Shown: piece after piece, positions 1 to 43,764 of the stretch
Layout of the letters: every line of letters starts with the position of its first letter
Numbering within the stretch: the first letter of the stretch is position 1
Assembly (NCBI GenBank): GCA_019058275.1
Contig: JAHLVW010000079.1
Span: 1 to 43,764, forward strand
Direction: 5' to 3'
From: Candidatus Heimdallarchaeota archaeon
Lineage (GTDB): Archaea > Asgardarchaeota > Heimdallarchaeia > JABLTI01
Length of the DNA stretch: 43,764 nucleotides
Translations under genes and position numbers: made by a program
The notes under the pieces: generated by a model
What the model was told of the DNA's origin: nothing
Database searches by the model: none
Seen by the model: only the letters and a program-made list of their open reading frames with translations

Positions 1-231
1 AAGTCACTTTTGAAACATAAGAGAGAAATATTTTTGAAAAAGTTATTTCTACTCTCTCTTTCATATCAAATTCGTTTTTTCAAAAAATAGTTTGAAAAAG
101 ATTATACTGAAGATTTTTGTGATAGAAAAGAACTATTCATCTCCATGTGCCGGATTACTATCGTTAAAAAAAACCCTTCGATCAGTTCCTCTTCTTCCTC
201 AGTTTCCTTATCCTCTTTTTTCTTTCCTCAT
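1..231 (-). pseudogene. Possible degraded 5' end of an unknown gene
   Basis: The ATG at 231 has a good archaeal RBS (AGGTGATT) upstream, but its frame stops after 7 codons. A shifted frame reads GKKKEDKETEEEEELIEGFF and also stops early. No family recognised. Confidence 0.2.
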
Positions 232-393
232 GATTTAATCACCTAATTTTTTTCTCAATGAATATAATAACTAAGAAATGAGAATACCTTTTCCATTTTA
301 AGAAAGCTATTGAAATACAATATTTAATCATTACATATTAATTACCAAAATATTTTTTATTTCACACAATTTCTAATAAATCGGGTTATAAGT

Positions 394-1227
394 GTGCCAA
401 AAGTTAACATAGAAATTTCTCCACTAACTTTTGCTAAAATCATTGATTGGAGTTCTTCAAATACAGAAAGAGAAATAGGTGGTTATCTTATCGGTTTGGT
501 TTCTGAGAATAAAGTAACTATCACTGATGCTATTTTTGCTACTGCACAATCAAATCCCACATTTGTATCTTTTGATAATATGATTCAATTTAAAATAATT
601 AAGGAATTAGAGAAGAAAGGTAGCAGTGAGACTATTCTTGGTTGGTTTCACACCCATCCAGGTATGGGTTGTTTTCTTTCTGGAACTGACATAGCTACTC
701 AGAAGGTTTATCAAGCGTTGCTTCCAGAAGCTGTTGCTATGGTTAATGATGGTAACCTTTTTGCTCAATCAAGAAATCAAAAAGATTTCAAAGCTCATTT
801 CTATCGTGTTGGTAAAGAAAATAAGTATAATGAAGTAAGTTTCGGTGTGATTACAGATCCTAATGAACTTCTTGATTTGCTAACTGATTTTGTACAAGCT
901 GAGGAGAGTGTAGAAAATATTGTTACAAGTACTGTTCAGCATATGTCAATGAATGTAAAGGATTTTATTGAAGTTATAGCTGAAGACAAATTGGTAGCCA
1001 AAAAGGCATTTGATAATGAATCTACATTGATTAAGAAAGCAATTGCTCAAACAAGGAAAGATATTGAATCTAAACATAACACTTTAGAAAAGCAATTGAA
1101 AGATGATTCATTAAAGCTAAAGAAGAATTCACGCATTTTTAGTTTAGTAACGATAATTTCGCTTGTATTTTCATTGTTAAGTTTGGCTGGTATAATTACA
1201 CTGATTATTCTGAACTACCTTCCTTAA
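394..1227 (+). CDS. JAMM/MPN+ metallo-isopeptidase (Rpn11/CSN5-like) with C-terminal coiled coil and transmembrane tail
   Basis: N-terminal E(IGGYLIG) plus GWFHTHPGMGCFLSGTD gives the complete E..HxH(x7)SxxD JAMM motif. The C-terminus IFSLVTIISLVFSLLSLAGIITLIIL is hydrophobic. Confidence 0.9.
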   Translation: MPKVNIEISPLTFAKIIDWSSSNTEREIGGYLIGLVSENKVTITDAIFATAQSNPTFVSFDNMIQFKIIKELEKKGSSETILGWFHTHPGMGCFLSGTDIATQKVYQALLPEAVAMVNDGNLFAQSRNQKDFKAHFYRVGKENKYNEVSFGVITDPNELLDLLTDFVQAEESVENIVTSTVQHMSMNVKDFIEVIAEDKLVAKKAFDNESTLIKKAIAQTRKDIESKHNTLEKQLKDDSLKLKKNSRIFSLVTIISLVFSLLSLAGIITLIILNYLP

Positions 1228-1244
1228 TTCATCAGTCTTTCATT

Positions 1245-2023
1245 CTAATCTTCCCAATAGATCATTAATTCATGTTCTTCTGGATCGGTATACCCTAATT
1301 TTAGAGCTAAACCTACTGAGGGTTTATTTGCTGCATCCCATCTAGGATCATAATCATTTTCTAAACTATATTCAATTAGATGAGCACACATCACTGTTGC
1401 TAATCCTTTTCTACGATGATCTGGATGAATTTCAACATCTAATTCAAAGGCATTTTCATAAAGAAGACCACCATTTGTTACATCTGCAATTATCTTACCA
1501 TCACTTATAGCACAATAGCCAAACCCATGTTTTTTGAAATATTCCAGTGAACCAACATAACGAATAATTTTCTTCTTTGTTTTTTCTTCAAACTTTTCAA
1601 TTATTTCATCATTGATTTTTACTATTTCATAACTATCAGGAATATTTCTTTTCAGCTTTCTGATATGTTCGATATCTAAATTAGTTGAAGAGAATTTAGT
1701 TCTTGGTTTTGATTTTAATTTATCTCCAAATTGCTCATTAACTAATGCTTTCCATTTATCATTTGGACAGATAAAACCTGATTTATTTGGTATTTTTGAT
1801 AGTAGTTTCTTAGCAGTTTCTCCTTCACCTAAACCACCAAAAACATTTATGTTGGTCTTTCTCCAAACATTAACATCGCATTTTTAGGATTATTTAAATC
1901 ATCAACAAATACTTTTCCTAAATCACTTACAAGCAATCCCAAAGCAATTGCTTCCAAATACTTATGTTCCTTGAATAAGGGGAGAAGTTCATCTCTTTTA
2001 TCCTGTGGATATTCGTATATCAT
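1245..2023 (-). pseudogene. GNAT-family acetyltransferase interrupted by a single frameshift near 1860-1870
   Basis: Manual translation: ATG 2023 MIYEYPQDKRDELLPLFKEH...NPKNAMLMF, then a shifted frame WRKTNINVFGGLG...HGFGYCAISDGKII...FELDVEIHPDHRRKGLATVMCAHLIEYSLENDYDPRWDAANKPSVGLALKLGY to TAG at 1245. Acetyl-CoA motif HRRKGLA is present. Absent from the ORF track. Confidence 0.85.
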
Positions 2024-2172
2024 CTTGAAAATAACTCCATTTATTAAGAAATAAAAATAATAAAAGTAAATTATGATTACTCTGTGATAATAATAGAAAA
2101 AATTACCTCTTAATTGCTTAAAAGGAAAGCTATTTGAAGGATTTCTGATGAAAGATATTTGAGGTAAGTGCT

Positions 2173-2901
2173 TTGGGGCAAAGTAAGAAGAATATCAAAG
2201 AATTGATTGAAGAACTTGAAGATTGGGATGTAGCCACTCGAGAGGAAGCAGCAAAAACCCTTGGTGATACAGGTGAGGAGAAAGCAATTGATGCTTTGCT
2301 AAAAGCTCTTTTGAAAGATCAATCTGAAGATGTACGAGCTGCTTCTGCACGTTCTTTAGGTAAATTTTATGAAAACAAAAAAATTGCGAAAGAACTAGGC
2401 GTTCTTTTTGAAGAAGAAATTTCTCCAATAGTTAGGATTGCTATAGCTTATTCAATTGGTAATTTAGAAAATATCTCAGCTGCAAAACTTATGATCCCAA
2501 TTTTAGAGCGAGAAGAATCAATTTGGGTTAGAGAAGCCATTATCGAAGCATTTGGTAAAATGAAATCCAAGGAATTTACCCAGTATATTTTGAAACACCT
2601 AAAGGAAGATCCGTCTCAAGAAGTTCGAGTTCAAGCTGCTACATCTTTGCTTACAAATACAGATCCAACAATTTTAAATAATCTGTTATTAATTTTTCAA
2701 AGCGAAACTTCTGATGAAGTTAAAAGTCGTATAACAGAAGTGATTTCAACAATTCCTGATTTGAAATCTGTTGAAATATTAACTGCTGCACTTGAAGATG
2801 ATGAATTTAAATTAACACGAGCTACAGCTTCTGAAGCCTTATTTAGAATTGCCAAAAAACTAGGTTTCAAAGATGAAAATGATATGATTGATTCTACCTG
2901 A
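2173..2901 (+). CDS. HEAT/PBS-lyase repeat protein
   Basis: About 31-aa repeats: REEAAKTLG, VRAASARSLG, VRIAIAYSIG, VREAIIEAFG, VRVQAATSL, TRATASEAL. Confidence 0.9.
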   Translation: MGQSKKNIKELIEELEDWDVATREEAAKTLGDTGEEKAIDALLKALLKDQSEDVRAASARSLGKFYENKKIAKELGVLFEEEISPIVRIAIAYSIGNLENISAAKLMIPILEREESIWVREAIIEAFGKMKSKEFTQYILKHLKEDPSQEVRVQAATSLLTNTDPTILNNLLLIFQSETSDEVKSRITEVISTIPDLKSVEILTAALEDDEFKLTRATASEALFRIAKKLGFKDENDMIDST

Positions 2902-3020
2902 GAATATGATTTCATTTGATAGTAGAAAAGTTTCTGATTCTTACAATTAAATTATAGGATAATAATTTAAAAATCATTAAAGAGTAATTCAGCTTACATT
3001 ACAAGTATTATCTTGGTGCC

Positions 3021-4169
3021 TTGTATATGAATAATAGTGGGTCTACTGTTGGTGATTCTAAAGTGAAAGAGGAAAAACCTTCCAAAACAACTACAAATAG
3101 AAAAATTGACCATCTCGAAATTTGTTGTGATGATAACTATGATGTTGAAATGTCTAAAAGTACTGGATTTGAAGACATTCTATTCGTTCATAAAGCTGCT
3201 CCAGAAATAAATTTCGATGAAATAACATTAGATACTCAGTTCTTGAAACACAAATTTAACTTTCCAATTTTCATTTCACCAATAACTGGTGGTGCAAAAG
3301 AGGGAAAGAAAATCAATAAAATGCTTGGAAAAATAGCAGAAGAATACTCAATTGGAATTGGGGTCGGCAGTCAACGAGCAGCTCTAGAAGATAGCTCTCT
3401 AGAAAGTACTTTCAAGGTTGTCCGAGAGAACGCCCCAACGGCTTTTGTAGCAGCAAACCTTGGTGCAATTCAACTCAATAATGATTATGGTTTAGAAGAA
3501 GTAAACAATGCTATAGAGATGATTTCTGCAAACGCTCTTGTTCTTCACCTAAATCCATTGCAAGAAATTATCCAACCAGAGGGAGAAACAAATTTCCGCA
3601 ACTTGATTCCTAAAATTGCTAAAATGAGCAAAGAACTCAAACAACCCGTAATAGTAAAGGAAATCGGTTCAGGAATTGCTCTTGAAGAAGCAAATAAGCT
3701 AGTAAGAGCTAATGTTGCAGCTATTGACATCGCCGGAGCAGGGGGGACAAGTTGGTCAAAGGTTGAAGCCATACGTGCAAATCAACAAGGTTATGATGTG
3801 AATAGTCGAGTAGGAGAGTTATTTGGTAATTGGGGAATACCTACTGCTTACAGTACATTAGAAGTTAGTCTACTGAAAGATAAAATCGAAATCATTTCAT
3901 CTGGTGGAATACGTAACGGTTTGCAAGCTGCAAAAGCATTAGCAATTGGAGCAAAGTTAGTAGGCATAGCTCTACCAATAGTTCGATTAAGCTATACCTC
4001 AACAGAAAAACAATTAGTTAATTACATAGAACAGTTTATACAAGAATTGAAAACAACAATGTTTCTAGTCGGAGCTAAAAATCTAGATGAATTAAAACAG
4101 GTGCCTTTAGCTTTTGTTGGTAAAATTGCTCAATGGTTAACAGCAAGAGGTTTCAATTTACAAGAATAA
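3021..4169 (+). CDS. fni: Type 2 (FMN-dependent) isopentenyl-diphosphate delta-isomerase
   Basis: Motifs RKIDHL, ITGG, GVGSQRAAL, HLNPLQE.IQPEG, KEIGSG, AGAGGTSW, WGIPT, SGGIR. The true start may be the ATG at 3027. Confidence 0.97.
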   Translation: MYMNNSGSTVGDSKVKEEKPSKTTTNRKIDHLEICCDDNYDVEMSKSTGFEDILFVHKAAPEINFDEITLDTQFLKHKFNFPIFISPITGGAKEGKKINKMLGKIAEEYSIGIGVGSQRAALEDSSLESTFKVVRENAPTAFVAANLGAIQLNNDYGLEEVNNAIEMISANALVLHLNPLQEIIQPEGETNFRNLIPKIAKMSKELKQPVIVKEIGSGIALEEANKLVRANVAAIDIAGAGGTSWSKVEAIRANQQGYDVNSRVGELFGNWGIPTAYSTLEVSLLKDKIEIISSGGIRNGLQAAKALAIGAKLVGIALPIVRLSYTSTEKQLVNYIEQFIQELKTTMFLVGAKNLDELKQVPLAFVGKIAQWLTARGFNLQE

Positions 4170-4185
4170 AATATTCGAGGTTAAA

Positions 4186-5016
4186 ATGATGAGTATATTT
4201 CCAGAGGATGACTCTCCAATAAAAGAAGATTTGGAACCACTAATTCAGACACTCGAAAATGATCCAGATTGGAATAAGCGTTTTGGATCTGCTAGTAAAT
4301 TATTTAGATTAGGGAGAGAGAAAGCAGTAGATCCTTTGATAAAAGCATTGCAGAATGACAAACATAAAGAAATACGAAGATTTGCAGCAAATCTTCTTGG
4401 AAGGTTGGGTGATCCAAGAGCAACTTGGGCACTTATTGCTACATTAAGACAAGCATTAATTGAAAAAGATGCTACCATAACACACCAAGCAAGTAAATCA
4501 CTATTGCTTATTGGTGGAAGCGATTTACCTTCGATTTTAGCAAGTACGATTGATGATCATGAAGAATTTTTTGAAATGAGAGCTAAAGCAATTGAACTAC
4601 TAGGTAAAATTGGTGATTCAAAAAGTGTTGAATATCTCATAAAAGCGATTAATAATCCTGATACAGATGGAAAACTACGTGGAAGAGCAATAAAAGAGCT
4701 AGTTAATACCGGGCATCTTGCAGGTTTACAATTGATTCTTGATTTACTTGAAATATCTTCAAACAAAGCTTTTCAGAAGATTGTAGTTAGTTCACTAAGA
4801 AAAACACCATTCAAAAACAGAACAATAATTTTTCGAATTGGAGACTCACTATTAAAAATCTTGGAGCATGAAGAAAGTAAAAGAAAGGATAAAGATGAAG
4901 AACTCTCTAAACTAGTTGCAAATGCTTTAAAGCAATTTTCAGACAACATCAATCTTGAATTTAAAGCATTTCTTGATGAGATAATTGTTATTCGTAAGAA
5001 ACAAAAAGGAAAATAG
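4186..5016 (+). CDS. HEAT/PBS-lyase repeat protein
   Basis: Repeats RRFAANLLGRLGDPRA and RAKAIELLGKIGDSKSVEYL; starts 16 bp after the fni stop. Confidence 0.88.
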   Translation: MMSIFPEDDSPIKEDLEPLIQTLENDPDWNKRFGSASKLFRLGREKAVDPLIKALQNDKHKEIRRFAANLLGRLGDPRATWALIATLRQALIEKDATITHQASKSLLLIGGSDLPSILASTIDDHEEFFEMRAKAIELLGKIGDSKSVEYLIKAINNPDTDGKLRGRAIKELVNTGHLAGLQLILDLLEISSNKAFQKIVVSSLRKTPFKNRTIIFRIGDSLLKILEHEESKRKDKDEELSKLVANALKQFSDNINLEFKAFLDEIIVIRKKQKGK

Positions 5017-5074
5017 TCCTCCTTAAGGAAAAATTTAAAATACTGTTCTTATTTTTGCGAAGATAAGGTATTTA

Positions 5075-5135
5075 CCTCAAGCGATGACCAGCCAATTAAA
5101 TTATCAATGTTGATTGGCGATGAGGAAGCTCGAGG
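5075..5135 (+). promoter_or_regulatory. rpl7ae 5' leader hairpin with kink-turn-like motifs (candidate L7Ae autoregulatory element)
   Basis: CCTCAAGC pairs with GCTCGAGG and GCCAATTAA pairs with TTGATTGGC. Each stem strand is followed by GATGA (box C-like). The 3' arm overlaps the GAGGAGG RBS of rpl7ae. Confidence 0.7.
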
Positions 5136-5149
5136 AGGAATAATAACAA

Positions 5150-5521
5150 ATGAGCAAACCATTTTACGTTAATGTAGATGTACCAGCAGAATTGAAACTA
5201 GAAGCCTTAAAGGTTCTTGAGAAAGCCAGAGACACTGGCAAAACCAAAAAAGGTACAAATGAAACAACAAAAGCAATTGAAAGAAACACAGCTAAGCTTG
5301 TTCTTATTGCTGATGATGTTCAGCCTCAAGAAATTGTAATGCATTTACCACTTCTCTGTGAAGAGAAGAATATCCCTTACATTGTTTGTGGATCAAGAAA
5401 AGATCTTGGTAAAGCAATAGGTTTAGATCGTCCTTCTGCAAGTGCAGGTATCACTAATCCAGGCAATGCAAAGGATGCTTTAGATGCCCTTGTGAAGAAA
5501 CTTGCAGCATTGAAGAAATAA
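5150..5521 (+). CDS. rpl7ae: 50S ribosomal protein L7Ae
   Basis: [45 protein letters not shown]. Confidence 0.98.
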
Positions 5522-5547
5522 TTATCACTAAATAAGAAGGTTAAGAA

Positions 5548-5796
5548 ATGAGCAGAAGAGCACCTAGAGATTCGGGTAGTGAATCTAAAGACAGATCCTA
5601 TCCCGCTGAAATTGTTCAAGTCGTAGCTCGTACAGGAGTAACCGGTGAAGTTCTTCAGTGCAAAGTACGCGTTTTAGAAGGACCAGACAGAATGAGAATT
5701 ATCACTCGTAATGTTAAAGGGCCCATTAGAGTTGGCGATATTTTAATCCTTCGTGAAACTGAGCGAGAAGCTCGACGAATGAGAGGAAGAAGATAA
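5548..5796 (+). CDS. rps28e: 30S ribosomal protein S28e
   Basis: [16 protein letters not shown]...[23 protein letters not shown]. Confidence 0.98.
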
Positions 5797-5822
5797 CTTA
5801 ACAAGTACAAGGAGAAATTGAA

Positions 5823-6044
5823 ATGAAAGAACAAACTTGTGCTTTTTGTGCATCCCTTATAGAACCAGGAACTGGTACCATGTTTGTAAAAAATGATGGA
5901 TCTATTTTGTGGTTCTGTTCTCGTAAGTGTCGAGTTTCAATGATGGATTTCAAGAGAAACCCAAGAAAACTCAAATGGACCGAGCGATACGAACAAAAGA
6001 TTCTTACTGGTGGACGATCCAGGAGAAGAAGAAGAAGAAGCTAA
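5823..6044 (+). CDS. rpl24e: 50S ribosomal protein L24e
   Basis: CAFC...IEPGTG.MFVKNDG....FCSRKC...RNPRKLKWT, in the conserved rpl7ae-rps28e-rpl24e order. Confidence 0.98.
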   Translation: MKEQTCAFCASLIEPGTGTMFVKNDGSILWFCSRKCRVSMMDFKRNPRKLKWTERYEQKILTGGRSRRRRRRS

Positions 6045-6052
6045 TAACCTTA

Positions 6053-6100
6053 GAGTTTTTAGTTTCATTTCTTTTATTTTTTATCTATTTTTTAATTTCC
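6053..6100 (+). terminator. Oligo-T archaeal terminator after the r-protein operon
   Basis: Several T4-T6 tracts directly after the rpl24e stop. Confidence 0.55.
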
Positions 6101-6207
6101 AACTTATTTTTGTTAAAAACAACAAATTATTATTAAAGAACACTCATAGAGTGTTAAATAATAAGAAAGAATTTCTGTTATAAGATAAGTAAAGGTGTTT
6201 AGAGATT

Positions 6208-6831
6208 ATGAAGTATCAAGCTGATTTGGATAAAGCACAAAAACTAGAAGCAGAAGGTAAAAATGTTGAAGCAGCCAAAATATATGAGGAAATAGGTACC
6301 AAATGCTTGCGTGAGGAAGGAGAAGAAAGAAAAACGGCACCAAAAATTATTGCTAAAAGTATTGCAAGATATTTACTAGCTGAGAAGTTAATGAACGCTC
6401 AAGATCTTGCATTCCAAGTTATTTTTATGAAGGATGAAGATCCGTTCCTATCTCTACAAATTGAAGCAGCAATTTCTGCAAAAACGAATTTAGTTAGAGC
6501 ATTTTTTGTTGATAAACTTCCTGATGAATTGACAGATGATTATGAGGTTTTTCAAAGAATTCCTCAAAACAGAAAAGTATTGAAAATAGACAATGAAGTA
6601 ACTATTAAGAAAATGTGGGAATATACTGTCTTCAGTGAATATAAGAAAAAATATGACCTTATCGAGCAAAAGTTTCCAAGCGCAAAAGAAATGATTAATT
6701 TCATTCTTTCAACTATGACAGGAATAACAATTATAGGCGCAGAAACCGCAAGTGGAAAGAAGATTTTTGTTCAAATTGCTGTTACTTTTAATCAAGACTC
6801 AATAGAAGTTATTGGAATGAATACAAGTTAA
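6208..6831 (+). CDS. Hypothetical protein with helical (TPR-like) N-terminus
   Basis: 207-aa ORF with upstream AAGGTG RBS. N-terminus AQKLEAEGKNVEAAKIYEEIG resembles a TPR helix pair; family not recognised. Confidence 0.75.
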   Translation: MKYQADLDKAQKLEAEGKNVEAAKIYEEIGTKCLREEGEERKTAPKIIAKSIARYLLAEKLMNAQDLAFQVIFMKDEDPFLSLQIEAAISAKTNLVRAFFVDKLPDELTDDYEVFQRIPQNRKVLKIDNEVTIKKMWEYTVFSEYKKKYDLIEQKFPSAKEMINFILSTMTGITIIGAETASGKKIFVQIAVTFNQDSIEVIGMNTS

Positions 6832-6865
6832 CTGTATTTATTCTCTTTTTTAATGTAAAAATAAG

Positions 6866-7172
6866 TGGCAAGTCCCCAAGCTCGTTGACTAAACTAAAGC
6901 CCCGCTACCAGCAGTTACCTCCACGCCGCACCCCCAGAGGCATGCTTAACGAGACGGACGGACGCTCACTTCCGTGCCTAACCGATTTGATCTCTACACT
7001 TTCTTACCCTGCCCTCCGGCGAGGGTTTCCATGATTAAACATCTTCTAGGACGTCGTTTCGACGGCTTCCATTGGGCGCTTGAATTAATCTCATCACCTC
7101 AAATGGGTCTTTGACCGGCTATAGAGCATTTACCGTTACAGAGTAGCCCTAGCACCCCGCCTAGACTTGCCA
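6866..7172 (-). ncRNA. ffs: Archaeal signal recognition particle (7S) RNA
   Basis: GC-rich 307-nt island. The termini pair (TGGCAAGTC/GACTTGCCA, helix 1). Alu-domain TGTAAC motif, helix 6 CCCTCGCC-GGAG-GGCAGGG, helix 8 AGGCAC-GGAA-GTGAGC. TATA-like TTTTAAAG lies about 25 nt upstream and a T-tract lies downstream. Confidence 0.95.
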
Positions 7173-7359
7173 AGTTTTTTGTGAACGTTTAGCTTTAAAA
7201 ATCATTCCGTTTGCAAGGATTTTTTAAATAAAGACTCATGGGAGATTCTTCCTAGATATTTACACGATAAGTTTTAAACCATCGATTTAATTAACAAGAA
7301 TATATTCATTGTTATTGGCATAAGTTCAAACAGAGTTTTCCTTCATTTGCTAAAATATT

Positions 7360-7554
7360 GGTGAAGAGACTTTTGATATTCTGGGAATTGATGATATTTC
7401 CACAGACAAGGAATTAACAGTTATTGTAAAAGACAAACAAGGCTCTGAAAAGAAGTTCAAAGTACTTGCAAGATTAGATTCATAAGTAGAGGTCGAATAT
7501 TACAAAAACAGTGGCATATTACATAAAGTATTAAGAACTATGATAAGTGAATGA
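7360..7554 (+). pseudogene. acnA: C-terminal remnant of aconitase A (swivel-domain end) with an internal stop
   Basis: Manual translation GEETFDILGIDDISTDKELTVIVKDKQGSEKKFKVLARLDS*VEVEYYKNSGILHKVLRTMISE* matches the AcnA C-terminal pattern R.D..VE.EYY.NGGIL..VLR. In-frame TAA at 7483; no 5' portion. Confidence 0.8.
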
Positions 7555-7567
7555 TTTATTCAATCAT

Positions 7568-8575
7568 TTACTTGCATTTTTTGAAGAGCGTTTCCAACAT
7601 CTGACAACCTTTGCAAATTTTACTGCTTGATGGTTCAGAGCATATCTTACATAGTTGAATGGTTTCCTTTTCGTTGTCATTGTTTTTAGTAGTCAATAAT
7701 TCTTCTGAACATTTTTTACTAATAGTTTCCATGCTATTTCTAATTGAGTTCAAAGTACCTGGGTATTTCGCTTCAATTTCAGTGACAAAATTTCTAACAT
7801 CCAGACGCATTGCTTCTACTGCATAAGGACATTCAGTTGTGTGATAAGTTATCTCATTGTAGAAAGCATATAAAACAACATCACGTTCAGCAACATTTTG
7901 CAATGGTTTCACTCTAGGTACAAATAATTCATGAACCTTTTCGGGTTTAAGATCTCCTCTCAAGAGTTTATTTGCATCTCCACGTAACAGATTTAACATA
8001 ATTGTTTGTGAGACATCATTCAGATTATGACCTGTAGCTACTTTATCACCATCTAATTTCCTTGCAGCAATATTTAATGCTTTTCTACGAAAAACTCCAC
8101 AAAATGAACATGGTCGATGTTGGATCAATTTTGTTTGTCGTGTTGAAGGTAGTTTTGCTTGTAATTCTCTAGAACGAGTAACGATATCATCTAATGAATA
8201 ACCAAACAAATCCTTGAATGAAAATAGATGAAATTCAATATCAAGCCTTTTTGCATTCATTTCAGCTATAGGTAAACCGTCTTCGCGATAATTGGATATA
8301 CCTTCATCTATACAGACAGCAATCAATTCAGAAGGGAACTTGTGTTCAATTTTAGATAGAACATCTAGTAAAATAGTGCTATCTTTACCACCAGATAATC
8401 CAACAATGATTCGATCATTTCTTTTGAAAAATTTCTTTTGTCCAATCGTTTTTTTGACAGTAGCAATCACCCATTTTGAGAAGCAGTCCTTGCATAGGTA
8501 TCTTCCATCAATTCTGCGATATGTTACTGCTGGTTTTTTATCGCATGCATAACATATTGGAGGTTGATTGCTCAT
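7568..8575 (-). CDS. tRNA 2-thiolation protein, TtuA/Ctu1/NcsA family (PP-loop ATPase)
   Basis: SGGKDS PP-loop, PCSFCGVFRR, ATGHN, ECPY, and N- and C-terminal CxxC zinc fingers. Confidence 0.93.
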   Translation of the reverse strand: MSNQPPICYACDKKPAVTYRRIDGRYLCKDCFSKWVIATVKKTIGQKKFFKRNDRIIVGLSGGKDSTILLDVLSKIEHKFPSELIAVCIDEGISNYREDGLPIAEMNAKRLDIEFHLFSFKDLFGYSLDDIVTRSRELQAKLPSTRQTKLIQHRPCSFCGVFRRKALNIAARKLDGDKVATGHNLNDVSQTIMLNLLRGDANKLLRGDLKPEKVHELFVPRVKPLQNVAERDVVLYAFYNEITYHTTECPYAVEAMRLDVRNFVTEIEAKYPGTLNSIRNSMETISKKCSEELLTTKNNDNEKETIQLCKICSEPSSSKICKGCQMLETLFKKCK

Positions 8576-8620
8576 AGATTTTGGACTCCAAATTTAGTTT
8601 AAGTTAAATTTCTTTAATAA

Positions 8621-9793
8621 TTATCCGAAAGGAACAAAACCATACCTTGCAATTGGAATTATCAGAACAGCTAAGAATAAAGCTAGCGCAAGGAATCTGA
8701 AAACATCAAGGATTATTAATGCTGCTTTTTCATTTTTCATATATTGTAATAAAAAGGATGTAAGTAATTTATCACCATCTAATAGAAATGGTATGGGTAA
8801 AGCATTAAACAAAACTGATCCAAAAGCCACTACAGTAGTCCACATCAATTCTTGATTAAAGAAGTAAGGGAAAAATTTCGCTGCAAAGGAAAATTTTGGT
8901 TCTTGATATGCAGTAGTATAAACACCCAAATACCCTTGAGAATCATTTTGTGGACTCACACCTAAACGCACCTGTATAATTCCTTCTGTTGTATTTAGAA
9001 CTAAAAGTTCATTTGGACTTCTCTGATCCATATAGTTTGAAAAATCACTAATGCTTGCTAAATGAGTACCATTAACATCAAATATTGCCATTCCACGTTT
9101 AAGACCGCTAAGAGCTGCAGGAGTATCATCCACAACTTCTTGGATAAGAATTCCATCAGGAGGATGATAAAATGGAGCTAGAATATTAGGTGAAAAAATC
9201 AACAAAGGTATTGTTATTAATCCAAGAATTAAATTTGGAAACATACCAGATGCATATGTTCGCATTCTTGTTTTATGTGATGATTTAATAATATCTTCTT
9301 CGTCTGGCTCAACAAAAGCACCGAAGAACACAGCGAAGAATGCAAGACCTGTAGATTTTAACTCGACTCCATCAGCATGACTTACAACGCCATGTGCAAA
9401 CTCATGTGGAATCATAATTAATATTATTGGGATTATTAGATAAAGAGCAGTTTTAAATGAAATAGTAATACCAGGAATGATTAATCCTACAGTAGGTCCT
9501 TCTACTGGAATAACTGGTTTGAAGTAATTTGCTACACTGAAGACTAAAACTCCAATAGAAGCTAAAGTCATGAGTAAACCTACAACAATTGAAATATTGC
9601 CAAACGTTCGCCAAAATCTAGCGTATTTCTTAGCAATTCGTGTAATGAACTTATTGAAATGTTTTGTACGCATCAACAAGAATAAAGGACCAAGTGTCCA
9701 ATCAAAACGTTCATCAACTTTCAATAAACGACCTAGAACATAGACTATGAACCAAACTGCTGCAAGTATAAGTAGTGAATATATCCAGTTCAA
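8621..9793 (-). CDS. Site-2 protease (M50 intramembrane metalloprotease) with PDZ domain
   Basis: HEFAH, GAFVEPD, NALPIPFLLDGD; PDZ-like segment V.DDTPAALSGLKRG; multiple TM segments. Confidence 0.95.
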   Translation of the reverse strand: MNWIYSLLILAAVWFIVYVLGRLLKVDERFDWTLGPLFLLMRTKHFNKFITRIAKKYARFWRTFGNISIVVGLLMTLASIGVLVFSVANYFKPVIPVEGPTVGLIIPGITISFKTALYLIIPIILIMIPHEFAHGVVSHADGVELKSTGLAFFAVFFGAFVEPDEEDIIKSSHKTRMRTYASGMFPNLILGLITIPLLIFSPNILAPFYHPPDGILIQEVVDDTPAALSGLKRGMAIFDVNGTHLASISDFSNYMDQRSPNELLVLNTTEGIIQVRLGVSPQNDSQGYLGVYTTAYQEPKFSFAAKFFPYFFNQELMWTTVVAFGSVLFNALPIPFLLDGDKLLTSFLLQYMKNEKAALIILDVFRFLALALFLAVLIIPIARYGFVPFG

Positions 9794-9949
9794 ATCTAAT
9801 TTCCTCAGAGTATAATCTTAGAATTACTAGGTAAGACGAAGATAATAGTAGATATTTTAAAAAAGCTGTCATAAGTTTATACTTAAACTCTCGAAAAAGA
9901 AATTAAGAAGGATATTTTACAGTATTTAGTAATTGTTCAAGGTGTAATA

Positions 9950-10669
9950 ATGAAACATAAACCTTCTGGAGTAAAAACAAAAGGAATTGCAGATATTATA
10001 GATGTGAAGTATTCTAGTGAACACTGGCAATTACTTAGTAAACTAAGAGCTGATGCTCTAAGAATTATGGAAAAACTCGCACATCATAACATACAAGCAA
10101 TTCTATATGGATCCATTACTCGAGGAGATGTTTCAGAAACTAGTGATATTGATTTATTCATTCCTTACCAACTTTCATCATTCAATGTAGAATTGGCTCT
10201 CCAGCAAGAAGGATTGTCAATTTATGGTAAGAAAATTGTTCAAGCAACACCAAAACATCTGGTAAAAGCTCATATTTATCTTAGTGAAGTAATTTGTGTA
10301 ACATTTCCGTTAACATCAATAAGAGAACGTGAATTTGAGTTCATTCAATTCGGAGGTAGTGTGAATTTAGATGAACTGAAATCAGATAATCGTGTTCCTG
10401 GTGTAGATAAACGATTGCTACTAATTGAGCCAACAGATGAAGGTCATCGAGAATCACCAGTTACAGGATTTGAATCAATTGTTGCAAAGAAAGTTGGAGT
10501 AAGTGTAGGACTTGTAAGAGAAAGAGTACGAATCTTAACTACTCGAGATAAAGTAGGTAGAACTGGAGTTTATCTAGATTTTGAGTTATCACTAGATGAA
10601 AATATAGATGAAGCGTTCAAAGGTTTAAAAGACAAAGACCCAATAATTAGAAGAAGAGCCAATCAGTAA
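9950..10669 (+). CDS. Archaeal Pol-beta-superfamily nucleotidyltransferase (COG2413-like)
   Basis: YGSITRGDVSETSDIDL motif; RVPGVDKRL and GRTGV motifs typical of this archaeal family. Confidence 0.9.
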   Translation: MKHKPSGVKTKGIADIIDVKYSSEHWQLLSKLRADALRIMEKLAHHNIQAILYGSITRGDVSETSDIDLFIPYQLSSFNVELALQQEGLSIYGKKIVQATPKHLVKAHIYLSEVICVTFPLTSIREREFEFIQFGGSVNLDELKSDNRVPGVDKRLLLIEPTDEGHRESPVTGFESIVAKKVGVSVGLVRERVRILTTRDKVGRTGVYLDFELSLDENIDEAFKGLKDKDPIIRRRANQ

Positions 10670-10690
10670 AAAACTCTTGAAAAATCGCAA

Positions 10691-11827
10691 GTGATTAATG
10701 TGAAAAAGAAAATTAGAGCGCTTGAAGGAGGTTCATTTGTAAAAGGACAATTACCTCCAGGATGCATTAATTGTCGAAAAGGTGCTGAGTTATTCTTTCT
10801 CGCAACAGGAAAATGTCATGAAAATTGCTATTATTGCTCTCTATCTAAAGCAAGGCGTGGTGGAGATATAATATTAGCAAATGAACGACCAATTACTAAT
10901 TTTTCAGGAGTTATGTTAGAAACAACAAATATGAATGCTTTAGGAGCAGCTATTACTGGAGGAGATCCGCTACACTGCATTGATTTGACAGTTGACTACA
11001 TTCAGAAAATGAAAAAGGAATTTGGTGAGAAATTCCATATTCATCTATATACACCTGGCAGATATGCATCTGAGGAAAATCTGAAAAAATTATATGATGT
11101 GGGTTTAGATGAGATACGTTTTCATCCTCAAAACAAAGAACAAGAAAAAGCAATCGAAAGAGCTTTGTTCTATCCATGGTTAGTAGGGGCAGAAATTCCT
11201 GTTATTCCAGGAAATAAAAAAGAAACAATAAAGTTCCTTCAACTTCTTGAAAACCTTGAGAGAGTAAAGTTCTGCAACATGAATGAACTGGAAGCAACAG
11301 AAGCAAATTTTGAAAAACTAAAAGAAAAAGGATTAGAATTAAAAAGTGAAGATTCTTCCTCAATTGCTGGCAGTGAAGAACTGACTTTAGAAATAATGGA
11401 AGAAACTGACTTTAATATTTCACTTCACTATTGTAGCGCATTAACAAAAGATGCAGTTCAATTTAGAAATAGATTAATTCGTACTGCAAAAATTGTACGA
11501 AAACCATATGAAGAAATCCAAGATGGTATGATTGTCAAAGCAGTGTTTGAACTGCCTGAATATTTTATAGCAGAGGAATTTATTGATATTTTAATTGAAG
11601 AATATGAAGTAGAGCAAGAAATGGTATTTTTGAGGGATGACAAGAAAATTGAAACAAGTTGGTACATGGCTGATGTTCTAAAGGAAATTCTATTTAACAG
11701 ATTTGATATAGCAGATATTAGTATCATATACGAGTATCCAACTTATGGTAGAATTGTTATAGCAAAGACGTCACTACGTGAATTAGAACTTCTAGAAGGA
11801 TTAACTTCAGGCGAACAAGAGGATTGA
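10691..11827 (+). CDS. Radical SAM protein (archaeal COG2108-like)
   Basis: CHENCYYC (CxxxCxxC), ITGGDPL, HIHLYT, GLDEIRFHP, KDAVQFRNRL. Confidence 0.92.
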   Translation: MINVKKKIRALEGGSFVKGQLPPGCINCRKGAELFFLATGKCHENCYYCSLSKARRGGDIILANERPITNFSGVMLETTNMNALGAAITGGDPLHCIDLTVDYIQKMKKEFGEKFHIHLYTPGRYASEENLKKLYDVGLDEIRFHPQNKEQEKAIERALFYPWLVGAEIPVIPGNKKETIKFLQLLENLERVKFCNMNELEATEANFEKLKEKGLELKSEDSSSIAGSEELTLEIMEETDFNISLHYCSALTKDAVQFRNRLIRTAKIVRKPYEEIQDGMIVKAVFELPEYFIAEEFIDILIEEYEVEQEMVFLRDDKKIETSWYMADVLKEILFNRFDIADISIIYEYPTYGRIVIAKTSLRELELLEGLTSGEQED

Positions 11828-11878
11828 GCTAGCAAATACTTCCAATTTTTTATAAATAATACAAACATAGCTATTGGC

Positions 11879-12538
11879 ATGAATCCTCAAAATAAAGATA
11901 AAATAACATTCATCATTGCTTTAATTTTAGGAACAATATTACTAGCGGGAATTATTCTTGCAGTAGATTTCCTTTATGCAGGGATTCAAGAGCGATTTTT
12001 CGAAAACATAAGTCCGAGTTATGAACCAAATATCGAATTAGCAAATAGAGTAATCATAGCAAGCTCATTATCGATTTTTTGTGGTTTTGTAATATATGTT
12101 GCAATTGTTTGGTTTATTACTCGTTCAGAAAAAATCAAATTACAACTCGAAAATGAAAGAGTCCTTGATCAAGAGGGAAGTATAAATTTCCGATTGTTCC
12201 AATATGAAATCTCTAGTTCAATAAAAGTTCTAAGAGATTTATTTGCTTATTTAGTGATAATAGTACTAATATCCGGATTGTTCAGTTTCTTAAGATTCAT
12301 TTGGATATTTAGTAAATATCGATCTTATAATCAATTGTTTATTGAATATTATTTGGGCAATTTCACATCTATGGGTATCAGCATTACTCTATACCTTGCG
12401 TTAGGTTTTATGATTAATTATATTGTAATAACATCTCTCCAAAAATATACTCGACTGAAGCATATTTCGAAAAGCTATGATACTGCTATGGAAAAGGTTC
12501 TGGATAATTTTGATAGATTAATGAAAGAAGAGCAATGA
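11879..12538 (+). CDS. Hypothetical membrane protein (about 4 TM helices)
   Basis: Four hydrophobic stretches; family not recognised. Confidence 0.75.
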   Translation: MNPQNKDKITFIIALILGTILLAGIILAVDFLYAGIQERFFENISPSYEPNIELANRVIIASSLSIFCGFVIYVAIVWFITRSEKIKLQLENERVLDQEGSINFRLFQYEISSSIKVLRDLFAYLVIIVLISGLFSFLRFIWIFSKYRSYNQLFIEYYLGNFTSMGISITLYLALGFMINYIVITSLQKYTRLKHISKSYDTAMEKVLDNFDRLMKEEQ

Positions 12539-12591
12539 TGAAGAATTTTAGCAATGAACAGTTGAAAATATGATTCGGAGTTGATGAATAA

Positions 12592-12918
12592 TTGAAACGC
12601 AGAAGCGATGATTTGGATAAATGGATAGCCATTCTATCTAAATTAGCTCAATGTGAGGATGGTTCATCCGATGACCATAAACTAGGTCTTAGTTTCTATG
12701 CTATACGTAGCTCTGCTGTAAGTGATTATCATAAACTCAATGAAATTTTGGATGATATGGAGAAGAAAGGTTTCATCCAAGTTATAGAAGAAAGTAAAAC
12801 ATCAACTGAATGGGAAGATACAACCCTCCGAAGATATAAAATTACTATTAAGGGAATGAAAACTCTTTTTGAGATATTAATTCCTGCTAGAGATGCATTA
12901 AGGAAAATTGAATACTAA
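12592..12918 (+). CDS. Winged helix-turn-helix DNA-binding protein
   Basis: LNEILDDMEKKGFIQ...RRYKITIKG wing signature (PadR/MarR-like). Confidence 0.75.
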   Translation: MKRRSDDLDKWIAILSKLAQCEDGSSDDHKLGLSFYAIRSSAVSDYHKLNEILDDMEKKGFIQVIEESKTSTEWEDTTLRRYKITIKGMKTLFEILIPARDALRKIEY

Positions 12919-12985
12919 TTTCTACCTCGTCTATAAAGCGAAGTTTAAATAAGATTCAGTCGATGGTTAGGCGTTAGCAAATCTT

Positions 12986-14272
12986 GTGAATGAGATGACT
13001 GAAACAGGAGAAAATAACGAACAACAACCGTATGCAGAGGAAACTAAGGATTCCAACGGATTTAAAGTTCCTTTGTTTTCTATTGCTGCTTTAGGGCAAG
13101 CAGCTACTTTTATTGCTAGAACATTTACTGGTCTTTTTGCTGTATTCATTGGAGCAACTACAACTGCACTTTCACTAATAACCTCCATAAGAAATTTGAT
13201 TCAAATGGCATTCCAAGCAACATTTGGACGGATTTCAGACAGTTTCGGTCGTAAAGTTATGATGTTTATAGGGCTTTTAGTGTCAGGTATATCGCTTGCT
13301 TTCTTTCCACTAATCCAAAATGGTTGGGTTTTGGTAATAGGAGTAGTTGGGTTTTCGGTGGGATTTGCTACTTATTATCCAGCATTCACAGCATTACAAG
13401 GAGATATAACAAACAAGAAGAATCGTGCAGGATTGATTAGCTTATTAACATTAATTGGTGCATTTGCAACTTTAATCTGGCTAGTAATTGTAGGATTCAT
13501 GGGTGAGTTTGGACAAGATGAATCAAAGGAATTTCTTATCATATTCGAGATAACTGCAAGTCTCTTCATTATTGCAGCAATTACAAGCTTGTTTTTGCCA
13601 GAACCACAAACAGAAAAGCTAAAAGAACAAAAAGCCTTTTCTCTAAGACCTGTTATAGAAAATAAAACATTCAGAAATTTCGTAATAGCAAATAGTGTTG
13701 TTGCTTTTTTCATGTCTGTAGGTTGGCCAATATTCCCAATTGTTAGAGGTTACTTTGCTACTAATAAGGAAAATAGCTGGATTTGGGCGATATTCTGTTT
13801 GTTTCAAGTAATAATACTTTTGGCAACTAGAAAAATGATAAATAAAATGAACCGTAGATTACTCCTCTTTCTTGGTAGAATTGGTATGTTCTATGTTCCA
13901 TTAAACCTTGCAATTACTATATACTGGGTACCTACTTGGTGGCACCTTGCAATTGCTGGTTCAATAAGTGGGTTGTGTAATGCATTTTACTTTGTTGGTC
14001 AGAACAGCTATATCTTAGATTGTGCTCCAGAAGCAGAAAAAGGAACATATACAGGCATTCATAACTTGTTTATTGGGTTATCAACATTTGCAGGATCATT
14101 AGTAATGGGATTAATAGCAGATCATATTATGATAGTTGATGAATGGTTTACAATCTTTGTTATTTTACTAATCATTGCTGTTGGAAGGATGTTATCATCA
14201 CTAGGATTTCTATTCATTAAAGAACCAGCAGTTCGAAGAGTTTCAACTAAACAAATAAAAGATGTAAATTAA
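12986..14272 (+). CDS. MFS transporter
   Basis: About 12 TM segments; motif A FGRISDSFGRK. Confidence 0.95.
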   Translation: MNEMTETGENNEQQPYAEETKDSNGFKVPLFSIAALGQAATFIARTFTGLFAVFIGATTTALSLITSIRNLIQMAFQATFGRISDSFGRKVMMFIGLLVSGISLAFFPLIQNGWVLVIGVVGFSVGFATYYPAFTALQGDITNKKNRAGLISLLTLIGAFATLIWLVIVGFMGEFGQDESKEFLIIFEITASLFIIAAITSLFLPEPQTEKLKEQKAFSLRPVIENKTFRNFVIANSVVAFFMSVGWPIFPIVRGYFATNKENSWIWAIFCLFQVIILLATRKMINKMNRRLLLFLGRIGMFYVPLNLAITIYWVPTWWHLAIAGSISGLCNAFYFVGQNSYILDCAPEAEKGTYTGIHNLFIGLSTFAGSLVMGLIADHIMIVDEWFTIFVILLIIAVGRMLSSLGFLFIKEPAVRRVSTKQIKDVN

Positions 14273-14324
14273 AGAAAAAAATAGAAAGAGGGAAAAGAAC
14301 AGTTTTTTCCAATTTCAATTGATT

Positions 14325-16367
14325 TTAATGACGTTTTTTCTTGCATATGAAGACAATGATTACAGAGAGCATTGCAAGACCAGTGAAAATAGCAAATGGA
14401 CCAATTGAAGGTAATCCTTTCGAGAGTGTTGGATTAGTTTGTAGAATTCTTGTACCATTGATATCTGCACCTAAGTAGATGTATCCATTATCAGCCCAAA
14501 TGAAAGTATGATCTCTACCATCGCTATAATTACCAATTAACTTTGGATGACCAATAATAGTAGCATCAAAGACATCAAAACGTTGGCTATTATCTAGCAT
14601 ATAGATGTATGAGTCTTCTACAAAAATATCAACTGGATCAACCCAAGTAAAGAATTGACCAACTTTTACTGGTTCAAGCAAATCAGTTGTTATGTCAATG
14701 ATATCAAATCCTTCACCAGCAGAAATTACATAAGCATATTCTTCTTCTAAATGAATGCTAATGTAGTCAGCACTAAGTCGTGTCCAATTACTGTATGGTT
14801 CAGGATTATATGGATTAGTCATGTCTACAACATGGAAGTATTCGCCAGCAGCTAGGTAGAGATAATTTTCAGCATAAGCTAAATCCCAAACATCAGGTAT
14901 CTCATCAAAAGCTAAAGCAAATTGTGGATATTCTGGATAGAAGATATCAACTACACCAAAACCATCTACACCTAATCCCACGTAGGCATAGTCATCTGAA
15001 ACACAAAGACCTTCTATAGGTCCGTTGTAAGATACATTACCTAGTTCAATTGGGTTCGTTGGATCAGAGACATCTATAATTTTCAAGTAAGTTGCTACAA
15101 ACATGTCAACTTCTAGGATGTAAGCATAGTCATCTTTAACAACTACATCATAAATTGGGTAATCAAAATTATCAAAGAATTGCCCAACTTCGACAGGATT
15201 TTCTGGGTCAGAGATATCAACGATTTCAAGATTGTAAATATCAGCAATGTAAGCATAATCGTCATCAATGAAGAAACCCCAAGAAAAACCAGCAATTTGA
15301 TCTAACCAAAGTCTGTTCATATTCATTGGGTCAGTTGCATTGATTGCTTCAATGGAATGTATGTTATAAACATAAACTTCATTGCCATTGACTAATAAAT
15401 CGTCCATTTTTAGTGAATTGAGATATTGTGAGTAGTATAATACATTGGTTTTATTACTTACATCTACAACGATCAGTCGGTCGCCTTCTTCTACGTAAAG
15501 ATAATCACCTTGTACAAAGATGTTGTTTGGACCAGTATTATTGAACGCATAGAGATCAGTTTGACTACCTACACCAGTTTTAGTTGTCCAATTCCAAACA
15601 TAAACGAAGTCTTCACTATTGAAATAGATATAATTGTCAGCATAAAAGACATCTCTTGTATTAGCAAGAAGAATACTAAACAATTGCTGTGGAGCTACAG
15701 TAGTATCTGTAATATTAATAATTCGAACTCTATCAGAATCAACAACAAAAGAGTATCCGCTATCAACTTGGAATTCACGCAGACCACCATTAAAATATCC
15801 ACCATTATACAATGGATTTTGATAAGTTGTTACATTGATACAATGGAATCCTAAATCATCTGTATAATAAACAAAATTACCTTGTCCATATATATCATAA
15901 ATTGTAATGCCAATTGAATAGTTACAAACCATATTTATACTGCTGAAATTTGTTGCATCTAGTATTTTAAAACCAGTTGCATTTGCTACGTAAATCAGAT
16001 TTCCACTAGCATAGATTCGATTACATTCATCTTCTTCCCAGGTTGTAATAACTTCTGGACCTTCAAGACTTGAAATGTTTAACACAAGGAATCCATCAAG
16101 ACCAAGTGCTAAATAAGCAAGATCTCCGTCGAAAACTACTTCGCTAATTTCTCCGTAGTTATCATCCCAAAAACCTAATTCAGTTATATTTACTGAATCT
16201 AACGGTTTTTTAGCATTAGCTACCAAATCATTTTTGCTATCTTCATTTGTTGCACCAGCAAGTAACCTAATTTGGTCTGATATAAAAAAGGGAGAAACAA
16301 AAGCAAATACTAAAATGATAGCTATCAATTTATTTTTTCGGCTTCGCAATAGATTATTCCTATTCAT
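14325..16367 (-). CDS. LVIVD-repeat surface protein with signal peptide and C-terminal membrane anchor (paralog 1)
   Basis: Many YAY.A...LEIVDISDPENP-type repeats, N-terminal basic plus hydrophobic leader, C-terminal GPFAIF-TM-KKK tail, many NxS/T sequons. Confidence 0.93.
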   Translation of the reverse strand: MNRNNLLRSRKNKLIAIILVFAFVSPFFISDQIRLLAGATNEDSKNDLVANAKKPLDSVNITELGFWDDNYGEISEVVFDGDLAYLALGLDGFLVLNISSLEGPEVITTWEEDECNRIYASGNLIYVANATGFKILDATNFSSINMVCNYSIGITIYDIYGQGNFVYYTDDLGFHCINVTTYQNPLYNGGYFNGGLREFQVDSGYSFVVDSDRVRIINITDTTVAPQQLFSILLANTRDVFYADNYIYFNSEDFVYVWNWTTKTGVGSQTDLYAFNNTGPNNIFVQGDYLYVEEGDRLIVVDVSNKTNVLYYSQYLNSLKMDDLLVNGNEVYVYNIHSIEAINATDPMNMNRLWLDQIAGFSWGFFIDDDYAYIADIYNLEIVDISDPENPVEVGQFFDNFDYPIYDVVVKDDYAYILEVDMFVATYLKIIDVSDPTNPIELGNVSYNGPIEGLCVSDDYAYVGLGVDGFGVVDIFYPEYPQFALAFDEIPDVWDLAYAENYLYLAAGEYFHVVDMTNPYNPEPYSNWTRLSADYISIHLEEEYAYVISAGEGFDIIDITTDLLEPVKVGQFFTWVDPVDIFVEDSYIYMLDNSQRFDVFDATIIGHPKLIGNYSDGRDHTFIWADNGYIYLGADINGTRILQTNPTLSKGLPSIGPFAIFTGLAMLSVIIVFICKKKRH

Positions 16368-16375
16368 AATAACTA

Positions 16376-16472
16376 CCGCCTTAAATCATAATACCCTATT
16401 CCGCATTACGATTAAAAAACGCTAACTTCTACGAAGTTTGTTTCCGTTAAAAAAAATTATTCTTTGAGCAAG
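16376..16472 (-). repeat. Duplicated upstream/promoter block, copy 1
   Basis: Gapless 97-nt match to 18584-18680 with 80/97 identities by hand count. Contains the RBS (AAGGCGG) and TATA-like TTTTTTAAT on the minus strand. Confidence 0.85.
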
Positions 16473-16541
16473 TAAAATCTGGATTTCTAAAAAGAAAAAT
16501 AAGAGAGGAAAAGAAGAATCTTTACCAATTTTCTATTTTAT

Positions 16542-18575
16542 TTAACGACACTTTTTCTTTCGTATAAAGATGATGAGCACTGAGAGCATTGTTAGACCAG
16601 CAAAGATTGCAAATGGTCCTAAGAATGGTAGTTTAGCACTTAATGTTGGATCAGTCATCAATATTCGAGTTCCATTAACACCTTCTGCTAAGTAGATGTA
16701 ACTATTGTGTACACTGATGCCAAAGTGAGCATTGCCGTCATCAAAGTTTCCAATCAACTTTGGATGATTTATGTATGTTAAGTCAAAAACATCTAAACCT
16801 TCTGCAGCATCTAACATATAAACGAATCTTCCTTCAACAAAGATATCAATAGGAACCTTCCAAGTAAAGTATTGACCTATTTTAACAGGATTTTCTTTGT
16901 CAATTATATCAATGACATCGAATCCTTCCCAGGACATTACGAAAGCATAATCTTCTGTAACATGCATATCCATGTATACAGCATTTGGTCTTGTCCAGTT
17001 GCTTAGTTCTTCTGGATTGAATGGATTAGTTAAGTCAATAACATGGAAGTAATCCAAAGCTGCAAGTAAAAGATAAGTGTCAACCATTGCTGCACTGAAT
17101 ATTACTGGAACTTCGTGATAAATCATTGTCAATTGAGGATAGTCAGGGTAGTAAATGTCAATAATTGCTAAACCATCACCAGCAAGTGATACAAAAGCAA
17201 ACTCTTCGGTTACAAAGAGATCCCACATACCAAATCCAATCAAAGATATATTACCCATTTCAGTTATATTTGTAGGATCAGAAACATCTAGGATTTTTAG
17301 ACCAAATCCTGCTTCAAGAATGTAAGCATAATCATCCTTAACATTAACTTGGATGATATTTCCACCATCATCGAAGAATTTACCAATTTTTACTGGATTA
17401 GCAGGATCGCTTATGTCTAGAATTTCTAAGTTTGAAGTATCTGCAACGTAAGCGTAAGATCCATCGATAAAGAATCCAACAGTTTGACCATAAATTTGGT
17501 CGAACCACAGAATTACTAAGTTCATTGTATCTGCAGCATCTATAATCTCAAAAGTATAGGTATCATAAGCAAAAACAATATCTCCATCTACTATTATATC
17601 ATTGATGAAGAAATTATTATCAAACATCGAGTGGTATTGTACATTAGTTTTATTACTAATATCAACTAGTACTATATCATCTCCTTCCTCAATGTAAAGA
17701 TAGTTGCCAGCAACCTGGATGTCATTTATACCTGTATTATTAATATCATAAATATCAGTATTCACTGGTACTGCTAGTCTATCTGTAAAGTTGAAAAGCC
17801 ATACGTTGTCAGCATTTGCCACATAAATGTAGTTATTGGCATAGTAGAAATCATTCATATTTGGTACTTGAATGAAGTACATATAATCGATATTTGTAGG
17901 ATCAGTTACATTAAACACCTGACATTGATCATTATCTGTTTGAACGTAAGCCCATCTTTCATCTATTTTGACTTCTATTTGGAGTTCATAATAGTCAGTG
18001 TCTTGATAATGGTCTACATATGATGGATTTAGTAAATCGCTTATATTGTAGATATAAAATCTATCATTTCTTGTATAATAGACAAGATCACTTTGTCCGT
18101 AGATATCTCTTACTTGAGATGCTGACCAATTAGTAGCTAAATTAAGATTATTAATATCACTAGCATCTAAAACATAAATGGCTGAGTTATTTGAACAATA
18201 GATATAGTTTCCAGCAGCATAGATGTAATTGCAAGTGTAATCATCCCAAGAAGTTTCAATAACTGGGATAGATGCATTTGTTACATCATAGATTAACAAT
18301 CCTTCAGCTCCTAAAGCAAGGTAAGCGTAGTTCCCGACAACCGAGACATCATTTATTTGTCCGTAATTGTCGTCCCAATAACCAATTTCAGTAATATTTA
18401 CTGTGTCTAATGGTTTCTTGGCATTAATTGACAACCCATTATTATTTTCCTCTTCAGATATACCTGCTAGCATTCTAACTTGATCTGAAACTAAAAACGG
18501 TAGTAGAAAAGTAATAATGAATATGAAAGCAATTATTTTAGTTTTTCGGCTTCTTAATAGATTATTTTTTCTCAT
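16542..18575 (-). CDS. LVIVD-repeat surface protein with signal peptide and C-terminal membrane anchor (paralog 2)
   Basis: Colinear with 14325-16367 (M.{2}NNLLRSRK, NAKKPLD.VNITE.G.WDDNYG, GPFAIF.GL.MLSV); tandem duplicate. Confidence 0.93.
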   Translation of the reverse strand: MRKNNLLRSRKTKIIAFIFIITFLLPFLVSDQVRMLAGISEEENNNGLSINAKKPLDTVNITEIGYWDDNYGQINDVSVVGNYAYLALGAEGLLIYDVTNASIPVIETSWDDYTCNYIYAAGNYIYCSNNSAIYVLDASDINNLNLATNWSASQVRDIYGQSDLVYYTRNDRFYIYNISDLLNPSYVDHYQDTDYYELQIEVKIDERWAYVQTDNDQCQVFNVTDPTNIDYMYFIQVPNMNDFYYANNYIYVANADNVWLFNFTDRLAVPVNTDIYDINNTGINDIQVAGNYLYIEEGDDIVLVDISNKTNVQYHSMFDNNFFINDIIVDGDIVFAYDTYTFEIIDAADTMNLVILWFDQIYGQTVGFFIDGSYAYVADTSNLEILDISDPANPVKIGKFFDDGGNIIQVNVKDDYAYILEAGFGLKILDVSDPTNITEMGNISLIGFGMWDLFVTEEFAFVSLAGDGLAIIDIYYPDYPQLTMIYHEVPVIFSAAMVDTYLLLAALDYFHVIDLTNPFNPEELSNWTRPNAVYMDMHVTEDYAFVMSWEGFDVIDIIDKENPVKIGQYFTWKVPIDIFVEGRFVYMLDAAEGLDVFDLTYINHPKLIGNFDDGNAHFGISVHNSYIYLAEGVNGTRILMTDPTLSAKLPFLGPFAIFAGLTMLSVLIIFIRKKKCR

Positions 18576-18583
18576 GGCTTATT

Positions 18584-18680
18584 CCGCCTTGTTTTATAAC
18601 TCTCTATTCCGCATTAATATTAAAAAACGCTAACCTTTACAAAGATTGTTTCCTTTAAAAAACATTATTCTAGGAGCAAG
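18584..18680 (-). repeat. Duplicated upstream/promoter block, copy 2
   Basis: Matches 16376-16472; shared blocks CTATTCCGCATTA, ATTAAAAAACGCTAAC, TTGTTTCC, GAGCAAG. Confidence 0.85.
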
Positions 18681-18735
18681 AGTTAGAGTAAGGTAGAAGA
18701 AGAAAAAATTGCTGTATTGTTATTAGCTTCTTCTT

Positions 18736-19011
18736 TTATTTCTTTTGTGAGATTAAATCCAATGCAGTTTCTGGATTCATTATAGGTACAAAACTGAGTC
18801 TTAGCTCAGGTTGGTGATATAAATGCAGGTTTACTATTTGTTCATCACTTTCTGCATTACAGACTGTTATCCCTTTTGCTTCACCATTAAACATGAAAGG
18901 TCCAGATATAATTTCAGGATATTTTTTTCTTTCATTTTCCAGTTTTTGGAATTTCTTAATGACAACCACTATCTCATCAGCATTATACTCCCAAAATACT
19001 ATGAATTTCAT
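18736..19011 (-). CDS. Small DUF3303/GYD-like dimeric alpha+beta barrel protein
   Basis: MKFIVFWE...KGITVCNAESDEQI...PELRLSFVPI pattern. ATG at 19011 preferred over the GTG at 19023. Confidence 0.7.
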   Translation of the reverse strand: MKFIVFWEYNADEIVVVIKKFQKLENERKKYPEIISGPFMFNGEAKGITVCNAESDEQIVNLHLYHQPELRLSFVPIMNPETALDLISQKK

Positions 19012-19121
19012 TAGTAATCGCACACGATTGACAAATACAAATTAAGATTTCAAGTAATTAGATGTTATACGTTTTTAAATTAGTTTTCCCTCTCCTTTTC
19101 ATTGTAAAAAGAAATTGTAGT

Positions 19122-20156
19122 TTAATGCCGGCTTCTAATTTTAGGATAAGCTTGAAATGGTGTTCTTGGTTCAGTACTTATCCAATCACCAGACTCATCT
19201 ATTTTTGATAGCGAATTCAACAGATCATATGTTATCCAACGAGTTGCTTGCGGTTTTGGTTGATACTCCCATAATCCATAATTACCTTGTAATTCAAGTA
19301 TGAATTTTACTAATTCAGATACTCTTTCATCTTCTAAAGTTGCTCCTACTTTCCAACATAAATCTAACATAAAGGACAAGTCGTAACGAGCAAAGTACGT
19401 AATAAAACCAGTTGCTTGTTCTATACCCATTGTTCTGGCAACCTCAAATCCTATTGTATATTGTTCTTTGGTACCTCTACCAAGCAGTAGATCTAGTGCT
19501 TTTCTTGCTTCATCTGAATTTTGATGTTTTGGATGAAGTGCTAAACAGCTGAGAGCTCCAGATGTGTTTGAACGGCAACCCCATCTTGAATGGGCAATTT
19601 TCCTGTACCCAGCAACATAACCAAAATTACCCTTTACAATACCAGTTGGCCAAGCACCATCAGACATCCGTTGTACTAGAAGCCATTCAAAAGCTTTCTC
19701 AGCTCTTGAATCTGTAGCATAACCACACATGGCTACACCTCGCAAAGGTATCGCTGTTTGTAAGGTCATAATTTCGTAACCATCACGCTCTAATTGCTTC
19801 TCTCTAATTTTAGGTAATGCCCATGAACCATCATCTCTTTGCAAGGAAAACAAATATTCAGCTCCTTTCTTCACTGCTGGAAAATCAGATGTAAAACCAA
19901 GATAGCCTAACCTAACTAGCGCTTGTGCTGTTGCGAATACTTTAGTGCTATGAGCACCACCAACAAAATCACCCTTTTCCCAAATTCCCACTTTAGATTG
20001 CAATTTAAGAAGATTGGCAATAAAGGGATCTTCCTTGCGGATGTTTTGTAATTCCTTAACTTCAGAATCGTTTTCAGTATGATTAAGCAAATTCTTCATT
20101 ACTAGATATCTAAGGTTTGGTGATTGGTCTGCAAGTAAAAGAGGAACCCAAGTCAT
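19122..20156 (-). CDS. Prenyltransferase/squalene-cyclase-like (QW-repeat alpha/alpha barrel) protein
   Basis: Repeats LQSKVGIW, LQRDDGSW, QRMSDGAW, LQGNYGLW; no DxDD cyclase motif; ATGA overlap with the upstream double UvrA. Confidence 0.8.
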   Translation of the reverse strand: MTWVPLLLADQSPNLRYLVMKNLLNHTENDSEVKELQNIRKEDPFIANLLKLQSKVGIWEKGDFVGGAHSTKVFATAQALVRLGYLGFTSDFPAVKKGAEYLFSLQRDDGSWALPKIREKQLERDGYEIMTLQTAIPLRGVAMCGYATDSRAEKAFEWLLVQRMSDGAWPTGIVKGNFGYVAGYRKIAHSRWGCRSNTSGALSCLALHPKHQNSDEARKALDLLLGRGTKEQYTIGFEVARTMGIEQATGFITYFARYDLSFMLDLCWKVGATLEDERVSELVKFILELQGNYGLWEYQPKPQATRWITYDLLNSLSKIDESGDWISTEPRTPFQAYPKIRSRH

Positions 20157-23100
20157 TTGTAAAACTCCAATATTTCTTTAATAAAGGGAGCAGTTGGTGT
20201 CTTTCCATTAGCAATTTGCTCAGGAGTACCACTTGCAACAACTTTCCCTCCTTCAGGACCACCACCAGGTCCTAATTCAATTAACCAATCACATGAAGCT
20301 AAGAGCTCAGGACTGTGTTCGATAACTATAATAGAATGACCATCATCTACGAGTTTATGTAGTATTTTTGCAAAACGACTAATGTCATCTAAATGCTGAC
20401 CTACAGTAGGTTCATCAAGAATGTACATTGTTTGTGGTTTTGTTTTCTTACTCAATTCTAAAGCTATTTTTAGTCTCTGAGCTTCACCACCAGATAATGA
20501 ATAGCCTGGTTGACGCAACACAAGATATCCTAATCCAACATCTATTGCAATCTTTAATTTTCTAGCAATTTTTTCTTCATCTTTGAATAACTCATAGACT
20601 TGATTTATTGTTAATTGATATAATTCTGGGAGTGTATATCCTTTAAGTCGAATATCCCATACTTCAGCTATATGTCCAGAACCTTTACAAGTATCGCAAG
20701 GAGTTCGTATTGAAGGCAAGAAGCCCATATTAGTATAAATTCTTCCACGTCCTAGACAAACAGAACACCTTTTAGTTAGTTGACTTTCTTTTATACCTAA
20801 TACTTGAGCATCCTCACTTTCAGCATACAACTTTGTAATTGGTTTTGTCAAACCCAAGTAATGTAATGGATTATAGATTCCGCGTCTTGATTGATCCAAT
20901 ATAATCATTCTTTCGGGCGCATCAACAATTTCTTTATGTTCTCCAGGTTCAATTGGTTCATAAGCAACAGAAGTTGTTTGTTTTCTTGGAACTAACTTAC
21001 GACCAAGTGTATCAATTAGTAAAGTGCTTTTACCAGAACCAGATACACCACATAATCCTGTTAAAACACCAAGTGGGATTCTAACTTCCTCTCCTTTGAG
21101 GTTATATGCAACTGCCCCGAGAATTTTCATCCAATTTAGAGGCTTTCTTCTTATCTTTCTATAATTGAATTTTTTATCTCCTTGCAACCATTGAGTTGTT
21201 AATGTGGATTTTTCTAGAACATCTCTTAATGTACCTTGTGCTACAATTTTCCCTCCAGTAATTCCAGGTCCAGGACCCATATCTAACAAGTAATCAGCAT
21301 TACGAATAATTATTGGATCATGTTCCACAATTATGACAGTGTTACCTTCCTGACACAATTCTTGAAGAGCTTCGATTAAGGAATTTACTTCTGAAGGATG
21401 AAGTCCTCGTGATGGCTCATCAAGAAGAATAGTTAGTGATGTTAAACCACTCACTAAAAGACCAGCTAGTTTCACTCTTTGTGCTTCACCAGCTGATAAT
21501 GTTGCATAAATCCTATTCAAATGAATATAACCTAGTCCAACTTGTTTCAAAAAATCTAATCGTTTTAGAATAGTATCCAGATTAGCTTTTATCATCTTTG
21601 GAATTGCTGTTGGAATTTTTACTTTAACTAAAGTACTAGCTAATTTCTTCAAAGGCATTTCTTTAAAATCATGAATATTGAAGCCATTTATCCTAACGTT
21701 TAGATATTGTGGTTTAAGACGACCTCCCTTACAGTCAGGACATATTTCAGTCTCAGTATATGTTCCACCTACATCCCATTCACCCATCCAACCATAAAGC
21801 CCTCTAAATCTCATTTTGAAAGTTCGTCTATGCCCTTTTCTACCAATGGAGTGAACTTCTAGGGGTTCTGAATCACCGAAAAGAAAAGCTTGTTGTGCTT
21901 CACTTGGCATCTCATTCCAAGGTGTAGTTTTAGGATCAAAATTGTATCTTTTAGCAAGTGACTGAATGATGTAATATCCACCATTAAATTCCTTGCAAAT
22001 ATAGCCACAAGGAAAGAATCCAGGAGAATACATACCTCCAGAACAAATCGGTTTCTCAGGTTTAATTATTAATTTTTCAGGACATGGTTTTCTTAAACTA
22101 CCAACTCCATTGCATTTATTGCAAGCAGCTGCATAATTGACAGGAGAGAAGTGTCTTACTTTAGCTACTGGTTCTTTTGATTTGCAAGAGGGACAGATCC
22201 AGTGGTCTCCCTTTAACATTTCGACTTTACATTTCTCACATTCTTTCTTTCCAATATTAGCAAATAAAACAGCTAAGTGATAAGAAATCTCAGTTTCAAT
22301 ACCAACAGTGTTTCTAAGATTATAACGACCACTATCTGGTTTGACAGAAATTGTTACACCTAGTCCTATAACAGTATCTACAGGAGCTTCCGGACCCTCT
22401 CTTGTACTTTGCCTTTCATAAAGGGTTAATGTTTCAAGAAACCTTCTTCTAGCCTCAGTCTCGAGTATATCGCTAACTAGACTAGATTTCCCAGAACCAG
22501 AAACACCAGTTACAACTGTGAGTTTATTTTTTTGAAAGTCGACATCTACATTTTGGAGATTATGGATATTTGCACCTCGAATGGAAATAACATTCTGTAG
22601 TTTATAATCACTTTTCTTTTCAACTCTATCTGGATGAATAACTTCCTCTTCTTTCAATAATTGACCTGTAATTGATTTCTTACTATCCAAAAGATCATTT
22701 ACAGATCCTGTGAAGACAAGATTCCCACCCTTTTCTCCTGCACCAGGTCCAAGATCAATAATCCAATCAGCAGCTTTAATTATATCGGAATTATGTTCAA
22801 CAACAACAATAGTACCCCCAGAACGAACTAGATAATCTAGAACATTTAACAATCCAGTTATATCATAAGGATGCAATCCTGTGGATGGCTCATCTAAGAT
22901 AATTAATCTTCCACTTAAAGAGGCTCTACCAAGATACTTTGCTAATTTGACTCTTTGAGCTTCTCCACCAGATATTGTAGTTGAAGGTTGACCCAAAGGC
23001 AAATAACCTAAACCAACGTCATGCATTGCTTTTAGTATTCTGCAGGCTGCTTTGCGGTTTTTCTCTGTCAATTTCATTTCTTTCTCTAATATATCAAATG

Positions 23101-25015
23101 CTTGTGAAACATCCAATCTATAGAAGTCAGCTATTGAGTAAGTTTCACCATTGAAATTAGCTTTAGCTGCTAAAACTTCATCCGAAAACCGTTCACCACT
23201 ACAACTCGAACAAGTAATCCATGTAGAAGGAAGGTATCTCATTTTTACTTCTAAAGCACCAATTCCTTTACATTCTTGACAAGCACCCTCAGGACGATTA
23301 AAGGAGAAATGAGATGCTGACAGACCCGTTTCAGCAGCAAATATTTCACGTATAATATCAGAGAGCTTTGTATATGTTGCAGGATTTGATCTAGGGTTTC
23401 TTCCTATAGGACTTTGATCTACTATTACAGTTTTTAGCATGGGACCGATGATTTCTTTACAACCAACTGGCTTTTTCTTTGATAACGAAGTAACTAACAC
23501 TTCTTCAACAAAAGTACTTTTACCAGATCCCGAAACACCAGTAATAACTGATAAACAATTAATTGGTATTGTTACATCTATATCCTTTAGTGTTCGAAAG
23601 CTTACACCCTTGAAAATTAAGAACTCATCTGGTTGGTCTCTTAAAGTAGGGATTTTTACTCTATCTCTTAAGCTAAAATATCTACCTGTGTAAGTATCAC
23701 TTCGCCATAATTCGTTTATTTTCCCTGAGTAGACTATTTCTCCGCCTTTGTTTCCAGCAGCTGGACCAATATCTATAGCATAATCTGCTTGTACTGCAGC
23801 CATTCTATCATGTTCAACGAAAATAACTGGTCCCTTTAACTTCCTTAAAATCGGCAGGAAGTTCTTAACATCTGCTATATGTTGTCCAATTGTTGGTTCA
23901 TCAAGTACATAGAGCATGTCCTCAAGACGACTTGATATTGCTACTGCAAGTCGAACACGTTGAGATTCTCCTCGAGATAAAGTTGGTGAAGAGCGATTTA
24001 ATGAAATATAACCCAAACCAACTCTTTCTAAAGAATTAATTCTTTTCAAAATTTCTTGGACTAACCTATTTGCTGTAGAGGGCAAATCTGGTTCATCAAA
24101 CAATTGTTTAACTTCGCTAACTGTTTTAGCTAATAGTTCTGTTAAATTTAGATTCTTCCAATATACAGGTACAGCTTTAGGATGAAGACCAGTTTCCTTA
24201 CATTTTTCACAACCTTTCCCTTTGCAATAAGGACAAGATGTGTGAAAGTGTAATGGTTCTATCTCTCCCAACCAAGTATTGCAAACTATACAAACAGTAG
24301 TTTTTGAAAAAGTTAAATCATAATCATTGAACTTAACTTTTAGCGCATATGAACCTAGTGCGGTAATATCCTCTAGTACCTTACGAAATTCCTTAATGCT
24401 TGTTTTCTTATCATAAACACCAATTAGAAGATCGATATTGTGTTTCTTACTTGAATCTAACTTTTGCTCTTCCCAAGATTCACCATCAATTATAATATCT
24501 TTAGGATCAAATGCCTTTTTCAACATACTTAGAAATGTTCGATGACTACCGATGGTATTTTGTACCAAAGGAGCGAAAATAGAGATTTTATTCGTTTTAT
24601 TGATTAATAAGATGCGATCAATTATTTCATCTTCTTTTAAAACAGTGTTTTTAGCACCACATTTTGAACACCTTCTTTCACCAAGATTTGCATAAAGTAA
24701 CCGTAAAAATGGGTGAAGACCAGAAGCTGTTGCTAAAGTGGAAAGAGGGTTGCGATTAAGTAGATTTTGACCAACAGCAATAGTTGGTCCTGCACCAGTC
24801 AAGCTTTGTACTTTTGCTGGTAACAATCTAAGACTTGAATTTCTTGTTGAAAAAATATCTAAAAAGCGTCTTCTTGCTTCATGATAAAGGGTATCAAAAA
24901 CTAGAGATGTTTTCCCAGATCCAGAGATGCCTGTGACAACTGTAAGACCATCTGATATATCGACATCGATATTTTGAAGATTATTTTCTCTGGCACCTCG
25001 GATTTTTATGTTCAT
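20153..25015 (-). CDS. Double-length UvrA-like protein (two fused UvrA modules, four ABC ATPase domains)
   Basis: Four Walker A motifs (GISGSGKT, 3x GVSGSGKS), four signatures (LSRGESQR, ISGGEAQR, LSAGEAQR, LSGGEAQR), four LDEP Walker B motifs and multiple CxxC pairs. The second module starts near 22595 (ISIRGANIHNLQNVDV). Confidence 0.95.
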   Translation of the reverse strand: MNIKIRGARENNLQNIDVDISDGLTVVTGISGSGKTSLVFDTLYHEARRRFLDIFSTRNSSLRLLPAKVQSLTGAGPTIAVGQNLLNRNPLSTLATASGLHPFLRLLYANLGERRCSKCGAKNTVLKEDEIIDRILLINKTNKISIFAPLVQNTIGSHRTFLSMLKKAFDPKDIIIDGESWEEQKLDSSKKHNIDLLIGVYDKKTSIKEFRKVLEDITALGSYALKVKFNDYDLTFSKTTVCIVCNTWLGEIEPLHFHTSCPYCKGKGCEKCKETGLHPKAVPVYWKNLNLTELLAKTVSEVKQLFDEPDLPSTANRLVQEILKRINSLERVGLGYISLNRSSPTLSRGESQRVRLAVAISSRLEDMLYVLDEPTIGQHIADVKNFLPILRKLKGPVIFVEHDRMAAVQADYAIDIGPAAGNKGGEIVYSGKINELWRSDTYTGRYFSLRDRVKIPTLRDQPDEFLIFKGVSFRTLKDIDVTIPINCLSVITGVSGSGKSTFVEEVLVTSLSKKKPVGCKEIIGPMLKTVIVDQSPIGRNPRSNPATYTKLSDIIREIFAAETGLSASHFSFNRPEGACQECKGIGALEVKMRYLPSTWITCSSCSGERFSDEVLAAKANFNGETYSIADFYRLDVSQAFDILEKEMKLTEKNRKAACRILKAMHDVGLGYLPLGQPSTTISGGEAQRVKLAKYLGRASLSGRLIILDEPSTGLHPYDITGLLNVLDYLVRSGGTIVVVEHNSDIIKAADWIIDLGPGAGEKGGNLVFTGSVNDLLDSKKSITGQLLKEEEVIHPDRVEKKSDYKLQNVISIRGANIHNLQNVDVDFQKNKLTVVTGVSGSGKSSLVSDILETEARRRFLETLTLYERQSTREGPEAPVDTVIGLGVTISVKPDSGRYNLRNTVGIETEISYHLAVLFANIGKKECEKCKVEMLKGDHWICPSCKSKEPVAKVRHFSPVNYAAACNKCNGVGSLRKPCPEKLIIKPEKPICSGGMYSPGFFPCGYICKEFNGGYYIIQSLAKRYNFDPKTTPWNEMPSEAQQAFLFGDSEPLEVHSIGRKGHRRTFKMRFRGLYGWMGEWDVGGTYTETEICPDCKGGRLKPQYLNVRINGFNIHDFKEMPLKKLASTLVKVKIPTAIPKMIKANLDTILKRLDFLKQVGLGYIHLNRIYATLSAGEAQRVKLAGLLVSGLTSLTILLDEPSRGLHPSEVNSLIEALQELCQEGNTVIIVEHDPIIIRNADYLLDMGPGPGITGGKIVAQGTLRDVLEKSTLTTQWLQGDKKFNYRKIRRKPLNWMKILGAVAYNLKGEEVRIPLGVLTGLCGVSGSGKSTLLIDTLGRKLVPRKQTTSVAYEPIEPGEHKEIVDAPERMIILDQSRRGIYNPLHYLGLTKPITKLYAESEDAQVLGIKESQLTKRCSVCLGRGRIYTNMGFLPSIRTPCDTCKGSGHIAEVWDIRLKGYTLPELYQLTINQVYELFKDEEKIARKLKIAIDVGLGYLVLRQPGYSLSGGEAQRLKIALELSKKTKPQTMYILDEPTVGQHLDDISRFAKILHKLVDDGHSIIVIEHSPELLASCDWLIELGPGGGPEGGKVVASGTPEQIANGKTPTAPFIKEILEFYK

Positions 25016-25188
25016 ATTAAAATCACTTTTTACTATGAGCTAATCAACTCATATTTTAAGATATAAAGAGTTTTGAGTAGAGATAACCGATAATATTCCT
25101 AATTATACCTTTTCTTAAGAATTTTTTTTATTTGCTTGTTCCTAGTAATAATATTATAGATATAGAATTAGATAAATGAGATCTTGCG

Positions 25189-25863
25189 ATGAACAATTAT
25201 TATTCAAAGCAACTTTCTGCTAATAAGCTAAAACGCTGCTATAATATTGCTTCACCTAGAATAAAACAATATTTAGAAGCTGAGATTAAATTTGTGCTAG
25301 AGCAAATAAAACCATCAGATAAGGTTTTAGAACTAGGTTGTGGTTATGGTAGAGTTCTTAAGCGAATAGCAGAGAAAGCAGCAAAAGTTATAGGGATTGA
25401 TACTTCTAGTGAAAGTATTCAGCTAGCAGAAAAATATCTTCAAGATTACACAAATATCGAATTATTCCAAATGAACGCAAAATCGATGGATTTCAAAGAA
25501 CAATCATTTGATGTAGTTATTGGTATACAAAACAGCATTTCTGCATTTAAAGTAAAACCAGAAGAACTTACAAAAGAAAGCCTTAGAGTAACAAAACAAA
25601 ATGGAAAAGTGATTTTTTCAAGTTACTCTGACAAAATATGGCAAGAACGATTGGATTGGTTTGCTGAACAATCAGAAGAGGGATTACTAGGAGAGATCAA
25701 TTTTATGAAAACTGGAAAAGGAGTTATCATTTGCAAAGATGGATTTAAAGCAACCACTTTTACAAAAGATAATTTCGAAAAATTGCTAAGAAAAATGAAA
25801 TTAAAGGGTATAATAATAGAAATCGATAATTCAAGTATTTTCTGTGTGATATCAAACAAATAA
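25189..25863 (+). CDS. Class I SAM-dependent methyltransferase
   Basis: VLELGCGYGR motif I, GIDTS, SFDVVI. Confidence 0.92.
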   Translation: MNNYYSKQLSANKLKRCYNIASPRIKQYLEAEIKFVLEQIKPSDKVLELGCGYGRVLKRIAEKAAKVIGIDTSSESIQLAEKYLQDYTNIELFQMNAKSMDFKEQSFDVVIGIQNSISAFKVKPEELTKESLRVTKQNGKVIFSSYSDKIWQERLDWFAEQSEEGLLGEINFMKTGKGVIICKDGFKATTFTKDNFEKLLRKMKLKGIIIEIDNSSIFCVISNK

Positions 25864-25984
25864 TTTGCAGCTATAGGTAAAAATATAGAAAAAATGCAAG
25901 TAAGCAAGTTTTTGTCAGATAAAAAGAATTTTATACTATTTTTGCTTTATTTATTTATCCTTTTATATTGGTGAGGATTAATTT

Positions 25985-26185
25985 ATGTCAGAAACTAAAG
26001 ACGATCAAAAATTAATCGACATCTTAGTATGTTGGTTTGTTGGTTATTTAGGTATTCACAGATTCTTAAAGGGTTACACTACCTCAGGAATCCTATGGTT
26101 ATGCACTGGCGGACTCTGTGGTGTTGGTTGGATAATTGATTTAATCTATATCATTACTGATAAAGAATGGATTATGCCAAAGTAG
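25985..26185 (+). CDS. Stand-alone TM2-domain membrane protein
   Basis: GYLGIHRFLKG...GILWLCTGGLCGVGWIIDL; RBS GGTGAGG. Confidence 0.9.
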   Translation: MSETKDDQKLIDILVCWFVGYLGIHRFLKGYTTSGILWLCTGGLCGVGWIIDLIYIITDKEWIMPK

Positions 26186-26204
26186 CAATTCATTGCTACA
26201 CCTA

Positions 26205-26255
26205 TTTTTTTTTTTCTATTTCTAAAAAAGGAACGGTAGGTCATAGAAATGACCT
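26205..26255. terminator. Convergent terminator region between the TM2 gene and pepF
   Basis: Long T run on the plus strand; hairpin AGGTCAT-AGAA-ATGACCT (26238-26255) followed by a T tract on the minus strand. Confidence 0.55.
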
Positions 26256-26265
26256 GAAGATTGTT

Positions 26266-28050
26266 TTATTTCACTAGCTTTTCTAATTCATCTATAAAAT
26301 ACTCAAATCTCTTAATACCAAGTTTCCAGAAGCTTGGATCAGTGACATCTAATCCTAAAATTTCTCCGATTTCCTTAGGAGAAATGCTACTTCCAGCTGC
26401 TAAAACTTTCTTAAACTTAGGTACAAAGTCCTTACCTTCATCGAGGTATTTTTGGTAGAGTGCATAAACGAACATCTGTCCATAGACATATGGATAATTG
26501 TAGAATCTGAAGTTAGGCATGTAATAATGTACTTTCATTGTCCACTCAGCTTCCATTACATCTAACCAATCAATTGCATCTCCATATATACGATCTCTGT
26601 TTTTCGTCCAATATTTACAAATTGTTTTGTAATCTAAAAATTCCCCTCTTTTGATAGCATCATAAAGATCTTGTTCAAACCAAGCTCTAGCAGTGACTTG
26701 AAATGCTGCCATTCCTGCACCATCTAGCACTTGTGCGAAAATGGCTATTTTTTCATTGTCTGTTTGTGCTTCGCTTAACAACAAATCTGTTACGAGTAAT
26801 TCACCAAATATTGAAGCTGTTTCAGCGACAATCATTGGCATTCTACCATTTAGAATTGTCTGTTCTTGAGAAAAATAATAATCATGTCTTGCATGTCCTA
26901 ATTCATGTGCTAGGGTGTATACTCCATCTAGTGCATTATTGTAGCTCTGAAGTATAAATGCAGATTTCCCACTGAACCAAGCAGCACAAAATGCACCATT
27001 CCTTTTACCAAATCTCGGTGATGCATCTATGTGATTTCTTTCGAACATATCTTTTACTGAAGATGCATACTCTTCATCGAATTTTTTATAGGCGTTATAG
27101 GTTAGCTCTTTAGCTTTCTCATAATCGTATTTCACATCAGGAGCATTTGGTAGTGGAGCAACGATATCGTAGTTTGCGAGTTTTTCAACACCCATTATTT
27201 TTGCTTTTAGCTTTAGATATCTTCTATAGACCTTGGAACCCTCATCAATTGCTTTTAGTAAGCTTTCAATTATTTCCTGATCAGTATCATTTGCTATTAA
27301 GCTTGCATGCATATCAGATTCATACTTTCTTCTCTTTGTGACATTAATCCAATCATTGCATACATTTCTCAGAGCTGAAGAGAATAATTCACTATCTTTG
27401 CCTAATAATCCATAAATAGATTCATTGGCTGATTTTCTAGTAGATCTATCAGTATGTGGCAATAGAGCATTAGCTTCACCATATGGGAGCTGCTTCTTTT
27501 CACCTTCAACTTCCACATCAAAAATCCTAGTATTAAGCCATTTGCTTTGTAATTGCTGCCATCCTCTAATACCATATTGATCCTTTTCAATAATTAGTTG
27601 CTCTTCTACTTCAGATAATTGGTGCGGTACAGCTCGTTTTAATTTCTCAAGATAATGTTTGTAATTTGATAAATCCTTATCTGAAATTAATTTTGGATTA
27701 TCGAACACTAATTTACCTATATCCAAATTGAGAAATGCCAATTGTTTTCCTAGATTTGCTTGTAATTTATTGACTCTATCATTGAGCTTTTGAGTATCAG
27801 GTAGAGTCATGTTTGCTGAAAAAGACAAACTGGTAAACAGACCTAAATCTCTAACATCAAGTAGGTAGTCTTCATATTCTTGTAATAACTTTAACAAGTC
27901 CTTTGCTGATAAATCAAGGATTTTACCTTGATAATTTTTGACTAAATCTTCAGCTACTTTTGTTATTTTATCTATTGCCTTCTCAATTGAAGGATCAGTT
28001 GTACTTGGGAAAAGCCCCGATAAGTCCCATACGATTTCTTTTTGTGTCAT
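26266..28050 (-). CDS. pepF: Oligoendopeptidase F (M3B)
   Basis: WDLS.LF N-terminus, GKRNGAFC, TLAHELGH, AETASIFGE, FYNYPY. Confidence 0.95.
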   Translation of the reverse strand: MTQKEIVWDLSGLFPSTTDPSIEKAIDKITKVAEDLVKNYQGKILDLSAKDLLKLLQEYEDYLLDVRDLGLFTSLSFSANMTLPDTQKLNDRVNKLQANLGKQLAFLNLDIGKLVFDNPKLISDKDLSNYKHYLEKLKRAVPHQLSEVEEQLIIEKDQYGIRGWQQLQSKWLNTRIFDVEVEGEKKQLPYGEANALLPHTDRSTRKSANESIYGLLGKDSELFSSALRNVCNDWINVTKRRKYESDMHASLIANDTDQEIIESLLKAIDEGSKVYRRYLKLKAKIMGVEKLANYDIVAPLPNAPDVKYDYEKAKELTYNAYKKFDEEYASSVKDMFERNHIDASPRFGKRNGAFCAAWFSGKSAFILQSYNNALDGVYTLAHELGHARHDYYFSQEQTILNGRMPMIVAETASIFGELLVTDLLLSEAQTDNEKIAIFAQVLDGAGMAAFQVTARAWFEQDLYDAIKRGEFLDYKTICKYWTKNRDRIYGDAIDWLDVMEAEWTMKVHYYMPNFRFYNYPYVYGQMFVYALYQKYLDEGKDFVPKFKKVLAAGSSISPKEIGEILGLDVTDPSFWKLGIKRFEYFIDELEKLVK

Positions 28051-28152
28051 ATATAATCATCATCCCAAAATTAGAATTGTCTGTTTTTGGGATTCCCTAA
28101 ACCAAATTTAATGTTTTGGTTTTTTTTATAATAAACTACACTGAAAACGGTT

Positions 28153-29430
28153 TTAGCTTTTGATAAATTTCTTAAACTGCTTCTCATCAATGATGTTTTT
28201 TAGTTTATTAACAACTTGCCAAATTTCGTGGTATGTGTTGTATAATGGTGAAGGTGCTATACGAATGATGTTTGGTAATCTAAAGTCAGGTACAACACCA
28301 CTTACTTTTAATGCTTCACATACTTCAAAAGCATATTCTTTTCTTTCTATTGCAATATGACCTCCCCTTCTATTCTGCTCTCTTTGGGAGCCTATTGTGA
28401 AATTGTACGGTTCATTTGTGAGCAATTCATCTATCAGGTAAATAAGATAAGAAGTCATTAGTAGAGAATTCTTTCGAATTGTTTCTATACCTGCTTCCAA
28501 AATTACATTTAATGCTCCTTCAATACCAGCAGCTCCTATAATTCCTGGAGAAGATATTTGCCATCGTCCTGCACTATTCGCAGGTTCAAATTCGATTGAC
28601 ATATTGAATTGAGTTTCTTTATTATTACCAAACCAACCTGTTAATCCTGGATAGGTATTGAAGTGTTTCTTATTTACATAAAGAAATGCTGGAGCACCAG
28701 GTCCTCCATTTAACCATTTGTAGCCACACCAAAAAGCAAAATCAACATCCCATTTGTTGAATTCATGAGGAATTACACCTACGGAATGACTACAATCAAA
28801 ACCTATCATAATTCCACGTTTGTGAGCTTCAGAAGTAAGATAAGGAATATCTAGCAACTGACTACTTCTATAAAGCACTGATGGAAGAACAATTAATGCT
28901 ACAGCATCAGTCATAAGCTCCACAATTTCTTTTTCTTCAAGAAATCTGCCATCCTTGCTTGGTGTAAGAACCAAATCTTTTGCAGGATCATATCCCTTTA
29001 AGAGGACTTGGCTTTTTAATGCATAAATATCAGTTGGAAAATTCAAAACATCTGCTAGAATCTTAGTTCGATTCTCTTTAGGGTTATAGAATGAACAGAC
29101 CAATGCATGGAGATTGATGGTTGTAGTACCAGTAGCTACAACTTCTTCTGGTTTAGCACCAACCATAGGTGCGATTAATGCTCCTAATTCTTCACTGAAA
29201 AAGAACCAAGGTTTTTCAGCTTCGAGCCAACCATTAATAGCCATAGATTTCCATTCATTAATAACTCTTAGAAGAGATTTTTCAGATTCTTTAGTCATTA
29301 ATCCAAGAGAATTTCCATCGACATAGATTTTATTTTCTGGTATGTAGAATTTTGAACGAAAATTAGACAATGGATTTTCTTTATCAAGTTTTATCGCAAA
29401 ATCTTCATTAGTTTCAAAGTTGTCTTTCAT
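28153..29430 (-). CDS. kynU: Kynureninase
   Basis: YVDGNSLG, FPTDIYA, FDCSHSVG, FAFWCGYKWLNGGPG (PLP lysine), GWFG, PDFR.PN.IRIAPSPLYN. Confidence 0.96.
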   Translation of the reverse strand: MKDNFETNEDFAIKLDKENPLSNFRSKFYIPENKIYVDGNSLGLMTKESEKSLLRVINEWKSMAINGWLEAEKPWFFFSEELGALIAPMVGAKPEEVVATGTTTINLHALVCSFYNPKENRTKILADVLNFPTDIYALKSQVLLKGYDPAKDLVLTPSKDGRFLEEKEIVELMTDAVALIVLPSVLYRSSQLLDIPYLTSEAHKRGIMIGFDCSHSVGVIPHEFNKWDVDFAFWCGYKWLNGGPGAPAFLYVNKKHFNTYPGLTGWFGNNKETQFNMSIEFEPANSAGRWQISSPGIIGAAGIEGALNVILEAGIETIRKNSLLMTSYLIYLIDELLTNEPYNFTIGSQREQNRRGGHIAIERKEYAFEVCEALKVSGVVPDFRLPNIIRIAPSPLYNTYHEIWQVVNKLKNIIDEKQFKKFIKS

Positions 29431-29673
29431 TGATATTCCTCGCTTGAATTACTACTTTTCTAGTGAAAAATCTTCTGATAATTTAATTGTTTTACCCAAA
29501 AAAAGTAATTTTCGAGGAAAAATATCGACAAAAATATAGGGAGAATCTAACTAGAAAGGGTACAGCATTTACTAGTGATGTAGTATAGATTTGCTACAAT
29601 GTTTTTATTATATCTTTGTTAAATATAGATTGTATACTCTTATGAGATTATGAATTTAAGAGAGTGATTTTAA

Positions 29674-30822
29674 ATGAATTTTAGAAAAATCCTAAGAAAC
29701 AAAAGAGCTGTGAGTGGTGCAATTGCTGCAGTTTTCTTAATTGGCGTTGCACTTTTCGCAGTTGGCATACTTTATAGCACATTAGATATGAGCTATGATT
29801 CGAAAGTTGACGATGCAGGAGTCATTTTTGCAGAGGATTACGATCGTGATGGCTTAATTGATACAATTACTTTACCATTAGTAAACAAAGGTATTTCAAA
29901 TGCTGATATTGAAAGCATTGTTGTAATACAAGCAGGTGTAGAATACTTGTGGTATTCAATGGACTCTGGTATTGATATGGGTTCAGTTGAAGAAATTACC
30001 ATGTATGCTCTAGGAGTTACTCAGCAAATTGAACCACTCCAAACATTCAATGTAGAAATTACTTTTGAGGATAGTGTTTATACATCATATGGATATGTTG
30101 TAACACTCCCAGCAGCAATTTCAGATGAAGTTGAAGGAGTAGTTGAACCTCCATTTGTAGCATATAATTCTCTGATTGGCAGAACTCTAGATGATGATGT
30201 TTATGCTAAGAAGAAATTCCCGGCTGATTTAGGATATTCTCCAAACCTCTGGTTCTTAGTTGGTGAATTTGAAGATGACAATAAAAAACCAGATCTAGAT
30301 CAAGATTACATTTCTCTATGTGGTAATGGTGATGAAGCAGATTTCTTCCCATTCCTAGCTGACCAAAGAGAATTCACAGAAGGAAATATTGGTACCCAAA
30401 GTAATAATCAAATCATTCCTTACAATGATTCTGGTGATCATCCTGGTTTAGTAGCAATTGACAAATATGGCAATTGGGACAAAAATGACAATCTAAACTG
30501 GGGTAAAAGAGGAATTGTCTATATGTGGACATACATCTACAATCCAGGTACAGAAGCTGTAACAACAAACTTCGGTGCTAACGGAGCCTCTGAATTCAAG
30601 ATTTGGTTAAATGGTGATTACATCTTAAATGGTGGCGGTAAAAAGAAGGACTGGTATACTATTAGTGATGTAAAATTAAATCCTGGACTTAACTTGGTTA
30701 TGGTTAAACTTTCAGCAAAAACAAATGCTCATTTTGCAGCACAAGTTTTGTTCTATGATTCACTTACCACCAGTCCATTAGCAGATTTATATTCAGTCTG
30801 GCCTACATTTACTGATCTTTAA
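29674..30822 (+). CDS. Archaeal type IV pilin-like (class III signal peptide) surface protein with PA14-like C-terminal domain
   Basis: RNKRA|VS followed by a hydrophobic helix; DYDRDG EF-hand-like motif; C-terminal Y.WTYIY...FKIWLNG...LNPGLN.VMVKL. Confidence 0.75.
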   Translation: MNFRKILRNKRAVSGAIAAVFLIGVALFAVGILYSTLDMSYDSKVDDAGVIFAEDYDRDGLIDTITLPLVNKGISNADIESIVVIQAGVEYLWYSMDSGIDMGSVEEITMYALGVTQQIEPLQTFNVEITFEDSVYTSYGYVVTLPAAISDEVEGVVEPPFVAYNSLIGRTLDDDVYAKKKFPADLGYSPNLWFLVGEFEDDNKKPDLDQDYISLCGNGDEADFFPFLADQREFTEGNIGTQSNNQIIPYNDSGDHPGLVAIDKYGNWDKNDNLNWGKRGIVYMWTYIYNPGTEAVTTNFGANGASEFKIWLNGDYILNGGGKKKDWYTISDVKLNPGLNLVMVKLSAKTNAHFAAQVLFYDSLTTSPLADLYSVWPTFTDL

Positions 30823-30832
30823 TTAGATGTCG

Positions 30833-30930
30833 ATCCTTAATAATCCCGAACATGAATAATATCTCTCCCATAAAAAATTCATAATCTCTTTTTTTGGGAC
30901 TATTAGGGATTTTCTTTTTTTCTTGTTTTT
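30833..30930 (+). terminator. Long stem-loop followed by a T tract after the pilin-like gene
   Basis: 30833-30850 pairs with 30893-30910 (18 bp, 1 mismatch, 2 G-U); inner ATGAAT/ATTCAT stem; followed by TTTCTTTTTTTT. Confidence 0.55.
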
Positions 30931-31005
30931 TTGAACATTATTACCATAGGATTTATTTTTATCAATTTGCCAAATGAAGTTACTATCTAATAGGTGGTAT
31001 AGTTC

Positions 31006-31626
31006 ATGAGAGTAATTCTTGTTAGACATGGAGAAACATCTTGGAATGTTGGGGAAACCAAATTTAGAGGCCAGATAGACATAGAGCTTTCTGATTTTGG
31101 TAAAAAGCAAGCAGAAGCAGTTGGGAAAGCATTAAGAGAAGAGAATATAGATTCAATATTGTTTAGTCCAATGTCTCGTTGTCAGGATACTGCAAATGCT
31201 ATTAAGAAATTTCAAGAGAAGTGTACTTTCAAGGAAGAACCTCTTTTAATAGATATCAACTTTGGTGACTGGCAAGGGAGAACACATTCAGAAATCTTCA
31301 AGGAAGATCCTGAAGCTCAATTATTCTGGAATGAACAACCTGAAAATTTAGTTTTTCCTAATGGTGAAACCTGGTATAGTATTTATGATCGTCTTGATAA
31401 ACTGTTTAAGAAATTAAGAAAGCAGAAAGACAAGGTTGTGGTTCTTGTTTCTCATAGAGTAGTGCTTAATATTCTAATGCTTTATCTAATTGGATTAGAT
31501 CCATCTCATTTTTGGAATTTTCATTTTGATAATGCATCAATATCGGAAATAAAGCTTGAAATGAATGGTTCTTTTCGAGTAATGAAATTAAATGATACAC
31601 ATCATTTAACAAAGAAGAGCTTATAA
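31006..31626 (+). CDS. Histidine phosphatase (phosphoglycerate mutase/CobC-like)
   Basis: LVRHGET, FGDWQG, PNGET, VSH, DNASIS, LNDTHHL. Confidence 0.93.
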   Translation: MRVILVRHGETSWNVGETKFRGQIDIELSDFGKKQAEAVGKALREENIDSILFSPMSRCQDTANAIKKFQEKCTFKEEPLLIDINFGDWQGRTHSEIFKEDPEAQLFWNEQPENLVFPNGETWYSIYDRLDKLFKKLRKQKDKVVVLVSHRVVLNILMLYLIGLDPSHFWNFHFDNASISEIKLEMNGSFRVMKLNDTHHLTKKSL

Positions 31627-31665
31627 AGGACCATATCAAAGTTTTGAAAGAAATTTCCACTAGAG

Positions 31666-32544
31666 GTGCAATCTATTAACGGAAATTATTACAAAAGATT
31701 TTATGCTAATGTAGCAAAACAAGAAAAAGAGAAACTTTACCAGTTTAGAGAAACCCATAGCTATAAAACCCTTGATATAAATGGTAATGAGTGGAGTTAT
31801 TTATTTTCAGGAAAAGGGGATGAAATAATACTTTTATTAACAGGTGGATCAAGAGCAGGTGAATCTTTTTCATTATTTCCTGAATTAGAAAAACATTACA
31901 GAGTTATTTCTCCAACTTATCCTATTGTAGATGAAATAGAAACTCTCGTAATAGATATTGAAGAGATTCTTAAAAAAGAGAAATTGAAAACAATAATTCT
32001 TTTTGGAAAATCATTAGGTGGGATGATTAGTCAAGTCTTTGTTCGCAAATACCCAAATAGAGTTAGCAAATTAATTATAGCTAATACTATGTCGCCCAAT
32101 CCGAAATACAATAGACGAAGTAAAATAACTACAATGTTCCTAAAGGTTTTACCAAGAAGAGTTGTAAGAAAACTAGCAGAAAATCATCTCTTACAATTAT
32201 GGAATGAAGCGCAGGAAGAAGAAAGAGATTTTTGGACTGCGTATTATAAAGAATTATTATACACATATATGCCCAAGGAGTGGATTATCTCACAATTCAA
32301 ACTCTCATATGATTTTAGTAACAATTATCAATTTTCACCAGATGATTTAAAGAAATGGGATGGGAAGATGTTGATTATTGATTCTGAATTTGATGAAATA
32401 TTTGGTTCTAGTTTACAACGAGAACTCGAGATGTTATATCCACAAGCAACCAAACATACAATAGAAAATGCAGGACATTCTCCGACATTAAGTAAGAAGA
32501 AAGAATATCTCTCAGCAGTTTTTGACTTTCTGCAGAAAAGTTAA
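31666..32544 (+). CDS. Alpha/beta hydrolase
   Basis: GKSLGG nucleophile elbow, acid near SEFDEI, C-terminal AGH. Confidence 0.9.
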   Translation: MQSINGNYYKRFYANVAKQEKEKLYQFRETHSYKTLDINGNEWSYLFSGKGDEIILLLTGGSRAGESFSLFPELEKHYRVISPTYPIVDEIETLVIDIEEILKKEKLKTIILFGKSLGGMISQVFVRKYPNRVSKLIIANTMSPNPKYNRRSKITTMFLKVLPRRVVRKLAENHLLQLWNEAQEEERDFWTAYYKELLYTYMPKEWIISQFKLSYDFSNNYQFSPDDLKKWDGKMLIIDSEFDEIFGSSLQRELEMLYPQATKHTIENAGHSPTLSKKKEYLSAVFDFLQKS

Positions 32545-32545
32545 A

Positions 32546-34387
32546 CTACAAAAATCGAGCAAGGCCATTTCTCTTGAGTTCCCTTTTTGAAGGAATGCCT
32601 GTTTTTTGATCATAATCTCGGTATCCATACCATTCTTCTAATTGCAGTTCTAGATCAGGAACATTTCCTTTTGTTGGACCATCTAATTTTTGCAGCATAA
32701 CTTTTGGCATGATTTCCATAGAAGGGGTCCAACCCAATTCTATGTTTATTAGACGTTTAATAGAAAATAAGCGATCTCCTATGGTTACAAGATCACTTGT
32801 TAAGATATGCTCACTCATAGCCATAGACAAAAGCTTTGCAATAGTTGAGGGAGGAGGATTATAAAATTGGCAAACACCCATTGCATTGTATAGTTGTCTA
32901 TAGCTTTGTAATCTAGTAATTGGTTTAACCACCCCTTCACTGCTATGACGATTAGTTGGAAAGTTATCTACTCCTATCTCAGGAAATTGGTAACCTTGTT
33001 GTGCAAAATATGCATCGCCATTTAAATGGCAAGCACCCCTTGGACTTGTTGCATAGACTACTGCTAAACCACTAAATGCTCTAGGATCATGAAAAGGTGA
33101 TTCTAGACCAGCAATTTGTGGTGCTAAATCGATATTATCATACTTCTCAGCAAGAGCTTTACTTCCATCTGCGAGGGGTTCTCCTATACCCTTTCTATAT
33201 GCTATTAGCTTCAATAAAGCTAATAATGATGTAATGTCACCGAATTTACAAGAAAGGTTAACAGGCAAATCACTTTTAGGAACAATCCCTTTTTCTACCA
33301 AATCAAAAAGTACACCAATTGTAGACCCTGAGCTTATCGTATCAAAACCATAATCATTAGCTAAGTAATTTGCGTAGCTAACAGCTTCAAGGTTAGTTAT
33401 TTCTAAATTCGAACCAAGCGAAGCCAAAGTTTCAAACTCAGGTCCGTCATTTTCTTTCATTTTGTATTTGCCTGTCTCAATTTCAATTTTCCTACCGCAA
33501 GCAATTGGACATCGAAAACAAGTAGATTTCCCTGTCAAAATAGTTTCAGACATTGTAGTACCAGAAAGATTCTTACCATTTTCAATTGTACCTTTGGACC
33601 AATTTCTGATTGGCATGTCACCATATAAATCCAATGCGACATCTACATAACCCGCAGTACCAAAATCACTGAAAACCTCTGCAGCAAAATCCTCTTGAAC
33701 AGCTTTGTATCCTTGTTTTGAAATGATACTGAATTCCAAGGGTAAATCGAATTTTCTGTTAGAACCACTTATTGCAATTGCTTTAAGATTTTTCAAACCC
33801 ATGACAGTGCCCATCCCTGTTCGTCCAGCAGCTCTTCCTCCTGTTGTCATTATACAAGCATATTTTACTAAATTCTCTCCAGCAGGTCCAATACAAACAA
33901 TTTCGTATTTCTTATCTTGTAACTCACTTTGAATTCTTTCTAATGTTTCATATGTTCCTAATCCCCAAAAGTCTTGAGCATCCTTTATTTCGACATTAGA
34001 ATTATTAATTTTTAAAAAGACAGGTGTTTCTGAACTACCCTCAATTATTATTCCGTCAAAACCTGAGAATTTTAAAGTGGGACCTATTTTACCACCAATA
34101 TTTGCTTCGCCCCAAATACCTGTAAGAGGGGACCTAGCACAAAAATTAGATCTTGCTGTACAATATGATGGTAAACCAGTTAGCACACCTGTCATGAAGT
34201 ACAAGTCATTTTGAGGTGATAATGGATCCGGGATAATTCCTTGATGTTTGATTTTCTTCCAAAAGTAATATGCAGCTAATCCGCTCCCACCAATAAAACT
34301 AGTTGCAACATCAAAATCTAGTTTCTCTTGTTGTATGGATTTGTTAGTTAGATTAACTCTTAGTACTTTTCCACGGAAGCCTGACAT
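32546..34387 (-). CDS. aor: Aldehyde:ferredoxin oxidoreductase (tungstopterin)
   Basis: GKVLRVNLT, RSPLTG, CIGPAGENLV, AAGRTGMG, CFRCPIACG, GPEFET, HDPR, RGACH. Confidence 0.95.
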   Translation of the reverse strand: MSGFRGKVLRVNLTNKSIQQEKLDFDVATSFIGGSGLAAYYFWKKIKHQGIIPDPLSPQNDLYFMTGVLTGLPSYCTARSNFCARSPLTGIWGEANIGGKIGPTLKFSGFDGIIIEGSSETPVFLKINNSNVEIKDAQDFWGLGTYETLERIQSELQDKKYEIVCIGPAGENLVKYACIMTTGGRAAGRTGMGTVMGLKNLKAIAISGSNRKFDLPLEFSIISKQGYKAVQEDFAAEVFSDFGTAGYVDVALDLYGDMPIRNWSKGTIENGKNLSGTTMSETILTGKSTCFRCPIACGRKIEIETGKYKMKENDGPEFETLASLGSNLEITNLEAVSYANYLANDYGFDTISSGSTIGVLFDLVEKGIVPKSDLPVNLSCKFGDITSLLALLKLIAYRKGIGEPLADGSKALAEKYDNIDLAPQIAGLESPFHDPRAFSGLAVVYATSPRGACHLNGDAYFAQQGYQFPEIGVDNFPTNRHSSEGVVKPITRLQSYRQLYNAMGVCQFYNPPPSTIAKLLSMAMSEHILTSDLVTIGDRLFSIKRLINIELGWTPSMEIMPKVMLQKLDGPTKGNVPDLELQLEEWYGYRDYDQKTGIPSKRELKRNGLARFL

Positions 34388-34451
34388 TTTAACACCTTAA
34401 CCTAAATAGTTAATTTAATACACAAGTAATCAATCAAGTCAAATTTTGAGT

Positions 34452-34868
34452 TTAAAGAAACTTGGTTTCAATTTTTTGTGCAGTTGCTATAAGTTCTTGA
34501 GCAGCTTTTACAGCCCGTAAAACTTTCATTTTATTTCCAACTAGTTTGAATTTTCTCATCAGGATTCCTTTAATTGGATCAATTTCACCATTTATCAATT
34601 TGATCCAGTTTGAATATATTCCAACGTACTGAAATTCTGATTCAGGAAGTTTATCACCTTCTTTGTAATAAGCAACTTTTCGACATTCTCCATGCCATAA
34701 GTCAACATGAAAGATAAACTTCTCTTTTAAACCACCATCTGGTTCTACAACGAATAAGAAATCTCCTTCCCAGTCACTAGCAGCTTCTTGCCAATCTTTT
34801 GCTTCGTCACTATTCAGTTTATCTTTAAATGCTTGAATCCATTCTAGCGTATGAAAATCAATTGCCAT
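34452..34868 (-). CDS. SCP2 (sterol carrier protein 2) lipid-binding domain protein
   Basis: F.T.EW..AF...LN, DWEGDF, DLWHGEC, W..LI.GE.DP...I...K.KL.G pattern. Confidence 0.88.
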   Translation of the reverse strand: MAIDFHTLEWIQAFKDKLNSDEAKDWQEAASDWEGDFLFVVEPDGGLKEKFIFHVDLWHGECRKVAYYKEGDKLPESEFQYVGIYSNWIKLINGEIDPIKGILMRKFKLVGNKMKVLRAVKAAQELIATAQKIETKFL

Positions 34869-34974
34869 TTTAATTTATATCTCCTGCGAAATATTCTAGA
34901 TAATTATAACAAGTCTCTTTTTAAATGTTAATTATGAGCATTTAAAATAGAAAAGAAAGAGAAAATAAGAAGAA

Positions 34975-35256
34975 TTATTCATAATATTCTTCTCTGGAAA
35001 TTTGGAAAATAACAGGATTGTATCCATCCGGACAAGCATGAGTTACTTTATCCTTATCTTTTAACCATGGAAAATTAGCTTCATATTTCATAGCAAAAAT
35101 TTTTGGTAGTAAAGAGTACATTGCTGAAAGACAAAGTCTACCTTTCATTTCTTCATCTTCAAAAATTACTTTATCGCCAACTTTGTGACCAGAAGCACAA
35201 TCACCCTTTTGAGAAATAACTTCAACAACAATTCGTTCGTATGGCAAACATATCAC
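34975..35256 (-). CDS. TIGR04076-family small Cys-rich protein
   Basis: KGDCASGHKVGD...LCLSA...CPDGYNPVIF. Confidence 0.85.
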   Translation of the reverse strand: MICLPYERIVVEVISQKGDCASGHKVGDKVIFEDEEMKGRLCLSAMYSLLPKIFAMKYEANFPWLKDKDKVTHACPDGYNPVIFQISREEYYE

Positions 35257-35327
35257 CTAATTTACAATTTAATCGATGTTTTAAAAGAATTAGGTAACAA
35301 AACAAAAGGAAGATATAACAAGTGTAT

Positions 35328-36035
35328 TTATTTGATTAGATTTTGTTTTTCTTTTGGAAGAAAGGCATAAAGAATAATTTTTATTTGATTAGCGATTACT
35401 TCCTCAAATTTCTCATCTGTTAATGGTTCTCGCATTGGAAAAAGAGGACTCCTAATAACCAAAGGAAGAAAGAGTGAAAGTACTGTAGTAGTACAGTCTT
35501 CAGGTTTAAGGTCTTTTTTTAAGAAGCCATCCTTTTGACAGCGTTTAAAATAAGTCGTAAAAACATCATGAATTTTCAATTCATCATAGAGAATTTTATC
35601 ATATGGTTCATTTTTATATTCTTGGAATTTTTTGTCAGCTTCAATCAGATACTTTGGTATTTGATCTCCCTCTTTTGTCATAAACATCATAAAATAGGGG
35701 AATTCCCTAATTCTATTAATATACAGAGTTCCGATTAAAGGAAGGGAAGTTGTTAAATCAGTAACCATAGCATTTATTGATTGTAGGAATTCCTTGAATG
35801 ATCTAGTAACTATTGGCACATAATGTTCAAATATCCCTTGTAGTACCTTAGTTTTATTCTTGAAGTATCGATAAAGAATAACCTCTGAAATTCTTTCTTC
35901 TTTCGCAATTAAACGCATGCTAACAGAATCATAACCACTAAGAGCAATTAATTTTAGAGCAGTATGTAGTATTGATTCCTTTCTCTGATCCTTTCTTAAT
36001 CTCTTCGCGAATTCTCTTACCATGCTACTCATCAC
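35328..36035 (-). CDS. TetR/AcrR-family transcriptional regulator
   Basis: RKESILHTALKLIALSGYDSVSMRLIAKEERISEVILYRYFKNK HTH; divergent from the MMPL gene. Confidence 0.92.
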   Translation of the reverse strand: MMSSMVREFAKRLRKDQRKESILHTALKLIALSGYDSVSMRLIAKEERISEVILYRYFKNKTKVLQGIFEHYVPIVTRSFKEFLQSINAMVTDLTTSLPLIGTLYINRIREFPYFMMFMTKEGDQIPKYLIEADKKFQEYKNEPYDKILYDELKIHDVFTTYFKRCQKDGFLKKDLKPEDCTTTVLSLFLPLVIRSPLFPMREPLTDEKFEEVIANQIKIILYAFLPKEKQNLIK

Positions 36036-36071
36036 TTATAAATAACAGTTAAGTTAATAAAAAGGTTATTC

Positions 36072-36095
36072 TAAGTTAATACTAGTATTAACTTA
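36072..36095. promoter_or_regulatory. Perfect 24-bp palindrome, candidate TetR operator
   Basis: TAAGTTAATACT|AGTATTAACTTA between the divergent TetR and MMPL genes; extra half-site TAAGTTAATA at 36050-36059. Confidence 0.85.
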
Positions 36096-36149
36096 ATCTC
36101 ATCCAGGATATGGGAAAGGAAAAACACTCATGAATGTCAATATACGAAG

Positions 36150-39100
36150 ATGAATAGTTTGGAGAAAGAGAGAAAGTCAGAAAAAAAGAAACCAAGATTC
36201 CAAAGATTGGGAATTTTTGTAACAGACAATTATAAGATAATACTCATTGTTTGGTTATTCATTCTTGGTTCAGCTGTCTATCCTGCAATAAGATTACAAA
36301 AAGTATTAAGCTACAATGAATTGGAATTTTTGCCTGATAATCTAGAGTATCATGAAGGAGAAGTTATATTCAATGAGCTTTTCCCTTCAAACTCAACTGG
36401 AAACACAATCATAGTAATTCAATCAAACTCTTCAATTACCTCGCAAGAGATTCTAGATTATATAGAAGCCTTAACTGAGAGAATTTACCAAGATTATAGT
36501 GATAGCATTTTAGATTTGCAAAGTATATTGACTGTTTTCAATGGCTATAATGATTCTTATTGGGATTTAATGAATAGTGCTAAACTAATTTTGAATGAGA
36601 CATTATATAATGAAATTAACATAGCGAATCAAGCAATGTATACAGCTAAAACTGAAATAGAAGATTTATGGAATCAGATTTCAGTACTTTATCTTCTTTC
36701 TTGGTTTAATATCTCAAGAACATATTATTATGGTGTATATAATACATCGCTATTTGATTCTGGACCATCCTCTTCTGTCTATCAAACAGTAGCATTAGAA
36801 ACGAATTTTACAGATGATATGTCAATTACAGAAGAGTATATTGATCTAGTTTATAATTCAATACTTAGTAATCTTCCAGATCCTTATCTACTAAATGATC
36901 AAGAATTACATGGTATTGTTTTAGAAATTGTCAATGCTACATTATTCCAAGAAATCAATGATGTTGAAAGCATGTCAATTGAAACCTATAATGAGGAAAT
37001 TTATCCTTATCTTTTTGCTTACTATAATAATTGGACTGATGCCTTTTATCAACAAATAACTGATATGAGATATAGCATTGTTAATGGTACTCATCTAAGT
37101 TCTAATATGTATTCTAACACAACTATTCCAAATGCATATCTGAGTCAGAATATAGTTTTAGCAACACTTCAAAGTATCAATAATACTTCTTATTCGGGGT
37201 TTGATGTAAAATCGATAATTCTCTTAGAAACCCTTGAATCATTGGATATGACAATACTCATTGAAGAATTTGTCACTTATCTACCTATTTCAATAGAAGA
37301 ATTGGAATCCAATATTGAACCATTATTACCCATATTTGTAGAGCAAATATACAATTTAGGACCTAATCCTTCAACATTAGCTTTAACAACTTTGACAACA
37401 GAGATGATTAATCAAATAACAGATATTATTACTCTACTTTATCCACCAATTGAATCAATTGATGATTTACCAGAAATAGTCTCACAATGGGTATTAAGTG
37501 AAGATGGAAAAACAAGCCTTTTGCTTGTAATGTATAATGGTTTTGGTAAAACATTAGATGAAATAGATCAAATGGTAAAAGCAGGTGATGCAGGAATAGG
37601 ACAACTAGCTCATGATCTTGCAGATGAAATGAACTTAGTAGGAACCAATATTTATCACACTGGTGATGAAATGGTTACAAATACTTGGGTGACTCTTACT
37701 GGTGAAGATGCCATGATAATAGATATCTTCACCATTGTTTTTGTTCTAATAATTTTGTTAGTTGTTTTCTGCAGTATTGTTGCTCCTTTAATTCCACTTA
37801 TTGCTATAGGTTCATCAATAACAGTTTCAATGGCTATTTTATGGTTCATTTCTTTTGGGATGGATATTCATTTTCTTGCTGTATTGTTTCTTACAATAAC
37901 ATCACTTGGCGCGGGTGTTGATTACTGTATTTTCATTTTCTCCAGATATAATGAAGAACGAAAGAAGGATTATACAAAACAAGAAGCAATGATAACAGCA
38001 ATGACCTATGCTGGTGAGTCTGTTTTCCATTCTGGTTTAACGGTTATGGTCGGTTTTGGGGCAATGATAATACCTAATTTTCCTTTGTTGAGAGTTCTGG
38101 GGATAGCAATGGTGGTTGGTATAACTATCTCTATGAGCTCTGCATTGATAGTAGTACCAGCAATGATAATGCTTCTAGGAGATGTCGTTTGGTGGCCTAG
38201 AATATTACAGGTCGTATTTAGACCACAAAAATGGTTTAAAGGAAAGGAAAAAGCTACTCTAGAAAATGAACTTGAAAATGTTCCAGAAGGTACATCTATT
38301 ATTAAGAAAAAAGAAAATGAGCAACAGGAACACAAAAAGAACATTATGATAAGATTTTCTAATTTCATTACAAAAAATGGGTTAATAATTACAACATTAA
38401 CACTTGTATCAGTTGTTCCCTTTATTTATTTCACAGCAACCATGGAAACAAGTACTGATTTTATGGGGATGCTTCCAAAAGACTTTGAAGGAACTATAGG
38501 AAGATATATTCTTTCTGAAGCAATGACTGTGGGTGATCCAACATCAATTAATATTTTATTCTATGATTTAAACCAAAGTCCCTTAGAGTATGATCTAAGA
38601 ATTCAGACAGCAATTATAACAGAATCTCTAATGACAATAGATCATGTAAGCACAATACGGGCAACTGTACGTCCACTTGGATTACTAATGATAGATGCCA
38701 TTGATGGTCCTTTTGAAAGTTATACTAGATCTTTCGTAGGAAAGGACAATAGGTCGATGTTAATTGAAATCTATATTGATAAATCCCCATATGCAAAAGA
38801 AACAGAGGATTTTCTAAGTATTTTACCGACTATACTTACAGATTTAATTGACAGTCGAAACTTAGATTTGATAGCTGAAGGAAAAATACATTATCTTGGT
38901 TATGGACAAGCACTTTACGAAATTAAGCAAGTTACAGATGGATCCTATCCTATTGTTATCCCGATTGTAATCGTTGGTGTATATTTAGTATTATTCTTCC
39001 TATTTGGTTCATATTTTACACCTATCAGATTAATTCTAACAATTACAATGGGTATAGGAATTACTCTTGGGCTTTTGCAATTAGTATTTGCAATAGGATT

Positions 39101-39551
39101 CAATGTGCCTATATTCTGGTTGCTACCACTAATGCTGTTCTCAATATTAATGGGATTAGGATTGGATTATGATATTTTTCTGGTAACGAGAATAAAGGAA
39201 TATTATGATAAAGGTTTAAGTAATAAAGATGCCATTGCTCAAGCTCTTAATCATACAGCTTCAATTATTACTTCTTGTGGAACAGTTATGGCTGCAGCCT
39301 ACTCAACTCTAATAATCTCTCGTTTGTGGCATTTACGTGAATTAGGTTTTGCATTTGCTATAGCAATAATCCTAGATGCTACTTTAATTAGACTCATAGT
39401 AGTTCCTGCGATGATGGTTTTGTTGGAGAAACTGAATTGGAAAGGACCTAAATGGCTGATGAAACGGAGACATTATTCACCAGAGATAGCAAATTCATCT
39501 GAAAATAGTAATGAAATAATTACCTTAGATGATAAGATGGTTAAAAGATAA
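36150..39551 (+). CDS. MMPL/RND-family lipid transporter
   Basis: Two TM bundles with GAGVDY.IF..SRY.EE and GLGLDYDIFL.TRIKE motifs; a very large first extracellular loop. Confidence 0.95.
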   Translation: MNSLEKERKSEKKKPRFQRLGIFVTDNYKIILIVWLFILGSAVYPAIRLQKVLSYNELEFLPDNLEYHEGEVIFNELFPSNSTGNTIIVIQSNSSITSQEILDYIEALTERIYQDYSDSILDLQSILTVFNGYNDSYWDLMNSAKLILNETLYNEINIANQAMYTAKTEIEDLWNQISVLYLLSWFNISRTYYYGVYNTSLFDSGPSSSVYQTVALETNFTDDMSITEEYIDLVYNSILSNLPDPYLLNDQELHGIVLEIVNATLFQEINDVESMSIETYNEEIYPYLFAYYNNWTDAFYQQITDMRYSIVNGTHLSSNMYSNTTIPNAYLSQNIVLATLQSINNTSYSGFDVKSIILLETLESLDMTILIEEFVTYLPISIEELESNIEPLLPIFVEQIYNLGPNPSTLALTTLTTEMINQITDIITLLYPPIESIDDLPEIVSQWVLSEDGKTSLLLVMYNGFGKTLDEIDQMVKAGDAGIGQLAHDLADEMNLVGTNIYHTGDEMVTNTWVTLTGEDAMIIDIFTIVFVLIILLVVFCSIVAPLIPLIAIGSSITVSMAILWFISFGMDIHFLAVLFLTITSLGAGVDYCIFIFSRYNEERKKDYTKQEAMITAMTYAGESVFHSGLTVMVGFGAMIIPNFPLLRVLGIAMVVGITISMSSALIVVPAMIMLLGDVVWWPRILQVVFRPQKWFKGKEKATLENELENVPEGTSIIKKKENEQQEHKKNIMIRFSNFITKNGLIITTLTLVSVVPFIYFTATMETSTDFMGMLPKDFEGTIGRYILSEAMTVGDPTSINILFYDLNQSPLEYDLRIQTAIITESLMTIDHVSTIRATVRPLGLLMIDAIDGPFESYTRSFVGKDNRSMLIEIYIDKSPYAKETEDFLSILPTILTDLIDSRNLDLIAEGKIHYLGYGQALYEIKQVTDGSYPIVIPIVIVGVYLVLFFLFGSYFTPIRLILTITMGIGITLGLLQLVFAIGFNVPIFWLLPLMLFSILMGLGLDYDIFLVTRIKEYYDKGLSNKDAIAQALNHTASIITSCGTVMAAAYSTLIISRLWHLRELGFAFAIAIILDATLIRLIVVPAMMVLLEKLNWKGPKWLMKRRHYSPEIANSSENSNEIITLDDKMVKR

Positions 39552-39720
39552 AGTAAAAATGTTAAAATATGCTTTAGCAACAATTGCAAAAAAATCACAA
39601 TTCTTTTATTCTAATTGTTTTGCCGATTAAGTAGAATTTAATTAGTTACTTAGTTGACGAATAAATTCATTGCAAAAAAGCAATTGTTTAAATTTGTATA
39701 ATTAAGGAGAAAACAAAATA

Positions 39721-42423
39721 ATGACGAATAAATATGTTTATTCATTTGATGAAGGAAAAGCAGATATGAAAAATCTCCTTGGAGGAAAAGGAGCCAATTT
39801 ATCAGAAATGACAAATTTAGGCATTCCAGTTCCACCAGGTTTTACGATTACAACTGAAACTTGTATCGAATACTTAGCAAATAAAAATACTTTTCCAAAA
39901 GATATGCTAGCACAAGCTGACAAAGCATTGGCAAATCTTGAGAAAAAGATGGGTAAAAAACTAGGTGACCCAAAAGATCCTTTGTTAGTTAGTGTTCGAA
40001 GTGGTGCAAGAATCAGTATGCCAGGAATGATGGATACTGTCCTTAATCTTGGTTTAAATGATAAAGCAGTTAAAGGTATTGCTGAAGTCTCTGAAGATGA
40101 AAGATTTGCTTATGATTCATATAGAAGATTCATCATGATGTTCGGTGATGTAGTAAAGTACATTGAAAGAAAGAAATTTGATGAACTCCTAAACAAAATG
40201 AAAGAAGAAAAAAACGTTCAAGATGATTTAGATCTATCTACTGACGACTTGAAAGAACTAGTGGAACAATTCAAACAATTGTACAAAGACAAACTAGGTA
40301 AAGACTTCCCTCAAGATCCTAAAATTCAATTACAAGATTCTATCCATGCAGTTTTCGCATCATGGAATAATGAAAGAGCTATTAATTATCGTAACCATGA
40401 AGGCATTCCACATGACATGGGGACAGCAATAAATGTTCAAGTCATGGTTTATGGTAATCTTGGCAAGAACAGTGCTACTGGTGTTGCATTTACTCGTAAT
40501 CCATCAAATGGTGCTAAAGAAAGATTTGGAGAATACCTAACGCAAGCACAAGGTGAAGATGTAGTTGCTGGTATAAGAACACCAAAACAAATTGCTAAAT
40601 TGAAAGAAGAAATGCCTAAGATGTATAAAGAATTTGATGAAATCTGTGAGAACCTTGAGAAACATTACAGTGATATTCAAGACGTTGAATTTACCGTTCA
40701 ACAAGGCAAATTCTTTATGTTGCAAACAAGAACAGGTAAGAGAACTGGTATAGCAGCAGCAAAAATCGCATATGACCTAGTTAATGAAGGTATGATCGAT
40801 AAGAGAACTGCTGTAAGCAGAATTACTCCAAGGGATGTTGAAAATACTCTTTTCCCACAAATTGATTGGAAGAATCCTAAACAAGAAATTGTTGTAATCG
40901 AAGGTAAGGAAGTAAAAGCACAAGCATTTGCTAAAGGTTTGCCAGCAAGTCCAGGTGCAGCAACAGGTATTGCTATGTTTAGTGCAGACAAAGCAAAAGA
41001 GGAAGCTGATAAAGGAAATCCAGTTATACTTGTTAGTGAAGAAACTAGTCCTGAAGACTTTCATGGCATGGCTGCTAGCGAAGGTATTATTACTGCTCGA
41101 GGTGGAATGACCTCCCATGCAGCAGTTGTTTCAAGGCAAATAGGAACAACTTGTATTGCTGGTGCGGGAGATGTTTCAGGCATGCACTTTTTTGGCTTAA
41201 GTGTTATTGGAATGAATGACATTGAAGTTAAAGAGGGAGAATGGATGACTCTAGATGGATTTGAAGCAGTTGCTTACAAAGGTAAATTACCATTGAAGAA
41301 ATCAGAATTATCAGATGAAATGAAAACAATTCTTAAATGGGCTGATGAAATAGCTATCAAAGAAGGAAAAGGCTTCCATGTAAGAACTAATGCTGATAAA
41401 CCAGATCAAACTAAAGTTGCTATTGATTATGGAGCTTTAGGTGTTGGTCTTGCAAGAACTGAACATATGTTTATGGAAAAAGATAGATTGCCTATCGTAC
41501 AAAAAATGATTTTAGCAAGAGATTCTCCAGAGATAAGAAGAAAATACGTTTTTGAACTTCTACCATTCCAAAGAGGAGATTTTGAAGGAATTTTCAGAGA
41601 AGCAAAAGGTTATCCAGTTACTATTAGATTAATTGATCCACCTCTACACGAATTCTTACCAGATGAAATTGAATTACTCGAGAAAATCTGGAAGAACAAA
41701 TTACCAGTAGATTCTGAAGAAGCGAAGCTCTTAAGAGAGGTTCAAGCAACCAAAGAATCGAATCCAATGATGGGATTCAGAGGTGTCAGATTATGCTTAG
41801 GTATTCCTGAATTAATCGAAATGCAATCAAGAGCAATTCTTGAAGCAGCCTCTAATGTTAAAAAAGAAGGACAAGATGTTTATCCTGAAATCATGGTCCC
41901 AGTCGTCGGATTTGTAAAAGAATTCGAACTTGCTAAAGATATCATTATGAAAACAAAAGATGCTGTTGAGAAAGAATCAGGTGTTAAACTTGACAAATTC
42001 AAAGTTGGCACTATGATTGAAGTTCCACGTGCAGCACTTGTTTCTCAACAAATAGCTGAAACAGGTTGTCAATTCTTCAGCTTCGGTACTAACGATTTAC
42101 ATCAAATGGGCTTAGGATTCTCCCGTGACGATGCTGCTAAGTTTATCGGTTTGTATCTTGAACTTGGAATTCTTGAAGAAAATCCATTCGTTTCCATTGA
42201 GCAATCTGGTATTGGTCAGCTTATGGAAATGACTGTTGAAGGTGGTCGTAAGGGTTACAAAGAAATTGAGATTGGTATCTGTGGTGAACAAGGTGGTGAA
42301 CCAAAATCAATTGATTTCTGTTATAGAATTGGTTTGGATTACGTCAGTTGTTCTCCATTAAGAGTTCCTGTAGCCCGTTTAGCAGCAGCTCATGCGGTTA
42401 TTACTAATGGTCCAAGAAAATGA
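39721..42423 (+). CDS. ppdK: Pyruvate, phosphate dikinase
   Basis: LLGGKGANL, LVSVRSGA..SMPGMMDT.LNLG, AQGEDVVAGIRTP, RGGMTSHAAVV (phospho-His), FSFGTNDL, GICGE.GG.P. Confidence 0.98.
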   Translation: MTNKYVYSFDEGKADMKNLLGGKGANLSEMTNLGIPVPPGFTITTETCIEYLANKNTFPKDMLAQADKALANLEKKMGKKLGDPKDPLLVSVRSGARISMPGMMDTVLNLGLNDKAVKGIAEVSEDERFAYDSYRRFIMMFGDVVKYIERKKFDELLNKMKEEKNVQDDLDLSTDDLKELVEQFKQLYKDKLGKDFPQDPKIQLQDSIHAVFASWNNERAINYRNHEGIPHDMGTAINVQVMVYGNLGKNSATGVAFTRNPSNGAKERFGEYLTQAQGEDVVAGIRTPKQIAKLKEEMPKMYKEFDEICENLEKHYSDIQDVEFTVQQGKFFMLQTRTGKRTGIAAAKIAYDLVNEGMIDKRTAVSRITPRDVENTLFPQIDWKNPKQEIVVIEGKEVKAQAFAKGLPASPGAATGIAMFSADKAKEEADKGNPVILVSEETSPEDFHGMAASEGIITARGGMTSHAAVVSRQIGTTCIAGAGDVSGMHFFGLSVIGMNDIEVKEGEWMTLDGFEAVAYKGKLPLKKSELSDEMKTILKWADEIAIKEGKGFHVRTNADKPDQTKVAIDYGALGVGLARTEHMFMEKDRLPIVQKMILARDSPEIRRKYVFELLPFQRGDFEGIFREAKGYPVTIRLIDPPLHEFLPDEIELLEKIWKNKLPVDSEEAKLLREVQATKESNPMMGFRGVRLCLGIPELIEMQSRAILEAASNVKKEGQDVYPEIMVPVVGFVKEFELAKDIIMKTKDAVEKESGVKLDKFKVGTMIEVPRAALVSQQIAETGCQFFSFGTNDLHQMGLGFSRDDAAKFIGLYLELGILEENPFVSIEQSGIGQLMEMTVEGGRKGYKEIEIGICGEQGGEPKSIDFCYRIGLDYVSCSPLRVPVARLAAAHAVITNGPRK

Positions 42424-42432
42424 ACTTCGGAT

Positions 42433-42470
42433 GAAGAATGAGAGACTTTTCTCTCTTCTTTTTTTCTTTT
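42433..42470 (+). terminator. Hairpin plus T-tract terminator after ppdK
   Basis: GAGAGA-CTTT-TCTCTC followed by TTCTTTTTTTCTTTT. Confidence 0.6.
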
Positions 42471-42552
42471 CAATTATTTCTATCCTGATTGTGACTTTTC
42501 TGTAAATATATAAGATAATACAACGAAAAATACTATGGTGTTCTTTAACTGT

Positions 42553-43365
42553 TTAGTATTTATTCTTGATCCTATATTTCACACAACCAAGTCCTGCTGT
42601 TCGGTTTGCTCCCACATTACTAAATTCTGCGAATTGCGCTAAAGCATGGATCCAGCGTCGATAATCTTCCTCTCCTGAGAGTTGGTATCTTACCCATCCC
42701 TTAAAACCGATTTTTGGTGCATTCTTAGCAATATATACTGAATGAGTGCTCAGGTTATAAGCATTGATCGAGATGTGATTTTCTAACCATGAAAATAATC
42801 CTGTTTTGTCGACCATAGCTTGCTCTTCATTAAAAGCATTCCATAAAGTTGCTAGGTTCATAAAAACATACCGTGGATCAGGATAGCGCAGCGGAAAATC
42901 TTGTTTTGCTATGTTGAAATAGGTTGGTGTAAGAAAGGATAGCGAAAATGTTGATGGTAACTGTTCTATTTCCATCAGCAACTCCTTAACGCTCTTTTTC
43001 TTTATCTCTATACTTACAACATTGAACTCCCCTTCAGCTAATTGTAATTTTATTTCATCTTTTTGCAGAGAGATTTTGACCATTCGTTCAGCTAGTTTCT
43101 GTGTTAAAATTCCTAGTCTGAATTTTAATGACAATCCGTCTTCTACAATTATTTCCCCCCTTCTGGTTCTCTTCAATCGTTTGTCAAAAGGAATTAGTGG
43201 TGATAATCCATAAGGTCGTATTTTATTTCCCACATGCATTTTATCAGCAAATTCACTGTCAAAATTCTTTATAGTTTGTAATATTGCTCCCCTTATTAGC
43301 TGACCTGTAAAAGAAGGAAGTAAGCAATTTGTTCTTGCTTTTAGTATAAATTCAAAATTATACAT
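42553..43365 (-). CDS. cas6: CRISPR pre-crRNA endoribonuclease Cas6
   Basis: RAMP features RPYGLSPL, FLTPT, GFKG and the C-terminal glycine loop NVGANRTAGLG. Confidence 0.93.
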   Translation of the reverse strand: MYNFEFILKARTNCLLPSFTGQLIRGAILQTIKNFDSEFADKMHVGNKIRPYGLSPLIPFDKRLKRTRRGEIIVEDGLSLKFRLGILTQKLAERMVKISLQKDEIKLQLAEGEFNVVSIEIKKKSVKELLMEIEQLPSTFSLSFLTPTYFNIAKQDFPLRYPDPRYVFMNLATLWNAFNEEQAMVDKTGLFSWLENHISINAYNLSTHSVYIAKNAPKIGFKGWVRYQLSGEEDYRRWIHALAQFAEFSNVGANRTAGLGCVKYRIKNKY

Positions 43366-43387
43366 ATCTCCACCACTTGAATTTCTC

Positions 43388-43764
43388 CTATAATAGTAAT
43401 CCTCTCTCTGGATTATAGGGAATTTGTGCTATATAATAGTCATTCCACTTTTTAATTTGATTCTTATCCTTTAATTTCATGAAATGATTCGTTGAAATGC
43501 TGACAATTATTTCGGGTATTAAATACTCTCTTTTATTATCCACATGTGATCTCAATTCTTCTTCATAATACTCCGGTATAATCTCATAAGAATCAAACAA
43601 CTCATAGAATTCTTCTTTTTTATGATGTCCCAAGAATGGAAAACACTGTTCTCTTACCTTTCGGAATTCCACAAAAATCTTATTGAAAGTATTATTTTCT
43701 TCTTCTGTATAACCTTGTTCATAGACTTTTTCTACTAGATTTCTTACAATAAGTTCATTTAGAT
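43388..43764 (-). CDS. cas3: C-terminal part of a probable Cas3 helicase-nuclease (type I-B-like), truncated by the window edge
   Basis: The frame is open to the window end (LNELIVRNLVEKVY...), so the GTG at 43672 is internal. LVEKVY...F..LFDS.EIIP...YNPERGLL resembles Cas3 C-termini, and it lies 22 bp upstream of cas6. Confidence 0.65.
   Translation of the reverse strand, partial: LNELIVRNLVEKVYEQGYTEEENNTFNKIFVEFRKVREQCFPFLGHHKKEEFYELFDSYEIIPEYYEEELRSHVDNKREYLIPEIIVSISTNHFMKLKDKNQIKKWNDYYIAQIPYNPERGLLL

Follow-up and report, generated by a model that had tools for sequence, protein, structure and literature searches.

A predicted tail-anchored JAMM protease of the CsRpn11 type in Asgard archaea, with two recombining front-end alleles

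The closest solved relative of the protein described here is CsRpn11 of Caldiarchaeum subterraneum, an experimentally tested deubiquitinase that can do without its C-terminal helices (PMC6043591). CsRpn11 is a soluble protein of 202 residues encoded beside a ubiquitin operon (PMC6043591, PMC5654768), and its structures are available (PDB 6FJU, 6FJV, 6FNN and 6FNO). The CsRpn11 study clustered JAMM proteins after trimming all sequence outside the JAMM core (PMC6043591, PMC5654768), so that an anchor appended to the core would have been invisible to it. We ruled out a transmembrane (TM) segment in CsRpn11 itself, given its length and a paper that makes no mention of a membrane (PMC6043591). Tail anchoring is known for the endoplasmic reticulum deubiquitinase USP19 (10.1101/2020.10.05.326363), and in papers on Asgard ESCRT the ubiquitination of membrane proteins has been inferred from gene clusters and binding (PMC9192718; 10.1101/2023.07.25.550441). 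The literature searched, with subscription papers and supplements outside its scope, held no description of an Asgard or archaeal membrane JAMM, and none of the papers searched described an integral-membrane JAMM enzyme of any kind. A search of the ESM Atlas returned only leads below 0.9.

The window, that is, the whole stretch of 43,764 nt analysed here, contains a gene for a 277-residue protein in which an MPN+/JAMM domain is followed by a helical stalk and a predicted membrane anchor (Table 1). The motif H86-x-H88-x7-S96-x2-D99 is intact in the translation and is preceded by E27, and these residues are invariant among homologues, which bears out the Rpn11-like active site claimed in the first-pass annotation. 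The protein has both the glutamate plus HxHx7Sx2D and the MPN fold of MPN+/JAMM metalloproteases. It scores 69 bits against Pfam JAB (cut-off 22.5), and its AlphaFold2 model (pLDDT 82.8, with low confidence at residues 171–201) comprises an MPN fold at residues 5–152, a helix at 156–171 and a single long helix at 173–275. The top Foldseek matches to the model are 6FJU and 6FNN (target TM-score 0.84–0.91), then 6FNO, and against solved chains the sequence E-values are 1.3e-27 for CsRpn11, 3e-16 for human Rpn11, 1e-11 for AMSH-LP and 3e-11 for CSN5. In an ungapped alignment to CsRpn11 (6FJV), Ins-1 is present and Ins-2 absent; chain comparison, Pfam and the model likewise revealed neither the MIT domain nor the Ins-2 that characterize AMSH. 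The haloarchaeal desampylase profile JAMM1 (NF041370) gives 24.2 bits against a cut-off of 130, which places the protein outside that family. A single contig from the probable source run spans positions 1–1534 of the window with zero differences, so the fusion of JAMM domain and TM helix is not an assembly chimera.

Table 1 Features of the locus (positions in the window)
Feature	Position	Strand	Basis or remark
Predicted tail-anchored Rpn11-like JAMM open reading frame (allele A)	394..1227	+	GTG start, 277 aa
MPN+/JAMM domain, residues 5–152	406..849	+	Pfam JAB and Foldseek
Catalytic Glu27	472..474	+	Invariant in 62 homologues; aligned with CsRpn11
Dimorphic segment, diagnostic residues 28–85, spanning Ins-1 and the following helix	475..648	+	Allele alignments
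Zinc motif H86, H88, S96, D99	649..690	+	Sequence and homologue conservation
Helical stalk, residues 156–247, with a basic stretch at its end	859..1134	+	AlphaFold2, charge pattern
Predicted C-terminal TM anchor, uncharged 248–277, core 254–272, almost no outer tail	1135..1224	+	Hydropathy and charge
882-bp stretch, window haplotype only	1227..2108	−	Joint 1226 to 2109 in three runs

The membrane anchor was assigned from hydropathy and charge. Kyte–Doolittle hydropathy in a 19-residue window reaches its maximum of 2.7 at residues 254–272 and stays at or below 0.85 in the windows sampled before residue 241, so there is no signal peptide; residues 248–277, preceded by a basic stretch, are all uncharged. 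By these measures the protein has the single C-terminal TM segment, the lack of a signal peptide and the short outer tail of tail-anchored proteins, in agreement with the hydrophobic C-terminal helix reported earlier. A similar hydropathy rule picks out as tail-anchored 25 of the 2,220 open reading frames of at least 200 residues in the genome (about 1.1%). The anchor goes beyond what chance would give, for a TM helix is found in 61 of 62 near-full-length homologues, the sole exception being a record labelled partial, and 95% of 64 sequences end in an uncharged run of 22–32 residues preceded by net positive charge. The intervening stretch had been described as charged and helical or coiled-coil. 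The modelled long helix and a 3.6-residue periodicity uphold the helical part, with its basic end, but the periodicity analysis gave no clear sign of a canonical heptad coiled coil.

The architecture survey that the first-pass annotation had proposed was carried out by searching 400 genomes of the phylum with a profile and then translating selected loci. A JAMM domain with a C-terminal TM helix and intact sites occurs in 62 genomes from 15 families of Asgard archaea, the prokaryotes most closely related to eukaryotes, with Heimdallarchaeum aukensis, Heimdallarchaeum endolithica, Odinarchaeum yellowstonii and Baldrarchaeia among the named carriers. All JAMM proteins examined in ten other families (one to three genomes each) lack the TM helix; these families include Loki-like and, probably, Hod-like (Hodarchaeales) ones. 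In Odinarchaeum (a closed genome, 98%) and in a second genome, G055, the anchored protein is the sole JAB match, and both genomes encode ubiquitin. Relatives in family f17 (L067:1612-2505 and L080:1547-2455) carry another C-terminal domain of about 130 residues in place of stalk and TM. Close homologues are deposited as Ca. Heimdallarchaeota or Asgard group, and one of their records bears the prefix JABLTI01, which we take to denote the order Gerdarchaeales. One record with the depositor label Bathyarchaeia (L005) carries the gene of the window's family with its synteny and matches a genome of the same genus; it is probably mislabelled.

A representative search recovered a second group of TM-bearing JAMM proteins outside Asgard archaea, with either a C-terminal TM helix or an internal one plus further domains. 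In Bathyarchaeia-type operons (L085:5256-8764, L086:2493-6678, L089:2843-7117, L098 and L099), such a gene lies beside ubiquitin, E2, a ubiquitin-fused E1 and a membrane zinc-ribbon/B-box gene in which no RING match was seen; the operon is a candidate for a compact ubiquitin system at the membrane. Its JAMM and E1 have named relatives among prokaryotes, all of them from Bathyarchaeia except for one with an implausible Eubacterium label. These JAMM proteins form their own clade (100/98), apart from the Asgard anchored group in the best tree, and joining the two is not rejected by the AU test (p = 0.35). The JAMM–TM layout is therefore not exclusive to Asgard archaea. The first-pass annotation had held that its reading would fail if the architecture were common in non-Asgard archaea, and its occurrence in these operons goes part of the way towards that.

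In a careful tree of 151 columns, the 40 anchored sequences from Asgard archaea fall together with one further TM protein and three derivatives that lack a TM, though with weak support (51/71). The Rpn11 and CSN5 sequences make up a strongly supported clade (100/99), which in the best tree groups with soluble Asgard JAMMs (70/94). The anchored JAMM lies outside this clade, and all three JAB matches in its genome have intact sites, unlike a lid pair of the Rpn11/CSN5 kind. A sister relationship of the anchored group to the eukaryotic enzymes is not rejected (AU test, p = 0.33); the trees do not show descent of a eukaryotic enzyme from the anchored JAMM. A quick tree grouped the anchored JAMM with a soluble Aigarchaeota enzyme (84 SH-aLRT), a grouping absent from the careful tree.

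The host is a Heimdallarchaeia genome of 4.1 Mb (92.8% complete, 6.8% contaminated) with a complete ubiquitin system, in keeping with the Asgard origin suggested earlier. It encodes ubiquitin ending in GG, three E2-like proteins, E1-like genes, two Snf7 proteins and 14 RING matches, and so shares the eukaryote-type ubiquitin, E1, E2 and RING that accompany CsRpn11-like enzymes. TM helices occur in 11 of the 13 parsed RING proteins (G000; L204-L217), one of which has 1,005 residues and a large region between two TMs. Get3/ArsA and EMC3/Get1-like genes are also encoded, and are common in other archaea as well. In several Asgard ubiquitins the GG is followed by a short extension; the ubiquitin of the window's genus is encoded with GG at its end. 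A second JAMM of the genome (L003:850-1854, minus strand) is soluble and intact, with a β-rich C-terminal domain (a weak TRAP_beta match) and an adjacent small GTPase-like gene.

None of the 65 tail-anchored JAMM loci (mean 5.5 kb) has ubiquitin, E1, E2, RING or Snf7 nearby, in contrast to many soluble Asgard JAMM loci and to the ubiquitin operon beside CsRpn11. No ubiquitin or ESCRT gene was found in the window, and neither conserved functional neighbours nor a recurring proteasome or AAA gene among the neighbours of the anchored JAMM. Two HEAT-repeat genes (window:2173-2901 and 4186-5016) flank a type-2 IDI-like gene upstream of an L7Ae ribosomal cluster, and this synteny is kept across the genus. 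Elsewhere, two conserved genes of about 400 and 260 residues without Pfam match (L090:5968-7985 and L092:4575-6566) recur near the anchored JAMM and the AdoMet synthase gene in Odin, in Baldr and in further families. A conserved group of soluble Asgard JAMMs has an E2-like sequence just upstream or fused (L100, L101, L106, L125-L128, L162 and L178), often near RING and E1-like genes.

The 5′ part of the gene exists in two forms. Among 65 distinct family sequences at residues 28–85, 32 are of type A (that of the window), 29 of type B and 4 mixed; about 20 columns tell the types apart, and columns 57, 60, 62 and 84 fall in the predicted ubiquitin interface. Pairs that are 96–99% identical over residues 121–277 reach only 41–47% over 35–85. 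At the DNA level the divergence extends from the start codon to about codon 95: L220 (A) and L008 (B) are 98–100% identical from codon 101 and 57–78% before it, and over 1.5 kb upstream L220 matches L222 (B) at 95%. Traced on a tree built from residue 100 onwards, the allele type switches 17 times, near the mean of 20.6 obtained by shuffling; well-supported branches force 13 of these switches, and a single clade of allele A is rejected (p = 4e-38).

Both forms are present in the material sequenced. Contig C64 of the same assembly has the B allele, and its sequence meets that of the window again at 2109, which makes this copy an alternative haplotype; both haplotypes occur in the source runs at depths of about 6 and 9, and in another run B lies on a 108-kb contig. 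The stretch specific to the window haplotype includes a frameshifted GNAT-acetyltransferase-like remnant (window:1245-2194, minus strand), identified by eye and not by profile. On C64 (L182, G000:C64), a 29-codon remnant of the JAMM 5′ end (414-592) is followed by a 2.6-kb insert of unrelated genes and a full B allele (3201-4124), a layout that, from its sequence, looks like integration by recombination at the 5′ end of the JAMM gene. We considered whether A and B are two paralogues in each genome. Against this, eight of nine relatives with a full-length match (plus a tail-less second match) hold one copy each, and C64 rejoins the window; collapse of near-identical paralogues in fragmented assemblies may nevertheless mimic alleles. 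Co-variation with ubiquitin was also ruled out, as ubiquitin stays 91–100% identical. This polymorphism beside a barely varying ubiquitin points to a further selective partner. The pattern suggests a balanced polymorphism, probably maintained by balancing selection, that homologous recombination spreads through crossovers close to the zinc motif; under this proposal A and B would be two functional forms of the region that positions the substrate, both retained through recombination.

A predicted complex of residues 1–172 with the genome's own ubiquitin scored 0.88, against 0.00 for the best of three controls; the pass mark was attained by 58 of 80 solved pairs and by 2 of 110 mismatched ones, and the existing structure of a similar complex, 6FNN, may account for the pass. 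The runs agree in at least 98% of contacts, with a partner pLDDT of at least 93. The predicted interface joins E27, H86, H88, residues 96–99 and Ins-1 residues 56–60 to ubiquitin 69–77 and places the ubiquitin tail in the active site. From sequence and models, we consider it fairly probable that the protein is a deubiquitinase that faces the cytosol and opposes the membrane RING ligases of the genome. It would act as a CsRpn11/Rpn11-type zinc isopeptidase held at the cytoplasmic membrane face, inserted post-translationally, possibly via the Get3/ArsA and EMC3/Get1-like proteins, with the stalk holding the catalytic head off the bilayer. Ins-1 would pair with the ubiquitin tail, and the zinc-bound water would cut after Gly77. 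Ubiquitin would thereby be stripped from its conjugates, most probably membrane proteins to which TM-RING ligases had attached it, leading to rescue or ubiquitin recycling. Deconjugation is the expected job because the encoded ubiquitin of this genus already ends in GG; in lineages with extended precursors and no other JAMM, the anchored enzyme may also mature ubiquitin. The substrate class rests on co-occurrence in genomes, since no ubiquitin-system gene lies near any Asgard anchored locus, and the soluble L003 enzyme could instead be the deubiquitinating enzyme of this genome.

Three other explanations compete with a membrane deubiquitinase opposing RING ligases. The tie to the Asgard ubiquitin–ESCRT system drawn in the first-pass annotation would make the protein an AMSH-like enzyme that strips ubiquitin from cargo during ESCRT-III sorting, its anchor replacing adaptor recruitment. 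The genome does encode Snf7 proteins and ubiquitin, and coupling of the two systems in Asgard archaea has been published (PMC9192718; 10.1101/2023.07.25.550441), but the 65 loci without a Snf7 or ubiquitin-system neighbour, the missing MIT and Ins-2, the absence of the anchored form from the Loki-like families tested, and E-values of 1e-11 for AMSH chains against 1e-27 for CsRpn11 make this unlikely. Host, intact site, conserved anchor and ubiquitin system have stood; the ESCRT part of the earlier reading is not supported. A housekeeping recycler or maturase of ubiquitin, parked by its anchor at a membrane-associated unfoldase or proteasome and not at membrane cargo, would fit the finding of this protein as the only JAB match in Odinarchaeum and G055, and would suit the extended ubiquitins and the loose grouping with the soluble Aigarchaeota enzyme; we hold it to be quite improbable, as ubiquitin in the window's genus needs no maturation, yet the anchor is kept, and no proteasome or AAA gene recurs nearby.

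It is least to be expected that the protein acts on another modifier of the SAMP/Urm1 type, or that its hydrophobic end is a bundle helix. Rpn11 and CSN5 do end in bundle helices, and a desampylase profile matches weakly. That match, however, lies far below its cut-off, CsRpn11 leaves SAMP precursors uncut (PMC6043591), and the C-terminus stays uncharged for 22–32 residues despite wide sequence divergence, which renders both variants highly improbable.

If membrane deubiquitination is indeed its role, a predicted membrane-wired enzyme in 15 families, and the sole JAMM found in Odinarchaeum, would offer a direct handle on membrane-protein ubiquitination in Asgard archaea, within a scope limited by its seeming absence from the Loki-like and, probably, Hod-like genomes tested. 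In a core enzyme with a modifier that hardly varies, the two-allele front end would be an unusual case of trans-species polymorphism. A bolder and on balance doubtful extension is a membrane ubiquitin circuit of TM-RING writers and an anchored JAMM eraser in most Asgard lineages, predating eukaryotes, with long-term balancing selection on two functionally different, recombination-swapped front-end alleles that possibly evade viral or mobile-element antagonists.

A comparison with known systems places the protein closest to CsRpn11, to which it aligns without gaps over residues 5–144, with the same fold, catalytic set and insertion pattern; unlike CsRpn11, it adds a stalk of about 90 residues and a predicted TM anchor, and its gene stands alone. 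It resembles eukaryotic Rpn11/PSMD14 and CSN5 in motif context and fold, whereas those enzymes work as soluble subunits within PCI complexes, each with an inactive MPN protein as its partner. With AMSH/STAMBP, a deubiquitinase working at membranes, it shares the JAMM domain, but AMSH is recruited by adaptors and has the MIT and Ins-2 that the window protein lacks. USP19 offers a likeness of topology only, predicted for the window protein, in that a cytosolic catalytic domain is joined to a C-terminal anchor; its catalytic domain is a USP cysteine protease of unrelated fold. By these tests the protein is, as judged from its sequence, a JAMM of the CsRpn11 type and not a lid Rpn11, an AMSH or a desampylase, and what is new is that its 5′ end of about 90 codons, including Ins-1, comes as two deep alleles that, on sequence comparison, have recombined onto near-identical backbones in at least 13 switches.

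Follow-up and report, generated by a model that had tools for sequence, protein, structure and literature searches.

Class IIa UvrAs act independently of UvrBC, with the insertion domain (ID) deciding the substrate, and the hallmark of the class is that its members lack a UvrB-binding domain (UBD) as well as Zn module 1 (PMC9328131, PMC10192343). In Ecm16, substrate specificity is determined by the sequence of the ID, which also links the binding of the substrate to the hydrolysis of ATP (PMC10192343). In UvrA of M. tuberculosis, the flipped lesion is held by one 'recognition ID'; the other ID is released, and the protomer releasing it is the one to which UvrB binds (PMC11985968).

Here we analyze a two-gene locus of a Candidatus Heimdallarchaeota archaeon, encoding a double-length UvrA and a 344-aa toroid protein; the whole stretch of DNA that was analyzed (43,764 nucleotides) is referred to as the window. 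To our knowledge, UvrB-independent UvrA paralogues are known only as lone homodimers. A literature search on the pair and on UvrA classes returned no description of the pair, and the two-gene module is apparently undescribed. Its features are listed below, with the basis of each assignment in brackets.

20153..25015, minus strand: single-chain double UvrA (P0001, 1620 aa; four ABC ATPase modules, six zinc knuckles) (ORF and profile matches)
22616..25015, minus strand: half 1, aa 1-800, comprising NBD1, Zn1, a UvrB-binding-type domain and NBD2, without an ID (PDB alignments)
24296..24655, minus strand: UvrB-binding-type domain of half 1, aa 121-240 (Pfam UvrA_inter, E 7e-8 to 6e-9)
24200..24235, minus strand: CxxC-x4-CxxC knuckle, aa 261-272, at the expected ID site of half 1 (sequence and PDB alignment)
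20156..22600, minus strand: half 2, aa 806-1620, comprising NBD3, ID and NBD4, without a UBD (T. maritima UvrA alignment)
22184..22240, minus strand: CxxC-x11-CxxC knuckle, aa 926-944, at the expected UBD site of half 2 (sequence and PDB alignment)
21731..22123, minus strand: sole ID of the double UvrA, aa 965-1095, in half 2 (Pfam UvrA_DNA-bind)
20165..20168, minus strand: GGAG Shine-Dalgarno-like motif within the UvrA 3' end, 8 nt upstream of the partner ATG (sequence)
19122..20156, minus strand: toroid partner (P0002, 344 aa), a QW-repeat (alpha/alpha)6 protein (ORF, Pfam and predicted fold)

An overlap of the UvrA stop codon with the partner start codon, claimed in an earlier note on this DNA, is real: both ORFs are present and share a 4-bp ATGA on the minus strand (UvrA TGA at 20155-20153, partner ATG at 20156-20154). 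From this overlap and the GGAG motif, the toroid gene is predicted to be translationally coupled to the double UvrA gene. A GGAGG-type motif recurs at an equal distance before the partner start in the orthologous loci checked (n=16).

The 1620-aa protein is matched by the UvrA model TIGR00630 with 1381 bits spread over five stretches, corresponding to UvrA twice over, and in the genome search no single stretch reaches the cut-off of the model. Each half is 35-41% identical to class I UvrA, and the halves are 31% identical to each other. Alignment of half 1 to the M. tuberculosis and G. stearothermophilus UvrAs skips the ID, while that of half 2 to T. maritima UvrA passes directly from residue 125 to residue 247, the missing segment being the UBD. 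By these alignments, the two halves have lost complementary accessory domains (the ID from half 1 and the UBD from half 2). The chain amounts to an asymmetric, covalently joined UvrA 'dimer': its four ATPase sites are intact, and it has six zinc modules, a single ID and a single UvrB-binding-type domain. The earlier note pointed to the class II UvrAs (DrrC, Ecm16), but the protein does not belong to them: half 1 keeps a UvrB-binding-type domain (UvrA_inter) and only half 2 lacks one; PDB scores are also lower for class II than for class I structures.

Across 22 orthologues, each of the four ATPase sites has Walker A, Walker B, signature and H-loop residues that are invariant or nearly so, as are the 24 cysteines of the six CxxC pairs. 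These include the nearly invariant cysteines of the half 1 knuckle (aa 261-272) and the invariant C926, C929, C941 and C944 of the half 2 knuckle. Among the segments outside the ATPase modules, conservation is highest at aa 981-1020 of the ID (0.84-0.87), which carries the motif GAMYSPGFFPxGYxCKxYNGGYY, and F1010 (Y in the family consensus) aligns with the wedge residue Tyr323 of M. tuberculosis UvrA. The UvrB-binding-type domain, bracketed by C116/C119 and C242/C245, has the lowest conservation in the double UvrA (0.43-0.57, vs a mean of 0.69), and an invariant GSH of the family sits opposite KGE of M. tuberculosis UvrA.

The partner is a soluble protein of near-neutral pI with 70-odd invariant residues and a conserved C-terminal tail (EPRTPF...R), in which no known nucleic-acid-binding motif was found in the sequence. 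It was proposed earlier to carry QW repeats without DxDD, and indeed contains four Q..G.W motifs (at residues 53, 106, 162 and 290), while DxDD is absent from it and from 40/40 orthologues checked. Its similarity to Pfam SQHop_cyclase_C is weak (27.7 bits, cut-off 26.1), and profile similarity to squalene cyclases is restricted to the structural QW repeats (partner residues 76-171 vs squalene-hopene cyclase (SHC) residues 497-593). The predicted fold (pLDDT 89, pTM 0.90) is an (alpha/alpha)6 toroid, whose best structural matches are generic alpha/alpha toroids (Z 13-15), with Z 15 against SHC 1GSZ; Foldseek and VIA searches likewise returned generic toroids only, with no family prominent.

By the topology of the model, many invariant polar, Arg and Cys residues of the partner group at the ends of inner helices, the place of the active sites in toroid enzymes. 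From helix topology and conservation, we infer a candidate family-specific pocket lined by R185, R191, W192, C194, R195, N197, T198, R241, E246, R257, D259 and R306. C144, C204 and H208 (invariant or nearly so) and C267 (nearly invariant) sit close to the C-termini of successive inner helices in the model, and possibly form a Cys3His metal or thiol site. The thioester motif of complement is CGEQ, near the domain start. A thioester-domain reading of the partner's 'GCRSN' (a Cys with an Asn three residues on) was dropped, as a co-linear alignment with the complement thioester domain (TED) puts the site near the partner N-terminus and not at C194. Distant toroid paralogues (~25-30% identity) also exist, one family being placed after a NifB-like radical SAM gene; a paralogue in this same genome (contig C78) has uninformative neighbours, and neither case sheds light on the module.

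The earlier note asked whether the pairing recurs in other archaea and bacteria, and it was found conserved in several phyla. Both genes are present in most of 80 loci from Asgard archaea, Bathyarchaeia, Chloroflexota and others and usually share the same 4-bp overlap, the double UvrA frames (~1600-1755 aa) lying directly upstream of the partner. Most of the apparent exceptions retain the UvrA gene, either frameshifted or slightly farther upstream. The recurrence of the pairing with the same overlap across several phyla is far beyond chance. Among 301 Asgard genomes, the partner is present in 69 and the family-specific ID in 68 (both in 65, the partner only in 4, the ID only in 3, neither in 229), and the seven discordant genomes are mostly contig-end cases. 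The double UvrA is inherited together with the 344-aa toroid protein, and the pairing looks obligate. In metagenomes, homologues of the partner form >2100 clusters, with identities of 57-84% among the matches listed.

Several candidate variants of the module were rejected. In Bathyarchaeota CP070784, the 556-aa 'short ATPase' next to the toroid is no separate architecture but what is left of a double UvrA truncated to its C-terminal part. Two UvrA-toroid fusions considered as a natural 'Rosetta stone' both seem to be artefacts of a frameshift in the ATGA overlap: P0275 (741 aa) has ~20 residues between the UvrA and toroid parts that match neither protein, while P0276 (1289 aa) begins in the middle of UvrA, and an ABC-type gene is called separately just upstream of it, suggesting a broken gene call.

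As the earlier note stated, neither uvrB nor uvrC lies in the window: both are absent from the window's contig (C74) and are located on C11 and C69. The proposed check for a separate canonical uvrABC in the genome found uvrA, uvrB and uvrC all present, and the double UvrA is therefore not the only UvrA of this organism. The genome also encodes a second double UvrA (contig C52, 1973 aa), with both halves complete and without a toroid partner. Canonical uvrA and uvrB are present in all Asgards tested. In the Bathyarchaeia with the module, no match was found to uvrB in 9/9 genomes or to uvrC in 5/5 genomes (metagenome bins of unstated completeness), and the only UvrA-family matches are the double UvrA and, in G302, one 751-aa UBD-less UvrA. 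The double UvrAs from genomes showing no uvrB still score as UvrA_inter. The presence of the module in these genomes supports the UvrB-independence suggested in the earlier note.

Across the loci compared, no third conserved gene was found beside the pair, and the neighbours are variable housekeeping genes. The DUF3303-like and methyltransferase genes, considered earlier as possible members of the module, recur in the closest relatives only and do not belong to it. A methyltransferase in the Promethearchaeota operon was rejected as an orthologue of the one in the window, since the two share 27% identity over the SAM core only. In other Asgards, the pair is flanked by PadR, BtrH_N/DUF4872, an 835-aa UBD-less UvrA and a glyoxalase/bleomycin-resistance-family (VOC) gene; the UBD-less UvrA adjoins the pair in Promethearchaeota, and in Thorarchaeota the PadR gene comes first in the operon. 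These PadR, VOC and class-II-like UvrA genes come from a single Asgard clade and do not occur in this window. From other lineages, they lend circumstantial support to a drug or genotoxin role, of which the earlier note had suggested drug resistance.

The module is best read as sensing a specific DNA adduct or DNA-bound toxin independently of UvrBC, with the toroid in the role of client or effector. We put at a little short of an even chance the proposal that the two proteins form a self-contained module that inspects DNA without UvrB or UvrC, likely for tolerance of a genotoxin or adduct. The fused UvrA would scan duplex DNA as the UvrA2 dimer does, and lock onto one type of distortion, be it a bulky adduct or a compound bound to DNA or intercalated in it. 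The single, highly conserved ID would serve as a permanent 'recognition ID' taking the flipped-out lesion. The toroid would replace UvrB as client, probably through the retained UvrB-binding-type domain, and may bind, sequester or chemically process the extruded adduct or ligand in its family-specific pocket. The likely role of such a module would be tolerance of a genotoxic compound or adduct. Several observations count against the proposal: the putative docking domain has the lowest conservation within the UvrA whereas the partner is highly conserved, the toroid combines a near-neutral pI with no known nucleic-acid-binding motif, its generic structural matches suggest no chemistry, the Bathyarchaeia genomes are metagenome bins of unstated completeness, and the PadR, VOC and class-II-like UvrA genes are those of a single clade. 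A co-fold of the toroid with the first module of half 2 (aa 806-1300, ID included), each entered as an alignment, scored 0.00-0.02 (mark 0.32), which speaks neither for nor against binding. A more specific version, which we regard as rather unlikely, is that the toroid replaced UvrB at the UBD, and that the fused protein is a hard-wired UvrA2-UvrB1 hand-off passing the adduct or genotoxin to a new toroid enzyme or sink, possibly using LanCL-like thiol or zinc chemistry. If true, this would be an excision-free means of DNA clearing common to Asgard archaea, Bathyarchaeia and Chloroflexota.

The module could instead be an accessory front end of ordinary excision repair, in which the fused UvrA sees special lesions and loads one UvrB via half 1, with the toroid as a specificity or regulatory subunit. 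The half 1 domain scores as UvrA_inter, canonical uvrA and uvrB accompany the module in this genome (with uvrC) and in all Asgards tested, and the combination of a single ID with a single UBD has its parallel in the UvrA2-UvrB1 intermediate (PMC11985968). Retention of the domain in the Bathyarchaeia that show no uvrB or uvrC, and its non-canonical family-invariant residues (GSH vs KGE), make this improbable. We give a similarly small chance to the toroid serving the fused UvrA only as regulator, chaperone or lid (e.g. gating the ATPase or DNA groove), with no ligand or chemistry of its own. That would fit the coupling of its synthesis to that of UvrA, the absence of catalytic motifs of known toroid enzymes, and conservation over the whole surface, which is typical of a tight structural subunit. 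It is less easily reconciled with the clustering, by topology, of invariant polar, Arg and Cys residues where toroid enzymes have active sites, and with toroid genes that stay intact beside truncated UvrA genes (L046, L056) or with no UvrA nearby (L057).

A role in anti-phage or anti-plasmid defence, with an ABC-ATPase DNA sensor and an effector, was also considered in the earlier note, but found no specific support and appears more improbable still. An accessory, patchy two-gene ABC-ATPase module (8/41 relatives, 69/301 Asgard genomes) present in both archaea and bacteria would be in keeping with defence. Against it are the absence of a nuclease or toxin domain, slow evolution (55-60% identity between archaeal and bacterial copies), a module tree that is largely coherent with lineages, and the variable housekeeping neighbours. 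In PADLOC-DB 2.0, the partner has no match, and the hits of the UvrA are confined to generic ABC-ATPase models (mad3, mad8, AriA, PtuA and others); the mad3 match (E 5e-120) was rejected as summed ABC-ATPase similarity, MAD3 being an OLD-type ATPase. A search of PLSDB with the toroid matched only a squalene-hopene cyclase, and thus did not find the module on plasmids. Finally, from its weak matches to squalene cyclases in Pfam and NCBIfam, the toroid might be taken for an isoprenoid enzyme (a cyclase or prenyltransferase) whose association with UvrA is unrelated to DNA. This is highly improbable: the similarity lies only in the structural QW repeats, DxDD occurs in 0/40 orthologues, the protein is a single toroid rather than a two-domain cyclase, and no conserved isoprenoid genes were found near the pair.

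The double UvrA is a widespread form of UvrA, occurring in roughly one in four of the Asgard genomes sampled and with >2100 sequence clusters in metagenomes. It has a dedicated, co-inherited partner, and its domain losses freeze an asymmetry that has only recently been seen by cryo-EM in canonical UvrA. This raises the questions of whether one recognition ID and one client-binding domain are the minimal functional UvrA unit, and of what receives the lesion from UvrA where UvrB is missing. The module may reveal a new activity of the terpene-cyclase fold, and a new route to genotoxin tolerance in anoxic sediment microbes.

Comparison with known systems places the partner among alpha/alpha toroids. 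It shares the fold of SHC 1GSZ, drimenyl-PP synthase 8ZG0, complement TED and LanC/LanCL (Z 11-15, rmsd 4-6.6 A over 233-277 residues). The QW repeats on an alpha/alpha toroid are common to the partner and the class II terpene cyclases, but the partner lacks their DxDD and is a single 344-aa toroid with a family-specific invariant set rich in Arg, Cys and Trp, whereas squalene cyclase has two domains. LanC and the protein prenyltransferase beta subunit have a Cys/His(/Asp) zinc site in the central cavity.

The double UvrA contains the same ABC, Zn, UBD and ID domain types as class I UvrA (TIGR00630/NF001503; PDB 2R6F, 3PIH, 3ZQJ, 9GA5, 9GXK). Class I UvrA has a UBD and an ID in every unit and pairs with UvrB, while the double UvrA consists of two fused units, each minus one accessory domain, and is always paired with the toroid, also where uvrB and uvrC are undetected. 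The Chlamydial-type long UvrA (NF001885/PRK00635, a model of 1809 positions) is likewise double-length, but a score of 857 bits against a cut-off of 3054 puts the double UvrA outside this family. Half 2 resembles the class IIa UvrAs (DrrC, Ecm16 and D. radiodurans UvrA2; PDB 7SH1, 2VF7) in lacking a UBD, but retains a CxxC...CxxC knuckle, whereas class IIa lacks Zn module 1. The class IIa proteins assemble as homodimers from ~800-aa chains and have two IDs but neither a UBD nor a dedicated partner, while the double UvrA is one chain with one ID, one UBD-type domain and an obligate partner. The UvrA2-UvrB1-DNA intermediate of M. tuberculosis (PMC11985968) is matched by the fused protein in having one ID and one UBD on different halves. 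In M. tuberculosis, the asymmetry is transient, arises in a symmetric homodimer and has UvrB as client (PMC11985968), whereas in the double UvrA it is hard-wired through domain loss, and the co-inherited putative client is the toroid protein.

The earlier note had described a double UvrA overlapping the gene of a QW-repeat protein, and both open reading frames and the overlap of stop and start were found:

20153-25015, minus strand: double UvrA P0001, 1620 aa
19122-20156, minus strand: α/α-toroid partner P0002, 344 aa

The partner ATG (20156-20154) is overlapped by the UvrA stop codon TGA (20155-20153), with a GGAG in the UvrA coding sequence 8 nt upstream of the ATG. A GGAGG-type motif is present at equal distance in 16 orthologous loci inspected, from archaea and bacteria, so that translational coupling is conserved. 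The contig (C74) belongs to a metagenome bin (4.1 Mb, 33% G+C, 93% complete, 7% contaminated), and its nearest named relatives are Heimdallarchaeota. It is syntenic across many genes (kynureninase-like, M3 peptidases, methyltransferase, UvrA, toroid and DUF3303) with DATKZI010000032.1 (loci L032, L033 and L034), a contig labelled Bathyarchaeia that also carries the closest relatives of the window proteins, so the taxonomic label of one bin may be wrong. Compared with L034, a tandem pair of genes appears inserted between the DUF3303-like and MFS transporter genes of the window:

14325-16367, minus strand: LVIVD-repeat β-propeller protein, ∼680 aa
16542-18575, minus strand: LVIVD-repeat β-propeller protein, ∼680 aa

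The pairing of UvrA and toroid is real at three levels: annotated contigs, fetched loci and genome counts. A UvrA-type gene overlaps the toroid gene in all three annotated contigs, which come from an Anaerolineae bin, a syntenic archaeal bin and a Bathyarchaeota chromosome. When one genome per species was scanned, 168 relatives were obtained, and among the 80 loci fetched, from other archaea and bacteria, a double-UvrA frame of ∼1600-1755 aa lies immediately upstream on the same strand, most commonly with a spacing (stop-end minus start) of 3, i.e. ATGA. Most seeming exceptions still have UvrA, either with a frameshift, as in several bins labelled Chloroflexia, or at a distance of 0.2-2.8 kb upstream, separated from the toroid gene by unrelated genes. 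In a few Anaerolineae (L048:2196-4815, L054 and L092:2810-3760) such genes split the pair and the usual overlap is lost, the inserts being a PAS sensor, a response regulator and a 250-aa hydrophobic ORF in L048, and a 316-aa ORF in L092. Intact toroid genes stand beside a UvrA cut down to aa ∼1065-1617 or ∼1296-1617 in L046 (CP070784, Bathyarchaeota chromosome) and L056, and L057 is the sole locus whose intact toroid gene lacks a UvrA in the 7 kb upstream; these three suggest module decay or an independent role of the toroid. Genome counts in Asgards, tabulated here for the first time, used the partner and a family-specific segment of the UvrA insertion domain (ID) as probes.

Co-occurrence of partner and UvrA (ID segment) in 301 sampled Asgard genomes
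Partner found: 69/301
ID segment found: 68/301
Both: 65/301
Partner only: 4/301
UvrA only: 3/301
Neither: 229/301

Most of the discordant matches are incomplete or no more than about 2 kb away from the end of a contig. The pair occurs in Heimdall-, Prometh-, Thor- and Hermodarchaeota and Bathyarchaeia, and among bacteria in Chloroflexota (Anaerolineae, Caldilineaceae, Thermoflexales), Aminicenantes, a Spirochaetales bin and a 'Patescibacteria' bin. The midpoint-rooted UvrA tree has an Asgard clade, a separate Chloroflexota clade and Bathyarchaeia in two places, a pattern that suggests mostly vertical descent with a few transfers. Clustering of all neighbouring ORFs of the loci gave no third conserved gene; L034 is the only locus that also has the DUF3303-like gene of the window, and only L034 and L035 share the methyltransferase gene of the window, so that neither gene qualifies as the module part it had been thought it might be. 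A literature search found no paper describing the pair.

P0001 matches UvrA twice (TIGR00630, 1381 bits, five stretches), and residue-level alignment to solved UvrAs reveals complementary domain loss in its two halves. Half 1 (aa 1 to about 800) aligns to M. tuberculosis UvrA over the N-terminal ATP-binding region as well as the UvrB-binding domain (UBD, Pfam UvrA_inter), skipping the ID (Pfam UvrA_DNA-bind). Half 2 (aa about 806-1620) follows T. maritima UvrA over residues 2-125, resumes at residue 247 and continues through the ID to the end. Pfam is concordant (UvrA_inter at aa 129-202, UvrA_DNA-bind at aa 1014-1077). A per-residue conservation profile of 40 orthologues (mean over the whole protein 0.69) gives a contrast between ID and UBD that is new here:

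aa 121-240: UvrB-binding-type domain, conservation 0.43-0.57, lowest in the protein, indels tolerated
aa 261-272: compact knuckle of half 1, two CxxC pairs that flanked the missing ID
aa 926-944: compact knuckle of half 2, two CxxC pairs that flanked the missing UBD
aa 981-1020: ID core, conservation 0.84-0.87, highest outside the ATPase motifs

In 22 orthologues, all four sets of Walker A, Walker B, signature and H-loop motifs and 24/24 Cys of the six zinc modules are invariant or nearly so, and signatures 1 (LSRGE) and 3 (LSAGE) are without exception. In the alignment, F1010 takes the place of the wedge tyrosine (Y323) of M. tuberculosis UvrA, and the family consensus has Y there (in 'CKPYNGGYY'). 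The halves are 31% identical to each other and 35-41% identical to the class I UvrAs of the same genome; given this identity and the domain make-up, P0001 is therefore not the class II UvrA that the earlier note had assumed. A chlamydial long UvrA was also ruled out (857 bits against a cut-off of 3054).

The genome encodes a separate canonical UvrABC system, with further UvrA-like genes:

C22: canonical UvrA, 963 aa
C11: UvrB
C69: UvrC
C52:10858-16779: second double UvrA, 1973 aa, both halves full-length and class-I-like
C34:15593-16771: broken UvrA fragment, TAA stops within, middle missing, probably a pseudogene remnant

The halves of the C52 protein are 47% identical mutually and 42% identical to canonical UvrA, and no toroid gene lies downstream. 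Across the Heimdall class, uvrB is near-universal (36/41 genomes) and the module accessory (8/41); five Asgards of one module-rich genus also have adjacent canonical uvrA-uvrB.

The partner is a soluble protein, with near-neutral pI in most orthologues, from a very tight family (>2100 clusters; 57-84% identity among the matches listed; about a dozen full-length representatives after clustering at 50%). Its AlphaFold model, built from 40 aligned sequences, is confident (pLDDT 89, pTM 0.90), with about twelve long helices and a hairpin after every other helix. Structure searches returned generic (α/α)6 toroids with no family ahead of others: squalene-hopene cyclase (SHC) 1GSZ (Z 15.0, rmsd 4.0 Å, 244 residues), then, at Z 11-14, drimenyl-diphosphate synthase, complement thioester domains, sugar epimerases, GH76 and LanC. 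Active sites of toroid enzymes lie on the face at the N-terminal ends of the inner helices. From the helix topology, of the seventy-odd invariant positions, R185, S190, R191, W192, C194, R195, N197, T198, R241, E246, R257, D259 and R306 are predicted at or before these ends; C144, C204, H208 and C267 would sit towards the C-terminal ends of three successive inner helices and could form a metal or thiol site. A second two-gene use of the toroid family is seen in L116:3179-5040 and L117:69-1930, where a distant paralogue, P0231, with 20-odd % identity to P0002, shows translational coupling with a 277-aa NifB-like radical SAM protein, with orotate-PRTase-like, APH-kinase, methyltransferase and NUDIX genes upstream in L116.

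Module-bearing Bathyarchaeia, in bins of unstated completeness, bear on how the pair might work. No uvrB was found in 9/9 genomes (E 1e-20), nine independent misses through bin incompleteness being unlikely, and no uvrC in 5/5 (E 1e-10); the UvrA-family matches in those five are the double UvrA only, plus a 751-aa UBD-less UvrA in one. The UBD region of these double UvrAs still scores as UvrA_inter. From this combination, new here, we conclude that the module would need neither UvrB nor UvrC and that the retained domain would have to serve something else, for which the toroid is the sole co-inherited candidate client. A special front end for UvrB, to which the UBD-type domain and the uvrB genes of Asgard hosts might point, is thus unlikely. 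We tentatively favour a sensor that recognises a specific DNA adduct or DNA-bound compound independently of UvrBC, with the toroid as putative client or effector. We doubt that the toroid is purely regulatory, as many of its invariant residues are predicted on the active-site face. Isoprenoid chemistry is barely credible, the similarity to SHC being confined to structural QW repeats (partner 76-171, SHC 497-593; four Q..G.W motifs) and DxDD being absent from 40/40 orthologues checked.

Neighbours in other Asgards fit, circumstantially, a xenobiotic or genotoxin response. In Promethearchaeota (L118:1-11475 and L119) the pair lies in a co-directional string of two BtrH_N/DUF4872 genes, a SAM methyltransferase, an 835-aa UBD-less UvrA, the double UvrA, the toroid and a 120-aa glyoxalase/bleomycin-resistance-family protein; 6 kb downstream lies a gene for an actin homologue. 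A glyoxalase/bleomycin-resistance-family (VOC) gene follows the pair in 10 loci. In Thorarchaeota (L074:112-8035) a PadR regulator gene overlaps a BtrH_N/DUF4872 gene by 4 bp, followed by a 120-bp gap, the double UvrA and the toroid. These PadR, BtrH_N, glyoxalase-family and UBD-less UvrA neighbours come from one Asgard clade and are absent from the window. A defence system, which the accessory distribution might suggest, is quite improbable. The earlier proposal of a surveillance, drug-resistance or defence module is partly supported: it keeps its conserved archaeal and bacterial pairing and the separate uvrABC, and loses its class II UvrA.

Class IIa UvrAs such as DrrC and Ecm16, which have neither UBD nor Zn1, provide drug resistance independently of UvrBC (PMC9328131). 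DNA binding by Ecm16 requires the ID, and it is through the precise ID sequence that the cognate drug-DNA complex is coupled to ATP hydrolysis (PMC10192343). The hyper-conservation of the single ID of the double UvrAs from archaea to bacteria argues for one specific substrate common to the whole family. In the M. tuberculosis UvrA2-DNA complex, labour is split between two IDs, a 'recognition ID' holding the flipped-out lesion in a hydrophobic pocket and a 'support ID' that is released once UvrB binds the UBD of the same protomer (PMC11985968). P0001 carries just one ID and just one UBD-type domain, each on a different half, and by analogy can be regarded as a hard-wired version of this asymmetry.
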